Shown: positions 1 through 64,000 of the stretch, piece after piece
Numbering within the stretch: the stretch's first letter is position 1
How the letters are laid out: every line of letters begins with the position of its first letter
Assembly: GCA_977018835.1 (NCBI GenBank)
Contig: OZ361256.1
Span: forward strand, 1,922,001-1,986,000
DNA from: Minutocellus sp. GHC0000111
Taxonomy: Eukaryota
Direction: 5' to 3'
DNA: 64,000 bases
Program-made: the position numbers and the translations under genes
Notes under the pieces: generated by a model
What the model was told of the DNA's origin: nothing
The model's database searches: none
What the model saw: only the letters and a program-made list of their open reading frames with translations

Positions 1-46
1 GTTGCTGTTGTTGCCGAAGCATCCTTTTGATCACCGGCGTCATCTA

Positions 47-604
47 CTAAACCCTTGCCATTCCGCCCTCCTCCCGACAGTCCCAGCATGCCCTCCAAAT
101 CACCAAGGAGAGAAGCGCCGATACCGCCACCGCCGATGCCATTATTGCCGATGTCATTGCCACCATCGCCGCGGGTGAAGAAGTCGGTAAAGGGCCGGAA
201 CAGGTCGGAATACGACGCGGGTGGATTGAAATTTTTGCTATTCCCGCCAGTGTTCGATGACGAGGTATCAATATTTCCTCTTCCTTCTCCATGCCCTTTG
301 CTGTCGCAGACACTTGCGAATTCTTGCCCGAATCGCCCACGTCTGTCACGCCCACACCTACCAGCGGCAACACATGCAAGGGCGGGGCCGTCGAGGTGAT
401 GACAGCCAAGACGGCGACGGCCAGGCTGACGAGGCAGTACACGTGCGACGTTCGGAGGTTGCTGTTGCTGTTGGAACTTCGATTGGTCCGATTGTTATTC
501 CGTCGTCGGTGTGGGACTTGTTGTTGCGCTCGTTCGTTTGCTCTTGCTGCACCTGCTGCTGCCGTGGCTGTCGGTTGAGGGAAGACCTGTCCATTGGAAT
601 CCAT
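47..604 (-). CDS. hypothetical membrane protein; model uncertain at window edge
   Basis: ORF from MDSNGQ with two hydrophobic stretches (LVSLAVAVLAVI; AVAVSALLSLVIW); no family recognised. Confidence 0.3.
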   Translation of the reverse strand: MDSNGQVFPQPTATAAAGAARANERAQQQVPHRRRNNNRTNRSSNSNSNLRTSHVYCLVSLAVAVLAVITSTAPPLHVLPLVGVGVTDVGDSGKNSQVSATAKGMEKEEEILIPRHRTLAGIAKISIHPRRIPTCSGPLPTSSPAAMVAMTSAIMASAVAVSALLSLVIWRACWDCREEGGMARV

Positions 605-1162
605 CTGCTCCCTCCTCCTTCGAAGTGCGGCCGCCGCGGGATATCGCCGGCCACGGCCACCCGTTGCCGCTGCTCTGCCGCCGCATTCATATCGTCCGCA
701 ACTTTCGCGTGGCTGTATTATGATATGTGATGGACGCGATGAGGCAGGCCGACGGACGAATTCGAGCGAACGAGAATTTGCTGTACAGTGAGCACGCACG
801 GGAGATTTGGCGGGTGCGCCAAAAGACGTCAAGCAGAGCGAGGAGTTTCCACGCCACGCTGATGAAGAGAGACTAGAATACGAAGAGAGCTCTCCAACGT
901 CTACGTATCTAGCTAGCAACTGAACAAAGATAGCAAGGAAGAAAGGTGTTCCCTTCACAGAAGATACGCAGAAGAGGTCAATCAACTCAGCGCGTTGCTT
1001 CGAGAAGAACACATGCTGATATGCTGATGTGTTGGGACAGGCCCTTTCTGTCGGCATGACGATAAATTCTCGTAATGGAAACTGTTATCGTTCTTCCTCC
1101 GGGTTCTAAATCCATCGTTCGGGAGATTGGTATCGACCGAAATTGCGCGGTACTTCAACTTA

Positions 1163-1210
1163 CGAGGTCCGGGACAGCAATTTCGGGGACCCGGTTTTTT
1201 GGGTCTTTGG
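1163..1210 (+). repeat. left terminal inverted repeat of mariner element 1
   Basis: Matches reverse complement of 6080-6126 with about 5 substitutions and 1 indel. Confidence 0.92.
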
Positions 1211-1363
1211 ACTTTCCGACACGGCGGTTTGCGCGCACCTTAAAAAACACGCGGCAAAGCAAGCAAATCAAAACACATCCGTCAACAACCGACCTCCAAG
1301 CAATTACCACAAATAGACTGGGCAACTTCTGCCGACTGGCGCTTCAAGAAGCTTCCATACTCA

Positions 1364-2508
1364 TGGATACTCCAAAGGGACACATCTTCAGTCCACCGCG
1401 TCTCCACCGAAACGCGCCGAGGCGACTGCATTCAGCCCCTCGCGCCATGAGAAGAAGGAAACTTCCAACGAAACGCCGGAACATCCGCGGTATCGAGAGA
1501 ACAAGGACAACGATGACGAGGAGGACAACCAAGGGGGGTCCCACCGGCATCGTCAGACCTCACATCTCCTCGTGTGTTGAAATATATCGACGCGAGTACA
1601 ACGAAGAGGATGGCTTCGCCGCCGAACAAGCCCAAGCAAGGAAGTACTTGCATCATGACATATTGCGTGCCGACTTTCGCGGTACCGCTACCGTTTCATC
1701 TCATTCTGATGAAGATGATTCATTCTCAGAGATGAGCATAGCAACCGCCGACGCAAAGCCAAGCGGCGAGAGGAGAAAGCCCGTGAGCTCATTCGACCTT
1801 CCCTCCGCCACGCCCATGGTAACAAGTCCAATGTCAGTTCATACTCAGTATGCTCTTACCCCAAGCCGCTCATGCCCGTCGTTCAGCAACCTTCAATTGT
1901 CATCCCCTACCATCTTGGAGCCCTTGCCTCCAACCGAACCAACCGAACGACAGATTGAACGAGAGGTTGAGGAACATCGGAGGCTTGCGTGCTTTTTGAC
2001 GTACGGAGAAGCACCACTACCACAAGATATAAAGAACTACAAGTCACCCACATGTAGTCAGAGGCCCGAACCAAGAAGAAAAGAGAAAGGGGTCTACCTC
2101 CCCTTCAAACAAGTTCCTGGTTGGGGTAGCGAGGTCGCGGTCACCACAGTGCTAGGCATGATCGAAGTCGATCGCCAAGTAAGAGAGGGTCGTGGTGCCT
2201 ACCCGAAAGGGTGGAGAAGCAGAGAACTCGGATTGTATGATAACAAGACAATAGAATTCTCTATTGCATTATCTACTGACAAGATTGCATTAGATGCATA
2301 TAAGTTGGGATATGAGGATGGGAGTAAACAACCAACTGCTCACCCTGCCCTCACTGACAATAAACTTGCCGATGCATATGGTGTGAAGCGCGGAAAGATT
2401 CGTCAGTCCCTCCACGCTGTGTGGCTTTCTAATGATCATAAGAAGGCCAAGGAGGCAAAAAAGAATACCGGTAGAAATAGAAGAACAAAGAAGCCCACCG
2501 TGATATAA
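1364..2508 (+). CDS. uninterrupted cargo ORF of unknown function inside mariner element 1
   Basis: About 381 codons from the first ATG inside the TIR (MDTPKG), convergent with the transposase, basic N- and C-termini; the tracked start at 1075 lies outside the TIR. Confidence 0.55.
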
Positions 2509-2605
2509 ACAAACCAATGCTGCTGCATCTTACATGTAGATCTATAAATAATTTGTAGACGTGTAACATTTATTTAATACATGTGTGTAAAGATATCAAT
2601 ACTAT

Positions 2606-5551
2606 CTATTTATTTGAAGGATGACGAGCTGAGGGCTCCATCCCCTTGGCCGTTTCGTTGAAGTCGATCCTAATTCCAGTGTGCAAGTTTTCGTCACCCA
2701 ACCTTCCAACAAACTCATTGCTACCACCGGCCTTAATCACCAGGCCCATTATCCTCCAGTACTGAATGAAGGCCGAAGCAATTTTGCAGTTAGGCATGCT
2801 ATCGTAAACGTCCTCGGCAGTGTCCCAGATCTGGTCGGTGGAAGTGACGGAGGTGCCTACCATTTTTCGTGCCCATTCCGAGTGCCGCCGGCTCATCGCG
2901 GGGAACACGCTCAAGTCAAGGACGTTGGCGTGAGGCATCTGCGGTGCCTGTGGCTGCCACGTCCAGCCTTGCTCAGCACAGAAGTTAGTAACAAATTGCG
3001 TGAAGGTTCCGTCCTCGTGAGGCCCGGCCTGGTCGCCCTGGATAATAACATGGCAATCTTCGTATTGCTTGCCCGGACCGACAAGGTTAAGAATCGCTGG
3101 GAAAATAGTCTCCTTGAATACGAGGAGCAAAGAGCATTTCGGATCCTTTTTGGTGCCTTCGTTCGATCCAGTAACGCAACAATCAACAAGAAACGACTCT
3201 CCTTTCCGGCGAAGAGGTTCCTTTGGTGTCCCATCGGGGTTGGTATTTGGGTACCGCATTGAACCATCAGGCTGTGATGCTGCTTCGTACTGAGCTCGCT
3301 CCGCTATTTTAGGAGCTTGAGCTCGTACCAGTGGCAGTTTTACAACCTCGCACCCACTCTCAAGAGAACCGTCAAAGACAGCGGCAACAAATGCAATGGC
3401 CATGACCTTGTTGATGTGGCTCCTGTGAAAGGCCGCGTAATCTCGCTTTTTCACGCCGATTTCCTAGCAAGCCTTCGCAAAAGCTCGGAGGACGAGACCC
3501 CAGAACCATTTCTCATCGTAATGCACGAGGAGAACTCGCTTCTTTCCATTCGGTAAATTGCCGTTCTCATCCCGAATGTTCCAGAAATTCCGCACGAGCT
3601 GAGCAAAGGCCAGATGCTTAGCTTTTTGAGCCTCCGACAGGCGCGGTGCCAGCCGCTCCTTGTAGAAAGTGAAGGTGTCGAATGACTTGAGCCACCGCTC
3701 AATCGTCTTGTGCGAGCACCACAGACCAATGTCCTGCTCCAAACCACGGAACGATCGCTGAGGATTGCTGGAAAGGGCCGCAACAATGTCGTTCTGTATG
3801 TGCCTAGGTGCGGCTGCCTTGCCAAGTGCTCCCGCCTCTTCAGCTCCCACAGCTGCTTGTCATCGTCGTCGCTGATGGTGTCGTGCTCGGTCAGGTACGT
3901 TTTGAGCAACTCATTGTCAGCCTCCTTCGACACAGAATCATAGCAGTCTTCCTTTGCCTCTCTGCACTTATTGATTGCATGCAGGCGCTTAGCAGCAAAG
4001 TACTGCTCAGCCGTCTTGTAATTGTCAATGGTAGACTTTGGCCGAACCGACGAATCCTTGGGAGCGGGGTGACAAATGCAAGCTCGGCCTGATCTGCTGG
4101 CATGCCCCGGGCAATGACATTCTTCCGAGACTCGTTCTGGATGTCTCGCAGCCCATTCTTACCCTTCCCCCACGCTCTGCAGAGCTCACGAATAGTGACC
4201 CTCCCATCCGACTGAAACTTCTGCGATGAGCTGTTCCTACTTGAGTGCTGCGTCCCTCCGGTGCTCTTCAAATGCACTTCCAGAAGCAATCTCTGGGCAA
4301 AAAGCATGCTCTTGTCCTCGTCGTTCAATCCCTTCTTGCCTTTGGTTGCTCGACTCGCCTCCTTTCGAAGACATCCATCCTTCTTCCTGTATCGCATGCC
4401 ATGCAAAAGCTTTCCGACAAGAGTCTCCATCGGACTGCCATCGCTCTTTGCACGCTTGTTGGCACCGGCGCTGTCAACACTATCCATCCCCGCCTGAGCA
4501 GCTGCTGTCCGTTTGCGCCTGTCCTTGGCAATTGAATCGGTGTTGAGGCCGAGTGGGATCGGGGTGATGGCCTTGAGAGGCACATTCTTGTGCATCATGC
4601 CACCAAAAGGCTTCTCATGCTGGACATCGCAAAGAGCACCTCCACCGACACCTCGACTGACCACAACAAATCCCTCACCCTCAGGCCGATTCATGTTGGG
4701 ACTGAAGTCGGCAGACACACAAGGACATGTTCCCCAGCACTGATGGCAGGTCGCATGTTGTCTTCCATTCTCATTGCTTTCTTGCGTTCGGGTGGTGCAT
4801 CCGTCGGCATCCTGTGCGACCGAAGATGTTCACGCATTTGCACCCTCTGCTCCAAATGACGCATCGCCTCCTTCATTTTGTTCCTTTTCTTCTCGGCATC
4901 GACCATGGCCTTTTCATCCTTCCGCTTTTCTCGTTTCAAGGTGTCCCTTAGCCCTTTCAAAGCCTCCTCTGCAGCTTTGTGTTGCGCTTCGGCCTCAACC
5001 AGCAGCACATCCAAATTCTCCTCGGTCGATCCACCAGAATTGGCGGTGCCGGTAGCAGAAACACCGACACTGCTGGCAGGATTGCCAGACTCTTCACTGT
5101 TGCCGCTTCCATCCACCACCATGGACTCGGCGATGCCCCCAGCTTCGACATTGTCATCACCAGGACGAGCAGCGACACCAGCATTGTCCTCGACCGTCGG
5201 CTCAGGGCTGGCATCGGCGTTATTGGATGACGAATTGCGCCGAGCAACTTGAATTTGAGAAATCGGCACATCTTGTGCCGGATCAGGACCGGTCTGGCTC
5301 GGACAGCACAGCTCCTCCTCTCGGGCTTGCTCCATGACATCCTGCTGTTTCTGAAGTGAGAGGCCCGCCCATGCCCGGTTCGCTATGGTCTGGATCATCC
5401 CAGGAGACTTGCCACGAATCGTAGAGGCATCGATGGTGCCGCTCCGATGGACAAAATGATCAAAGCATGGGATGGAGCTGCCGGACCGACGGGAGCGGCG
5501 ACATGCTGGCGCATCAGCTGCGGTGGCAGCAGTAGCAACAGCCATTTGCAT
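2606..5551 (-). pseudogene. disrupted mariner-family transposase (DD38D)
   Basis: VHYDEKWF, IIQGDQAGPH and QAPQMPHANVLDLSVF motifs with 38 residues between D2 and D3; frameshifts near 4720, 3935 and 3805; in-frame TAG at 3464-3466. Confidence 0.88.
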
Positions 5552-6079
5552 TAATATGGTGTTGGATGCAGTATTTTGTGGCAGTAGAGCAACAGTTTGT
5601 ATGTCGGGTGGGTTGGAAATGAGGAAGGTTTCATTGAGTGGCGGGCGCGCCGGGCGGGTGATGATTTTTTTGGCCCGCTCGATTTTGGCGCGGGGTCACC
5701 CGGACCGCACAAGATACGCCATTATGGGGACCATGGAGACCGATATCGGAGCTCAAACCATATGGCTACTTGAATCAATGCATTTGGGAGGTGGTGGTGG
5801 GGTCGGGAGGTGGAGGAGGTGACCGGTTGTCATCGGAAAAACTGGCAGAAGTCGGGAGGGGCGATGGATGGGGGTGAATCGGCCAGACGCTGGCATGGGA
5901 AGATGAAATCGATATCTCCGAGTCGGTCCAAGGTCAAGGACCAACCCGTTCTGGAGATACCACGCTTATCCCTTGCGTGAAGCGGATGCCGTCGGCACTG
6001 CCGTCACCGCCACCTTGAAGACAGGACGACAGCATGCTGCTTGCTGCGTGCGTTTGTGCTGATTTTTATGAGATTTTGC

Positions 6080-6126
6080 CCAAAGACCCGAAAACCGGGT
6101 CCCTGAAACTGCTGTCCGCGACCTCG
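6080..6126 (-). repeat. right terminal inverted repeat of mariner element 1
   Basis: ccaaagacccgaaaaccgggtccctgaaactgctgtccgcgacctcg followed by TA. Confidence 0.92.
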
Positions 6127-6362
6127 TACGCATCTGCTTGAAGTCTGGTGCTGGATTTTTTCGATCGATTGCGTTCATTCATTGACTTGTTGCGTTCATT
6201 CCATACCATCCACCGTCGGCTTGCTACTATTCAATTGCATCGACGGATATCTTCATCGATACGATACAAGGAGTTATTGATATCGCTTTGTGCAGAAAGA
6301 ATCGAACTGCAGATCCAACCAATCATCAGCTTCACATCAGCCTCATCATCAATCAATCAATC

Positions 6363-8530
6363 ATGCCATCGTCGTCGTACAGATCTCTGGCGCTGGCCGT
6401 ACTGCTCGGCGGGAGCATGTCCATGTCGGCCTGCCATGCCTTTGTCGGAAGCAGCAACGCTATGAACAATAACCATAAGTCGTCCGCGGCCGGCACCAGC
6501 CTCAACGCCTTTGCCCCGCCTCCCATGATCATCGGCCCGATGCTAAAAAAGATGCGCGAGGAAAAGGCCAAGAAGAACATGCCTTTGGCCTCCGACGAGG
6601 AGCGCGGCACCGAGGCGCCGGGCCTGCGCGTCGGGAAGGGGGCGTGGAAGTGGCCTCCGGTGTGGCCGTACGACCGCGAAATGTTCATGCGGACCGAGGA
6701 GATCGTCAGCAAGCAGCAGCAGAACGCGCTGCAGGGGATGCTCGGCGGGGCCGCCGCCGGGGGGACGTTGCCCGACCTGCCGGATTCGCCCGATGCTGCC
6801 GCTGCCGCCAAGCTCGACCTGAAGCAGTACTGGTCCGAAAAGGCGGGTGTTGCCACCGACATCAACGAGGAAGCTGCCAACAAGTTGAGGAGGTGAGTTC
6901 GTTAGTTCTGCAAGAGTCAGTGATGTGGAGAGAGAGTATCATATTCCTACATGATTACGATGCCTCTGCTTTATATCAAACTGATATGATATCTTGGTTT
7001 TGCCTACAATTCGACTTACTCATTGTGAACAATCTGACTTATATCTGATCTATCCCAATATCATTTCTTCCATTATTTTTATTGCACAGCCACTACTCCT
7101 ACTACCTGCGAGATGGAATGTCGGTACTGGAATTCGGTGCCGCCGAGAACTCCTACCTGCCCGAGGGCCTCAAGCTGGGAAGACACGTAGGTGTGGGACT
7201 ATCGGTGGACCAAATGGCCCAGAACCAGGCTATCACGGAAACGTTGGAGGTCGATCTGAACAAGGTGGTGGCCGAAAATGGGGTCGATTCCGACGAGTTG
7301 CGGGCACTGGGAGCCAATACCTTCGATGTCATCCTCATGGCCAACACATTGGACTTCCTGGAAAATCCTCGGGAGGTCTTCAAATCGGCGTGGCAGCTGC
7401 TCAAGCCCGGTGGTATCATGATGGTGGCCTTCACGTCGAGAGATGCCTACACCGACAAGTTTGGCAAGGCCCAGACCAAGATGTGGTCCTCCTTCAACGA
7501 CGATCAGCACATGTGGATTGCCGGCTCGTGCTTCCAGTTCAGTGCCGGAGATGGATGGGAGGGCCTCAAGGGATTCGATATTTCCCCCGAGGGTGTCAAG
7601 ATGGACGATGGCAAGTCCCCGCTGTCCAAGCTCTTTGACCAGAGCAAGGGAATGCCCATGTATGTCGTTCAGGCGCGGAAGGGAGTGCAGGACGAGTCCA
7701 TCGACGAGAACGATCCTGAAAAGTCCATCCGATCCAAGATGTGGATGCTCCCCACCATGGAGGAGAGAGACAAGACTTTGGTCGCTCCACGATTGGCCCG
7801 ATCTTTCAAGGCAGCAAAGACCGAGGAGGAGAAGCGTTTGATCGGTGAACATGTTGATACTCTGCCGACGATTTATGAATCGCTGGTGAAGATGGACCAA
7901 TTTGCCTTTACTTTTGGTATGCAGGCACAACTCGCTGCCGACCTTGCCAGAGATCCCGGCTTTACTACCAACGAGGAACAAATACGCTCCTTGAAGGAGG
8001 GCCTTGGCTTGCGAACGCCCGGCGATGATTTCTGGATGCCGGTGGGAACTCTCACTGCCAATATGGACCCAGAGGACAAGGTCAACCTACTCTCACACAT
8101 TGTGCCTCGATTCGGAAGTGAAAATGCAGAGCAAGAGGCTGCCTTGCAAACATTCGTTGCTGCCCTGAAGCCAACTTTCGCCACAATCAAAGCCAAATGT
8201 TCCGACATGGGCGAGGGAGATGTCCAGCTTTTGGGTACCGAGCTCCTTGCAGCCGAGATATTGCAGCCTGGTCGAAGTACTCGGGAGGAATTCGCGGCGT
8301 GGCTCGGTGCCATGTCGGACGCTGATTTGAAGGCCTACCTCGGTCGCCGAAAGGCCTTCAAGGAAGATGCGATGGCCGAGATGAAGGCCATGCAAGACGA
8401 GCGTGCAGCGGAGGAGGCCCGCGTGGAAGCCGAGAAGGAGAAGATGATGGAGCAGGCTCGAAAGGCGAGAGAAGAGAGAACAATGCGATTCAATCCGGAG
8501 AACGGAAAGATGGAGGAGATCAAGAAGTGA
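6363..8530 (+). CDS. plastid-targeted SAM-dependent methyltransferase-like protein; join(6363..6892,7090..8530)
   Basis: Signal peptide ending CHA-F; GTGAGT..CAG intron restores the frame; VLEFGA, FDVIL and LLKPGG methyltransferase motifs. Confidence 0.8.
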
Positions 8531-8952
8531 TCTAATTTCATACTAGTAACAACAACCATAATGAATATTTCTCGCGCGACAATGCCAATGCCATCTGTAT
8601 GGTGGACGAAAGGGTGGCGCCGCCAATGATACCCTCGACTTTGACGGCTTGCCCAGGCTGCCAATTCAATTAAAGCTAGTAGGTTTGCTATGCTTAAGTT
8701 AGCTGCAAACTGCGGCACATACTAACTATCATGATGAGGGAAATCTACCTAAATAATTACTGCTTGTAGCTACTACGTAGCTAGTCTAGAGACCTGCTAC
8801 ATAGGCCTACAGTCCTGTACATGTACTCGTACGGTGCACTCTTGAGAACAAACGAACAAACTCGCTCCTCTGCGAGAGCAGATGCTCGCGGAGCCCGCGA
8901 AGCACAAGGCAGTGCCGGTACGCAGTAAATAGACGCAGAGCGATATTTCGTC

Positions 8953-9321
8953 TCAGTCCTTCTTGCCGCGGGCACGGGCAGCTCGGGCCTTCTGTGCCTT
9001 GAGGGCCTGTGCCGCTATTTCGCCCTCCCGGTTCTTGGCGGCAGCGTGCGCTGCTCTCTCGGCCTCACGTAGGCGCTGGTTGGCCTGGCGAAGACGAGCT
9101 CGGAGATCGGAAATCTCGGCTTCGAGTTCGGCACAGCGAGCACACTTGGCCTCTTTCTTCTTCTCATTCCCGGCGCCGGAATCCTTCTTCTTCTCGCCGT
9201 CATTGGCCTTGGTGTCGTCGGCATCCTTGGCGTTGGCATTGCCGCCTGCTGCGATCTTGATCGACGCCGCGGCCGGTGATGCGTTGTGGTGTTCTTCCGT
9301 CTTGGGCTGGGTGGCCTCCAT
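8953..9321 (-). CDS. small coiled-coil hypothetical protein
   Basis: MEATQPK ORF of 122 aa with GC3-rich codons; CxxC followed by a heptad-like helix. Confidence 0.55.
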   Translation of the reverse strand: MEATQPKTEEHHNASPAAASIKIAAGGNANAKDADDTKANDGEKKKDSGAGNEKKKEAKCARCAELEAEISDLRARLRQANQRLREAERAAHAAAKNREGEIAAQALKAQKARAARARGKKD

Positions 9322-10137
9322 CGTTTGTTGCTGCCGGTAGATGGTACTAGTATGTTTTGTGAGCGAGCATCTGGAATCGGTGTAGTGTTGTGTGAAAACC
9401 CTGCCTGCCTCCAAAACCCCGCCAAAGAATCCAAACCCGCCAAAATGAAGCCAGCCAAAAATGAACCCTCCAATTTGGGGTTCGTCAGTCGGTCGAGTCG
9501 AGTGCGTCGAGCCCTCGTCTTTTCTCGTCTGTCCGCCTCCCATCTATCTTTCAAAACAGCAAAATGGGCGCCACCGCACCACGAGACCCAGCGCAGACTA
9601 ACCAATAGGAATTCCTAGTCAACTTCCACAACGGGCCGTCCTTCGCCGCCATCGTCCGCGGCGGGAAATCTTGCCGTTTTCTTGGCCTGGCTGTGGAGAT
9701 ATCTATCTTTTTCCCCAAGTGAAGCGAGACCATCCAATCCGTCAACCGCGTCGGTTCCGGAACAAACCATACCTTGTGCCAATACATATTGCGCGCCAAA
9801 GCAGCCACTCGCTCAGCAGTGGGAACGGAAACCGTGCCATCAGCTCGCTGCCTTCTTCCAATCAGTCGAAGTGCTCTCTGCGTTGAAGTCGTCGCCCTCA
9901 AGCAGAAGCCAAATCGCCGTCCATCCACCCACCGAACCCGCCTGGCGGCGGCTTTGCATTTGCATTTTTATTTGCTTTTAGTTACGTAACACATATTGGC
10001 TTGGGACAGCGGCGAACAACAAGCGTGGCTGGCCGGCATCAGAACAACATACAGTAGGCTGGAAGGTACTAATCGGTGAAGACTCCACAGCCATATAAAT
10101 CCATGCCCATACTACCGGTTTCTGCTTATTTGATAAA

Positions 10138-12431
10138 ATGGAAGTTTCAACGAGGGCCGCATCGATCTCACCAGCCGATGCCGATGCCATGAGCACATGC
10201 CTAATGAACGAGGACTCAGGAAATGATCACGCCATACTGCTGCCCGGGGAGGAGAGTGGCTTTGGCACACGCGCTAGTAGTGGTCCGCCCGAAGCTGCCT
10301 GTGCCCTTCACGACATGCTGGACGAGCAGGAGCAGCAGTATCTCCGACCGATCTTGGTCGGCTACGCCTTTGGACCGAAGAAGATGAGCACCATGGGCGT
10401 CGTGATGGCCGAGGCGTCCAAAGCACTAAGTACGGTCACCATGGCGGCCACAAGAGTTGGCGACATACCGAAAAACGAATCCGACAGTGGTACGCGTCTG
10501 TCGCCGATGGCTGATGCTACCAAACGGAAGAAGGTGCTGGAGCCGCAGGCCTCGTCTTCGGCGGGGCTGTTGGAGCAAGACGAGGCGAGCCAAGGCACTC
10601 ATACCACGGCGGCATCTTCCTCCATGAGCAGTCCAATGCCGGTACCGCGGCTGACGTCGGCTGTATTGGAACAGAAGAATGCCACCGATCGGAATAGTAT
10701 GGATTCGATGTGCCTCGCCAACGCTCACGAGGACAATGTGTCGACTACGGCCGACGACCGAGAGGAAGACGAGGAAGAGGCCCATCCACACTCGACTGGC
10801 GGCATCAAATTTAGCATCGCCGGAGGACCTGATGGCAGCGGCGCTGGTGGCATCCGCAACATTATTCGATTCTTCCAATCCAACTGTTCTTCGGCGGCAT
10901 CTTTTGCCGACTCCTCTATCACTGCCAGCACTTTATCCACGACAGGTGGCGGTGGTTGTGGCGGAGGAGGAGTTTTGCGAAGTGCCAGCTACGCCGACTC
11001 GGCAACGTGCAGTGTCTCGACGGATGGGGCCGGTATTCACCAAATCCAACCAAATCGGAGTGGGACAAGGTTGCAGGCCGTGCGGGTGTCGTTCGTACCG
11101 ATCGACCTGGACCTGCCACTGGAAGAGCAGCATGGTGGGAAGTTTGACGCGAGTAAGTTTTCTCTTCGTTGTTTGGGATGTTCGGCTTGCGAATCTATGA
11201 CAATCTGGAAAGGGAGGTTGTATTTTGACTATATGCTCGATATCTAACACAAACTCATTGCCGCCTTCATTGATTCACGTCAGTTCTACACAAAATGACG
11301 GAGGACATCCTTTACCTATCCAAGTCAAGCAGCACCGACTATCGATCTTCCAGTGGAGCCATCGGCGATACCAATTCTTATGATCATGCGTCAAAGCCAC
11401 CGATCTCTGAGCAGGCCAAGAGAGTAGGCCGGCTTACCGAGTACAAAGCCAACCACCCAGCGTGCTGTCTTGTCGATCATCCGGCCCATGTTCAGGCTCT
11501 CATGTCTCGATCTGAGATAGCGAGAATACTGTCCAAGTGCCTCGATGGCGTGACGACTCGTAGCGGCATACCAGCCAGCACCCCCAGATTTGTGGTTGTT
11601 AAGTCGAATGACCTGCCGCAGATCCAGCGCCTTGCCGACACGGCACCGTTCACTTTACCAATGATTGTCAAGCCACTGCCAGCAGCTGGTACCAAGGCGA
11701 GTCACCACATGATGGTAGTTTTGAATCGTCAAGGCCTCCGTCGGGTCCACTTCCCATGCATCCTACAAGAATACGAGAACCATGGCGGAGTGCTCTTCAA
11801 GGTCTATGTCCTTGGCGACACAGTCCGAGTCTTCCCTAGAAACTCGTTGCCAAATCTTCCAAGAGGCGAGCAAGGGTGCTCGGAGCATCCGGGCTACGTC
11901 GAATTCGACTCGCAGCGACCGTATCCTCGCCTCGACGATTTCGGTTTAACGAGCGAAAAGGATCAGTGGGATCCGAAAACATGGCAGCCAGCCATGGAAA
12001 ATTGCCAGAGAAACCTCGTTTGCCCCAGAGAGCAAGCGCAGCACACTGATACACAAGCCAAGAAGCGGCGTGTAACGGTCCAAGAAGGACCTACGCCAAA
12101 TACTAATACATCTTCTCGAAAAGCTCCGAAAGGGGCAGCGTGGCACAATCGGAATTTTGGTGGGCTCGCAAATACGAAGCTTGTTACGGCCGATGAAATA
12201 CGACCGATTGCAACAGCATTGCGGAGGTCATTTCAATTGGAGCTGTTCGGGTTTGACATTCTTGTAACGGAAAACGATGCCACTGGGCAACGAACCATGG
12301 TCGTGGTGGATGTAAATTATTTTCCTTCCTACAAAGAAGTTTCGTCTTTCCCATCCCTCCTTGCACAATACCTCACTCAAAGGGCAGTGGAGGGGCGAAT
12401 ACGAAGCGTTGCCTCGAACTCTACCAGTTAA
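10138..12431 (+). CDS. ITPK1: inositol-tetrakisphosphate 1-kinase (ATP-grasp); join(10138..11152,11284..12431)
   Basis: VGYAFGPKK, spliced FDAILHKMTED, PMIVKP, LQEYENHGGVLFKVYVLG, LFGFDI and VDVNYFPSY motifs. Confidence 0.92.
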
Positions 12432-12637
12432 CATTTAGCTGGCAAGAAAATTATTGTACGATCGTACCTTAAAAATAGAAAATAGGAGGTATCACATGCA
12501 GAGGAACTCTTACGGCTTCTATTCAAATGTAGCGATTATTGTACAAATTTATTGATATCTTGTCTGATTGCCGAGCGTTGGGTGAAAATGCTGTTATCAG
12601 CAGTGACCCCCCATCGGCCCGGCCTGTATTTACTTAT

Positions 12638-15600
12638 TTACGGGTTGCCGCCCGTCTCTGCACATTCGGCATGGTTGGAGGTATAATGACTGTTCAACCC
12701 AGGATGCATCACTTCATATTGCGGTTCGCACTGGTGCGAAGGAAGCGACATGACGCGAACACTAATAGTTTCCCCAGGCATCATGGTGTACATTGTGCAG
12801 GCCGTAGACGGAATGTAGGTCTTGGTTCCGTTGATTGTATAGTCAATGCCATTGACGTAGGTGATGCAAGCGAGCCACTCGACTCCTTCCGGGTCAGTAA
12901 TGTACAATTCTAGCTCAACACAAACTGTAGTGCAAAGAGGGACTGTCCAGCTGCGAATGTCAAGAGCATCGTCGTGACTTGTAAAGTTCATGGCCTTGCA
13001 GAACGTGTTGCAATTCGTGGCGTTCGGGAGTGGGACAGAAGGGACGTCGGAGGGATACGTGGCATCCTAAGAGAGATTTTCGATTAAAATGAGAGGATAT
13101 CGATTGTTAGGGCACGATGTGGATCGACAGATCTTGAGAGAAGAGCCCAGAAAAAATCAAGAGGACTGCCAAGACCGCCCAATGCGTCCATAAAATTAAC
13201 TTAGGTAGTCTCGTGCTTTTCCCGTGGACATCTCGAGCGCGAGGACAAGCAAAGCATGTTAAACAAAGGAGCTGGAATCAGGAGAATCATCCCTTTAAAA
13301 AAGTCTCACCTGGAAGGCCTTGAACTGGGTTGTACTGTGGGTTCTATCGAAGGTACCAAGGAAGGAGTCTCGCTCGCTGCCGACGGCACCAAGGAAGGAG
13401 ATCCGCTTGGCTTTGTCGTAGGTTCTGTCGAAGGTCTTGACGAGGGCATTTCGCTGGCTGCCGATGGAACCAAGGAGGGAGATCCGCTTGGATCCGCGCT
13501 TGGAACTGTTGTCGGAGCATCCGTAATGATTGCCATGAAGTTGGGACAGGTATAGTAACCACCGCCCTTATCGATCTCAATGTGCGTTGTGTTGGTGTAC
13601 CAGCCCCCCACCCACACAGCGTTACTGATCTTGGCCTGTGAACTGTTTGGATCTATGGTGAGCCAATATCCAGTGAAGTAGTTTTCATTGGAATAGGCCG
13701 CACCGTTCGTAATGAGGGCATTGTCGATGTATGGACCCTGCGGATAAGGTTCCGGCGGAGGATTACCACCTCCACTGCTCTTGAGATATCCCGCAAGGTG
13801 GAAGAAATTTCCTGGCGAGAGTCCCCCCTGGGGGATGATCGTGTTGCCGTCCTTAAAATCTACCTCGTTGGCATATCCATTGGCCTTGTTCCAGCGCCAG
13901 ACGAAAATGTCCGAAGCATCACTCGTAATTGAGATAGGATCTTGAATCGTAATGTCGCCCCCCGTTACGTCAATTATGTATGTCTCACTGATACCATTCT
14001 GCGTGTTGAGATTGTTGACATCGGTGGATGGGTCAGAGGTGGTGATGTGATATGATGGGTCCACCGCGAGACTATCAATCTGAGCGACTGCGGCGTCGAA
14101 GTCAGAAGTTAGTTGAGTGGCCATAGTTGTTTGCCCGTCGGCGCCAGTCGCTTGACCAACATTGTTATCAATAATCGTCTGGAAGTCGGTCAGACTTGGG
14201 TGGACTGTAACAATTTCGCCTGCATAGGGGACTGTACCAGAGGTCTCCTCTTTCGCACTGGGAACGTTGGAGAAAGTGTCACCGACAAAACCCTTGCTAG
14301 TTCCAGCTATTTTTGCCTTGCTTGTACCATCTTCAAAGAAGAAGAGATAGCGAGTTAAACCTCCCAAGTTGATGAGCTCGGTGCCGAATTCGCCAGTCTG
14401 TGCTGGACAGCAAACGGAGATGGAGGATGTCAATGCATCTCGACTCTCAAAGTCGGTACTAGTCCCGAGGCTGCCAGAAACTGACCCCGACGCGGTGACG
14501 GCGTTATACGTTTCAGGGATCTCGTGGCAAGGATCGATTTTGATCTGATATGTGATTTCCAAAGCAGAATTTGGTCCAAGAGTAACGTCGGTGAGGTTGT
14601 GACAACCGTTTAATTGAAACGGATCTCCAGCCGTACCATCTGCGATTGGGATTTCTGTTCCATTACCCGGATCATATGTCATTGTATTCGATTGATAGGT
14701 AGATTCTCCATCAAGAGTCTCGCATATAGTCAAATCATCGATGTTTGCATTTCCTGTGTTGGTCACACGGATCACGCACTCTAGTGTATCTCCAGGGGAG
14801 AGGACTCCATTTCCATCGGCATCAACCTCAACAGTACATGTTTTAAGAGCCTCGAGTATAGGCAACGGCAGAACGATCGTGCCCATATCAAGCATTTTCG
14901 ATTGGCTCTACCACTTCCAATATCGGTGACCTGCCCCCATGCAACGGCAATCGTATTGGAATCGCCGTTAGTATCTGTGGCAAAAAGCGTGGCGCCGCTG
15001 AAATCTTGATCCGGATCTGTCAGCTGAAGCGATTGCATGGCATTGATAGAAGTCGTTGTATCGACTATGCCATCACTGCATTGATAGAAGTCGTTGTATC
15101 GACTATGCCATCACTGTCGTAATCGATGTGAATTGTTCCATCAGCGGCGGCAGTCACCCACAAGGGGCTGTACTGCATTTCAGTACCACAGTCGTTGTTG
15201 GTGCAGGCATACGCAAGGCCAATCAGCACTTTCGACGTCATCAGAGTTCCTGGCAGAAGTGGGTGGCCCCAGTCTGAAGTAGAACCACCGCCGGAATTAT
15301 CAGTTTGCGTTATACCGAAGAACTTATCGCCGGAAGTTTGAGAGAATAAACGATATCCACTACCGTTGCTCAGTGTAAAGGAGGCGATACCACCTCCGGC
15401 TGGGATGGTAATACTTCCAGCATTGATACCATTGACATCCTCCCACTTGATGGTCATCGCTGTGGCTTGGTCCTCTGTAGTAGTCAGAATTACTCGTGTA
15501 TCAGCGTCGCCAACTGGTGTCCAATATTCCTCCGCCCAGAGACTGACGGGGAGGAGCGAGTACCATCTCATTTCGTAGCGCGATCCTTTGTCGCCAGTGA

Positions 15601-16438
15601 TGGCAGCCGCCTGGACGGGCTTGCTGGTGGTAAATGAACGGTCGATCATATGAAACCCATCGAGCCGAAGAGATTGTCCAGCGTCCAGAGTGTACGTCGT
15701 TGCAATGTTTGTTCCGGTATCCGTGTTTACACCATCGGGCCGTCCTACCGCATCCAATCCATCTGGAACGGTTACGATGGTGCCATCCTCATTTGCCATA
15801 AGCAAAACATCCGTCGCCTCGAAGGAAACATGCGGATCGAGGGTTGTTCCCATGTCAGTGGCGATTGGAAGACGAAAACTCGTACCGAAGGCGTAGTCCG
15901 TGGACTGAACTTCGACTGCGCCAGCCATGAGCGATCCGGGAACGCTCGGATATCCTCCACGGGTGATGGCGATGGGAAAGTTTGAGGCGATTTTGTCAGA
16001 ACCATCGTAGAGGAAATTGCCGTTCGCGTCGCGCGTAGTGGTAAGGCGGGGGACGGGCACGTCGTTCTGGATGACAATGGCCGTGCCAGGTTGGAGAATG
16101 TCGGCGGCATCGGTGCACGTCACTACATCGGGAGCACACCCATTCGAGGCCAGTCCATCTCCCCAGATTTCCGTGTCGGTGCTCACGGGGGCCAACATGT
16201 TGGGCTCATAGCCGTCGACCCATATTATCGTGCCAGCGGCAGCAACGGATATGGAAGTGAGAGACGTCACCGGACTCGCAGCTTCAGAATTGACGATTTG
16301 GAACGAATTCAACAGATGATCTTCAGACAAAGGAAGATAATACGTCTGAACCGGCACATTGGCCAGCACAACTGGCACCAATGCAGCAGAGATGAGCAGC
16401 ACAAACAGGAGGACATGCATGTGTGTGGAAATCATCAT
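12638..16438 (-). pseudogene. large secreted multidomain protein (bacterial-like N-terminal domain, DUF11-like module, PSxxPS repeats), frameshifted
   Basis: Signal peptide; DADGNGVLSPGDTLECVIRVTNTGN DUF11-like motif; frame broken by a 38-bp tandem duplication (15040-15115) and again near 14900; 3' exon structure unresolved. Confidence 0.65.
15040..15115. repeat. perfect 38-bp tandem duplication
   Basis: gcattgatagaagtcgttgtatcgactatgccatcact x2. Confidence 0.95.
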
Positions 16439-17191
16439 CGCTCTCAGGTCTCATTCATCTTGTGTGTACCGTGAGTGGTGGGTTTGTTGTGGGCGAGATG
16501 CGGGCGCCATGTATGTACTAGTATGGGTTTGCTGGGTTTACTTGTATTTACATGCGTTGGAAGTGAAATGTATTTTTAGGAGGCTAAATTGTGAGCATTG
16601 GTACCGCGGGAAACTGCGGGAAAACAAAAGCCTGAATGTAGGCCTCAGATGGCTTGAAGGCCTACAAATCAGGGTCATTTACTCGAGAAATTGTAATTTT
16701 ATTGCCTCACACGAGCAACGATGTGTTTTTGCTAAAGTTTCTCAACTGATGCAAATACGTGGCTATTGTATGAAATTGGTGAAAAAACCTAGACAGATTA
16801 GACCACAGAAAGTCACAAATAAACGGGAATTCTTCAGAAAGTCGAATTTGTTTTCTTTAACTATTCTTTATGACATCAAAAAGAAGTTAAATTTCGACGA
16901 CGAATTGACAACACCCCGAATCCTATTTAATGAGATCACTCTCATCTTTTGAGACTCGACTTGGAGTATGCAGGCATTTCATTAGTGCTGTTGATTCTGA
17001 GGGTTATACGAGTATGGAATTTTCTTGACCTTTCCTTGTTTGAACCCCCTGTTTTTCTGTAGGCCTAGAGCCCATCTGGGGTTTCGCGTCGCGCGTGTGC
17101 GTCAGCCGCCTTGATGGTGGGCGATGCCGATGGGCGATGGCCGCTTGGCACATTCGCCCTTCTCCTTGCCACATAATAGCTATCGACGAGA

Positions 17192-18440
17192 ATGAGTTGC
17201 GATTGGAAGAGCCGATCCTCGCGGCGTTTGTCTGCGCATACCATTAGCGCACGCCTATTCTTGCCACTTGCGATAGCACTGATCAATAGCCGGAGATCAA
17301 GCGCATTCGTTCCTTCGCCGACTTGTTCCTCCCGCAACATTCAAATAGAGCGCGGCAACTTGAATAAAAAATTCCAACGATCGAATGATTCATTCCTCTT
17401 TTCCTCGGTTTTGGACGGGGCCGTTTCTGGTGAGAACGACGAGGGGCGAGTCCACTCCACCATGCACCCGACGTCTTACATTGTGTCGTACGACGGTGCC
17501 ATTGCAAGCAACGCAAGAGAAAGATGTCGTCTGTGCCTCGGCATTGCCCTCGATGTATGGCCAAAGCTGTGCTACACACTCGGAACTCAAAATACGAGTG
17601 GTACCACAGGTAACGATGACGGCGACGAACAATGGACGTGGGTGCTGAATAAAATGGAAGCGCTAATTGCCGCGATGAGCAATGACGGCACTGATAAAGA
17701 CGGACTGTCTGTTATGGTTGATCTCGTGATGTTGGCCCGAGTGATACTGGAAGAGCAGCGGTTAGATGATGGTCGAAACAGTGGCCGGGGTGGAAAATAT
17801 GGCGGCAAGTATCATCCGCAACAGCAGCAGCAAAAGATGCCGTCATCGCCAACTCCCGTTGGAAGTAGACCCCTTACGGTCGGCGAGATTGCTGCCAACT
17901 GGCTAGACGGAGGCCATTTGAGAGATACGGTCCGAGTGAAATATAATGTCGACAAGAAGGATCCCTTTCCAATCATACGACAGCATATTATCGAGGCAAT
18001 GTCCAATGCCGAGGACGGTCTGGTTACCAAGGGTTCAGCAAACAGATTTACCGGATCGAACCAGCTTTTCAATTTGATGCAAACATTTGACGACGACGCA
18101 ATTTTTATTATTGGACCATGGCTGTCGAAAATTAGAAGCGATGGATTTCATCAAAGATAACTTTGCAGGGAGCACGCCGTGCAAAATAATTGCACCATCG
18201 GCAGGTGGAGAATCTGAGCTTGACATTCTCAAGTCGCTGATATTCAATGTCGATGATAGCGACGTTCCAAAGAGAATCTGCATCATTCACAATTCGCTTT
18301 CCTTGCTCCAGCGGCTCAAGAGATTACTGGGAGGGGATAGTCCTCGTTTGCAAGGGGGATATGAGAAAATACCAAATACCTCGGTAGAGATTGGACAGGA
18401 TCTTTTGACGCAAGTCATGCAAGATACCGCGCCGCATTAG
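17192..18440 (+). CDS. putative plastid-targeted HAD-like hypothetical protein, apparent 1-bp frameshift near 18116
   Basis: SSA-FVP presequence; IVSYDGAIAS resembles HAD motif I; the frame continues in ORF 18087-18440. Confidence 0.5.
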
Positions 18441-18537
18441 CAGATGCGGCCTTCACTGATTGCCTACTCTCAGTGCATATCTTCGAGGGACTGGGTTCCA
18501 GCTACGGACGCTCCTTCCAATACTAGGAATTGCAAGC

Positions 18538-20368
18538 ATGAGATTCTCTTTGTCGTCGTCAGCTGTGCTCTTGTCGCTCGTCACAGGAGCTGTTGTCGGA
18601 ATAGATCCCGCCGGAGAGTCGTCGACCGGCAGCGCATTCCGTTCCGCCAATAAGAACAAAGAGAAAGTTGCTTCTGCACCTATTGCCAACGATGGTCTTC
18701 GCCGTGGCCTTAGCCGTGATCAGCATGTTCAAGAAGGGGACGCGGCGACGAAGCACCGTCATTTGCAGAAGGAGGATAAAGAGAACAAGGATGCTGAAGT
18801 AGAGCCGACAGGTCAGCCGACTCTCCTCATCACAGCCATCCGCGAGGGGGACGAGTCCAACGCGACTGAAACGATAATGCCCGGCGGTGATCGTGATTCC
18901 AACGGATGCATTCCCAGTGCTGGATATCAGTGGTGCCCCAGTCTCGCTGAATGCATCCGCCCGTGGGAGACTGATTGTCCCATGTCGATGCCAGAGCTAC
19001 TCTGTAGCCAGTCTGGTGGTACCGTCGTCAAAAGTCAGGTTTGCATCGGCACCGGCGACTTTCCCCAGGAATGTGTCGGGGCAGTTGAAGATGATGCTGT
19101 CCCAACAATGATGCCAAAGGAGCCAACTGTGATGCCCACTGCTATCGTAGCTGATACGATGTCTCCCACTTCCACCACGACCGAGGCCGATCCTCCTACT
19201 GCCGATGCGACAGATCCAGACTTTGTTCCCGACGCGGAGACCATGTCACCCACTATGGACAGCTCGGCCGAAACGGCCAGCCCCACCATCGGTGAGTTCA
19301 TTGTCAACCAGCCGACAGCTGAGACCGTCGAGCCTAGCCCCGACCTTGGCCTGGAGGAACCAACCTCCGAGCCCGAAGAGAGTTCAGTCGAACCTACCGC
19401 CACACCCACGCCTACCGTGACCAGTGGAGGGCGGTGTAAGCTGCAAGACAACGAGACCACAGAGGCTACCTTCGACCCAACCACGGAGGAACCACCGGTC
19501 ACTTTCGAACCGACTTCAGAGACGGTAAGGCGGCAGAGAACATATTTGTGAAAATATATTGGATAGTCTCCTCATATGTTGATGGCATACATTCAGCTCA
19601 TATTTCACTTCTTCAACAATCAAAGTCTACTGATCCACCTACCGATATCGCTGAAGATGCTGGTCTGGAACCTACCGACGCCCCCACCGATGTAGCAGAG
19701 AATGCCGGCATGGAACCGACTGATGCACCTACGGATGTAGCCGAGGATGCCGGCATGGAACCCACCGGCTCTCCCACTGACGTAGTCGAGGAGAACGCCG
19801 CCGAGCCGACGGCGGGTCCCACCGATGTTGCTGAGGGAGAAGCAATCGTCTCAGATCCTCCCGTGGCCGCCCCAACGGTAGTAGAAGACGCCAGTGGTCC
19901 GAGCTGGTCCAGTAAGTACAATTGCAAGGTGCAACTAGCAAGTAGAAATGATTTGTGCCACCCAGTATTCATTTGCAACATATATCTCAAAATCGGTTTG
20001 CTCAATCTATATGGTGTTCAAATAATTCTTTCTCCTTTGTCTTGAACGCACATTCTACTTGTTCAGGCTGCCCAACCGAAGAGAGCGAGGAGGCCAATAT
20101 CTGCCAGTGCCCCTCTGGAACTTGCTTCGACCCCGAGCTTGGGTGTGTTTCCACAGGAGAAGAAACCAAGGAACCTACGTCAATGCCGTCGACAGAGGAG
20201 CCTACTGACATGCCGACATTTGTCCTGACTGGAGAAGGAAGCGAGTTGGGCGAAGGAGATGGCAGCAGAGAGCTTCCTACGAGCGGTGGTTCGGAAATCG
20301 CCATGATGTCTGTTCTTCCTGGCTTTGTAGGCATCATCGTCGTCCTTTTCGGAGAATTTTACATGTAA
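18538..20368 (+). CDS. secreted or membrane-anchored Pro/Thr/Glu-rich surface protein with two introns
   Basis: Signal peptide, GGDRDSNGCIPSAGYQWC motif, EPTDAPTD repeats, C-terminal hydrophobic tail; GT donors near 19525 and 19912. Confidence 0.65.
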
Positions 20369-20586
20369 AACGGTTCCGAAGCCAATGTGAATTCATAGCT
20401 CATATTCCTTCATAACATATTTGTGTGGCGTGCGGTAGGGCTATGCTCGCATCTCATCACTAACCTCCGCAGCAACGATGTGCCACTAGATCTAGTAGAT
20501 GTCAAACGAATAGCAAATAAATAATATCTGAAGACTGAATAGACATCTACCTACATGTATATATATATATATATATAATATATATA

Positions 20587-21118
20587 TGCTAGTCCCAAAA
20601 TGCGCACTGTCCCAGTTCGCGAACTGGGATCCCAGTTTGCGAACTAGGATTTATTTATCCCAGTTTGGAAACTGGGATCATAGGCACAATCTCAGTTTGC
20701 AAACTGGGATCAATCGAGAAATAATGAATATTTAGCATGGATGATATCGCCTTTGCTTCTCCTCGCTTCATTTTTTAATTTGCAAATTCAAGATGTGATG
20801 CACAGTGCAACTTGTATTGTAGATAGATCTACCAGTACATGTACAAAATAGTCGTTGTGCATGAGCCAACACCGGCGCGGCAGTTACCATTCTGGCACTT
20901 GCCGAGAACACCAGTTTCCAAACTGGTATTCATTTTTGTTCCAGTTCGCGAACTCGTCTGGTTCCCAAATTCGGATTGGCGTGTTTATCTCAGTTTCCAT
21001 TCTGGTAGTATCAGTGCGCAAACTGAGATCCTAGTTTGGGAACTGGGGCCCAGTGCGCAAACTGGGATAAATGAATCCCAGTTCGCGAACTGGGACAGTG
21101 CGCATTTTGGGACTAACA
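20587..21118. mobile_element. MITE / non-autonomous TIR element inserted in a (TA)n tract
   Basis: Perfect 41-bp inverted repeats at 20590-20630 and 21075-21115, extendable by 3 bp with 1 mismatch; flanked by TATA; no credible coding capacity. Confidence 0.92.
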
Positions 21119-21251
21119 TATACATTAACGGTGATTACAATTGCATCTACTTATAATTCGACACATGGCAACCACGTGATTGAAGTTTTAACAATAGCAT
21201 GCGAAATCAATTCTGATAGGGTATTTTCCACTGCAACTATCGCTATCTCAA

Positions 21252-22266
21252 TCAACCAACATTCTTATTCGATCGTTTGCAGAAGCAAACGAAGCAGGGG
21301 AGCAGAATTACAAATACTGCAACACCCAAAACAATCGCCGCCCATCGGGGCATAACGCCAATCGTTTCCGGTGGAGCGTTCTTGACGTTGGTCTCGGCAA
21401 TAACCTCGACGCCCTCCTCGTTAGCGACGGTCATGTTGAAGCAGGTTGTGTCAACGTCGTGGTAGCATTTGTATTCTTCCTCTCCCCAAACTGCCTTGAG
21501 GCGGCGAGTACGGCCACAGCGTTCCTTATAGAATCCATACTTACTGGGATTCTGGGATAATCTCATGATGTTGAAAATGAAACACATGGACAAATGTATG
21601 TGAGATGTGACATGAAACATTTGTAATTCCTTAAAATATCAAAGAGCCACCCAAATGAACTGCCATTTGAGCCATTTCTAGTACCAAACGTACCCTACGG
21701 CACTGACTTTGAAATCTTATCTATCCAAAATCACTCACCTTGATGTAATAGTCCTGATGGTATCCCTCGGCAGTCCAGAACTTGGGGCGCTCGAGATTTG
21801 GAACTGCAATCTCATCGAGGGTCCAATTATTCGCCGCCAGCACTTCCTCTCGAACTCGATCGGCAATCTCCTTCTCCTCTTGGTTGGCATAGAATATCGC
21901 GGGTCGGTACGAGGTGCCCTTGTCGCAGAACTGACCAATCCCATCGAAGGGGTCGAGGTTGCGCCACGCATAGTTCACAATTAGTTCGTACGAAGTAAGT
22001 TTCGGGTCGTACTCAACGAGGACAACCTCGTAGTGACCGGGGTGGTTGCGATAGGTGGGATTGTCGTTCGTACCACCAGCATAGCCACTTACAGCCTCGA
22101 CGACACCCGGGGCGAACTGCTCGAAGGCCTGCTCGCCGCACCAAAAGCAACCGACAGCGCAGAGCATTGATTTGTGGCCTTGTTGGACGGTGTAGTCGTC
22201 GGCCAGGACTGACGACGGCATTTGTGTCATGGCCAGCGACAAGAGGAGCAATACCGAGTGCACCAT
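21252..22266 (-). CDS. msrA: peptide methionine sulfoxide reductase A with signal peptide and C-terminal TM helix; complement(join(21252..21551,21739..22266))
   Basis: GCFWC, VSGYAGG, GQFCDKGTSYRPAIF and AEGYHQDYY motifs; phase-0 GT-AG intron. Confidence 0.92.
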
Positions 22267-22577
22267 GGCGGCGGGAGAAAGAAAATGGCAATCAAACATC
22301 ATCTTACTGTGATGTGATTCATCTGCCCATTCTCTTCGCTTCGCCACGGCTTTGCTGTGCTTTCGGCGTCGGCCGAATGCCGAGAAATGGCTTGGGCAGT
22401 TTTCGGTCAACTCTTAGCATTCGAAAACTGCCATTGTATGATCGTATCTTTATGACGAGACGTGAAGTGGCACTACAGGGACTATCGCGAATTCAAGAAG
22501 CGCGCACCTGATGGCGGAATGCGGGTAAACTCTGCTGCTGCCTCAGACATTTATGTACGATCGAGTCGAAGCCAACC

Positions 22578-25221
22578 ATGACGGCAAGTACCATGGTAGA
22601 TCGGCGGCAGGGGCGCCGCCGTCCTCGTCCATTTCCAATCATCTCGCATTCAAATGCACTCGCTATTCTCACGGTATGCGCTCTGGGCAGCATCCATTCG
22701 CCAGCGACGGCTGACCCGATGATTCCCTCAGCTCACCTCAAGCACAACCATCTGGCCAGGTCCGCATCGAACAAGCCCTTCAAGAAGACACACGCAGAGC
22801 GGATGGCCTATCGAACGCGGCAGTGGAAGGAATATCACTCGGAATCCTATTCCGGAGCGCCGCCTGCTGATTATGGCGGGGAGCATCCCTTTGAGGTAAT
22901 GGCGGCTGCGGAAGCAGGAGCGCACAAAGAACAACAAAGAAGCGCCAAATCAGACACCACCACCGCCACCCACAAAAGACCTCAGCTACGTTCTAGAGGA
23001 TTGCTTCAGGGAGGTACTTATCCTGATGCATGGTACGACGAAAGCTGGAATCTCGACGCCAATCCTGCCGATTGGTACCCCACCGGCTCTGACGCTGACA
23101 ATCGGCACAACTTTGAGAATTACAAGCCCATCCGAATCGGTCTCAACTTTGACAACCTTCCGTCGGACAGTGCATCGTCCGATAAGAATCGTTTTGTGGA
23201 GAATCAAGTGATGCGCGTCGCCCAACAGTTCTGGACCAAGGCTTTGAATGTGTATCCTGCCAAGAACATTCGCGTTGATCCAGAGTACTGCGAGAATCTG
23301 CCACCACCCAATCACAAGAGCGATGGAGTCGACGACACAGATCTAATGCTGTACATATACGCCGAAAACTTCTGTGGCGGTGGGCAGATGGCCGCCGCTG
23401 CTGGCTGTTCGTGGGATCAGTTTAATAGGCCCGTGGCCGGTATTGTTCGATTTTGCTACGATAGTATCAACTTACAGCCAGATGGTACTGCCGACGAAAC
23501 GACGATTATGACCAACGTTGAAACTGCAATACACGAGGTGAGTTGGTTTGTATATTATGAGTACTTTATCCTGCTTCTCTTGATCGCTTATTCTAACACT
23601 TATCTCACTTGGTATCTCTGCATCAACGCTAATCTAGGTCGGACACGTCCTTGGCCTGAAGAGCGACGAAATGGCCTTTTACTACGATCATGCTACCGGC
23701 AAACCAAGGAACGACAATATTGATATCACTCAAGGGTTTGAGTGCCTGGATGGCACCAGAAAGGATGTCAATGTACCGAGCGAGAACACGCTCCGAAAAG
23801 GCCAAACGCCTTCTGGCATCGAATACTACGAGGTCGTTACTCCAACTGTAAAGCAGATTGCGCGCAATCACTTCAACTGTCCCACAATGGAAGGTATTCG
23901 CATCGAGAATCAGCCGACGAATTCCGAGGACTGTTTCGGTAGTCACTTTGAGGAGCGTTTGCTTTGGAATGGGTTGCTGACCGCTCTGGCAGAAACTGCC
24001 CATATTCGTCAGCATCTCACTGCCTTTACTCTCGGCCTTCTTGAAGATACGGGTTGGTACAAGCCTAACTATTCGTTGTCTGAAAATATTGGATTCGGGT
24101 TGGGAGCCTGCTGCGACTTTGTCGAGAAGGACTGTATTGAGGACGGCGAAATCAACCCACCATTTGACGAATATTTCTGCAACACCCAAGACACTCGCAC
24201 TACATTTGGCTGTGATCCAGATCGTTCCATGATTGCGGTATGTGACATGGTCGATGTGACAAAGCAGGATGGCCTATCCGAGGCTTTCATGGACATTCCA
24301 GAAGCCATGGAATATTTCTCAGACGAGAATCTTGGGTCGCTGAATCCTCAACCAGACTACTGCCCAATCTTTTCCCAATACATTGGCCTGTCATGCCGAG
24401 AAGAACCCAAGGCGCCGGGATTTACCCAAGATAAGTGGTTTGATGGAGAAGCGTTCGCTGAAGGTTCAAGGTGCTACGAAAGCAACTTCCAGCGTCCTTT
24501 ATGTCTAGAAACTGTCTGCAACGCTGATACGTTCAAAATTGACCTCGTCGTTAATGGAGAAACAAAAACCTGTGAATTCGATGGGGAAGAGATAGCCATG
24601 TCAGACGAGTATCATGTCGTCTGTCCTCGTTTTGCGACTATGTGTCCCAACCTGGTTTGCCCATCGAGCTGTGCTGGACAAGGCGAGTGTATGTGGGAGG
24701 AAGATATTCCCTACTGCAAGTGCTTTGATTCAGGATTGGACAGTGCCAATTGCAATGATATGCCGCCTGGGCCTAGGTCTGGAACCGTTGCAATTCAGTC
24801 CGACCCCGGAAGCACTGTTGATGGCGACGCCATTGTCGGTGAACTCATCAAGTGCGCCGGCTCTGGCGACATGAGCGCAATCAGAGAATGCGCAATCAAC
24901 GTCATCAATGATTCGGACTTGGACGAGGCTACGAAGGGTAATCTCGCTGCCTGCGAATCCGAACAGGGGAGCATCGAGATGCTGGCCTGTGTGCGATCGG
25001 CGCTTGAAAATATGCCGGCAGACGACGAGCCTGACACCGAGCCCGGCGCTGTGGTCATTAGTAGCAACGGAGACTTGGTTGTCCCAGGCCACACAAAATC
25101 AGAACAATTTGTCAAATGCCAGCCCTGGTGCAGTACCATCCCCAACGAGTGGGAAGAAAAGTGCAGCTGGAAGGTTTCATGTGGCAAATGCGAAGAATGT
25201 GAGCTGCGTACTACCGAATGA
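22578..25221 (+). CDS. leishmanolysin-like zinc metallopeptidase (M8); join(22578..23537,23638..25221)
   Basis: HE|VGHVLG rebuilt across the intron; WDQFNRPVAG, GSHFEER and LEDTGWY motifs; Cys-rich C-terminus. Confidence 0.92.
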
Positions 25222-25461
25222 AGCACTTTACATGACATGTAGGTAGCATGCCAATTACATATGCCATTTACAGGGGTAAATTCAATAATAATATGATACA
25301 TCAATTCAATCAAACTTTTCTACGTATACGCTTTACACCTTCCATCGGAGCGCGTCAACACCCAGACTTCGCCCCCTTGCTTCTTGTTGTCATATTCGGT
25401 GTTGTTCTCAATCCTCCTACAAGCATCAGCCATCCACCCATATATATTCTCACAGATCAAC

Positions 25462-26811
25462 TCAGCACGCACCGATGCTCTGCATGAGGGCCCGGTCGTG
25501 CTGCAGCGCCACGGCCTCCATGCTGCGGTATTCCTCGACCATTTCGGCAATTTCGGCCGCCGCCTCCCTCCCGTCCCGCTCGATCTCGGCCTCGAGGGCC
25601 CGCACCTCGGCCTCGCTGGCCTCGACGCGGGCCATGCCGTCCCGCCGGCCCTTCTCCACCAGCAGCAGCTCCTGCTGAGCTCTGTCGAGCTCTTCCTGGG
25701 CGGGATCGAGCTTGGTCCGGCCCTGCTTCCTCGTATGATCGATGGACTCCTCCACACGGGCAATCTGTTTGGTGCAGTCCTGGATCTGATCCTCCAGGTC
25801 GGCCGTCTGCGCCGTCAAAGCATCCATCGCCGACGCCTTGTCCTTGATCTCCGTCGCCAGGCCCTCGTATTTGGTCTTTTCGGATTCAATATCCGTCAAA
25901 ACGCCTGCGGCTTCGACCACCACGGTATGCGCCCGTGCCACGTTGGCAATCTTGCGCTGGAGGGACTGCACCTCTTTCTCGGCCTGGGCCATGTCGGCCT
26001 TCTCCTGTTCGAGGCTTTCCATCATCTGGTTCATCTCGGACTTGACCCGGGCGGGACTGCTCACGACCCTGGACGACAGCTGTCGTTCCTCCACCTGGGC
26101 CTCCTCCAGTTCGATCGCCACCGTGGCCAGCGCATCCTTGAGCTCGTTGGCCTTCTTCTTGAGGTTGGTCGACTCCTGCCGGATGGTCGACTGGACCTTG
26201 TTCTGCTGGGCGATCTCGGTCTCGATCTCGGCGCAGTCGGCCTCGACCTCGGCGATCTCCTGCTGACATTCGTCGGTGGCGGCACGGGCATCGTCGAGAT
26301 CGTGGAGGAGGTTGGCATGGTCCGTCTGGGCCGATTGCAGTTCGGCCAATATCTCCTGCCGTTGCTGCGTCAGCTCTTCGTAGATGGGCATCCGCTCCTC
26401 CCGGAAGCGGGCAAAGTTGATGGCACCCGACAACTGGCGACGGAATCGCTTGGAGGTCGGGGCATTGAGGTCCTTCCAACCAAAGTCGTGCAGGCCGCAG
26501 ATCTTCATGAACTTCATGCACTTTTTGAGAAACTTGAGCTCCGAGATGGATTCGACGTGCAATTCCGGGTGGGGCAGGGATGCCTTCTTGGCCAGGACGG
26601 TGGCCGACGGGTTGCGCAGCTCGTCCTCGGTCACTCCCAATCCGAATTCGATGAGCATCAGAAACACCTCCCGGACTCGATCCTTGTGACGGTTGGGCTC
26701 GGCCAGCTCGTCGGCCGTCAGGGGCACGCCGAGCTCCGACATGCAGTTGATGATGTCGGCATTCTTGAGGAGGGGGAAGGCGAAGGACTGCTGCTGGGCA
26801 GTTAGGTCCAT
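25462..26811 (-). CDS. NUF2: kinetochore protein Nuf2
   Basis: FAFPLL..DI..C..ELG start, DFGWKDLNAP and RQLSGAINFARFREE motifs, long coiled coil. Confidence 0.92.
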   Translation of the reverse strand: MDLTAQQQSFAFPLLKNADIINCMSELGVPLTADELAEPNRHKDRVREVFLMLIEFGLGVTEDELRNPSATVLAKKASLPHPELHVESISELKFLKKCMKFMKICGLHDFGWKDLNAPTSKRFRRQLSGAINFARFREERMPIYEELTQQRQEILAELQSAQTDHANLLHDLDDARAATDECQQEIAEVEADCAEIETEIAQQNKVQSTIRQESTNLKKKANELKDALATVAIELEEAQVEERQLSSRVVSSPARVKSEMNQMMESLEQEKADMAQAEKEVQSLQRKIANVARAHTVVVEAAGVLTDIESEKTKYEGLATEIKDKASAMDALTAQTADLEDQIQDCTKQIARVEESIDHTRKQGRTKLDPAQEELDRAQQELLLVEKGRRDGMARVEASEAEVRALEAEIERDGREAAAEIAEMVEEYRSMEAVALQHDRALMQSIGAC

Positions 26812-27276
26812 GGTTGCTGGCGTGTTACAGTAGAGCAGGTTTGCAAGCAAGGCAAGAGCTGCCTCTGCTGGTATGGGATAATGCGGAAACTACCTGAAAG
26901 CAGCAGGTTGCAATGGCAGCAGCGTGTGCGGAACTGCCGGTAAACGCCGCTGGATACTCTCGATTGCCGGCGAAAATTGGTCGAAGCAAAAACGGAACAG
27001 AATGCAAACGGTTTTTGCAAGTGCGTCGCGTAAAAACAAAAATGCTTTTGAAAAACCGCGTCACGCACGCCGTTTCCTGATGAATTTTGATAAACTAGAA
27101 AACTCAGAGGGAAACTTTCCGAAAGGACAACAAAAAGACGATGAGGGAGGCTTGTGCCGATTTTTTCATTCTTGCCATACGAGCTCGTACGGAAGGCGCA
27201 CCCCCTGTGGTCGTATCATCAGCCATCAACCAGCAGCAGCTCCAGCTGCTGTGCATATTTTAGTTAGCAACCGACC

Positions 27277-29736
27277 ATGGAGCCTTCATCGACCTCGTCT
27301 TGCCTCTGCGATCGACGGCGGCGGTGCGCTTCCCCTTCTGCCACCGCATGCTGCACACCAGCATCTCCTTCTTCTTGTGACGGCTGTTCCTCGTCCATCA
27401 CAACAAGGCGGTCCCGGATCAGAGCTAGGAGCGTACGAAACCGAAAGTTGACGACGGCGGCGGCGGCGGCGGCGTCGCGTTGCACCGCCGTGGCTTGCCT
27501 CGTCGTGGGCGGGTCGGCCGTGGTGGCGGCGGGACTGCGCTCTCCCCCTGCTTCGCATTCGGCCGGTGAGGAGGGAGTACCGGTACAACCACCCGCCGCC
27601 GCGTCGTTCCCCCTCGTCGTACGGACCCGCCACGCGTCGGTGACCGAGGCCGACGATGTGCTATTAAGTCTCAACCTCGACGTTATGGGACGAGGTCGGC
27701 ATTTGGATGGCCCCACCAGCAGTCACAGCGATATGGCTGCGGCGCACCCACAGCATACGTACACGTACGAGCGGGACGTCCTGCTCCACTCCCCGGGGGA
27801 TTGGTCCATATTGCATCAGGCGGTGGGAGATAGCTTTGAGATTGACCAGGATCATACGGAGCTTTTCCATTTTCGGAATAACGACAAGGAGCATGTCGTT
27901 CCCCATGCGGAAGAAGGATCAACAACAGAAGAAAGCGATCGTCATCTTGGCTCAACCATTGCCCTGCCCGACGTGTACGAGTCCATGCCGTACTTTCCCT
28001 GCTACCGGACCGTCCAGGGAACGTACGATTCCATGTACGATCTGCAAATGAAGCATCCCCATCTGGCCACGGTGGAAACCATTGGCACTTCCTTCAAGGG
28101 GGAACCCATCCTCATGCTCAAGGTTACCGGACCGGAATCGACGGCCTCTCCAATTGCCGACCGGGAGCCGGCCGTCTTCACCTCGGGCGTGCACGCGAGA
28201 GAGTATGCTCCCCCGGAAATTTCCACAAGATTTGCCGAATACCTCATTGACCAATACGGCACCGACGCCGACATCACCGCCATCCTCGATCACACCGTCC
28301 TCCACTTTGTCTTGCAGTCCAACCCCGATTCTCGTCGGATTGCCGAGCAGAATTATGCCCAATCGCAACCCCGTAAGAATCAGCGGAACGTCGACGGATG
28401 CTCCAGTAAGAACGAGTGGGGTACCGATCTCAATCGCAACTTTGACTTTCAGCACGGCAGCCCAGGAGCCTCCAACAGTCCCTGTCACATATTGTACCAT
28501 GGCAAGAACGGTGCGAGCGAGGGTGAAACGAAGGCGATTCAAAGCCTCAGCCGAAGGGTATTCCCGGAATGGCAAAGGAAGCTGGATGCCGAGACCAAGG
28601 CCTTTGAGGCTGCGCCCGATACGGCCAGGGGGCTGTATGTAGACATTCACTCGTACGGTCGCGACATCATCTTCCCCTACGGATATCAGGACAGGGAGGT
28701 TGGCAACATCGATGCCTTCAAGTCCATGAGCCACAAGATCTGTTCCATCAACGGATACGACCCCTCTGGTAGCGGCTACTACTTCCTCGGCCGAACCAGT
28801 GGCGATACTCTAGACTACCACTACGGCGCCCTCGGTGTGGCCTCGATATTGTACGAGGTTGGAAATTCCTGGGCTGAATCCTGCAGTGCGTTCGAGAGCT
28901 TCGTCTTCCCCTCCAACCTCGAAGCTCTTCTGTACACTACCAAGCTAGCCATGACACCTTACCGAACGTCGCTTGGACCGGACGTCATGTCCATGGATGT
29001 GGCTGTATCGGCCGATGGCAATCAAATCACAGTCAGTGCCGAAGTGAGCGACTATGCCATGACGGAACTCCCCCAGAAGACACGGCTTTCAACGGCCGTG
29101 CAGACCATCCAAAGTGTCAAGGCATATCTGGACTCTCATCCCTACGTTGCGTCGCCTTCTCAACCACTGTTGATGACGCCCGACGGCGGCGGATCATTCA
29201 AATCTCACACCGAATCTGTATCGCTGAGCATTGACTCCTCATCCATTGATGGTAGACACACCATTTGTCTGGTGGCTTCTGATACAGATGGTTACGACGG
29301 TACGGTGAGCTGCAAATATGTTGATATTCCCGTGAAAGCGGATGCGGCGCCGACTCCTACTCAAGAACAAGAACAAAGCAATGAAACCATCAACGAAAAG
29401 CAGATATCGACAAATAGCAACAATACCACCACCGCCATTGAAATCGAAACTGACGATAACACGCCGACCAATGTGACAGACACGCCGACCAATGTGACAG
29501 ACACGGCAGCGGCCGCTACGAACCAGACAATGACAATCCCAATGGCACCTCATGAAAATGACATGTGTCCCGACATATCGAACGAGGAGGCTTGCACAAA
29601 GGCGGGTATCTGCCGATGGAGAGGAAATAAGAACAAATGTGTGGGGATTTGCCAGGGTAGGAATAGCGAGCAGCAATGCCTCAAGAATTCCATGTGTCAG
29701 TGGGATGCAAACTTGCCCAAGTGCTCACGAAAGTAG
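27277..29736 (+). CDS. zinc carboxypeptidase, family M14 (carboxypeptidase T-like)
   Basis: GVHAREY (HxxE), GTDLNRNF, SEGET and DIHSYG motifs; Cys-rich C-terminal repeats; start codon uncertain. Confidence 0.9.
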   Translation: MEPSSTSSCLCDRRRRCASPSATACCTPASPSSCDGCSSSITTRRSRIRARSVRNRKLTTAAAAAASRCTAVACLVVGGSAVVAAGLRSPPASHSAGEEGVPVQPPAAASFPLVVRTRHASVTEADDVLLSLNLDVMGRGRHLDGPTSSHSDMAAAHPQHTYTYERDVLLHSPGDWSILHQAVGDSFEIDQDHTELFHFRNNDKEHVVPHAEEGSTTEESDRHLGSTIALPDVYESMPYFPCYRTVQGTYDSMYDLQMKHPHLATVETIGTSFKGEPILMLKVTGPESTASPIADREPAVFTSGVHAREYAPPEISTRFAEYLIDQYGTDADITAILDHTVLHFVLQSNPDSRRIAEQNYAQSQPRKNQRNVDGCSSKNEWGTDLNRNFDFQHGSPGASNSPCHILYHGKNGASEGETKAIQSLSRRVFPEWQRKLDAETKAFEAAPDTARGLYVDIHSYGRDIIFPYGYQDREVGNIDAFKSMSHKICSINGYDPSGSGYYFLGRTSGDTLDYHYGALGVASILYEVGNSWAESCSAFESFVFPSNLEALLYTTKLAMTPYRTSLGPDVMSMDVAVSADGNQITVSAEVSDYAMTELPQKTRLSTAVQTIQSVKAYLDSHPYVASPSQPLLMTPDGGGSFKSHTESVSLSIDSSSIDGRHTICLVASDTDGYDGTVSCKYVDIPVKADAAPTPTQEQEQSNETINEKQISTNSNNTTTAIEIETDDNTPTNVTDTPTNVTDTAAAATNQTMTIPMAPHENDMCPDISNEEACTKAGICRWRGNKNKCVGICQGRNSEQQCLKNSMCQWDANLPKCSRK

Positions 29737-29810
29737 AACAGATGCCAATCTATCTAGCTAGAACTTACATAAGAACAATTCATACGCTATTCATTACTTT
29801 AGAACCAAGA

Positions 29811-30767
29811 CTACGGCAACAAGGTCTTGACCTCCTTGACGAACGAAGTCTTGGTCTTGTCGGAGGTAGCCAAAGGAGTGAGCTCCTTCAATCCAGCAAG
29901 GACAGGAGCCCTCTTGAAGACCAATCGCTCCTGCACACTCTTGGGGAAGAGGGGCTTGAGCAGACCGACAAAGGCCTGGAGGACAAAGGGCAGATTCAGA
30001 ATCATGGTGGGTCCAGCAAGACTGGGGTACAGGTCTTCGTACTGATCCGAGGAGGAGGTCAAGGCCTTGGAAAATCTCCTATCGGGTGCCTTGCGAACGC
30101 CGCTAATGTCGTTGGCAAAGATGACCGAACACATGCGACCAGTCTGCTCCGATCGGGCATTGGCCACAATGTTGTGGACCTCCTTGGCATAGAGGAAGAA
30201 ATCGCACACCTGCTCCACCGTAGCCTCGTCCATGAGCTTCTTATCATCAATGGCACTGGCACGGATCACGTATACCAAATCCCCATCATCAGTGCTAAGA
30301 GTAATCACGCTCTTTGGTCCAATGTACTTGTTAATGATGGCGGCATGCGGGGCAGCATCACGAACGGCCTCGTTGTCCCAACCTCCGTCGGCCGTGGCCT
30401 TGGCCACAGCATCGGCGGCAGCGTCAACAATGTGCTTTCCCTTACCCTGACGCCACGACAGGGCCGACTTGAGCGCACGTTCGGCGTCCTTGGCATCCGG
30501 AAACTGGAGAGCGAAACGCAGAAGGGCCACCTCGGACATCTTGACGCCATCGGGAAGGGCCTTTTCCAAAGCCTCAACGACATACCGATTGTTCACCAAA
30601 ACTCCCTCCTTCTTGGCCCCGAGCTTGTAACCCGAGGCGGCCTGGAGACGGGAGGTCTGGCGACCGCCGGCGGACCGACCGCCAATGAAAGCCTCGGCAC
30701 CAGGTGTGCGGGTGGCCAGGGCGACGATGCCGGCCACGACGAGGGAAGCGAGGTTGAAGGAACGCAT
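29811..30767 (-). CDS. plastid-targeted CRAL-TRIO (Sec14-like) lipid-binding protein
   Basis: Signal peptide AEA-F; LLRFAL..A..ALKSALSWR and LYPSLAGPTMILNLPF motifs. Confidence 0.8.
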   Translation of the reverse strand: MRSFNLASLVVAGIVALATRTPGAEAFIGGRSAGGRQTSRLQAASGYKLGAKKEGVLVNNRYVVEALEKALPDGVKMSEVALLRFALQFPDAKDAERALKSALSWRQGKGKHIVDAAADAVAKATADGGWDNEAVRDAAPHAAIINKYIGPKSVITLSTDDGDLVYVIRASAIDDKKLMDEATVEQVCDFFLYAKEVHNIVANARSEQTGRMCSVIFANDISGVRKAPDRRFSKALTSSSDQYEDLYPSLAGPTMILNLPFVLQAFVGLLKPLFPKSVQERLVFKRAPVLAGLKELTPLATSDKTKTSFVKEVKTLLP

Positions 30768-31083
30768 GGTTGAGGGTTAGGTGTTACCGCAACTCGCCAA
30801 GAAAATGAAGCACAAAGAGGCAAGGAGGGCGCAAGGAGGCTGAACACTGAACACGTCAGCTTGCACGCCATACGTACGTACGATTTCCGTACCGAAGCAA
30901 GCGCATAATGACGGCAAGGAAACTCACTTGCCGCCCGGGGGGCCGCCCATCTCTCCGTGCGCCCATGCCCAAAAAGCCCGCGGCGTCAGCGCAAAGAATG
31001 CAACGAGAACCGACATCAAGAATCTTTTTGAATCTCTCTGCATGCAATGACACCTGCAGCATTGTCCACCAAATAGAAGCGAA

Positions 31084-31608
31084 ATGAGCCCGCAAAAGAA
31101 CGAGAGAAACCAGTCGGAAAGGGATGCCACCGACACCAACAAAACGCGCGTCAAGCGCAGCGTTAGCTATGGCTCGGTAAAGATTCGCGAATACGAACGC
31201 GTCGTCGGCGACAATCCAGGCGTTTCGTCCGGCGTTCCCATTGGAATCGGTTGGAACTACCACGTGGTGGAGGAGACTGATCTCGATGATGTCCAACTTC
31301 AGCAGAAGGACTCTTCGCCGGCCGTGCCTCTGACCAGCGAGGAGAGGGAAACTGTGCTCAAACGCTGGAACTATTCTAGCGGCGAGATTGACGAATCTCG
31401 GCACGAAGTATCACGGATCCAATCCCAGCGAGACAAGAGCAATGCATCCTTGATGCGTTATCACAGATTCAAGCAACGGGCCCTGGATCTTGGCGATTCA
31501 TTCAAAACGACCATCCAAAGACTCAATCCACTCCAAGCAAGGAACCCAAAAGTTGCTGCAGCCACAACCTTTGAAGTTGACACTGCGAAGTACAAGTCGA
31601 GGGTGTAG
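31084..31608 (+). CDS. diatom-type hypothetical protein of the V.F..V.IREY..GDNP.VS.G family
   Basis: VSYGSVKIREYERVVGDNPGVSSGVPIGIGW motif. Confidence 0.7.
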   Translation: MSPQKNERNQSERDATDTNKTRVKRSVSYGSVKIREYERVVGDNPGVSSGVPIGIGWNYHVVEETDLDDVQLQQKDSSPAVPLTSEERETVLKRWNYSSGEIDESRHEVSRIQSQRDKSNASLMRYHRFKQRALDLGDSFKTTIQRLNPLQARNPKVAAATTFEVDTAKYKSRV

Positions 31609-31909
31609 AGGCTGCAGCGTGACGAGGTTTTCATTTACTTCGGCCAACTACAAAGCAAATTTTGATCCGTTTGATTCGAGCGATATTTTTGTTGTGTATA
31701 ACAGTAAGAGAAGGGAACTAGCGATGCGATAGCAATGATGGCAAATGCAGGGCACAATCGAGTCGATCCCAATCACATCGCATCGCATCAGCAAACAGTG
31801 CCGGTAACATTAGCGCACAGCTTGCCATGGAACTTAACTTTCCCCTATCATCGATCGGCACCGCAGCCTGGAGAAAGAACACTGCCCCACGTGCAACATA
31901 AGGACGTGG

Positions 31910-34153
31910 ATGATCACCAGGGATCCCATCACCGGCACAGTGAAGAGTGATGCCCTCACAATTCCCTTTGAAGTCTACCGCGGTAGGTGCCTACTATGCC
32001 ACCCGCTTCCGCCAAGTTCCTTCGCACCAACCACGGCAAACGACAGTGTTCCAGTTGCCGAAGTGCAGGCGCCACCAGTAAATACGCAAGCCGCGGCGGC
32101 GGCAGGGTTGGCCCAGCAAGACGGTGCCACCTCAGATGGAGAAATGGAAGGGTACATCGTGGATGCTCGGCCAGAAACAGAAGAAGATCAAGACAAGCTT
32201 GCTGTTGTCGGCGAGGTTGTAATTGGAGGCAACGATGACGCCACGACAGGTCCCTACCAATTGCAATCGATCGGCGGTGGCAATGATGATGATAAGAGAA
32301 AGACCGATAAGGTGGATGAACTCAGCTCCAGGCATCAGCATTTGCGGGAAGACGTGTCGGGACCATCTCGGCCATCGTTCTCATCGGCGATTGAGGCAGA
32401 AGGGAGTGAGGAGGAAGATGGCGATTCTAACATTGCAAATTCTGGAAAGCGGGAAAGAGGTGGACCGAATGCCAATGGAGCAGGACGTGGTGTGAATATT
32501 GGAAGTGATGGAGACGACGATGGCAATGATGGCGACTACGACAGCGATGCAACTGATTATCGCAAGCCAGCAGCTTATTCGCTACCCAAGTCCAGCAATC
32601 CAGGTAGCGAGAACCATTCAGAGCCGACCGAAGAGTATACTGAAGCTGGCACCACGGTAGGAGCTTGCAAGGAGAAGCGAAAGAGAAAGAAACGCGACGG
32701 TGGTCCCTTTGTGACAGACGGAAACAACGACAGGGTCAGGAAACGTCGTAGATCGAAGGGTCAGAATCAAGCTTCGTCTCAGTCAAAAGCTTCAAAGACT
32801 GCCAAGTCCCAACAAAAGAGTGGCGAAGCGGCTGCTCCCAGTTCCAAAGAACGGAAGCTAAAAGCCGCCGTTGTCGAGCTCTCGAAGGAAAAGAAACGAA
32901 AGACGGCTGCTGTTCGGAGTCTGAAAATTTTGCTAAGACAATGCAAATCCGCCGGATCACTGGAGAAAGAAGCCGATGTCGCAAACCAAATTGTCGCGCT
33001 TGGAGGAGTAGAACCAATCCTGGAAAATATGAAAGTCCTTTTTTGTTCCTCCGAGGTATTGGTGCTGGGTTGTGAGATATTACAGTATGTTTGTTACTTT
33101 GACAATGCAGCCGTGGAACGGCATAACGTTCATCGTAGCATCCGCGTCGCATTGGGTTATATGTCGAGCGATTGTCGTGTTGTTCAGTCATCAATTGCCG
33201 CCTTGCAGACTTGTGTCGGGGTAACCAAAGATATTGATCGAGAAATCATTTCGGGGGGCTGCCTCGACCAGGTCGTGAAATCAATGGAAGAGCACGCCAA
33301 CGTACCAGAGATTCAACTCAACGCATGCCTATTTCTGCAAGATCTCACCGCCGAAGCTGATCCAGCAAGCAATACAAATGTGCTGCGGTCTGGTGCCCTT
33401 GACAGTGTGATTCGAGCCATCAAGCATACCAAGAAGTCGGATATCATCCTCGCTGGACTCGCCGCTATTGGAAACATGCCTCAAGAAGAACTGGTCGACT
33501 CTGACGCCAGCCTCCAAACCTTTGAGTCACTCAAAAGCTTCCTTCATTCATCTATGGACCCAATCAAAGGAGACCCGGTCGTCGTCGCGCAATGCTGCGG
33601 TCTTCTCAATAATCTATCGGTCGAGACCTCAAGGATCAATTTGGCCGTTGTGGAGGCGGGCTTTATCAAAAAGACCACGGATGTTCTCGAGGCCTTTGAT
33701 AATGACGAAGGTGTCCAGTCCAGTGGTTGTATGCTCTTGAGGGCTCTTGCCCACGGAAGCACAAGTGGCCGGAGCGACAAAATTGTTCGCGACGGAGGGC
33801 TGGAACGTATTTCGTACTGTCTCAGCGCATTCATCGACAATTCCGCTGTTTTGGTGGCCGCTCTAGGAGCTCTGAGGAACATTGACCATCCGGAAGATCA
33901 CAATTGCAGCATTCTAGACACCGTCGACAAGATCTTTAGGGCCATGGAGAATCATCCGAAGGAACAAGAAATTCAAGAGGATTGTTGTGAGCTGCTGTGG
34001 CAATATATGGCTTTCTCGAGTGTGTTGGCAAAGATTGAGGAAGAGAAAGCTCTTCTCAACGACGCCGCAGACAACTTCCCTGAATCTTGTGGCCCCATCG
34101 TTGCCATTATACTGCCAATGCTTTATTCCAAAGACAATAGCTTTTCCGTTTAG
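31910..34153 (+). CDS. armadillo-repeat protein with N-terminal Cys motif
   Basis: Repeated GG/AG..I..M..H..VQ..C..L..L ARM units; CPTC..GRCLLCHP motif; true start may be ATG 31827 with a 1-bp loss near 31875. Confidence 0.78.
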   Translation: MITRDPITGTVKSDALTIPFEVYRGRCLLCHPLPPSSFAPTTANDSVPVAEVQAPPVNTQAAAAAGLAQQDGATSDGEMEGYIVDARPETEEDQDKLAVVGEVVIGGNDDATTGPYQLQSIGGGNDDDKRKTDKVDELSSRHQHLREDVSGPSRPSFSSAIEAEGSEEEDGDSNIANSGKRERGGPNANGAGRGVNIGSDGDDDGNDGDYDSDATDYRKPAAYSLPKSSNPGSENHSEPTEEYTEAGTTVGACKEKRKRKKRDGGPFVTDGNNDRVRKRRRSKGQNQASSQSKASKTAKSQQKSGEAAAPSSKERKLKAAVVELSKEKKRKTAAVRSLKILLRQCKSAGSLEKEADVANQIVALGGVEPILENMKVLFCSSEVLVLGCEILQYVCYFDNAAVERHNVHRSIRVALGYMSSDCRVVQSSIAALQTCVGVTKDIDREIISGGCLDQVVKSMEEHANVPEIQLNACLFLQDLTAEADPASNTNVLRSGALDSVIRAIKHTKKSDIILAGLAAIGNMPQEELVDSDASLQTFESLKSFLHSSMDPIKGDPVVVAQCCGLLNNLSVETSRINLAVVEAGFIKKTTDVLEAFDNDEGVQSSGCMLLRALAHGSTSGRSDKIVRDGGLERISYCLSAFIDNSAVLVAALGALRNIDHPEDHNCSILDTVDKIFRAMENHPKEQEIQEDCCELLWQYMAFSSVLAKIEEEKALLNDAADNFPESCGPIVAIILPMLYSKDNSFSV

Positions 34154-34462
34154 TGAGGGCAGTTCGTCTAGCTCATAGCGTCTAGGCCAAAGTTCGATAG
34201 TTCTCTGAACTAGCTAGTAGTAACAGTAGAACGTGCTTTACATTTAGATAGATGTTATCACAATGATAAAGAAGAGAAGCAGCATTCCAAAGGGTTTGCC
34301 TGCCTGCATCTCGAATCAGCTCAGCACTTGATTTTGATCCGAGACTATAAGCGGGTATTCTGAAACGTGGCTCTACTGCCATCGCGGTACTGCCCTCTTC
34401 ACTTCATTTGTCTTCTTCCTTTTAAATCATTCTCCAACTGATTGCTAGATCAGATGACTTAC

Positions 34463-36223
34463 TTAAGGCGACGGTGCCAATCCCGCCCCGTTGCCAGATG
34501 TTGGCGCCGAGGAATGTGCCGAAGGTGACAACGACGCTGCCGCCGAAGTCGCCGCCGAGGTGATGCCGCTCACGGCATCAATGGTGGCACCCCCGCCAGT
34601 CAGCAATCCCTCGATCGGCATGGCCCCACCGGTCGTCACGCCGGGCGGACTCCGAAAGCTCATGGCCGCCCTCCGCGCCACCTCCTCGTTGGGGAAGATG
34701 CGCTTGCTGGGCAGACCGCTGTACGGGCTCTGGCGGATCCACACCTGGCTGACGTACTTGGTATCGACGGCCGGACAGGCGGCGTGCAGAGCATTCTTGT
34801 CCAACAGACCATCGACCGTGGCGGGGAAGAACACAATGGCCATGCCCTTTCGAGGACGGACGTCGAGGTTGAGGGCTGGGAAGTTGGTACTCCCCCCCTT
34901 CTCCACGTCGTTGAGGTATACCAAGACGGTGACGACGCGCTGTCCACCATTGGAAGCAAAGCGCTGTCCATCCTCGTTGCTCAGATCGAAGGCATCGAAG
35001 TGCTGCATGTACTGCTGGGAGGGGAAGTACCGTCCCACCTGGGGCAGCTCGCAGTGCTCCCGCGGCCGGCCGACGAGACGGCACACCTTTTCGAGATACA
35101 GAGGCAGGTCCTCGCGGGCCAGGTAGACCGTCGAGCTGGTGCGAGAGGCGCTGACCTCGCCGGCCCCGCTGCCCACCACGGGCGCGGGGGTGAAGGAATC
35201 CCCGGCCGCGGCAATCAGAAAGTCGCACTCGTCGGGCGTCAAGAAGTTGTCAATGGCGTACACGGGCGGTACGACCGATCCGGCACCGCCCACGACTCCC
35301 GTGTCGGGATCGGACAGCATCGTTGCGCCCGGGTAGTTGAGGTTGATGCCGTTGAAGGTCGGCGGTGGACAGGCCGGACCCAGCGTCGTCACCATGTCCT
35401 GGAGGGTTTGGAACGGCGTTCCCGTGGTGGGGTTGACGGGAAGGCCGTACAAAGGCAGGCCGGGGACGTTGGGCGGGGTGGGATTGGGCGGATGCTGGCT
35501 GGCAATCCACGTCGTCGGTTTGGATGGTGGTAGTGCCAATGGTGCTGCACCGCCCGCGGTTGTGGAGGGTGGCAGGGCAGGAGGAGCGGCAGGACCGTAA
35601 AAGGACGGCGGCACCGGGCTGATGCGAGTGCCAGTGCCAGTACCAGCAGTGGGGGAGCTGCCGTTACTCCCATCGCTGCCGCGCCGATCGGTCGTCATCA
35701 GCGCCGCTGCGTGCTGCTGCCCATGTCCATGTCCGGCCGCCAGGGCAGCATTGGCCGCCTGCTGCGCCTGGACGGCGGCCACCTGGGCCTGGTGGGCCAG
35801 CGCCGCGGCGTGCAGGGCCGCGGCGCCCGGGATGAGGTTGTGCGGGAGCGGCGGCGCTGCGACGCCACCACCATTATTGGCCTGGGCCGCGTACGCGTTC
35901 AGATACGCCTGCAAAGCCGCCTGCTGCTGCTGCGTCTGGGCCTGCTGGACGGCGAGCTGCACCTGGCTGACCTGGTAGGGCGACAGTCCGTGCGGTTGTT
36001 GAGCCTGCGCTTGAGCTGCCGCGTGCGCTTGAGCTGCCGCTTGAGCTTGGGCTTGGGCTTGGGCTGCTGCTTGCGCCTGCGCCTGTTGTGCGGCGGTACT
36101 GCCAGCTGGGGGGTTGGGCGGCACATTGTTGGAAGCCGCCGTCCCAGTGCCAGTTCCAGCACCTCCACCAGCAGCACCGCCAGCCACGGCGGCTGGGATC
36201 ACATGGAACGAACCCACTCGCAT
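34463..36223 (-). CDS. prolyl 4-hydroxylase-like 2OG-Fe(II) oxygenase with Q/A/P-rich N-terminus
   Basis: DNFLTPDEC, RTSST, HFD, GGQRVVTVLVYLNDV..GGSTNFP and LHAACP motifs. Confidence 0.9.
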   Translation of the reverse strand: MRVGSFHVIPAAVAGGAAGGGAGTGTGTAASNNVPPNPPAGSTAAQQAQAQAAAQAQAQAQAAAQAHAAAQAQAQQPHGLSPYQVSQVQLAVQQAQTQQQQAALQAYLNAYAAQANNGGGVAAPPLPHNLIPGAAALHAAALAHQAQVAAVQAQQAANAALAAGHGHGQQHAAALMTTDRRGSDGSNGSSPTAGTGTGTRISPVPPSFYGPAAPPALPPSTTAGGAAPLALPPSKPTTWIASQHPPNPTPPNVPGLPLYGLPVNPTTGTPFQTLQDMVTTLGPACPPPTFNGINLNYPGATMLSDPDTGVVGGAGSVVPPVYAIDNFLTPDECDFLIAAAGDSFTPAPVVGSGAGEVSASRTSSTVYLAREDLPLYLEKVCRLVGRPREHCELPQVGRYFPSQQYMQHFDAFDLSNEDGQRFASNGGQRVVTVLVYLNDVEKGGSTNFPALNLDVRPRKGMAIVFFPATVDGLLDKNALHAACPAVDTKYVSQVWIRQSPYSGLPSKRIFPNEEVARRAAMSFRSPPGVTTGGAMPIEGLLTGGGATIDAVSGITSAATSAAASLSPSAHSSAPTSGNGAGLAPSP

Positions 36224-36708
36224 ATTGCTATGCCTGTGGGTTGCGGCACGTATTGGGGATGCTTCCTCTATGCTGTCTTGCTTTGCTTTCGAGCTTGCGT
36301 TTGTGCTGGGTCCCTCCTGCGTGAAAGGTTATCCGGACACAGGTCGAGTCAAGTCAAATCAAATCAAGTCGAGTCAAATCAGATCAGATCAGCACGCGAC
36401 TGCTGACTCACACTCCTTGGGATAATTCCAAGATACACAGGCGGTAGCTACTACGTAGCTATGCAGGTACGGCAACACGGCAACCCCGACCGTCAAGCAA
36501 CTGCAATGCGAGATTCGAAGAATGAACGAACGCGAACGGGTGGCCTCTGGTGGACGGACGGACGTGTCGCAGCTTCTGAAGGGCTCCTACAGGGAAAATG
36601 AGCATTTCATCGACTTTCGGACCAGCGCAATCTCGAAAATCGGAAAGTCACCCAAAACCGTGCCGTTCCATCGCATCCATCCAATCGCTCCATCAGCAGG
36701 GAAGAACA

Positions 36709-37619
36709 ATGACCACCAACCCTCCCGCGGCCGCACCTCTGCACAAGCCCACCCCCGAGGAGCTCCAGGAGGCCGTGACCAAAGTCATCTCCGAGGTAGG
36801 TCGTATGCCATGTCATGCGATGTGCTCGTTTGGGCCATTTGAAATGTGGCCGTATCTGATGACCAACGAACAAAATGAATCTGATGGGATGCACAGACGG
36901 AAAAATTCTTGTATTGTGGTTGGTCACAAGAGTTCCGATGGCCATCTGGGTACAATTGCAGTTGATTCTGCTACTACTGCCGAAAAATTTGAGCCAGAGA
37001 TGCTACGTAGAATGACATTGCTGATCGTAGACACTGCGTGCCATGTGTTCAATATTTACATGTCGTATCTTTCTTCTCTAATCTCACCGACCCGCACGCA
37101 CTCTGCCTCCTCATAAAATGCAAATGTGCCAACAATACAAACGAACGAATATTGTGTGCTACGCATACCTTATTGCACACGCAGACCACAAAGTCCGAGG
37201 CAGCACCGGCACCCATCACTGCTCTAGTCAAGACCGTTTCCGCGCAAATATCCAACGACCATCCCGATTGTGAGGTGAACGAACGACGGGTGGCCAAATT
37301 CGTCAAAAAGACCATGACGGACCCCACTGCCGGTGCCTCCGCGGGCACCATCAAGAAGACGACCAAGTTCAAGTTCACCAGCCCCATCGCCAAGCTCAAG
37401 AAGAAGAAGGCCGCCAGGGAGGAATCGCTGGCCTCGGCCATCAAGGGGGCCGCCCCCGCGGCCAAGGAGGCCGTTAGCCCCGTCAAGATGGCGGCCGAGG
37501 ACGTGGTCAAGGAGACCGTCGACGCTGCCAAGGAGACCGTCGAAACGGCCAAGGACGCGTACAAGGAGGAGAAGGAGTCGGATTCCGAACCGTGCTGCAG
37601 CGGATGCGTCATTTGTTGA
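36709..37619 (+). CDS. small probably lipid-anchored protein; join(36709..36795,37185..37619)
   Basis: Phase-0 GTAGGT..GCAG intron; strong codon bias; C-terminal CCSGCVIC (CaaX-like plus upstream Cys). Confidence 0.7.
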
Positions 37620-37974
37620 GAAAGCGAAAGCCGATAAAATGTGACAAGGCGGAAACGCATTCATGCATGTGTTACATGTTTAATTTGATTCGATTCCTTC
37701 GGTGGGTTGCATTGGTTCGGAATTGTTGTTACATACTTTGGGATAACTCGGCGTATGCGACTTGCTGCGATGGGTACGTCCTGCACCCGCTTATTAAAAC
37801 GATCTATAATATTCAAAGGCAACCCACTATCAATTAAATGTAAATAACTTCATAATCTTGATGACTTTTCTACTTACTTGATAGTATTCTGTAGGGATTC
37901 GATTACTTTGAATGTGTTGCAAAGTAAACACTTTTCTACCGCAAACTGCTACACCGCACGTTTGGTGCAATCAT

Positions 37975-39111
37975 CTACTTCATTCGGCGAATCTTGCCAC
38001 CCTTCTTCTTCGAGGCGAGATCCTTGTCCCACTCATCCTTGGCGAACTGATAAAGCTTCATGGTGGCGGTCGCATCGTCAATACTGCAATGTGCCTCACC
38101 GGCGACCTGGATGTCCAAGCTCAAGTGCTGCTTGACCAAATCCCTCAGCTTGCGGGGGCGCATCTTAACACCACCCCGGCCGGATGGTCTCATGAAGGGC
38201 CGGTACTTCGCCGTATCACGAATGTCGTGATTGGGATGGTCCAGCATCAGCGCCGACAGATCGTTCTTCAGGGCGTGGCCGACCAATATCTTGTCCTTGA
38301 GCATCTCCCCCACCTTGTGACGGCACGCGTGCAGTTCCATGGCGGCGTCGTTCTTGGCCTTGATGTCAGCGGCCCTCACACCGGACACGTGGGTGCGGAA
38401 ATCGGTCACACGATCGGGCACCTGAACAAAGGTATCGAGAAGGACCCCGTGATTCCAATCCGTCATGGACACACGAGCCAGCGCACTTTGCTTGCCGCCA
38501 GATCCAATGCCCACCATTTCGCAATCCAAGGCAATGTACTTCTGTTGTTCTTCCTCGGGCACTGGTGGACGAGATTCAATCTCCTGTTGGCGCTTCTGCT
38601 CCTCCTCGTGAGCCTTGATCATGTCATTGATACGGGGGAAGGAACGCTTGGGCTTTTTGCTCTTCTTCTTTTGGGGCTGCTCTTGCTGTTCAGACTCGCC
38701 CTCGTTGTCGCTTCCGGCACCACCATCCTCACTCTGATCCTTTGATGTGGCATTATTTGTACTGTTGCTGTTCGCTGAATCAATCTCCTTTCCATTGGCA
38801 TCGACGAACCGGATGGACGATTCATCTTTGCCCTCGGCCCTGGCCTTCCTTCGGGCATCCTTGCGGAACTTTCGTGCCTCCTTCCCACTCAGTCCCTCGG
38901 GCATCTGCACCGTCGTCACTTTGGCCACACTGGATTCTCGCTTGCGCTTGGCACCTGATGTAGCTGGGGATTGGACATCATCGGCATCAGCACCGTCGTT
39001 TTGGTTTTGGTTGGTGTGTTCATCGTGCTCATTTTCTTCGTGAGGATTCAGGTGCTTCTTCTTGTTGCGGCGCTTGCGCATCTCCGCGCGTTTCTTCTTG
39101 GAGTAGTACAT
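37975..39111 (-). CDS. REXO4: RNA exonuclease 4 (DEDDh)
   Basis: IALDCEMVG, VTDFRTHVSG, LVGHALKND, IRDTA and HCSIDDA motifs. Confidence 0.93.
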   Translation of the reverse strand: MYYSKKKRAEMRKRRNKKKHLNPHEENEHDEHTNQNQNDGADADDVQSPATSGAKRKRESSVAKVTTVQMPEGLSGKEARKFRKDARRKARAEGKDESSIRFVDANGKEIDSANSNSTNNATSKDQSEDGGAGSDNEGESEQQEQPQKKKSKKPKRSFPRINDMIKAHEEEQKRQQEIESRPPVPEEEQQKYIALDCEMVGIGSGGKQSALARVSMTDWNHGVLLDTFVQVPDRVTDFRTHVSGVRAADIKAKNDAAMELHACRHKVGEMLKDKILVGHALKNDLSALMLDHPNHDIRDTAKYRPFMRPSGRGGVKMRPRKLRDLVKQHLSLDIQVAGEAHCSIDDATATMKLYQFAKDEWDKDLASKKKGGKIRRMK

Positions 39112-39547
39112 GCTGCTTTCGGAGATAAGTCAATGCAAGTGAAGGAATAGGATTTGAGGCGAAGCGTTGCGTGTGGTCTTCTGCGGCAGGATCAGTTGTC
39201 GATATGAGTTGTTTTGGTCGATTTCAACAATGTACATGTGCCTGGATTTGAAAGTGACGTGATGATGACGTATTAGAAACACGACCACACCAGACCAAAA
39301 ATCCAAGCTCACTTTTTCTAACTCCGAGGAATAAATGACGGCCAAGATGGAAGTGGGGGCAAGAACCAAGTTATGGTCACCAACTTCTACATATAGTCGA
39401 GAGATATTGTGCACCAGAACCAATAAATGTACATTATGTGATGATTTTTTTTCGACATTTGCATTCCTCACCCCGGGAAAAAATGTACATTTTTTTGGAA
39501 GCACCAAATCAAAATGTAATGAATAGAAATGGACATGCTATGATAAG

Positions 39548-42425
39548 TTATAGCAAATCAATGACTCCATCGTCTTCATCATTTTCATCTATGTCGTCCT
39601 CAATGTCATCATCTTCGCCGGGAGCATCAATTGGCCAGAGTGGTTCACCATCCTCTTCAGCTTCTTCCTCGGCAATTTTTGCGAGACCAGCCTTTTCCCC
39701 GTCTGGTCTCCACAAGATTGTTACCGCCACGACTTCTCTTGATGTTGTTATATATCACTGGAAGTTTTCCAAATACATTGAGAAAGGCCTCTTTTGATGC
39801 GACATTGGCCCATACTTTCATCACAGTCTTGTCAAGAGCATTCGCATCATTCTTCTGACCGCGATGCTCCTTTTCTCGACGGCCGACTGCAAAGACATCC
39901 AGATGCCGAGATCAAGAACATTTGTCTCGGGCGACCGAGGAACCTGCTGGATTATCTCAATCTTATATTTGTTTTTGAGGTCCTCGGTGTACTTCTCAAC
40001 TGCTTCATTGGACCCATGACCGCCGGCATTGTCCATCACAAGATATGTAACATCAGACTCCTGAATATTTTTTGTGGATCCCACTTCACCCAATGATGTG
40101 CGTCTCGAATCGCCTTCCCGACCTCATTCATAGTCTCCAACATCCATTTGGAGTCGCAGCTACAGTCCTTGGTAACCTTATCGCCCCGTTGATGCCGCAC
40201 CCCGAGCTCAAGGTGGTCGTCGATCTCAACCTTCACCTTCTCTCCATTGCTATCAGGAGTGTGTCGCTTGAGACTCGAGATCTTTTGATTGTAGCCAACA
40301 GCGGCATGCTTGCGACTTTTTGCCTGACCGTCGGATTTATAGTCCTCGTATTGAAGTTCCAATCGCTCTGTAACAAACTCAGAAAGGCCGTAGATTTCGG
40401 CAATGTGGTCGCAAAGATGGCCGGCGGTCATGTCAGCACTCTCGTCGTAAATGTCGCGCCAATCTTTGTCATTTTTTAGCGCATCGTTGACCTTAGCATC
40501 TGGAGAGAAATTCTGATTACGCGTAAGCTTTTCCACCTTCTGCTCCCTGGCGACTCTCTTGATCATGATGCGCCCATTGAAATCAACGTCTTTGGTTTCA
40601 TCCTTCATTGGTCGGCCAACAACTCCAAGACACATGACTTTGACAGGGTGTCTTCTGGATCGAATTTTCGGGCTTGCCTCGGAAGCATGGATAGACGCCA
40701 GGTTCGGACTACTTAGTTCTTCGTCAGAAAGTGGCAACATCTTGATCTTTCGTCGCCGAGTAGTAGTGTAAAACCACTTTTCATCAAGATGCGCTACAGG
40801 AATGTTGGGATCGGTCGTGATGTCCTCCCACTTTTCGATCCAATCAAGTCGCTTCCTGCAACATTCGGGGGTGAGCCTCGGCTTCTCGATCGACGACTTC
40901 TCCTTACCGCCTTGCTTTTTCCACCAGCGAAAAAGCTGAAGAAGACGATGGAGACTAATTGTCAGCCTATCTTCATCTGGAGTAGCTGATTTTGCGCTCA
41001 TGCAGTCAGCTAGCTCCTTAAAGGTTGCCATCGCACCCTTCATCCGAGTGGCATGCCGATGCAGCTCGCGGAGACATCCTGGCTCCTTCTCCTCGATCGA
41101 TCATGTCCGTGCATGCCTTCCTTCCACGAACCTCCTTTCTGCCGATGGGATTGCTGATGCCACCAGCAAGGCTTTTGTAGAGCTGGTGTCTCCACTTGTA
41201 AAGCTGAGAACCACCGGTTGACTTGGCATAACCGTGATCGCACGCAACTTGCCGACACGCGGCAGTTGCAATTTGTTGCCGGTCTTCATGCGTGCGAGTT
41301 GGGTCGCCGCATCCCCACCAATCCGCGAGAGCCACGGCGCTGAACCGCACTCTTTCATTCGCCTGCTTTTCTTTTCTGATTGGCATTGGTTCGGTGACGG
41401 TTGCATTGGGACGAGGAGGACGGAGCATGTCATCGTTGGCCATCCGAACAACAAAGTCGAGGCCGAGAGCGACCTTTGCCTGTTCATCAATGTCACTGGA
41501 GGTGGCACAGACAACGGAAGCATCGGCTCCTCCTAAACCTTCATCATTGGGGGAGGCTGCAGCTGCTTCAGTGGCGGAAGTGTCACCAGTTCCCTTCAGC
41601 ATGCTGAGGAGACTTGCTGGCATCCAACCCAGTTTCTTGGCCTCGTCGACTGGTGATTTTGCTCTTGCTTCGCAATGCGCTGACTGTGCCTCCTTTCTGT
41701 GAGCTGACAACCTCTCACCTAGCTTAGCAGCTAAGACAGTCGAGCGCCCAGAGAACAGAACTTCATCGGGATTTCTTTTCTCGTGCACCTTCTGTCCCTC
41801 CGGTCCAGAGAATTTCGGGTGGTTGTCCTCCTTCTTTTTACGCAACCTGTGAGCACAAACACAAAAAGCGCCCTGCGTCTTGTCTTCCCTCTCGGCCGAC
41901 ACGTCGACAAGTGCAACTTCAAACTACAATGCTCCTTGAGATGTTGCTGCACTCCTTCCATTTTTCCTCGTTGTACTGTAGCTCATACTTTCCTCCACCG
42001 ACGGACTTGGAACGCAACAAGTCGGCCTCGATGAAAGCAGGGAGGACGTCTTCCCATTTCTGCCGAGAACCAACACAAATGTCATCTTTGCCGCAGGAAT
42101 CGGGGGTTGCTCTCCACCACAGATCCTTGCCAGCCCTTTGAATGACATCTGCTGCAAGGAGAAAGGCCATGGGGATAGGAGGAGGGGCCGTCCTCTTCTT
42201 CGCCGACGACGGTGACGGTTTGGCGGGGGGGGGGGGGCGAATGAATTTGACCGTGGCCGCTTCTTCGACGTGTTTGCGCTCTCGGCGATGGTGTTTTCGG
42301 CTCAGCTGCCGCCTTTGCCGCCTTCCTGGATGCCTTGGTGTTGCCTCTCTCTTGCTCCCTGAGAACGAAGTTCTGCTGCGTTTGTATTTTTTGGGCGTGG
42401 TCTGGTTGGTCGTCGTCATCGTCAC
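39548..42425 (-). pseudogene. disrupted mariner-family transposase (DD39D), element 2; TIRs not identified
   Basis: AHLDEKWFY, YLVMDNAGGH and QVPRSPETNVLDLGIW motifs with 39 residues between D2 and D3; at least four frameshifts. Confidence 0.88.
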
Positions 42426-42491
42426 AAAATTTGCGGGTTGCGGTGAGAGGGTGTGTGCGGGGGACCAAAAAATACATGTGTTCCTGCCAGA

Positions 42492-42564
42492 ATCTACTGG
42501 ACCTGCGAATTCAGTGGATACTACTGGTCGGTGGCAACCTACTGAATGAGCAGGTCCAGTAGAT
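42492..42564. repeat. inverted repeat / hairpin upstream of transposase 2
   Basis: atctactggacctgc (42492-42506) pairs perfectly with gcaggtccagtagat (42550-42564); inner attcagt/actgaat stem. Confidence 0.85.
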
Positions 42565-42837
42565 ATCCACGAGTTGAGGAGTATTTGCGTTCCTCCCGAA
42601 GAGAATATCGACTAACAAAACACGTGGTGGGAAATGAGAAATGGGTGCAAGAATGACCTTTTTTGGGGTTATTGGTATACCCTCTACAAATCCTCTGAAA
42701 CCGAAAGGTAGGCTACTGTGCGGTTACGGTTGGATGGATGAGCCGAGAGCGAGCAAAGCGCCAAGCGAAGCAGGACGACGGACGGACTGGATTCAAACAG
42801 ATTTATTTTTCCGTTGAGCTCGCGACGATTTCCAAAA

Positions 42838-42937
42838 AATGAGACGAAGACTCTGAAAGTCAGTCAGCGCAGCGTGAGCCGAAGGGTAAGAATGAGACGA
42901 AGACTCTGAAAGTCAGTCAGCGCAGCGTGAGCCGAAG
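42838..42937. repeat. 47-bp direct repeat with 6-bp spacer
   Basis: aatgagacgaagactctgaaagtcagtcagcgcagcgtgagccgaag at 42838-42884 and 42891-42937. Confidence 0.95.
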
Positions 42938-42991
42938 TGTGCCGCACTCGATAGGGATTGCTAGACTGCACTCCTGTAGTGAGCAACCAGA

Positions 42992-44359
42992 ATGCGCATG
43001 CTGGAAACGTCCCCTCGTCGATCATGGGCCAATCTGGTGACTTCAGCGTCCATATTCGCTCTAGTGTTGACCGTGTATGTTCGCAATCAAAATGATCAGA
43101 ATAATCAGCGGGCAATAAATGTTGACGACAAAACTACGAATTTTGGACTGGCGACTGCTGGGACCAAGTCCTCTCCAGGCGCAAATTTACCACATGACGT
43201 TGCTGCATCCGCAGTGCTGCATCCGCAGTGCTGCATCCCCAGTGCTACAGAAAGAATCCAACTAGTCATGCCAATCGTCCCATCCTAATATTCAAATACA
43301 GGCAAGTGCTTGTTACATGTATGGAAGGCATCTACATAGGAGATGTTCTCGACTCAAAATTATCTCTTTTCTTTTCCCTTGTGCGACTTTTGCAGCCGGA
43401 CTGGATCGACGTGGTTAATGTGGACTGGGGCACTGTTGGAGCTCAAAAGCAAGAAGCCGCCGCTATTCAATTGGGAAATGGACACGTGCAACATTGCGTG
43501 TTTCGATGCCGATGGATTCGTCAAATACGCCCAGGAGTACTTTGGCCGACATCAGAATGGCACTTACATCAGAATGGAAAACTATCACGATCCCAACCCC
43601 AAGCGCAATCCAGACCGATTGCCGAGTTTTATGAAGTTTCGTTGCCTGCAGACGGTCAACCCTGACGTGAGAGACGAGGGGGGACCACTCATCGCAACGC
43701 TGCAACCCCACGAGACGCGCGTCAAAAGTCCACCGCTGAGTGACGATCACTGGTGGCAGATATTCGAATCCGTGCCCAATCTTGCAGTAGGGGTGCTGGT
43801 GCGGACCAACTCTGTCAAGCGAGCAACATCCTTCATTGCATCGGAGGCTCAGAGGGATAAATGCGGCACCAAGAAGCTTGATGGGTCCGAGAAATGCATT
43901 AAGAACCTCGACAAAAAGATTCAATTGGACATAGCACAGCTTCGAAAATCTATTGGTGATAGTGAGCTGAAACGGGTTGTCATACCCAATTTTGCCGCGC
44001 GCCTATCAAGCAAGTGCGGCGATGGCAAAATGTTCTGCCTCACGTACGAGGGTTTAGAAAGGAACATTGCGGGTGAAATGAAGGCAATGGGCAAGTTTAT
44101 AGGAGCAGAAGTTGATGAGGCTTCGTTGAAAAGGATCCGCAAGGAGTCAAGAAGCTACAAACGTGGGTCGAACGATCTGGCCGAACACATTGCGAATTAC
44201 GATGAAGTTCGCGAAAGCTTGTCGTCAAACAAGTGTCTGCTGGGGCAGCTGGAAACTCCTCTGGAAGTATCTTCAGAAGCCAAGGTGTTGTTCCCCTCCT
44301 GCAATTTTTACAATTCATCACTGGTACCAAAATACTTGCAAGGCATGTTACATGTATAG
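42992..44359 (+). pseudogene. type II membrane sulfotransferase-like gene, frameshifted by a 14-bp repeat; GC-AG intron 43302..43395
   Basis: N-terminal TM helix; removing one tgctgcatccgcag unit and splicing gives ILIFKYSRTGSTWL (5'-PSB-like); LVRTNSVKRATS (3'-PB-like); LTYEGL. Confidence 0.7.
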
Positions 44360-44614
44360 TGCATGTATATGCAGCGAATGCGTGTACATTTTCAAAGAAG
44401 AGTGTAAAATTAGCCAATCTGCAAAGCCGAATGTTGCGCCAAGCGGAAGTTGGATAACGGAGACCTGATTATAAGTACGTACATGTACATACGTTTTGCA
44501 GATTTTGCCAAAACTGCAAAGCAATCTGCAAGCTGCAAAGCGCCTCTGTGCCAAACTCTAAACTTTCACTTTTCGAAGAGAGGATAAAGAGAAAAGGAAG
44601 GAATAGGAACGAGC

Positions 44615-46908
44615 ATGCCCAGGCGCAGGACCAAACAAAGGCCCGCCTTGGGCGCCGTCAGCGTCAACAATGTGCCTTCTGGTGGCGCTGCCGTCGGCGC
44701 CGGCGTCAGCAAGCAGCTGTCGTCGTCCGATGTCTCATCATCCGTGGAGAAGAAATCCAAATCGTCAACGACTACTTCTGAACCTGTCACCGAGAAGTCG
44801 TCTCCCGCCGCTACTGCCGCCAAACCACCTTCCCAACCATCTCCCTACACTATCATCAGCTGCCTCGAGAACATTGTGCACTGTGCCACGAAGCGTTCGC
44901 CCGGTGGTCGCGGTATCTTGCTCAATGACATTTCCAAGGACTATCGCCAACTGTACGGGCAGGATATGCCGTCGATCCCAAAGACGTTGGTGGATCAAAC
45001 TTCGCTAAGTGCCGTTCTGAGGGAATGTTGCAGCCAGAATGTCACGGTTGTCAACGGACGGGCTGTTTGGGTGGAGGACAAGGAAAATGACGAGGAGGAT
45101 CAGACCAAGGGTGCCAATGTGGAGAGGAAAGTAGCCAATGACAATGTCGCTGTGCCCAATACTGGTAGCAATGATCAGGAGGGAGACGAGGACGACGATG
45201 CCGACGATGAGGATTATGATCCAGTTGAAGACGCATGCGTCGAGGAGGACGACTTGACTTTCGTGACCGCCGATGATTTCATTGACGAGGCTGCTCTATT
45301 TGCTGAGGAAGAGGAAGAAGAAGATGAGGATTTCGATCCCATCAAGGATTCTACGATTCAGAAGGATGATCTCAACCTTAGGGCTGCAGATGGATTCATC
45401 GATGAGGCGATTCTTTTTGCCGAGGAGAAGGACAACGAAGTGAACAACGATGATGATACCGATGATGAAGACTTTGATCCAGTCAAGGATGCTACGATTC
45501 AGAAGGATGATCTCAACCTGAGGGCTGCAGATGGATTCATCGATGAGGCAATTCTCCACGCCGATGAGGGGAAGAAGGGTGATGATAAGCCAGAAACGAT
45601 TATCCCATCGTCTACTGCTGAAGGAAAGCTTAATGACACAGCAACGCAGGTAACACCCGCCCGCGAAGTCCTCCTTAACCGCATTGAAAGTATCGTCATG
45701 TTGGCGACAATTGAGCACGGTGGCATCCTTCTCAAGGACATTGCTCCACAGTATTGTCAAGAATTTGGTGAGGGCATTCCCGTTAAGAAATGTTTCGGTT
45801 CTAGTCAGAATCTTCGCAAGGCGCTGACCAAGTGGTCTCCATGCGTTAGCATCGATGCCAACGGCAGGGCATCTTGGGTCGAGGAAGACCCCAAGCCAGC
45901 CACAATTGAGGAGAAGCAGGCCGCTAACAACATCGACCAAGACTCCGATGAAGATGATGAGGATTACGACCCTGCTACTGATTCTTCGGCCACGAGTGCC
46001 GATATGGATCTGCACAATCCCGATGGCTTCTTTGATGTCAGTACAAAGGCCATCAACAAAGAGGTAAAAGCTTTGGCCGATGGCACTCCTCCACAAGTAC
46101 CCAGGGACGTACTTCTAAACCGCATCAAATGTATTGTCGAAGAAGCCACCGCAGCTACTCCTACCGGCATCAACATGGCGAATATTGTCCCAGCGTACAC
46201 AAGTAAGTACGGCGACAAGCTATCGGCGAATGATTCTTTCGGGATCAAGCTCAAAGATGTATTGATCCAATTCTTTCCCAAAGTTACAATTGTTGGCACA
46301 AATGCAGTGTGGGTCGAGCCTGATGGATACAACTCCGAGGAGGATGAGGATTTTGACCCCAACGCTGACTCGACTGTTGAGAATGGTGACATGGACCTGA
46401 TCGTAGCCGATGGTGTCGTTGTTGATGAATCGGAGCTTGTACTACAACGTATTGAGTCCATCGTCGAAGATGCCGGCCCGAACGGTATTCAAATCCCGCA
46501 AATTCGTGCAAAATATGAAAAATGCACGGTCCTCTCTCTTGTTCGCGGCTCCTTGGTGGCGAGTCGCTCAAGTGGGCTATTATACTGAAGTGCTCTCAAA
46601 CTATTGAGGTAACACGTACCATGCCCCAAAAAGCCATTTGGCGCGCCGCTGCTTGCGCTGCGATTGCCGAAGAGAGTGTGAAGAAAGAACCTGCTTTGTC
46701 AAATGTCGAAGAGTCGATGGTAGAGGAGAACGCGACTGGCGAGGTTGTGGAGGAAATGCTATCGTCTGCTGAGGATTCGGCAGAAATAAGAGAGGAACCC
46801 AAACAATTGATTGAGAATCCCTACTCGGATCACAAGGAAGATGAAGAGCCCGAGCCTGTCTGCGCAATGGGCATCCTCATGTACCTAGGAAAATGTATTT
46901 TTGGATAA
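44615..46908 (+). CDS. acidic protein with four LOTUS/OST-HTH-like repeats and DEDY/FDP repeats; 1-bp frameshift in an A-run near 46520
   Basis: GILLNDISKDYRQLYG, GILLKDIAPQYCQEFG, GINMANIVPAYTSKYG and GIQIPQIRAKYEK(M)HG repeats. Confidence 0.65.
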
Positions 46909-47026
46909 GCGTTGTGACAATTGCAAAAGAGAAACTACACGGCCAGGAATTCCTACTACGTAGTAGCGAAGGATACAAGACTAAGGAATTACATTATGAA
47001 GTAAACTGAATTGAAGTACAAGAATT

Positions 47027-50000
47027 CTACACAGCGTGTTTCTCAGTGAGCAGGCCATGATGCAAGCACGCGAGAGCTAGCTGCCGGACTACTTTCACTC
47101 GATCCTCTGTGTTCTTCCGCATGGCTTGAATGACCGCCATATTTCGACGGATCATGAGATTCGCCAACACCATATCCACGACGGTTCGGGTTTCCAAGCG
47201 ATAGCCTGACTTCCGGGCGAGTGTGTCGAGTGCAGGAGAAAGTCCACAGACCAGAAGGACTCTCTGGTAAGCACCGTCGATTCTACGTGGCATACGGCAT
47301 TGCGTGTCGATACGCTGAGCTATTCTATCAGCCAAGCCCAAAAAGTTAGAATCGTCTGAAAAGCTTTCCCAAACATGTTGAATAATGTCTGTGAGAACCG
47401 AGCCTTCCATTTCGTAAACTAGAAGCGATTTCGATGCATGACAGCCGCTGACGGAATGCAAACGAATGGGTCCATCTTTCGATGATTCGTCGGGCGCGAT
47501 GATTAGCTTGTAGAAGGTTTCTTCGGCATTTCCAGACGAAGGAAAATATTGCGTCGCTTGATCCTTGGTCAAATGAATAGCCACAGAGCGAGCGGGAGAC
47601 GTCTTGCTCATAGCACAAGCAGAGCTACTTAGGACGCGGTCAAGAGTCTCGTCGGGAGTGCATCCGTGCTGATAGAGAATGTTCAGATATTGGCCGTGAT
47701 CTTCAATCAACTCTTTGTGCAAAAGTAGAGCGGCTTCTCCATTCAACTTAACGCCACTATTTGCATTCGTATGGTCCATCAAAATGCGATAAATGGCTTT
47801 GCTCCATCTTTTCGGAGTGCTATTTAGGTCACCCTGCAGTTGGCCATCTCCATCTAATGAAACAATATGGGACAAAAGATTAAACTTGGCATCGTCATCG
47901 CAGCATGAGTCATAAAGTTTCGTCAGATCGTCAATACCTCCGACCGCCCTTGCCACCCTCTGCGCCATTCTCCACGGGATGCCTCCTTGCTTCAACAGGT
48001 CTTGCAGCGCTTGGGTACTTATTGATATCTTACTGATAGACTTTTCTCCCGGAATTTCTGGTGCAGATGTCGCCACAAGTCCAAGAGCCCCAACAGATCG
48101 AAGAGACGCCTGCTCATCTTTTGTTTGAATAAATCGAATGGAGTCGCTTGTAAACAAAGCTCGGCCAAACATTCGATATACATCTTCTTCGCAAGTAATG
48201 GTTGAATCCAAGGGGTCAAATCCTTCCCGTTCTTGTGCGTCGTAGGCCGTCATCGAACTCGTAAGTCGGGTATCGTATTCAATCATCAGGAACGCCATGC
48301 TACAGGACTGCAGCATTCGACGGAGTTGCGTCAAATGATCGCCCGCATAACTGCGTTGGACGAGATCATTCGCTCTCTTTCTTTCGACCGAAATTCCTAG
48401 TATCTGTCGCTGACCAGTTATCTTATGAATTTTGCTGAAACCGAAGTCACCATGAACGAGTTTTTCCTCTTCAACTTGAGCGAGAGTCCAACCATTCGGC
48501 CAAACTGCACTCAGAGGTCCGGTTACAAAGTGTCTCGCCAATTCCAATCGCATCGCCCTGGGAGTCGCATTCCTGTTACGCTCTCGGTTGTCAATCATCA
48601 CACTCAAGACATAATGACGCAAGCTCGCGATATGGGCTTTGAAGGCTTCTTCATCGGAAGAAGATTTGGCATGAACATCTCCATTATCATTCTCCAGCAC
48701 CACAATTTCGTCATCATCGCTGCCATCATGGACGGTCTTCTTTTTTAGTGCCTTCTTAGCCGAAGATGCACTTGACTTCTTTCCAGTCAAGGGCGGAGAA
48801 TGCAGACCAGATGCTGGCGGGAGTGAATCATCGTCGCTACTATCACCACCGAGCACCTGAGGTTGACTATCCAGAAGGTCAATAGGTTCATCCTGACTAT
48901 CATTGATTTCAATGATGTTATCATCATCTTCATCGTCGCCATTGATTTCGCTCAAATCGATCTTCCTCCTTGCGGAGTCGCTGGAGGCTGGCATTTTCCT
49001 GTCATCCTCGTCGTCGCTGTCCGCTATGTTAACCACGTCTTTGTTAGAGTTTTTTGCAGGCAGCTTCCTTTCTGACTCACGAAGACTCTCCTGCATTACT
49101 CGCCGCATCACCGCTCCTTCTTCATCGTCATACCCATCAGTAACTTGGACACCGCTGTTATCAGTATGGCGTCGTTTTGGGGTTGCGGAGGCCGCCATCC
49201 TCGCTGACTCGGCGAGTGCTTTCTTCATATCTTCGTCCTCTTTGGCAATCTCGGCTTGTTCTTGGCGCTTAATCGCCGCCATAGCCGCGTTCTGTGCAGG
49301 TGTGTATGTTCGAGATCGTTTTGCCGCCGACGATTCTGAGCTAGTTGATGCTTGGGCGTATCCAGAGAATCCATCGGACTGCGAGTATGATCTCTTCCGT
49401 GCTGTTCCAGTCGCACCTGTTGGCATTCGAACGAGCTGAATGGTCAGCGCACGAGATCGACCTTCGCCGACAGAGCTGTGAGTTAGTACCAAACCTGGCC
49501 GTTCTCTCATAAGAGAATCGCAGTGTCTGTGCAATTTCAATCGACGATCTTTCCCAACACTGAACAGCTTAGATTCGCCAACTTGGGCAGTCGTCAATCA
49601 ATTTTCCAATTCGGCTCGATCCCTGTCGATATTGCCATTGGTTCTCAAACCACCAGAAAAAGGGAAATCACCACCGATGGGCCCAATAATTCGTGCACCT
49701 GGAGGAATGTGATTCAGAGTGTGACGCGCAGGGCTTGCATATGCACCGCCACCGCCGCCAACTCGCATACCGGGAGAAGTAAAGGTAGATCTACATGTAG
49801 CTCCAGCACCGATACCAGCAGCCTGTCTCCGTGCGGCCTCTGCCTCGGGTCTATTCGTAAGCAACGCCTCAATGAACATCCTCCCATCCCTCGTCAATGT
49901 AAATTTGTGGGGAGAGCTCCTCCATCCTCTGTCCGTGTATTGCGCCTTGCCCTCTTCGGTGATGAGATTGTGATCCTTCAACGTTATTATGCCAGACCAA

Positions 50001-50694
50001 GCACCATGTGGCCTCCATGGCTCCATCTGCTCGTCGCAAAACTTCTGTCCTTCTGCAATTATTTGCCGCTTGAGTAGAACATCCGTCTGTGAATGATGGA
50101 ACGCCATCAAAATAGCGAATGCACCACCTCGAATCTTTATGCCTTTCATATAATTGTCATTTGAGAACGGATTGTTGCCTTGTGCCGATGCCGCAGATGC
50201 AGCACCTGCTGCTGGAGAGTACAATGCAGCGCCTCCTCCCCTACCACCCACAGATTCTATAACGTTGCCACAGTCGGTACAGAGAAAAACTCCAGCCTCG
50301 GCATGCCTCTCAAGATCGGACGAGCCACAATTTGTACAAGAGACACCGCCGATTACATTGCCACGAGAACGTACCTAGGTACTGGACTGGCCGCGGACAC
50401 TGAAGGCATGCCACCACCATTGGACGGCACGTGCCCATCAGGGTAAACATTCTTCACTCCACGGATAACATCCTCACATAGCCTCGTTACCGTTTTTGAC
50501 AAGCTATTAGGGAGTTTGGCGATGCGACCGTTGCTGAAGCAATAGATATCTTTCCTCACGGCAGCAATCTGCCCAGCCCCCTTTTGCCACGTGTGGGCAT
50601 TGCGCTTGCCCTCTCGCAGGCTCTGTTCATATCGCGCCTCGAGGGCAGCGACCAAATCTTCGTTCCATACCCGGACATCTTTTCGTTTGGGCAT
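47027..50694 (-). pseudogene. MUS81: MUS81-like crossover-junction endonuclease with 8-bp frameshift (50374-50381) and in-frame TGA (49598-49600)
   Basis: N-terminal helical/HhH-like region, winged helix (RGGAFAILMA..AWSGI.TL..NLI..FTLT.DG), ERCC4 core (IDNRE, GDF, VERKRANDL, LMIE). Confidence 0.8.
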
Positions 50695-51041
50695 GTTGCG
50701 CCTTCAATTCTTTATTGACTGATTGCCTACGCTTTTCTTTCGATTCTTGCCTTCGCCAATTATTTATTGCCTACGACTTTTCCTTTCGATTTTTTCCGAC
50801 GGAATTCAGCGCAGGTACTGTGTTCCAAGCGCCCGTGAGCTCGCCCCCAAACAATGTGCACCGCGTTGGTCTAAAACAGCAGAACAGTATCAGCGCGGTC
50901 GTTTCTCATCGGCCGAAGAGGCAATACCGGTAGAAGTGGTCGTATCTTCAAGGATTTTTCTGTTCCATTTTTGGCAAATGCCTCCGGGTTCTTAGATGAG
51001 TTTGGTCTGGCCGTCACTCGCCGGCCCCCCCCGGCAACTGC

Positions 51042-51404
51042 GGTACCTAGGTACCTAGGTACATGTACTAGCTAGTACATGTAACTACTTTCTTCGCTTC
51101 CCATCTACTGATCTACTGATTATGTCGATCCTATAAACGTCTATGTAGAAAATTGTTATACATGTAAGTACCGGTAGGAATGGAATACATGTACATGTAG
51201 GAATCCTATGTTTAGAGAGCCAGCTGCGTACGAGTGTGTGCCTAGGTACACTGCCGGGACCTAGCTAGGTAGCCGAAAAGTACACGTGTAGCACATAATA
51301 TGTAGTCTCGTAGTCTATTCGTAGCTGCTTAGTCTAGCTAGCTGTTAGAGTAGATCTCTTGTAGACTCTAGCTAGCTGGCTTGTATACATGTACCGATAG
51401 TACC
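51042..51404. repeat. intergenic tract of nested TA-flanked palindromes (putative Tc1/mariner excision footprints)
   Basis: TA-CCTAGG-TA-CCTAGG-TA-CATG-TA-C-TA-GC-TA-G-TA-CATG-TA, then further TACATGTA, TACCGGTA, TACACGTGTA and TAGCTA. Confidence 0.75.
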
Positions 51405-51431
51405 TGGTGAAGAGAAGAAGCACACTCAATT

Positions 51432-54400
51432 CTATGCAATGACCTGCTCATCAAGTCCATCAGCGAATCCCAATAGCCTTGTGGCACGCGTCGTCAAGCT
51501 ATTGGTGACTGTTTCGTGATCTTGTGGGACAAGGGTACTAGTACCAGTCGAAAATGTGCTGTTACTTTCCCCACACGGTGTAGTACTCCTCGATGACAGC
51601 ATTGGTGATCTCGACTTGTACAGCCTTGGTTGGATAATAGCATGCCCTGCACTAATATCCACTAAAGACCTCCAAAGCGCATCACTATCCAAAATGAGCA
51701 GTGCTCGAACTACCCCTTCGGCGACATCGCCAACTTCTCCATCATCTGCCAATAGAGGCAGTATCAGCGTTCCCATTGACGAAACCAGACCAACTAAGCC
51801 AGAACCAAGTACTTTTGGCTGGAAGCACTGTGCAATGCAACGAAGCATTGCAATGATCGACAAAGTATTTTCGCAGTGGTTGGCACCTTCAATGGCTCTC
51901 CTGGACGAAGAAATTCGTTTACTTTGGCCTCTCGCCCGTCGTTCTCGCAGCATTATTTCGTGGCCAATCAATTCTGCAATAATCGGCCAGACATCAGATT
52001 CGAATCTGCTTGTCATGAAATCACCAGATAGTTCGCACACACATCCAATGAGCTCGAAAAGTCCGGCAATGTATACTTTCTCATGGCCCCTGTCTTGTGG
52101 TTGTGATGCTGCCAAGATGAGCATACGTGCAGCGGCCTCACTATCCTTGGCTCGAAACCGTTGAGAAATGATCTTGAGTTGTTGATGAATAGACGGCCAT
52201 ATGCTGCTAATCGACATGAAGAGAGCGTTGCCAACGACAGAAGCTTCTTCTCCATCTTGATTGTTCCTTTCCGCCTCTCCGGAATGGGCGAGAAGGTGGA
52301 GCGTAGAAATAATCGTCTTACAGGTAGTCCTCTGCACAATCAAATCAGGCATGGATGAAAGATAGCAGCAACGTGATAACATGCTATTGCAAGTTGCAAT
52401 GACGGAAGCAATCCATGCTGTCTCGCAGATTGAGCCTCCACAGCCTGTCTCGTCGTCCTTGGAAAGGGGACTGCTGTCCTCTATGCCCCGACCGTCGCTG
52501 TTGCTCTCCTTTTTCATTTCGTGGTGCCGGCAAAATCTATCTTCAGACAGCACATCTGTACATGCATATTCATCTTCGTCGTCGCCATGGGAATTATCCT
52601 CTACATCATTGAAGTCTGCCAGCGATGTAAGCCAGGGTTCTTTCACTTCGATTGATGATTTGTCCTCCTCAGCGGTTTCGTCGTCAACTTCGCACGCCTT
52701 ACGTTGAGTATTCGCAATTGCTATTCCGAGGGAGGATGTAGCCGCATCAAAGATTTTTAGAAGACTCAGTGCAGCGTCTCTCTGCGTTCCCGACTTGGTA
52801 TGAATCAAAGAGTCATCATATTCAACCAATACAGCATCAACCAATTCCGTAAGCAAGGATAAATGTGCCACATTGACATTGAAGCCGTCCAACTCCCAGC
52901 TTTTTCCCAGCGATCTGAGCAGATTATCAACTACGCCGGAGCAGAACAAATCCTCGACCAGCCTGCCGGATTGCCGTCGCAGCGATCCTATGATGGAATC
53001 CACAAGATAATCGAAGTGTTTCGCGAGAAATGTGTTGATGTTTGAGCACCCATCGGCTTTTGACAATTGCCCAAGAGTTGCAAGTGCGCTCTGTCGAACA
53101 TGGTGGTGGTGTACAGGTGATGTCTTCTCAACAACGCTGTACAGGATGATTGGAAGGACCTCCTCCAGGAGTCGATGGCTAGCCATCGATTCCTGGAGGA
53201 GGTCGGGGATAACAGCAATAATATCGAGAAGAGAAGAGACGAAGATCGCATTGGCAGAAAGTTCCGACGCCGTAGATGCCGTTGTCAATGCCGACGGCGA
53301 TTCTTCGAGATCTATCGCCCTTCCAGCTGAAGTATACCCGCGACTTAGATGAATTGCGTTGTCAATACTACTAGTGCCTTTCCCAGATGACAAATAGGAG
53401 TGCATCACAAGAGCAGACCTGTCCAAACTTTGAGATTGCGGCACTACATGAACACCAGAGCTCCCTTGGCATGTTGGTAAGGACCAGAGAGGAGACCGTG
53501 CAATTATCGGAAGGATCGACGACACTAGAGATTGGAGGATTCTGTTCCTACTACGACAACGATATCGACCATTGTCGCTGAATGCTGCAGACAGAATTTC
53601 TCCTGCAAGAACAGAAAGGCCAGACCACTCCCCAAGCCGTTGCATTTGACTCTTCCCTGATGAGCTTATATTGTCACTAAGATCTGCAATGCAAGCGTCA
53701 ACAAAAATGGAGCCGTTTCTTGGACCCAGCGCACGGCCGAGCAGCTTTAGCATGTCCATAGTAGCAGAGATTGATGCCTCTTCTCGTAGAAAGGCAAAGA
53801 ATCTAGTCCGACTGGGTGGATTCAGAGATGAATTCATGGAGCCAATTTGCTCGATTAGAGTGCCGTACGATGTTTCAGGTGACAAAGGAAGGGATGTGTG
53901 ATCTAGTTGCAGAAGTTCTGCCAACGCACGCCGGATCACAGATGATACACCCTCGCACGCAAGTGCCGATGCAATATCCATTTGATATCCCGTCTCTCCC
54001 TCTTTACTGCTGGCACTTCCAACCGTTTCATCCAGAGTGACTCGTACATACCCAGAAATCAAACAACAACGCGCCCTCAATTCACTTTCGTGCCCCCTTG
54101 ATGCCAAAGATGGAAGTGCTTTAATCAATTCAACTATTCTCGGAACAAAATTGGCACTCGCCATTTCTTTCCACGTCCCCTCTGTGTGAACCTTTCGATA
54201 CGAACAAAGAGTAGCTCTCGCCATGGTACCTATCGATTCTATATACGCCGTACATGTTTGCAAACAAAAGGGAATCAAATATACATTCAGTATAAATATG
54301 AGAGAGATCGCATCTGTTTCCGGCATGTGTGTATACATGGAAATAGTATGACATCATGGTTCGAACTCACCATCGCTGTCATTCAGCAGGGACAGGCAGC

Positions 54401-55937
54401 ACTCAAGTGCTACAGTAAAAAGAGCATCCTTAGTCGTTTGCGACCAAAATGTTCGAGTATCAACAAGCACCGCATCAACGAGATTGATAATTGCTCTCCT
54501 AACTTTGGCAGAAGTGTGCGCTGAACCTATACGAATAATCATCGTCAATGGTCCGGGGAGTCGGGAATTTACTTCGTCAAGGTATGATGACTCAGCTGAT
54601 TTTGACGAAACATCTGCCTTGCTTCCATCGCGTCCATCCGAATAAGTCGCGGTGGTTCCTCCAGCAAGGGAGGCCGCGGAAAAGAGCCTTGAAGCCGCCA
54701 ATGTCATTGGCAGTGCAGAACTAGTAGATCCGCTGATGGTGACGATATTCTCCGTAAAACACGATCCAGTCTTTTCTGTCGACAACTTTTTCATTCCAAT
54801 CGAAACGCGAAGTAAAAGTGCGATTGTCGATATCGCACGAGCACCCGATGACAAAAGAGCACCACTCGCACGTGTCCTGCAAGACTTCAGAGAGACTCTG
54901 AACAGAGTCGCAAAGGCTCCCGGAAGAACATGTCTCCATATCTCTTGGTGAGGAACGGAGCAGAGCATAATTTCTAGCGTGTCGAGAACAGCGACGCCCA
55001 ATTTCCAATTGCCTCTGCCCGGATCTGTTGGTTTCTTCACTTTGTCGTCGACGTGACCGCCATCATCAGCAACAAGAAGGCCTTGCAGTATTGTCATGCA
55101 CCCGCCAACGATCCGTATCATGAGAACCCCATCCATATGAGTAGCAATGGTCCGAGACAGTGTTGAGTCCGAGAGCCGATCAGGAATACATGTAGGACTT
55201 CCACCAGTCTCTTGACCGGCAAAAATAAAGACTCTTGATATCGTCCTTAGGATGGCCAAGCGACAACCATCACCATCATCGAGGGCAGTGGAATGATTTG
55301 TATCATCCCTCGAATCCGCGCTTTTCTTCTTTTCTTCCCCATTAGAACTTAGAGCCATTTCAACGGCAGACAATGACATTGTCATGGAAACGAGACAGCG
55401 AAGAAGAATGGCGTCATCAAGAGAATTGCTGTTGGAGCCAATATAATCAAAATATCTTTCCAATGCCACGGCTGCATCTTCAACACATCGCATTTGAGCC
55501 GACCTCAGGACAAGATATTGATTCAAAGATGGCAATTGTGATGGTCCAACTCCAACTCTGCCAACAGACTGGTCCGACGGCCTCGTTTGCATGCCGCTGG
55601 AACGCATATCGACACCACTTTGAAGTATGAGTATCAGTGGCAAAAGTACAAATTCTGCCATGGCAACAAGAGCTTCAGGCCCCCCATGAACTTGAGACAC
55701 GCCTTCGATCGCCACCATTAAACGACGAATCATATTTGAACGGATCCGAAATGTCGTGATTTGCTCCGAAGGCTGCTCATTGCTGCTGCCACTGTCAGCG
55801 CGCGCACGTTCGCTGCTTTGCAAGGAGGCTAGAAGTGCCTGCACGATGGGATTTAATTCAGAGAAGATCATCTCAGTGGTATTGCTGTAGGAAGGTACGG
55901 GGGAGGCTGCTCCCGCCAGCGGGGGAGAGGAGGGCAT
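51432..55937 (-). CDS. TTI1: TELO2-interacting protein 1 homolog; complement(join(51432..54238,54371..55937))
   Basis: EFVLLPL, VLPG, HFDYLVDSI, IWPSI and GDFMTSRFESDVWP motifs; HEAT-like; intron keeps the frame (1457 aa). Confidence 0.8.
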
Positions 55938-56302
55938 GGTGTTGCGCGTGTCGATGCGATGTGTCGATTTATTTGATCCAACTGATTGGGTTTTCGGGTC
56001 CGTCTATCGGCTGATCGACAGCCCTCTCTAGGTTTTGTAGGTGGAGAGGAGTCAGTTACTGACTAGCTACGTAGCTGGTAGACTCTACATGAGGTAGTTG
56101 GCGATACTACACGGGCAGCAGCCATGGGGAAAGAATGAAAGCAAGGAGGGACGTACTCCCGAAACAGAATAAATGAGGTAAAATACACAAAAATATATAC
56201 AAAAGAGTGTATTGTAGTCTGGCCACCAACCGATCGCTTCGCCTCCATCCACCCGACCCGCCAGAATCACAGCAGGTGCATCATAATACCAGACCAGCCA
56301 AG

Positions 56303-57616
56303 ATGCCCCGCCCACCAACGAGGCACGGCCTCGAGAAGAAGTTCAAGCCCTGGCGGAAGGGCAAGTCGACCAAGAACAAGGCCCCGGGCGCTAGCAAATC
56401 TCGTGCCTCCCTCAAAAACACGTTGCGCTCCCAGAAGCGACTCCTCCAAAAGCTCCCCGCCGACTGCGATCCGGCCACCCGCTCCAAGGTCGAGTCGACC
56501 ATTGCCCAGCTCGAGGAGGAGATATCGGCCAAGCAGCAGACGCAGAAGGAGCGGAAGAATGCCGAGAAGTACCACCAGGTGCGCTTCTTTGATCGGCAGC
56601 GCCTCGTCCGGCTGGAGAGGACGACCCGACGACAGCTGGACGAGGCCCGATCGGCCGCCGACGTCGACGAGGCGACGCAGCTCCAAGCCGAGTTGGATGA
56701 CATTATCCGCGACAAGCTGTACGTGGCGTTCTTTCCCAACGACACAAAGTACTTCTCGCTGTTCCGAGGTGGAGAGAGGGTGGTCGATGACGAGCCGACG
56801 GCACAAAAGAGGCTGATGATACGCAATCGAATTGCCCAGGAATACAAGGAGGGCAAATTGACGTCCAAGAGTTGGTTCAATCTGGAGGAAATCAAGGAGA
56901 TGAAGAGCCCACTGGCGTCAAAGAGTGCTAGTGGCAGTGCTAAGTCTGGCGTTAGCAAGAGAAAGAGATCCGAGGCCATCAGCACAAAGACTGCCAACAA
57001 GTCTGCCAAGAAGATTGTGAATGAAAAGAAGGATGATAACCGCGACGACGACTCCGCTCGCGATGTCAAGAAGGGAACAAAAGGAGATAACACTGAAGAC
57101 GATGGCAGTGATAGTGACGATAGCTCCTCCAGCTCTAGTAGCAGCAGCGACGATGACTCCGATAGCGATGATGGCAAGGAGCAAAAGCAGCAAAAGGAGA
57201 AGGTCGTCACCAAATCAAAGGAGACTGATGAAGTCGAGGAGATTGGAAATTCTGATTCTGACTCGGATAGCTCGTCCGATTCTGACAGTAGCTCGTCTTC
57301 TGATTCTGATAACAGTAGCAGCTCGTCGGATTCCGATTCCGACTCTGATAGCGAAGATGACGACGGCGATGCAAAGAATCAGACTTCAAACAAGAAGGCG
57401 GCTGGTCAAACTCAGCAGCCGGTACCTCCTACCGCTGAAGAATCGGATGATGACTTCTTTGCCGCCGATGATGGAGGCAACGATGTCTTTGACAAGGCAG
57501 TTCAGTACTCTACCGGATACGAGTATGAGGATTCCAAGGGCGGTAAGAGCAGGGGATGGGCGACGCAAAAACAGCGGCCGGGACAGTGGAAGAAAAACCG
57601 CAATCGGCGGTTCTAA
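56303..57616 (+). CDS. EFG1: rRNA-processing protein Efg1 with acidic Ser/Asp tail
   Basis: LKN.LRSQKRLL, AEKYHQVRFFDRQRLVR and LYVAFFP..KYFSLF motifs. Confidence 0.88.
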   Translation: MPRPPTRHGLEKKFKPWRKGKSTKNKAPGASKSRASLKNTLRSQKRLLQKLPADCDPATRSKVESTIAQLEEEISAKQQTQKERKNAEKYHQVRFFDRQRLVRLERTTRRQLDEARSAADVDEATQLQAELDDIIRDKLYVAFFPNDTKYFSLFRGGERVVDDEPTAQKRLMIRNRIAQEYKEGKLTSKSWFNLEEIKEMKSPLASKSASGSAKSGVSKRKRSEAISTKTANKSAKKIVNEKKDDNRDDDSARDVKKGTKGDNTEDDGSDSDDSSSSSSSSSDDDSDSDDGKEQKQQKEKVVTKSKETDEVEEIGNSDSDSDSSSDSDSSSSSDSDNSSSSSDSDSDSDSEDDDGDAKNQTSNKKAAGQTQQPVPPTAEESDDDFFAADDGGNDVFDKAVQYSTGYEYEDSKGGKSRGWATQKQRPGQWKKNRNRRF

Positions 57617-57731
57617 GGTTATAAACGCATGCGATGCATTTGCAGCAGTAGCTATTCCAACAAATGTAAGAACTATTTTACAAACCCAAGCCTCTGTTCG
57701 GTTCACTTATTATGCTCAGTTGGCAGCACTA

Positions 57732-60347
57732 TTACTGCATAATATCACCCCATCTGTCATCGTTATTCGGTGGCTTGACTGCATTATTTGCATCATCAAT
57801 GGGCGAGCTTGGTTCTTGCACTGGGACATTTCTCTTCTTTGGCGCTGCAGCTGCCTTTATAGGCGCTGCCTTGGTTGTCATTTGTCTTGCTACGACCTTC
57901 TTGGGCCGTTGTTGGGTCTGCGGGGGAGCTTGGTGTTGATTCTGATGCTGTGCCTTTACTTGTTCTTTGACGCCGGCAAAGTCAAATTCAGGTTTCTCGG
58001 TGTACCGACCACTTCCGCGTTGAAAGTGCAACGGGGCCAAACCCAATGTCCCGTCATATCGATTCTTCTTCACCTCGATGTACTTTCGTTTCCCGTCATT
58101 TTGTAGAATGAGGACGGTATCAGCTTCTTGTGTGGCTTTGGCGCTACCAAAGACGGAGGAAATGCCAAGTCGGACGCCCTCATCCTCCTTCCTTGGATGG
58201 CAAACCAAAGTCACATGAACGTTGTTCTCAGTGGCAAATTTACGAAACTTGGCAATCGCAATGTCTTGCATATCGAACTTATCGTAGGATGATCCACCAG
58301 CATAATCTCGAGAGATCATAAATTGCATGTTGTCCAATATCACATGTTCCACGTCGTGGACGTATGCAGCATATTTCATGGCCTCAATTACGGCATCGAT
58401 ATCGGCGCTGCCATGAAATCGTAGGAAATGAAGAGGGAGATCTTCAAAGCGATCGGCCAATGCCCGCAAGTCTTCGAGTTTGTCCGGCTGGCCCACCGGT
58501 AGTGGCTCCCGCGCATATTGCTGAAGTAGCTTTGACACAAGACGCGTGTTCTTAATCTCGAACGACCCCCAAAGTGTATTGACGCCCTGTTCGGCAAAGT
58601 CGAGCGATAGCTGTCCCAAAAACGTGGTCTTTCCACTGCCGGTTGGACCCGTAATCAATGTCATCTCACCTCGTCGGAAGCCCTTGATGATGGAGGTGAA
58701 AAGTGGCAAACTCGTGACGCCCACTCCTGTATACTTATCAGGGTTGACAATCTCATGCAGGATCTGCTCTCGAAAGTCCTCGAATCTCAAGAGCTCTTCG
58801 TGGGGCATAATCTCGGACCTGTTGATCATATCATCCAGGTCTAAACCCATTCGCAGCGCATCGTTGGCATCCTTGGGCGATCTTCCTTTCTTATCGACGT
58901 GCTCCGGCTTGGGACTGAAAATGAGACATCTCTTGGCACCCAGTTTGTTGGCGAACTTCTCAGCGCCCTCCCGTCCAGGGCCATCGTTGTCCATCCAAAG
59001 ATAAATGGTTTCAAAGCGTTCCAATAGCGGTAGTACTTCGAGAGGCAATGATCGGCAGCCATTCGGCAAACTGACCGCCGGTCGACCAGTGGCCTGATAG
59101 ACGGCCATCGCATCGTACTCGCCCTCGGTAACAACAATAGACGTAGCATCAGCGGGGACGGTGTGCCACCCAAATAATCCCCACCCCCCGCCAGGAGGAT
59201 CAAGTCGCTGATGACCCTTGTGGTTCAGAGATCTGGCCTTGATTCTTCTGGTCGTCCAGGGCCCACGTGCCTGCGAGAGGGGTGCATCACAATCGCCCTG
59301 ACCTTTTGCCTCCATAGCATCTTCACTTGGCCCCTCTTCTTCATTCTCTTCCTCCTCCTCATCTTCCTCTTCCTCATCCCAATCGAATCGGCCCGGCGGC
59401 TCTCTCAGCTCCTCCTGCTCATTGACTTCGCTGGCCCTCATGATCCAAGGGAACGTAACGCACTCCTCCCGCACATACCGCGCAGTGGAATTGGGATCGG
59501 AGCTGGGAAAGTTGTAGTATCCCCGTCCCACGCCATACTTGCGCAGAGTCTTGGTCGTTAGACCACGGGTTTGCGTCAGGTACGTCAGGGCCGCGTTGGT
59601 CTTGCCAGTATCGGCAGAATCAGGTGAGGATGGGGCAGATACATCCAAGAGGGAGGTGATGTACGCAGCGGCCAATCGCTGGGAGGGCATGGGAAGGCAG
59701 GTGCCGCCGCCACCGGTATCAGCAAGGCCCATCTGCTGATCTCGATGCATCCTTAACTGCTGGTACTGCTGACCACGTTGCGCCTGTGGCTGCTGCGCCC
59801 CATAATTCCCACTGCCATTAAAACGACCTCGGGCATCGACCACCTCGTACTGATCCCCACCGTTCTTCCCACCATTCAATCGCTTGCAAAAGTCGAACCA
59901 GCTGCCCTTGCTGCCGCATCGGTGGCAGTAGTACGCCCCACTGCCAGTGGCGACGTACAGCTTGTACATGTTATCGGGCTTTCCGCCAGTGGGCTTGGGA
60001 CAGAAGGGACATTCGGCCAGCATGACGTGGGTGGGAGTTTGGCGGTACGGTTCGACCGAGGAGGGACCATGGCCGTAGGAGGAGTGCAATATGTTGGACG
60101 ATTTGCATTGGTTGATGATGGTCTCGGGCGTCACGTTGAGGGAATGGTTGTGACGGGAGACAAAGACCTTGGTACGGACCTGGGTGTGCTGATGGTGACC
60201 AAAGACGCCGGCAAACCTTGCAGATGACTGCCACCTCTCCTCTTGGTTCACATCGCAACAGGCAGCGATGCCAACATTATTGCCAGCAACTCGTCGCAAT
60301 CGAGCTGTGGCGTGGGTGGCTCCAGCACCTCTGGCCAAACGGAGCAT
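57732..60347 (-). CDS. TWNK: Twinkle mitochondrial primase-helicase
   Basis: Mitochondrial-type presequence, CPFC..CHRC zinc finger, TOPRIM (TEGEYDAMA, WMDND), GPTGSGKTT, ILDNMQF, HPRKE and KNRYDG motifs. Confidence 0.95.
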   Translation of the reverse strand: MLRLARGAGATHATARLRRVAGNNVGIAACCDVNQEERWQSSARFAGVFGHHQHTQVRTKVFVSRHNHSLNVTPETIINQCKSSNILHSSYGHGPSSVEPYRQTPTHVMLAECPFCPKPTGGKPDNMYKLYVATGSGAYYCHRCGSKGSWFDFCKRLNGGKNGGDQYEVVDARGRFNGSGNYGAQQPQAQRGQQYQQLRMHRDQQMGLADTGGGGTCLPMPSQRLAAAYITSLLDVSAPSSPDSADTGKTNAALTYLTQTRGLTTKTLRKYGVGRGYYNFPSSDPNSTARYVREECVTFPWIMRASEVNEQEELREPPGRFDWDEEEEDEEEEENEEEGPSEDAMEAKGQGDCDAPLSQARGPWTTRRIKARSLNHKGHQRLDPPGGGWGLFGWHTVPADATSIVVTEGEYDAMAVYQATGRPAVSLPNGCRSLPLEVLPLLERFETIYLWMDNDGPGREGAEKFANKLGAKRCLIFSPKPEHVDKKGRSPKDANDALRMGLDLDDMINRSEIMPHEELLRFEDFREQILHEIVNPDKYTGVGVTSLPLFTSIIKGFRRGEMTLITGPTGSGKTTFLGQLSLDFAEQGVNTLWGSFEIKNTRLVSKLLQQYAREPLPVGQPDKLEDLRALADRFEDLPLHFLRFHGSADIDAVIEAMKYAAYVHDVEHVILDNMQFMISRDYAGGSSYDKFDMQDIAIAKFRKFATENNVHVTLVCHPRKEDEGVRLGISSVFGSAKATQEADTVLILQNDGKRKYIEVKKNRYDGTLGLAPLHFQRGSGRYTEKPEFDFAGVKEQVKAQHQNQHQAPPQTQQRPKKVVARQMTTKAAPIKAAAAPKKRNVPVQEPSSPIDDANNAVKPPNNDDRWGDIMQ

Positions 60348-60834
60348 GTGTCGTGCTCACTCTTCGTGGTTCCAAAGTCGGTACAAATCCAAAACAGAAA
60401 AGTGCCCAGCCGAGTGGGAAATGCACCTACCGTCCTTCAAGGCAATGGTCTCTAGCTAGGATTGGCGAGAGAACGAGCAGCAGTACCTCACCTGCTCTCG
60501 CACCCATGCAGCAAGCAACTCAAAATCATGTGTTGGGGCAGATGTGTTGGATTTTGCCGCCGTCGTGCGAGCCTGCCGGCCCAGAAAGAGCCAGCTGTTC
60601 GTGGCGATGCCGGCGTGCTGATTTCGAGGCGACGGAAAGACGAAAGCGAATGCAAGATGACGATGAGAATGCTTCGCATGATGAGAAAGATGATGCGTCG
60701 AGCCCCACTCGCGCGGCTAAGCCCCAGAAAGCAGACGCCGCAGCCCACAATGTTGGCCGGCACACAAGCGAATCAGCCAATAACTTGAGCTCACTTGATA
60801 GGTTTCACCTTCGAGACGCTGCGGAGAAAGAAGC

Positions 60835-62934
60835 ATGTCCATCCAACTGACCAGCGGGGCAGTCCGCAAACTTGAAGAACACGAAGAAAAACAATTCTAC
60901 ACTGGGGCTCCAGTCCTGCAGGTTATCGAGATCAAGGACGTGAAAGGTTACGGGGCAAATGGCTCCTACGTGCTCTCTCTGTCAGATGGAGTGCATTTTC
61001 TTCGGGCGACGTTGATTATTCCTCCTGATGCCAAACTTCAGCAGTTGTGCCACAGACTTCGCGAGAACTCAATCATTCGAGCGACACATTGTGTCAAATC
61101 CAGCGGCACGGTACCGGTAGAACACTCGATCGGGATTTTGCCGCCATTTGATCTCCTGGTTGTGAAGCACCCGGAGAAGATAGGAGACCCAACATATATT
61201 CGTGACTTCTTGCAGCGTTTGCGGGCGGCCCAAGCTTTCGAAGAAGAATCTACTTCATGTCCGAGACCTCATAATGACATGAATCAGAACGCAATGTGGA
61301 ATCGTATTGTTGCATCTTTTGTAGACGTATCAGGAAATGTTGATCTTGTTTCATTTCGTAAGTACTGGCATTCAGACGAGGCTCGGGTCGAACGTGGAGC
61401 GTTGCACCAGAAGAATTCTGCCCAGAGGAATTCTTTGAATGAACTCAACAGTGCAAAAGAAAGATATAATCAATGCCTCCAAAATTCGAAGTCTTTGCAC
61501 AAAGATCGTAACTTGAAACGACGGCAAATAGAGGTTCTACGCGCTGAAATCAAGTCGCGTACGAAATTCACGCAGCTACAAAACGATATTACACGTATTT
61601 CACAGGTCGAAGCAGAAATCACAACTTTGCATGCTCTTGAGGAACAGCTTGCCGCAGAACAAAAAACTGCCGACTATGACCGGACTTCTGCATGGAAGAT
61701 ATTGAAGTCGAAAAAACGGGCACATGAAGAAGCAGCAAATAATCCCAATCTTGGAGGAGAGACAGAGTTAGAAGAAGCGAAAGAATTTGAGATGGCTGAA
61801 CAAATTTTGCAGATCGTTGGACACCGGCGCAAGAAACTCTACATGTTTAAATCATCCGCCTCAAAATCTGTAATTCATGTGGTGCCATCAGACTTCGATC
61901 GCCGTTGCACTGGCGATTGCCCTATATGCCTGGGAAAATTGCCATCGTTCAATAAAGAAAAGCATGATTCTATTGCATTCATGCCTTGTTGTGGGTCATG
62001 GACTTGCATTACTTGCGTGCATGAACTCATTGGAACGGTGACACAAGAAACCCTTCATGGGACCCTTTTGTCTGCGTTGGAATATGATCCTACGGATAAA
62101 TATCGCTGCCCTCTGTGTCGTGATCTGCTGCCCTTCACGCCACAATCTGCTGGAATTGCACTGGTTTCTCAATCTGCCAAAGGTAATCCCCTTTGTCAAT
62201 ATGTACTCGCACATTTTCATCTTGGCTTTTATCGCAAAGGCCATCCGATTCTACCTCGACCTACTCCAGCTCTTTGAGTGAAATTTTTGCACGACGCAGC
62301 CGGCCGTAGATATCCACCTGCCTGTATTTTACTTGGAAATTTTCATCTCGAAGGTCTTGAGGAAGAGGGCAAAATGTTAATCGAACGCAGCGTCCCAAAA
62401 GCGCTCCAAATACTTCATAGTGTTGAGGATACTGGCGATCCACAGATATTGTCAATGTTAGCAGATGCATATCATCGTGAAGGGAACAAATACAAAAACT
62501 TGGTATACCTGAAGTCGGCCGCGGAGGCAGGCCACGCTGGAAGTGCAGGTAAGATCGGGATCATGTACCTCAGCGGTATGGGCAAGGACAAGATCCAACG
62601 AGACAAGGCGAAGAATTATCTCCGTCTAGCATTCGAGGAAGGCCATAGTTCCATCCGAGGCAAGTACGGTTTTTATCTTGCAAATCTTTATCGTGAAGAG
62701 GGAGAAGTCAATAGTTACATTGATTCGCTCGACGCAGCAGCCGCCTTCCATGCAGAGGCTTCGTATGTACTCGGTAGCTATTATCTGACCGGCAAATATG
62801 TTGAGCTTGGTCGCGAGAAAGCCCGATTCTATTTGAATCAGGCTGCAAATATGGGGCACTCTGTTGCAGCTGAAGTGACGGAATTGCGCGGCCTTTGCAA
62901 GGCTGCTGGAGCCATCACACTGCGTGACACTTGA
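60835..62934 (+). CDS. RPA1-N-like OB fold + coiled coil + RING finger + Sel1-like repeats; interrupted by in-frame TGA at 62275-62277
   Basis: MSIQLTSGAV..PVLQV..LSLSDG; CPIC..PCCG..CITC..CPLCR; Sel1-like A.Y.LG.YY..G..KA..YL..AA..GH. Confidence 0.65.
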
Positions 62935-63092
62935 ATACATACATTTGTCATACCAGGGGCTCATGGTCATACATGGTATTTTGTATAGTAACTCAAATAA
63001 TACTGTGCTTGTGTGAAAGTATCACTACTTATTTTAAGCAGCCATCCTCAAACGACAGCCGCATCCCTTGGACAGAATTTTCCTCTCCAATC

Positions 63093-63662
63093 TTACGTAT
63101 CGGCCGGGTCGGCACCATACTTGGCGGTCTTGACGCCGTCCTTGTCGATGACCTTGATGATGAAGTTGGGCTGAGCGATGAGGAAACGGGTCTGCAACTC
63201 CTTCATGCAGTGCTCAACGATGGCCACGGCCTCGTCCTCGGTAAGGCCCTCCTTCCAATCGCGGTCCATGATGGAAAGGCAGAAGTTGGAGGCGTAGCCC
63301 TGGCAGCCGTAGTTGACCTTCTGGAGGGAGGCGAGATAGTCCAAGAAGTACAGGGAACTGGACTCGGTGTCGACGTCGTATCCGCCGAGGAGAACATTGA
63401 CCTGATACGGACCACGGCGGAGGGCGGCGGCAAGCTCTCCGCGCATAAAGTTGGCCTGGGCGTGGGTGGAAAGCTTCATGCCGTCGTTGGACAGCTCGTA
63501 CAGAGCAATGTTCTTTTGGATGTACTCACTGAAGTTGACGAGGTCGGCGTTCGGGCCGGAAACACCCAGGGCCGAATGGCTCGACAACGGCACGACCTTG
63601 TCCAAATTCCTTTGGTACATGAGGATCGACCTGGCGTTGCCCTGATCGGCCGCTATGACGAC
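63093..63662 (-). CDS. PSMB2: proteasome subunit beta type-2 (beta4), 3' exon; 5' exon not resolved
   Basis: VIAAD..ARSIL, FSEYIQKNIALY, RGELAAALRRGPYQVNVLLGG, LYFLDYL and CMKELQTRF motifs. Confidence 0.93.
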   Translation of the reverse strand, partial: VVIAADQGNARSILMYQRNLDKVVPLSSHSALGVSGPNADLVNFSEYIQKNIALYELSNDGMKLSTHAQANFMRGELAAALRRGPYQVNVLLGGYDVDTESSSLYFLDYLASLQKVNYGCQGYASNFCLSIMDRDWKEGLTEDEAVAIVEHCMKELQTRFLIAQPNFIIKVIDKDGVKTAKYGADPADT

Positions 63663-64000
63663 TGTGTGTTGGTGTGGGCGGGGGGTTCAGAGGAGTGGAG
63701 TGGAATGAACAAAGCGTGAGAATACGGTGAAAATCAATCAATGCTGCACAAATAAACCCTGATCGGGCAGGGTCATCCTTCGGTCGGACACCCGAGCTTA
63801 GGGCAGACAGAGATATCATCCGAGCGGCAAACGCCGGAGGGGTCGGTCGGTCAGTCGGCGTCGGCCGGCCGCGGAGATACGCAGTGGTCGACGCGGTCGG
63901 CACATGTTGCGTCTTGCAGGATAACCACCGCGCGCAGTCCACCCTCCGCCTAAAAACAATCATTGCATGGCGAATGTAGTTGGCTTTTGTATGATGCCAC

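Follow-up and report, generated by a model that had tools for sequence, protein, structure and literature searches.

A-to-G-type hypermutation at TA dinucleotides of Tc1/mariner-type transposons in a likely diatom

Two transposon families in a 64,000-nucleotide stretch of DNA from a likely diatom (the window) carry TA changed to TG or CA at a per-site frequency about tenfold that of any other transition. This pattern almost certainly reflects real hypermutation. The process probably acts on mobile DNA and not genome-wide, and it may serve as a genome defence.

The first family is represented by a Tc1/mariner-type element of 4,968 bp at 1161–6128. Its ends are 38-nt inverted repeats, each with a flanking TA (left, 1161–1198, plus strand; right, 6091–6128, minus strand), and the two arms are 89% complementary. 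The element was compared with contigs from four public runs. These come from four studies, and possibly one of the runs is the source of the window itself. Loose contig ends at both borders (1156–1162 on the left, behind 6127–6128 on the right) represent other insertion sites, and a joint from 1164 to 6144 with a single TA, the empty site, occurs in two of the four runs. Contig depth over the element is far above that of its flanks and the flanks of other insertions are present in the four runs, indicating many copies. The TAs that flank this element itself, at 1161 and 6127, are still intact; the removal of Tc1/mariner target sites would be a hypothetical purpose of the editing described below. 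An internally deleted derivative lacking 3572–4876 seems common, as seen in contig joints and in P0001, P0048 and P0050, which join across the gap.

The transposase gene lies at 2606–5548 on the minus strand and is broken. It encodes a Pfam HTH_Tnp_Tc3_2 domain (PF01498, E 3e-8) and the catalytic motifs HYDEKW, QGDQAG and VLDLSV, and a DD38D spacing was read off the sequence; the catalytic piece has no Pfam match. A relative annotated 'transposase [Nitzschia inconspicua]' shares 41% identity. Among more distant relatives, P0018, P0019 and P0025 carry an N-terminal HMG box (PF00505). The intact protein is about 960 aa long, and the two N-terminal ORFs described in an earlier sequence-only reading of the window (the first-pass annotation) are frameshifted parts of this single transposase. 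The window copy is 92–97% identical to an open copy of 999 aa, P0052. It has frameshifts near 4715 and 4065, an 8-bp insertion at 3802–3811 and a nonsense codon at 3464–3466. These indels and the stop differ from those of the other copies in the public-run contigs. With these lesions the window copy is dead. Terminal inverted repeats, TA target duplication, a helix-turn-helix match above the Pfam cut-off and DDE/D motifs place the element in the IS630-Tc1-mariner group. It resembles other diatom members in its TA target duplication, inverted repeats, HTH_Tnp_Tc3_2 domain and DDD catalytic motif, but differs from them in its greatly extended N-terminus and in the convergent ORF that it carries as cargo, and this copy is dead.

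Within the element, editing is heaviest over the transposase 5′ half, at 4081–5400 on the minus strand. The first-pass annotation had counted about nine TpA by hand in these 1,320 bp, and nine is the exact number (GC 0.555, observed/expected 0.14), only one of them in an RTAY context. CpA and TpG are raised, at 1.44 and 1.33 times expectation. The TpA-free run it had seen at 4483–4948 is also real and, at 466 bp, is the longest in the 64 kb. Within this run, positions 4504, 4590, 4664, 4676 and 4738 still read TA in 57–99% of the contig depth of run X1. The host exon sample at 7081–7500, by comparison, has the 11 TpA originally reported. The GC-matched comparison that the annotation had called for points the same way: all 23 non-transposon windows of 1,320 bp with GC 0.53–0.58 hold 19–51 TpA, with observed/expected ratios of 0.30–0.71. 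Intact relatives L001 and L002 have 33 TpA and 18 RTAY in the homologous stretch, against 9 and 1 in the window, a deficit with Poisson P of about 8e-7 for TpA and 3e-7 for RTAY. Since these relatives encode the same protein, composition as the sole cause was rejected.

Composition is nonetheless insufficient as proof on its own, because a host gene at GC 0.62 is nearly as poor in TpA. This coiled-coil gene (25462–26810, minus strand), which resembles the kinetochore gene Nuf2, has 8 TpA in 1,349 bp (observed/expected 0.18). Six of the eight are RTAY, giving a ratio of 0.53 for that context versus 0.06 in 4081–5400. The gene is a caution for composition-based TpA screens. Across 32 metagenome loci we found no whole-locus TpA collapse (observed/expected 0.43–0.89), these being collapsed assemblies that are blind to copy-level editing.

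The substitution spectrum among copies was tabulated by dinucleotide context, as the first-pass annotation had proposed. The sample comprised those 62 of 139 proteins that were at least 88% identical to P0052, with P0052 itself and the window's P0134 among them; it is a subset of the transposase family. Copies were mapped onto the window codons and polarised by the outgroups P0067, P0072, P0070 and P0005. At 55 of the 92 sites that could be scored, TA had changed to TG or CA. Each of the seven remaining transition classes had changed at 3–8% of sites, both for A>G (AA>AG 17/254, CA>CG 18/264, GA>GG 8/311) and for G>A (TG>TA 8/207, AG>AA 6/181, CG>CA 17/207, GG>GA 12/280). There were 32 transversion states, 30 of them singletons. 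Against the pooled other A>G changes the TA excess has an odds ratio of 27 and a Fisher P of 8e-37, a value that is too small given the shared ancestry of the copies. Because of this ancestry and of possible gene conversion, P values overstate the case and counts of sites are safer than counts of copies. A repeat with 79 sequences gave 51 of 86 TA sites changed. The outgroups set the direction for 53 of the 55 changes. With this direction, the odds ratio and a second affected element, the proposal of an A-to-G-type process acting in TpA context on transposon DNA stands.

The protein consequences are concentrated at tyrosine. Of the 21 Tyr columns, 17 contain His or Cys, 12 are tri-allelic for Tyr, His and Cys, and none contains Arg. 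Both His and Cys at one Tyr require two events. The annotation had noted a single Tyr in the two N-terminal ORFs (285 and 276 aa), which is correct, and had offered five His or Cys residues as former tyrosines. Three of these (VQHEKPF, KDGCLRKE and PCFDHF) are Tyr sites, while MHKNV and MRHLEQ have no Tyr in outgroups P0067 and P0072. At edited sites the outgroups have Tyr. Ile columns show Ile, Met and Thr. In the window copy itself, 18 of the 66 codons that could be scored are derived. The Tyr beside the first catalytic Asp is changed in 3 of 15 sequences of the first element and 29 of 45 of the second.

The same signature is present in DNA. Variants within the element in the four runs gave 38 rows, drawn from 40 of the 63 variant rows. 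Thirty-five are transitions, 24 of them between TA and TG or CA, and four more affect the partner base of a TA, TG or CA site. In the comparison with L002 over aa 41–660, 30 of 50 TAs of L002 read CA or TG in the window, and the reverse holds for 6 of 18 window TAs. Over aa 661–997 the exchange is symmetric (11/30 versus 12/30).

Flanking bases strongly affect which TAs change. In the two elements together, RTAY was changed at 62 of 70 sites and YTAR at 1 of 20, with YTAY and RTAR intermediate. Along the first transposase, the proportion of RTAY edited per copy is 0.43 for aa 41–470 and then 0.21 and 0.17 further 3′. Both strands are edited in 31 of the 32 copies with at least four edits. No strand coordination was seen, adjacent edits lying on the same strand in 88 of 184 pairs. 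All four gametes occur at 12 of 23 pairs of neighbouring sites, and the same edits are found on either side of lineage markers unrelated to TA. Different copies have thus acquired edits independently at a shared site, and recombination or conversion could add to the four-gamete count.

One site records both the direction and the timing of editing without any outgroup. The palindrome that the first-pass annotation had seen in altered form at 3800–3811 is present, and it is an 8-bp insertion absent from other copies. All four runs leave out these 8 letters, and the implied majority allele is GTAC. The insertion consists of a duplicated TA around CCTAGG, likely a footprint left when a TA-targeting element excised. 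TG now stands in place of each duplicated TA, and the CTAG in the middle is unchanged. Editing therefore took place in situ, in this copy, after the insertion. Copies of GTACCTAGGTAC outside transposons, at 50371–50382 and 51043–51062, one of them tandem, are unedited. They may represent either footprints of this kind or simple repeats.

The cargo half of the element apparently escaped TpA editing. The convergent cargo ORF (1363–2508, plus strand) retains many TpA, as first reported: 46, with observed/expected ratios of 0.70 for TpA and 1.10 for RTAY. Contigs over 1163–2586 (about 1,420 bp) differ from the window by one letter in X2 and X6, despite 60 TpA and 20 RTAY (from 40 of the 63 variant rows). 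Relative to other copies, the ORF has indels at 1401, 1450 and 1582. It matched no Pfam family, gave no usable Atlas hit and had no match in the 32 metagenome loci. A 62-aa stretch matches the N-terminal part of the distant transposase P0029 at 40%. The ORF could represent a remnant, or else a derived DNA-binding helper.

A second, distantly related and likewise broken Tc1/mariner-type transposase lies at 40036–42400 on the minus strand, with DD39D spacing in its relatives. Its cluster contains at least 275 protein fragments. Among 84 sequences, 55 of 90 TA sites are changed, 13 of 23 Tyr columns are tri-allelic, one contains Arg, and TG>TA is seen at 6 of 168 sites. Other substitution classes affect 1–12% of sites in both elements. 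The interval 41018–41923 of the second element holds no RTAY. A MITE-like element at 20580–21125 (546 bp) has 51-nt terminal arms and internal CCCAGTT..AACTGGG repeats. It is not TpA-depleted (observed/expected 0.70, RTAY 1.12), and short or young elements may escape editing. The window also contains a 48-bp near-perfect hairpin at 53157–53204 and a 53-bp tandem duplication at 42835–42940. Its host genes carry signal-peptide-AF motifs, a type of motif that directs proteins to the plastid. The likely assignment of the host to the diatoms is based on these motifs together with the transposase relatives, such as that of Nitzschia inconspicua.

What could produce this pattern? A host mutator aimed at silenced mobile DNA is likely, and we give an even chance to the leading candidate enzyme class, an adenine deaminase of the TadA/ADAT fold. 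In such a pathway, deamination would turn the A of TpA into inosine, which replication would read as G. A single hit would destroy the TpA, so a site would not be hit twice. Targeting would follow silent chromatin, and a threefold CpG excess in the same copies (CpG>TpG/CpA 35/352 versus other G>A 41/1171) may be a pointer to this, as it suggests methylated, silent DNA. Transposases would undergo slow missense decay (Tyr to His or Cys, Ile to Met, Thr or Val, and Val or Thr to Ala), with no new in-frame stops arising from sense codons. An RNA-edited intermediate cannot be the route because the substrate is the genomic DNA of a DNA transposon. Two observations constrain the proposal. The apparently untouched cargo half and the symmetry of aa 661–997 against L002 are not explained by silent-chromatin targeting of the whole element, and the lack of coordination between strands speaks against a deaminase that acts processively.

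Error-prone repair in silenced DNA could also yield A>G. Pol eta prefers WA, and REV1 inserts dCMP. Mutations could therefore come from Pol eta patches (WA>WG), or from an adenine glycosylase followed by REV1 insertion of C opposite the abasic site. Pol eta and the TadA, ADAT and ADAR deaminases share with the present pattern the A>G change and a preference for a 5′ T or U. The CpG excess in the same copies could seed repair patches, edits lack strand coordination, and there is a mild rise of AA>AG (30/465, 6.5%) over GA>GG (16/560, 2.9%). We nonetheless consider repair an unlikely source. TA exceeds AA about ninefold by sites (60% versus 6–7%), which is steeper than expected of Pol eta, the contrast between RTAY and YTAR is strict, and transversions are few (3 of the 38 rows, from 40 of 63 variant rows).

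Because a TpA step is symmetric, sequence does not distinguish chemistry centred on A from chemistry centred on T. TpA and RTAY are self-complementary and T>C equals A>G. A TET/JBP-type dioxygenase could thus oxidize thymine in the TpA of transposon DNA to 5hmU or 5fU, which would mispair with G and fix T>C. Dinoflagellate TET/JBP enzymes make 5hmU and have been linked to transposon silencing (PMC11572971). The accessible text of that report does not describe mutagenesis, however, and contains no occurrence of TpA, stramenopile or diatom; we regard this route as improbable.

It is also quite doubtful that a genome-wide bias is visible in transposons only for want of purifying selection there. 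TpA is low everywhere (observed/expected 0.58 in the whole window and 0.52 in pooled host ORFs), and the coiled-coil gene described above is an extreme case. But host ORFs keep RTAY (0.87, 217 sites) and are low in YTAR (0.18), a pattern opposite to that of edited DNA. Across the 14 and 6 sequences of two host genes, none of 37 TA sites varies while 24 other transition sites do, a comparison confounded by purifying selection. The cargo half of the first element looks spared, and the non-transposon palindromes at 50371 and 51043 are unedited. Ordinary causes are scarcely credible, even though CpG decay also yields CpA and TpG excess (CpG observed/expected 0.78) and the disordered N-terminal region is low in aromatic residues: RIP read backwards fails because TpA is lost and TG>TA is rare in both elements, CpG decay of Arg codons because the ancestral residue is Tyr and no first-element Tyr column has Arg (the weaker CpG excess being separate), and long-read or assembly error is very unlikely because the same variants occur in contigs of runs from four studies.

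Returning to the adenine deaminase, a wider reading is possible, at somewhat less than an even chance. Diatoms would possess a DNA adenine editor that is still active, is guided by chromatin and rewrites RTAY in cut-and-paste transposons after insertion, an A-to-G counterpart of RIP shared across SAR. Young, high-copy families would be caught half-way, and the cargo gene would escape, perhaps through its expression or through an action against the editor. This kind of process is known from one preprint. Here it is seen in a half-way state, with evidence from copies, from reads and from editing in place. The case for targeted A-to-G editing of genomic DNA in nature has so far rested on that preprint, and copy-by-copy evidence from a second SAR lineage, with DNA transposons as targets, would turn it into a widespread genome defence. 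Direct assays toward the enzyme, possibly a natural DNA adenine editor, are offered by the RTAY rule, by the half-edited state and by the gradient within the element. In such genomes, the ages and consensus sequences of transposons would be distorted.

The first-pass annotation had called the process a reverse RIP. RIP, known from Neurospora and other Pezizomycotina, changes C to T at CpA, creating TpA and stop codons, and depends on repeat pairing in the sexual cycle and on RID. The name holds in that TpA is lost, opposite to RIP, and that dinucleotide-specific hypermutation degrades transposons in place in both cases. Beyond this it is an analogy only, as nothing shows repeat pairing or a sexual-cycle trigger. 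Unlike in RIP, TpA is destroyed here and no in-frame stops arise from sense codons; in the precedent of Bigelowiella natans, moreover, the NCLDV target is single-copy.

In the literature searched, with most subscription journals lying outside the search, we found no diatom report of TpA hypermutation. The accessible texts of a Phaeodactylum mutation-accumulation paper (PMC6604790), of PMC11884799 and of bioRxiv 10.64898/2026.07.24.739820 contain no occurrence of TpA. The annotation's statement that no mechanism of this kind had been described no longer holds, since Mettrop et al. report one in B. natans (bioRxiv 10.64898/2026.01.13.699255). According to the accessible text of that preprint, in which neither diatom nor stramenopile is mentioned, 230 of 231 mutations in two viral inserts were A>G or T>C at TpA and arose de novo. 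The rate was about 1000-fold above background, the process was active in a subset of lines, and an ADAT2-like deaminase was proposed as a candidate. TpA-poor coding sequences were enriched for DDE and RT domains, transposons being inferred there from composition only. The window elements resemble the NCLDV and virophage inserts of B. natans in that each strand shows A>G and T>C changes at TpA, and in the loss of TpA with gain of CpA and TpG. Hypermutation in B. natans is confined to foreign or mobile DNA; for the window, the corresponding evidence is composition and the 37 invariant host TA sites, in genes under selection. B. natans is a rhizarian with de novo mutation in single-copy viral inserts, whereas the window comes from a likely diatom with multi-copy cut-and-paste transposons and polymorphism from copy to copy. 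Set beside that system, the preference for RTAY over YTAR and the gradient within the element are features of the window elements.
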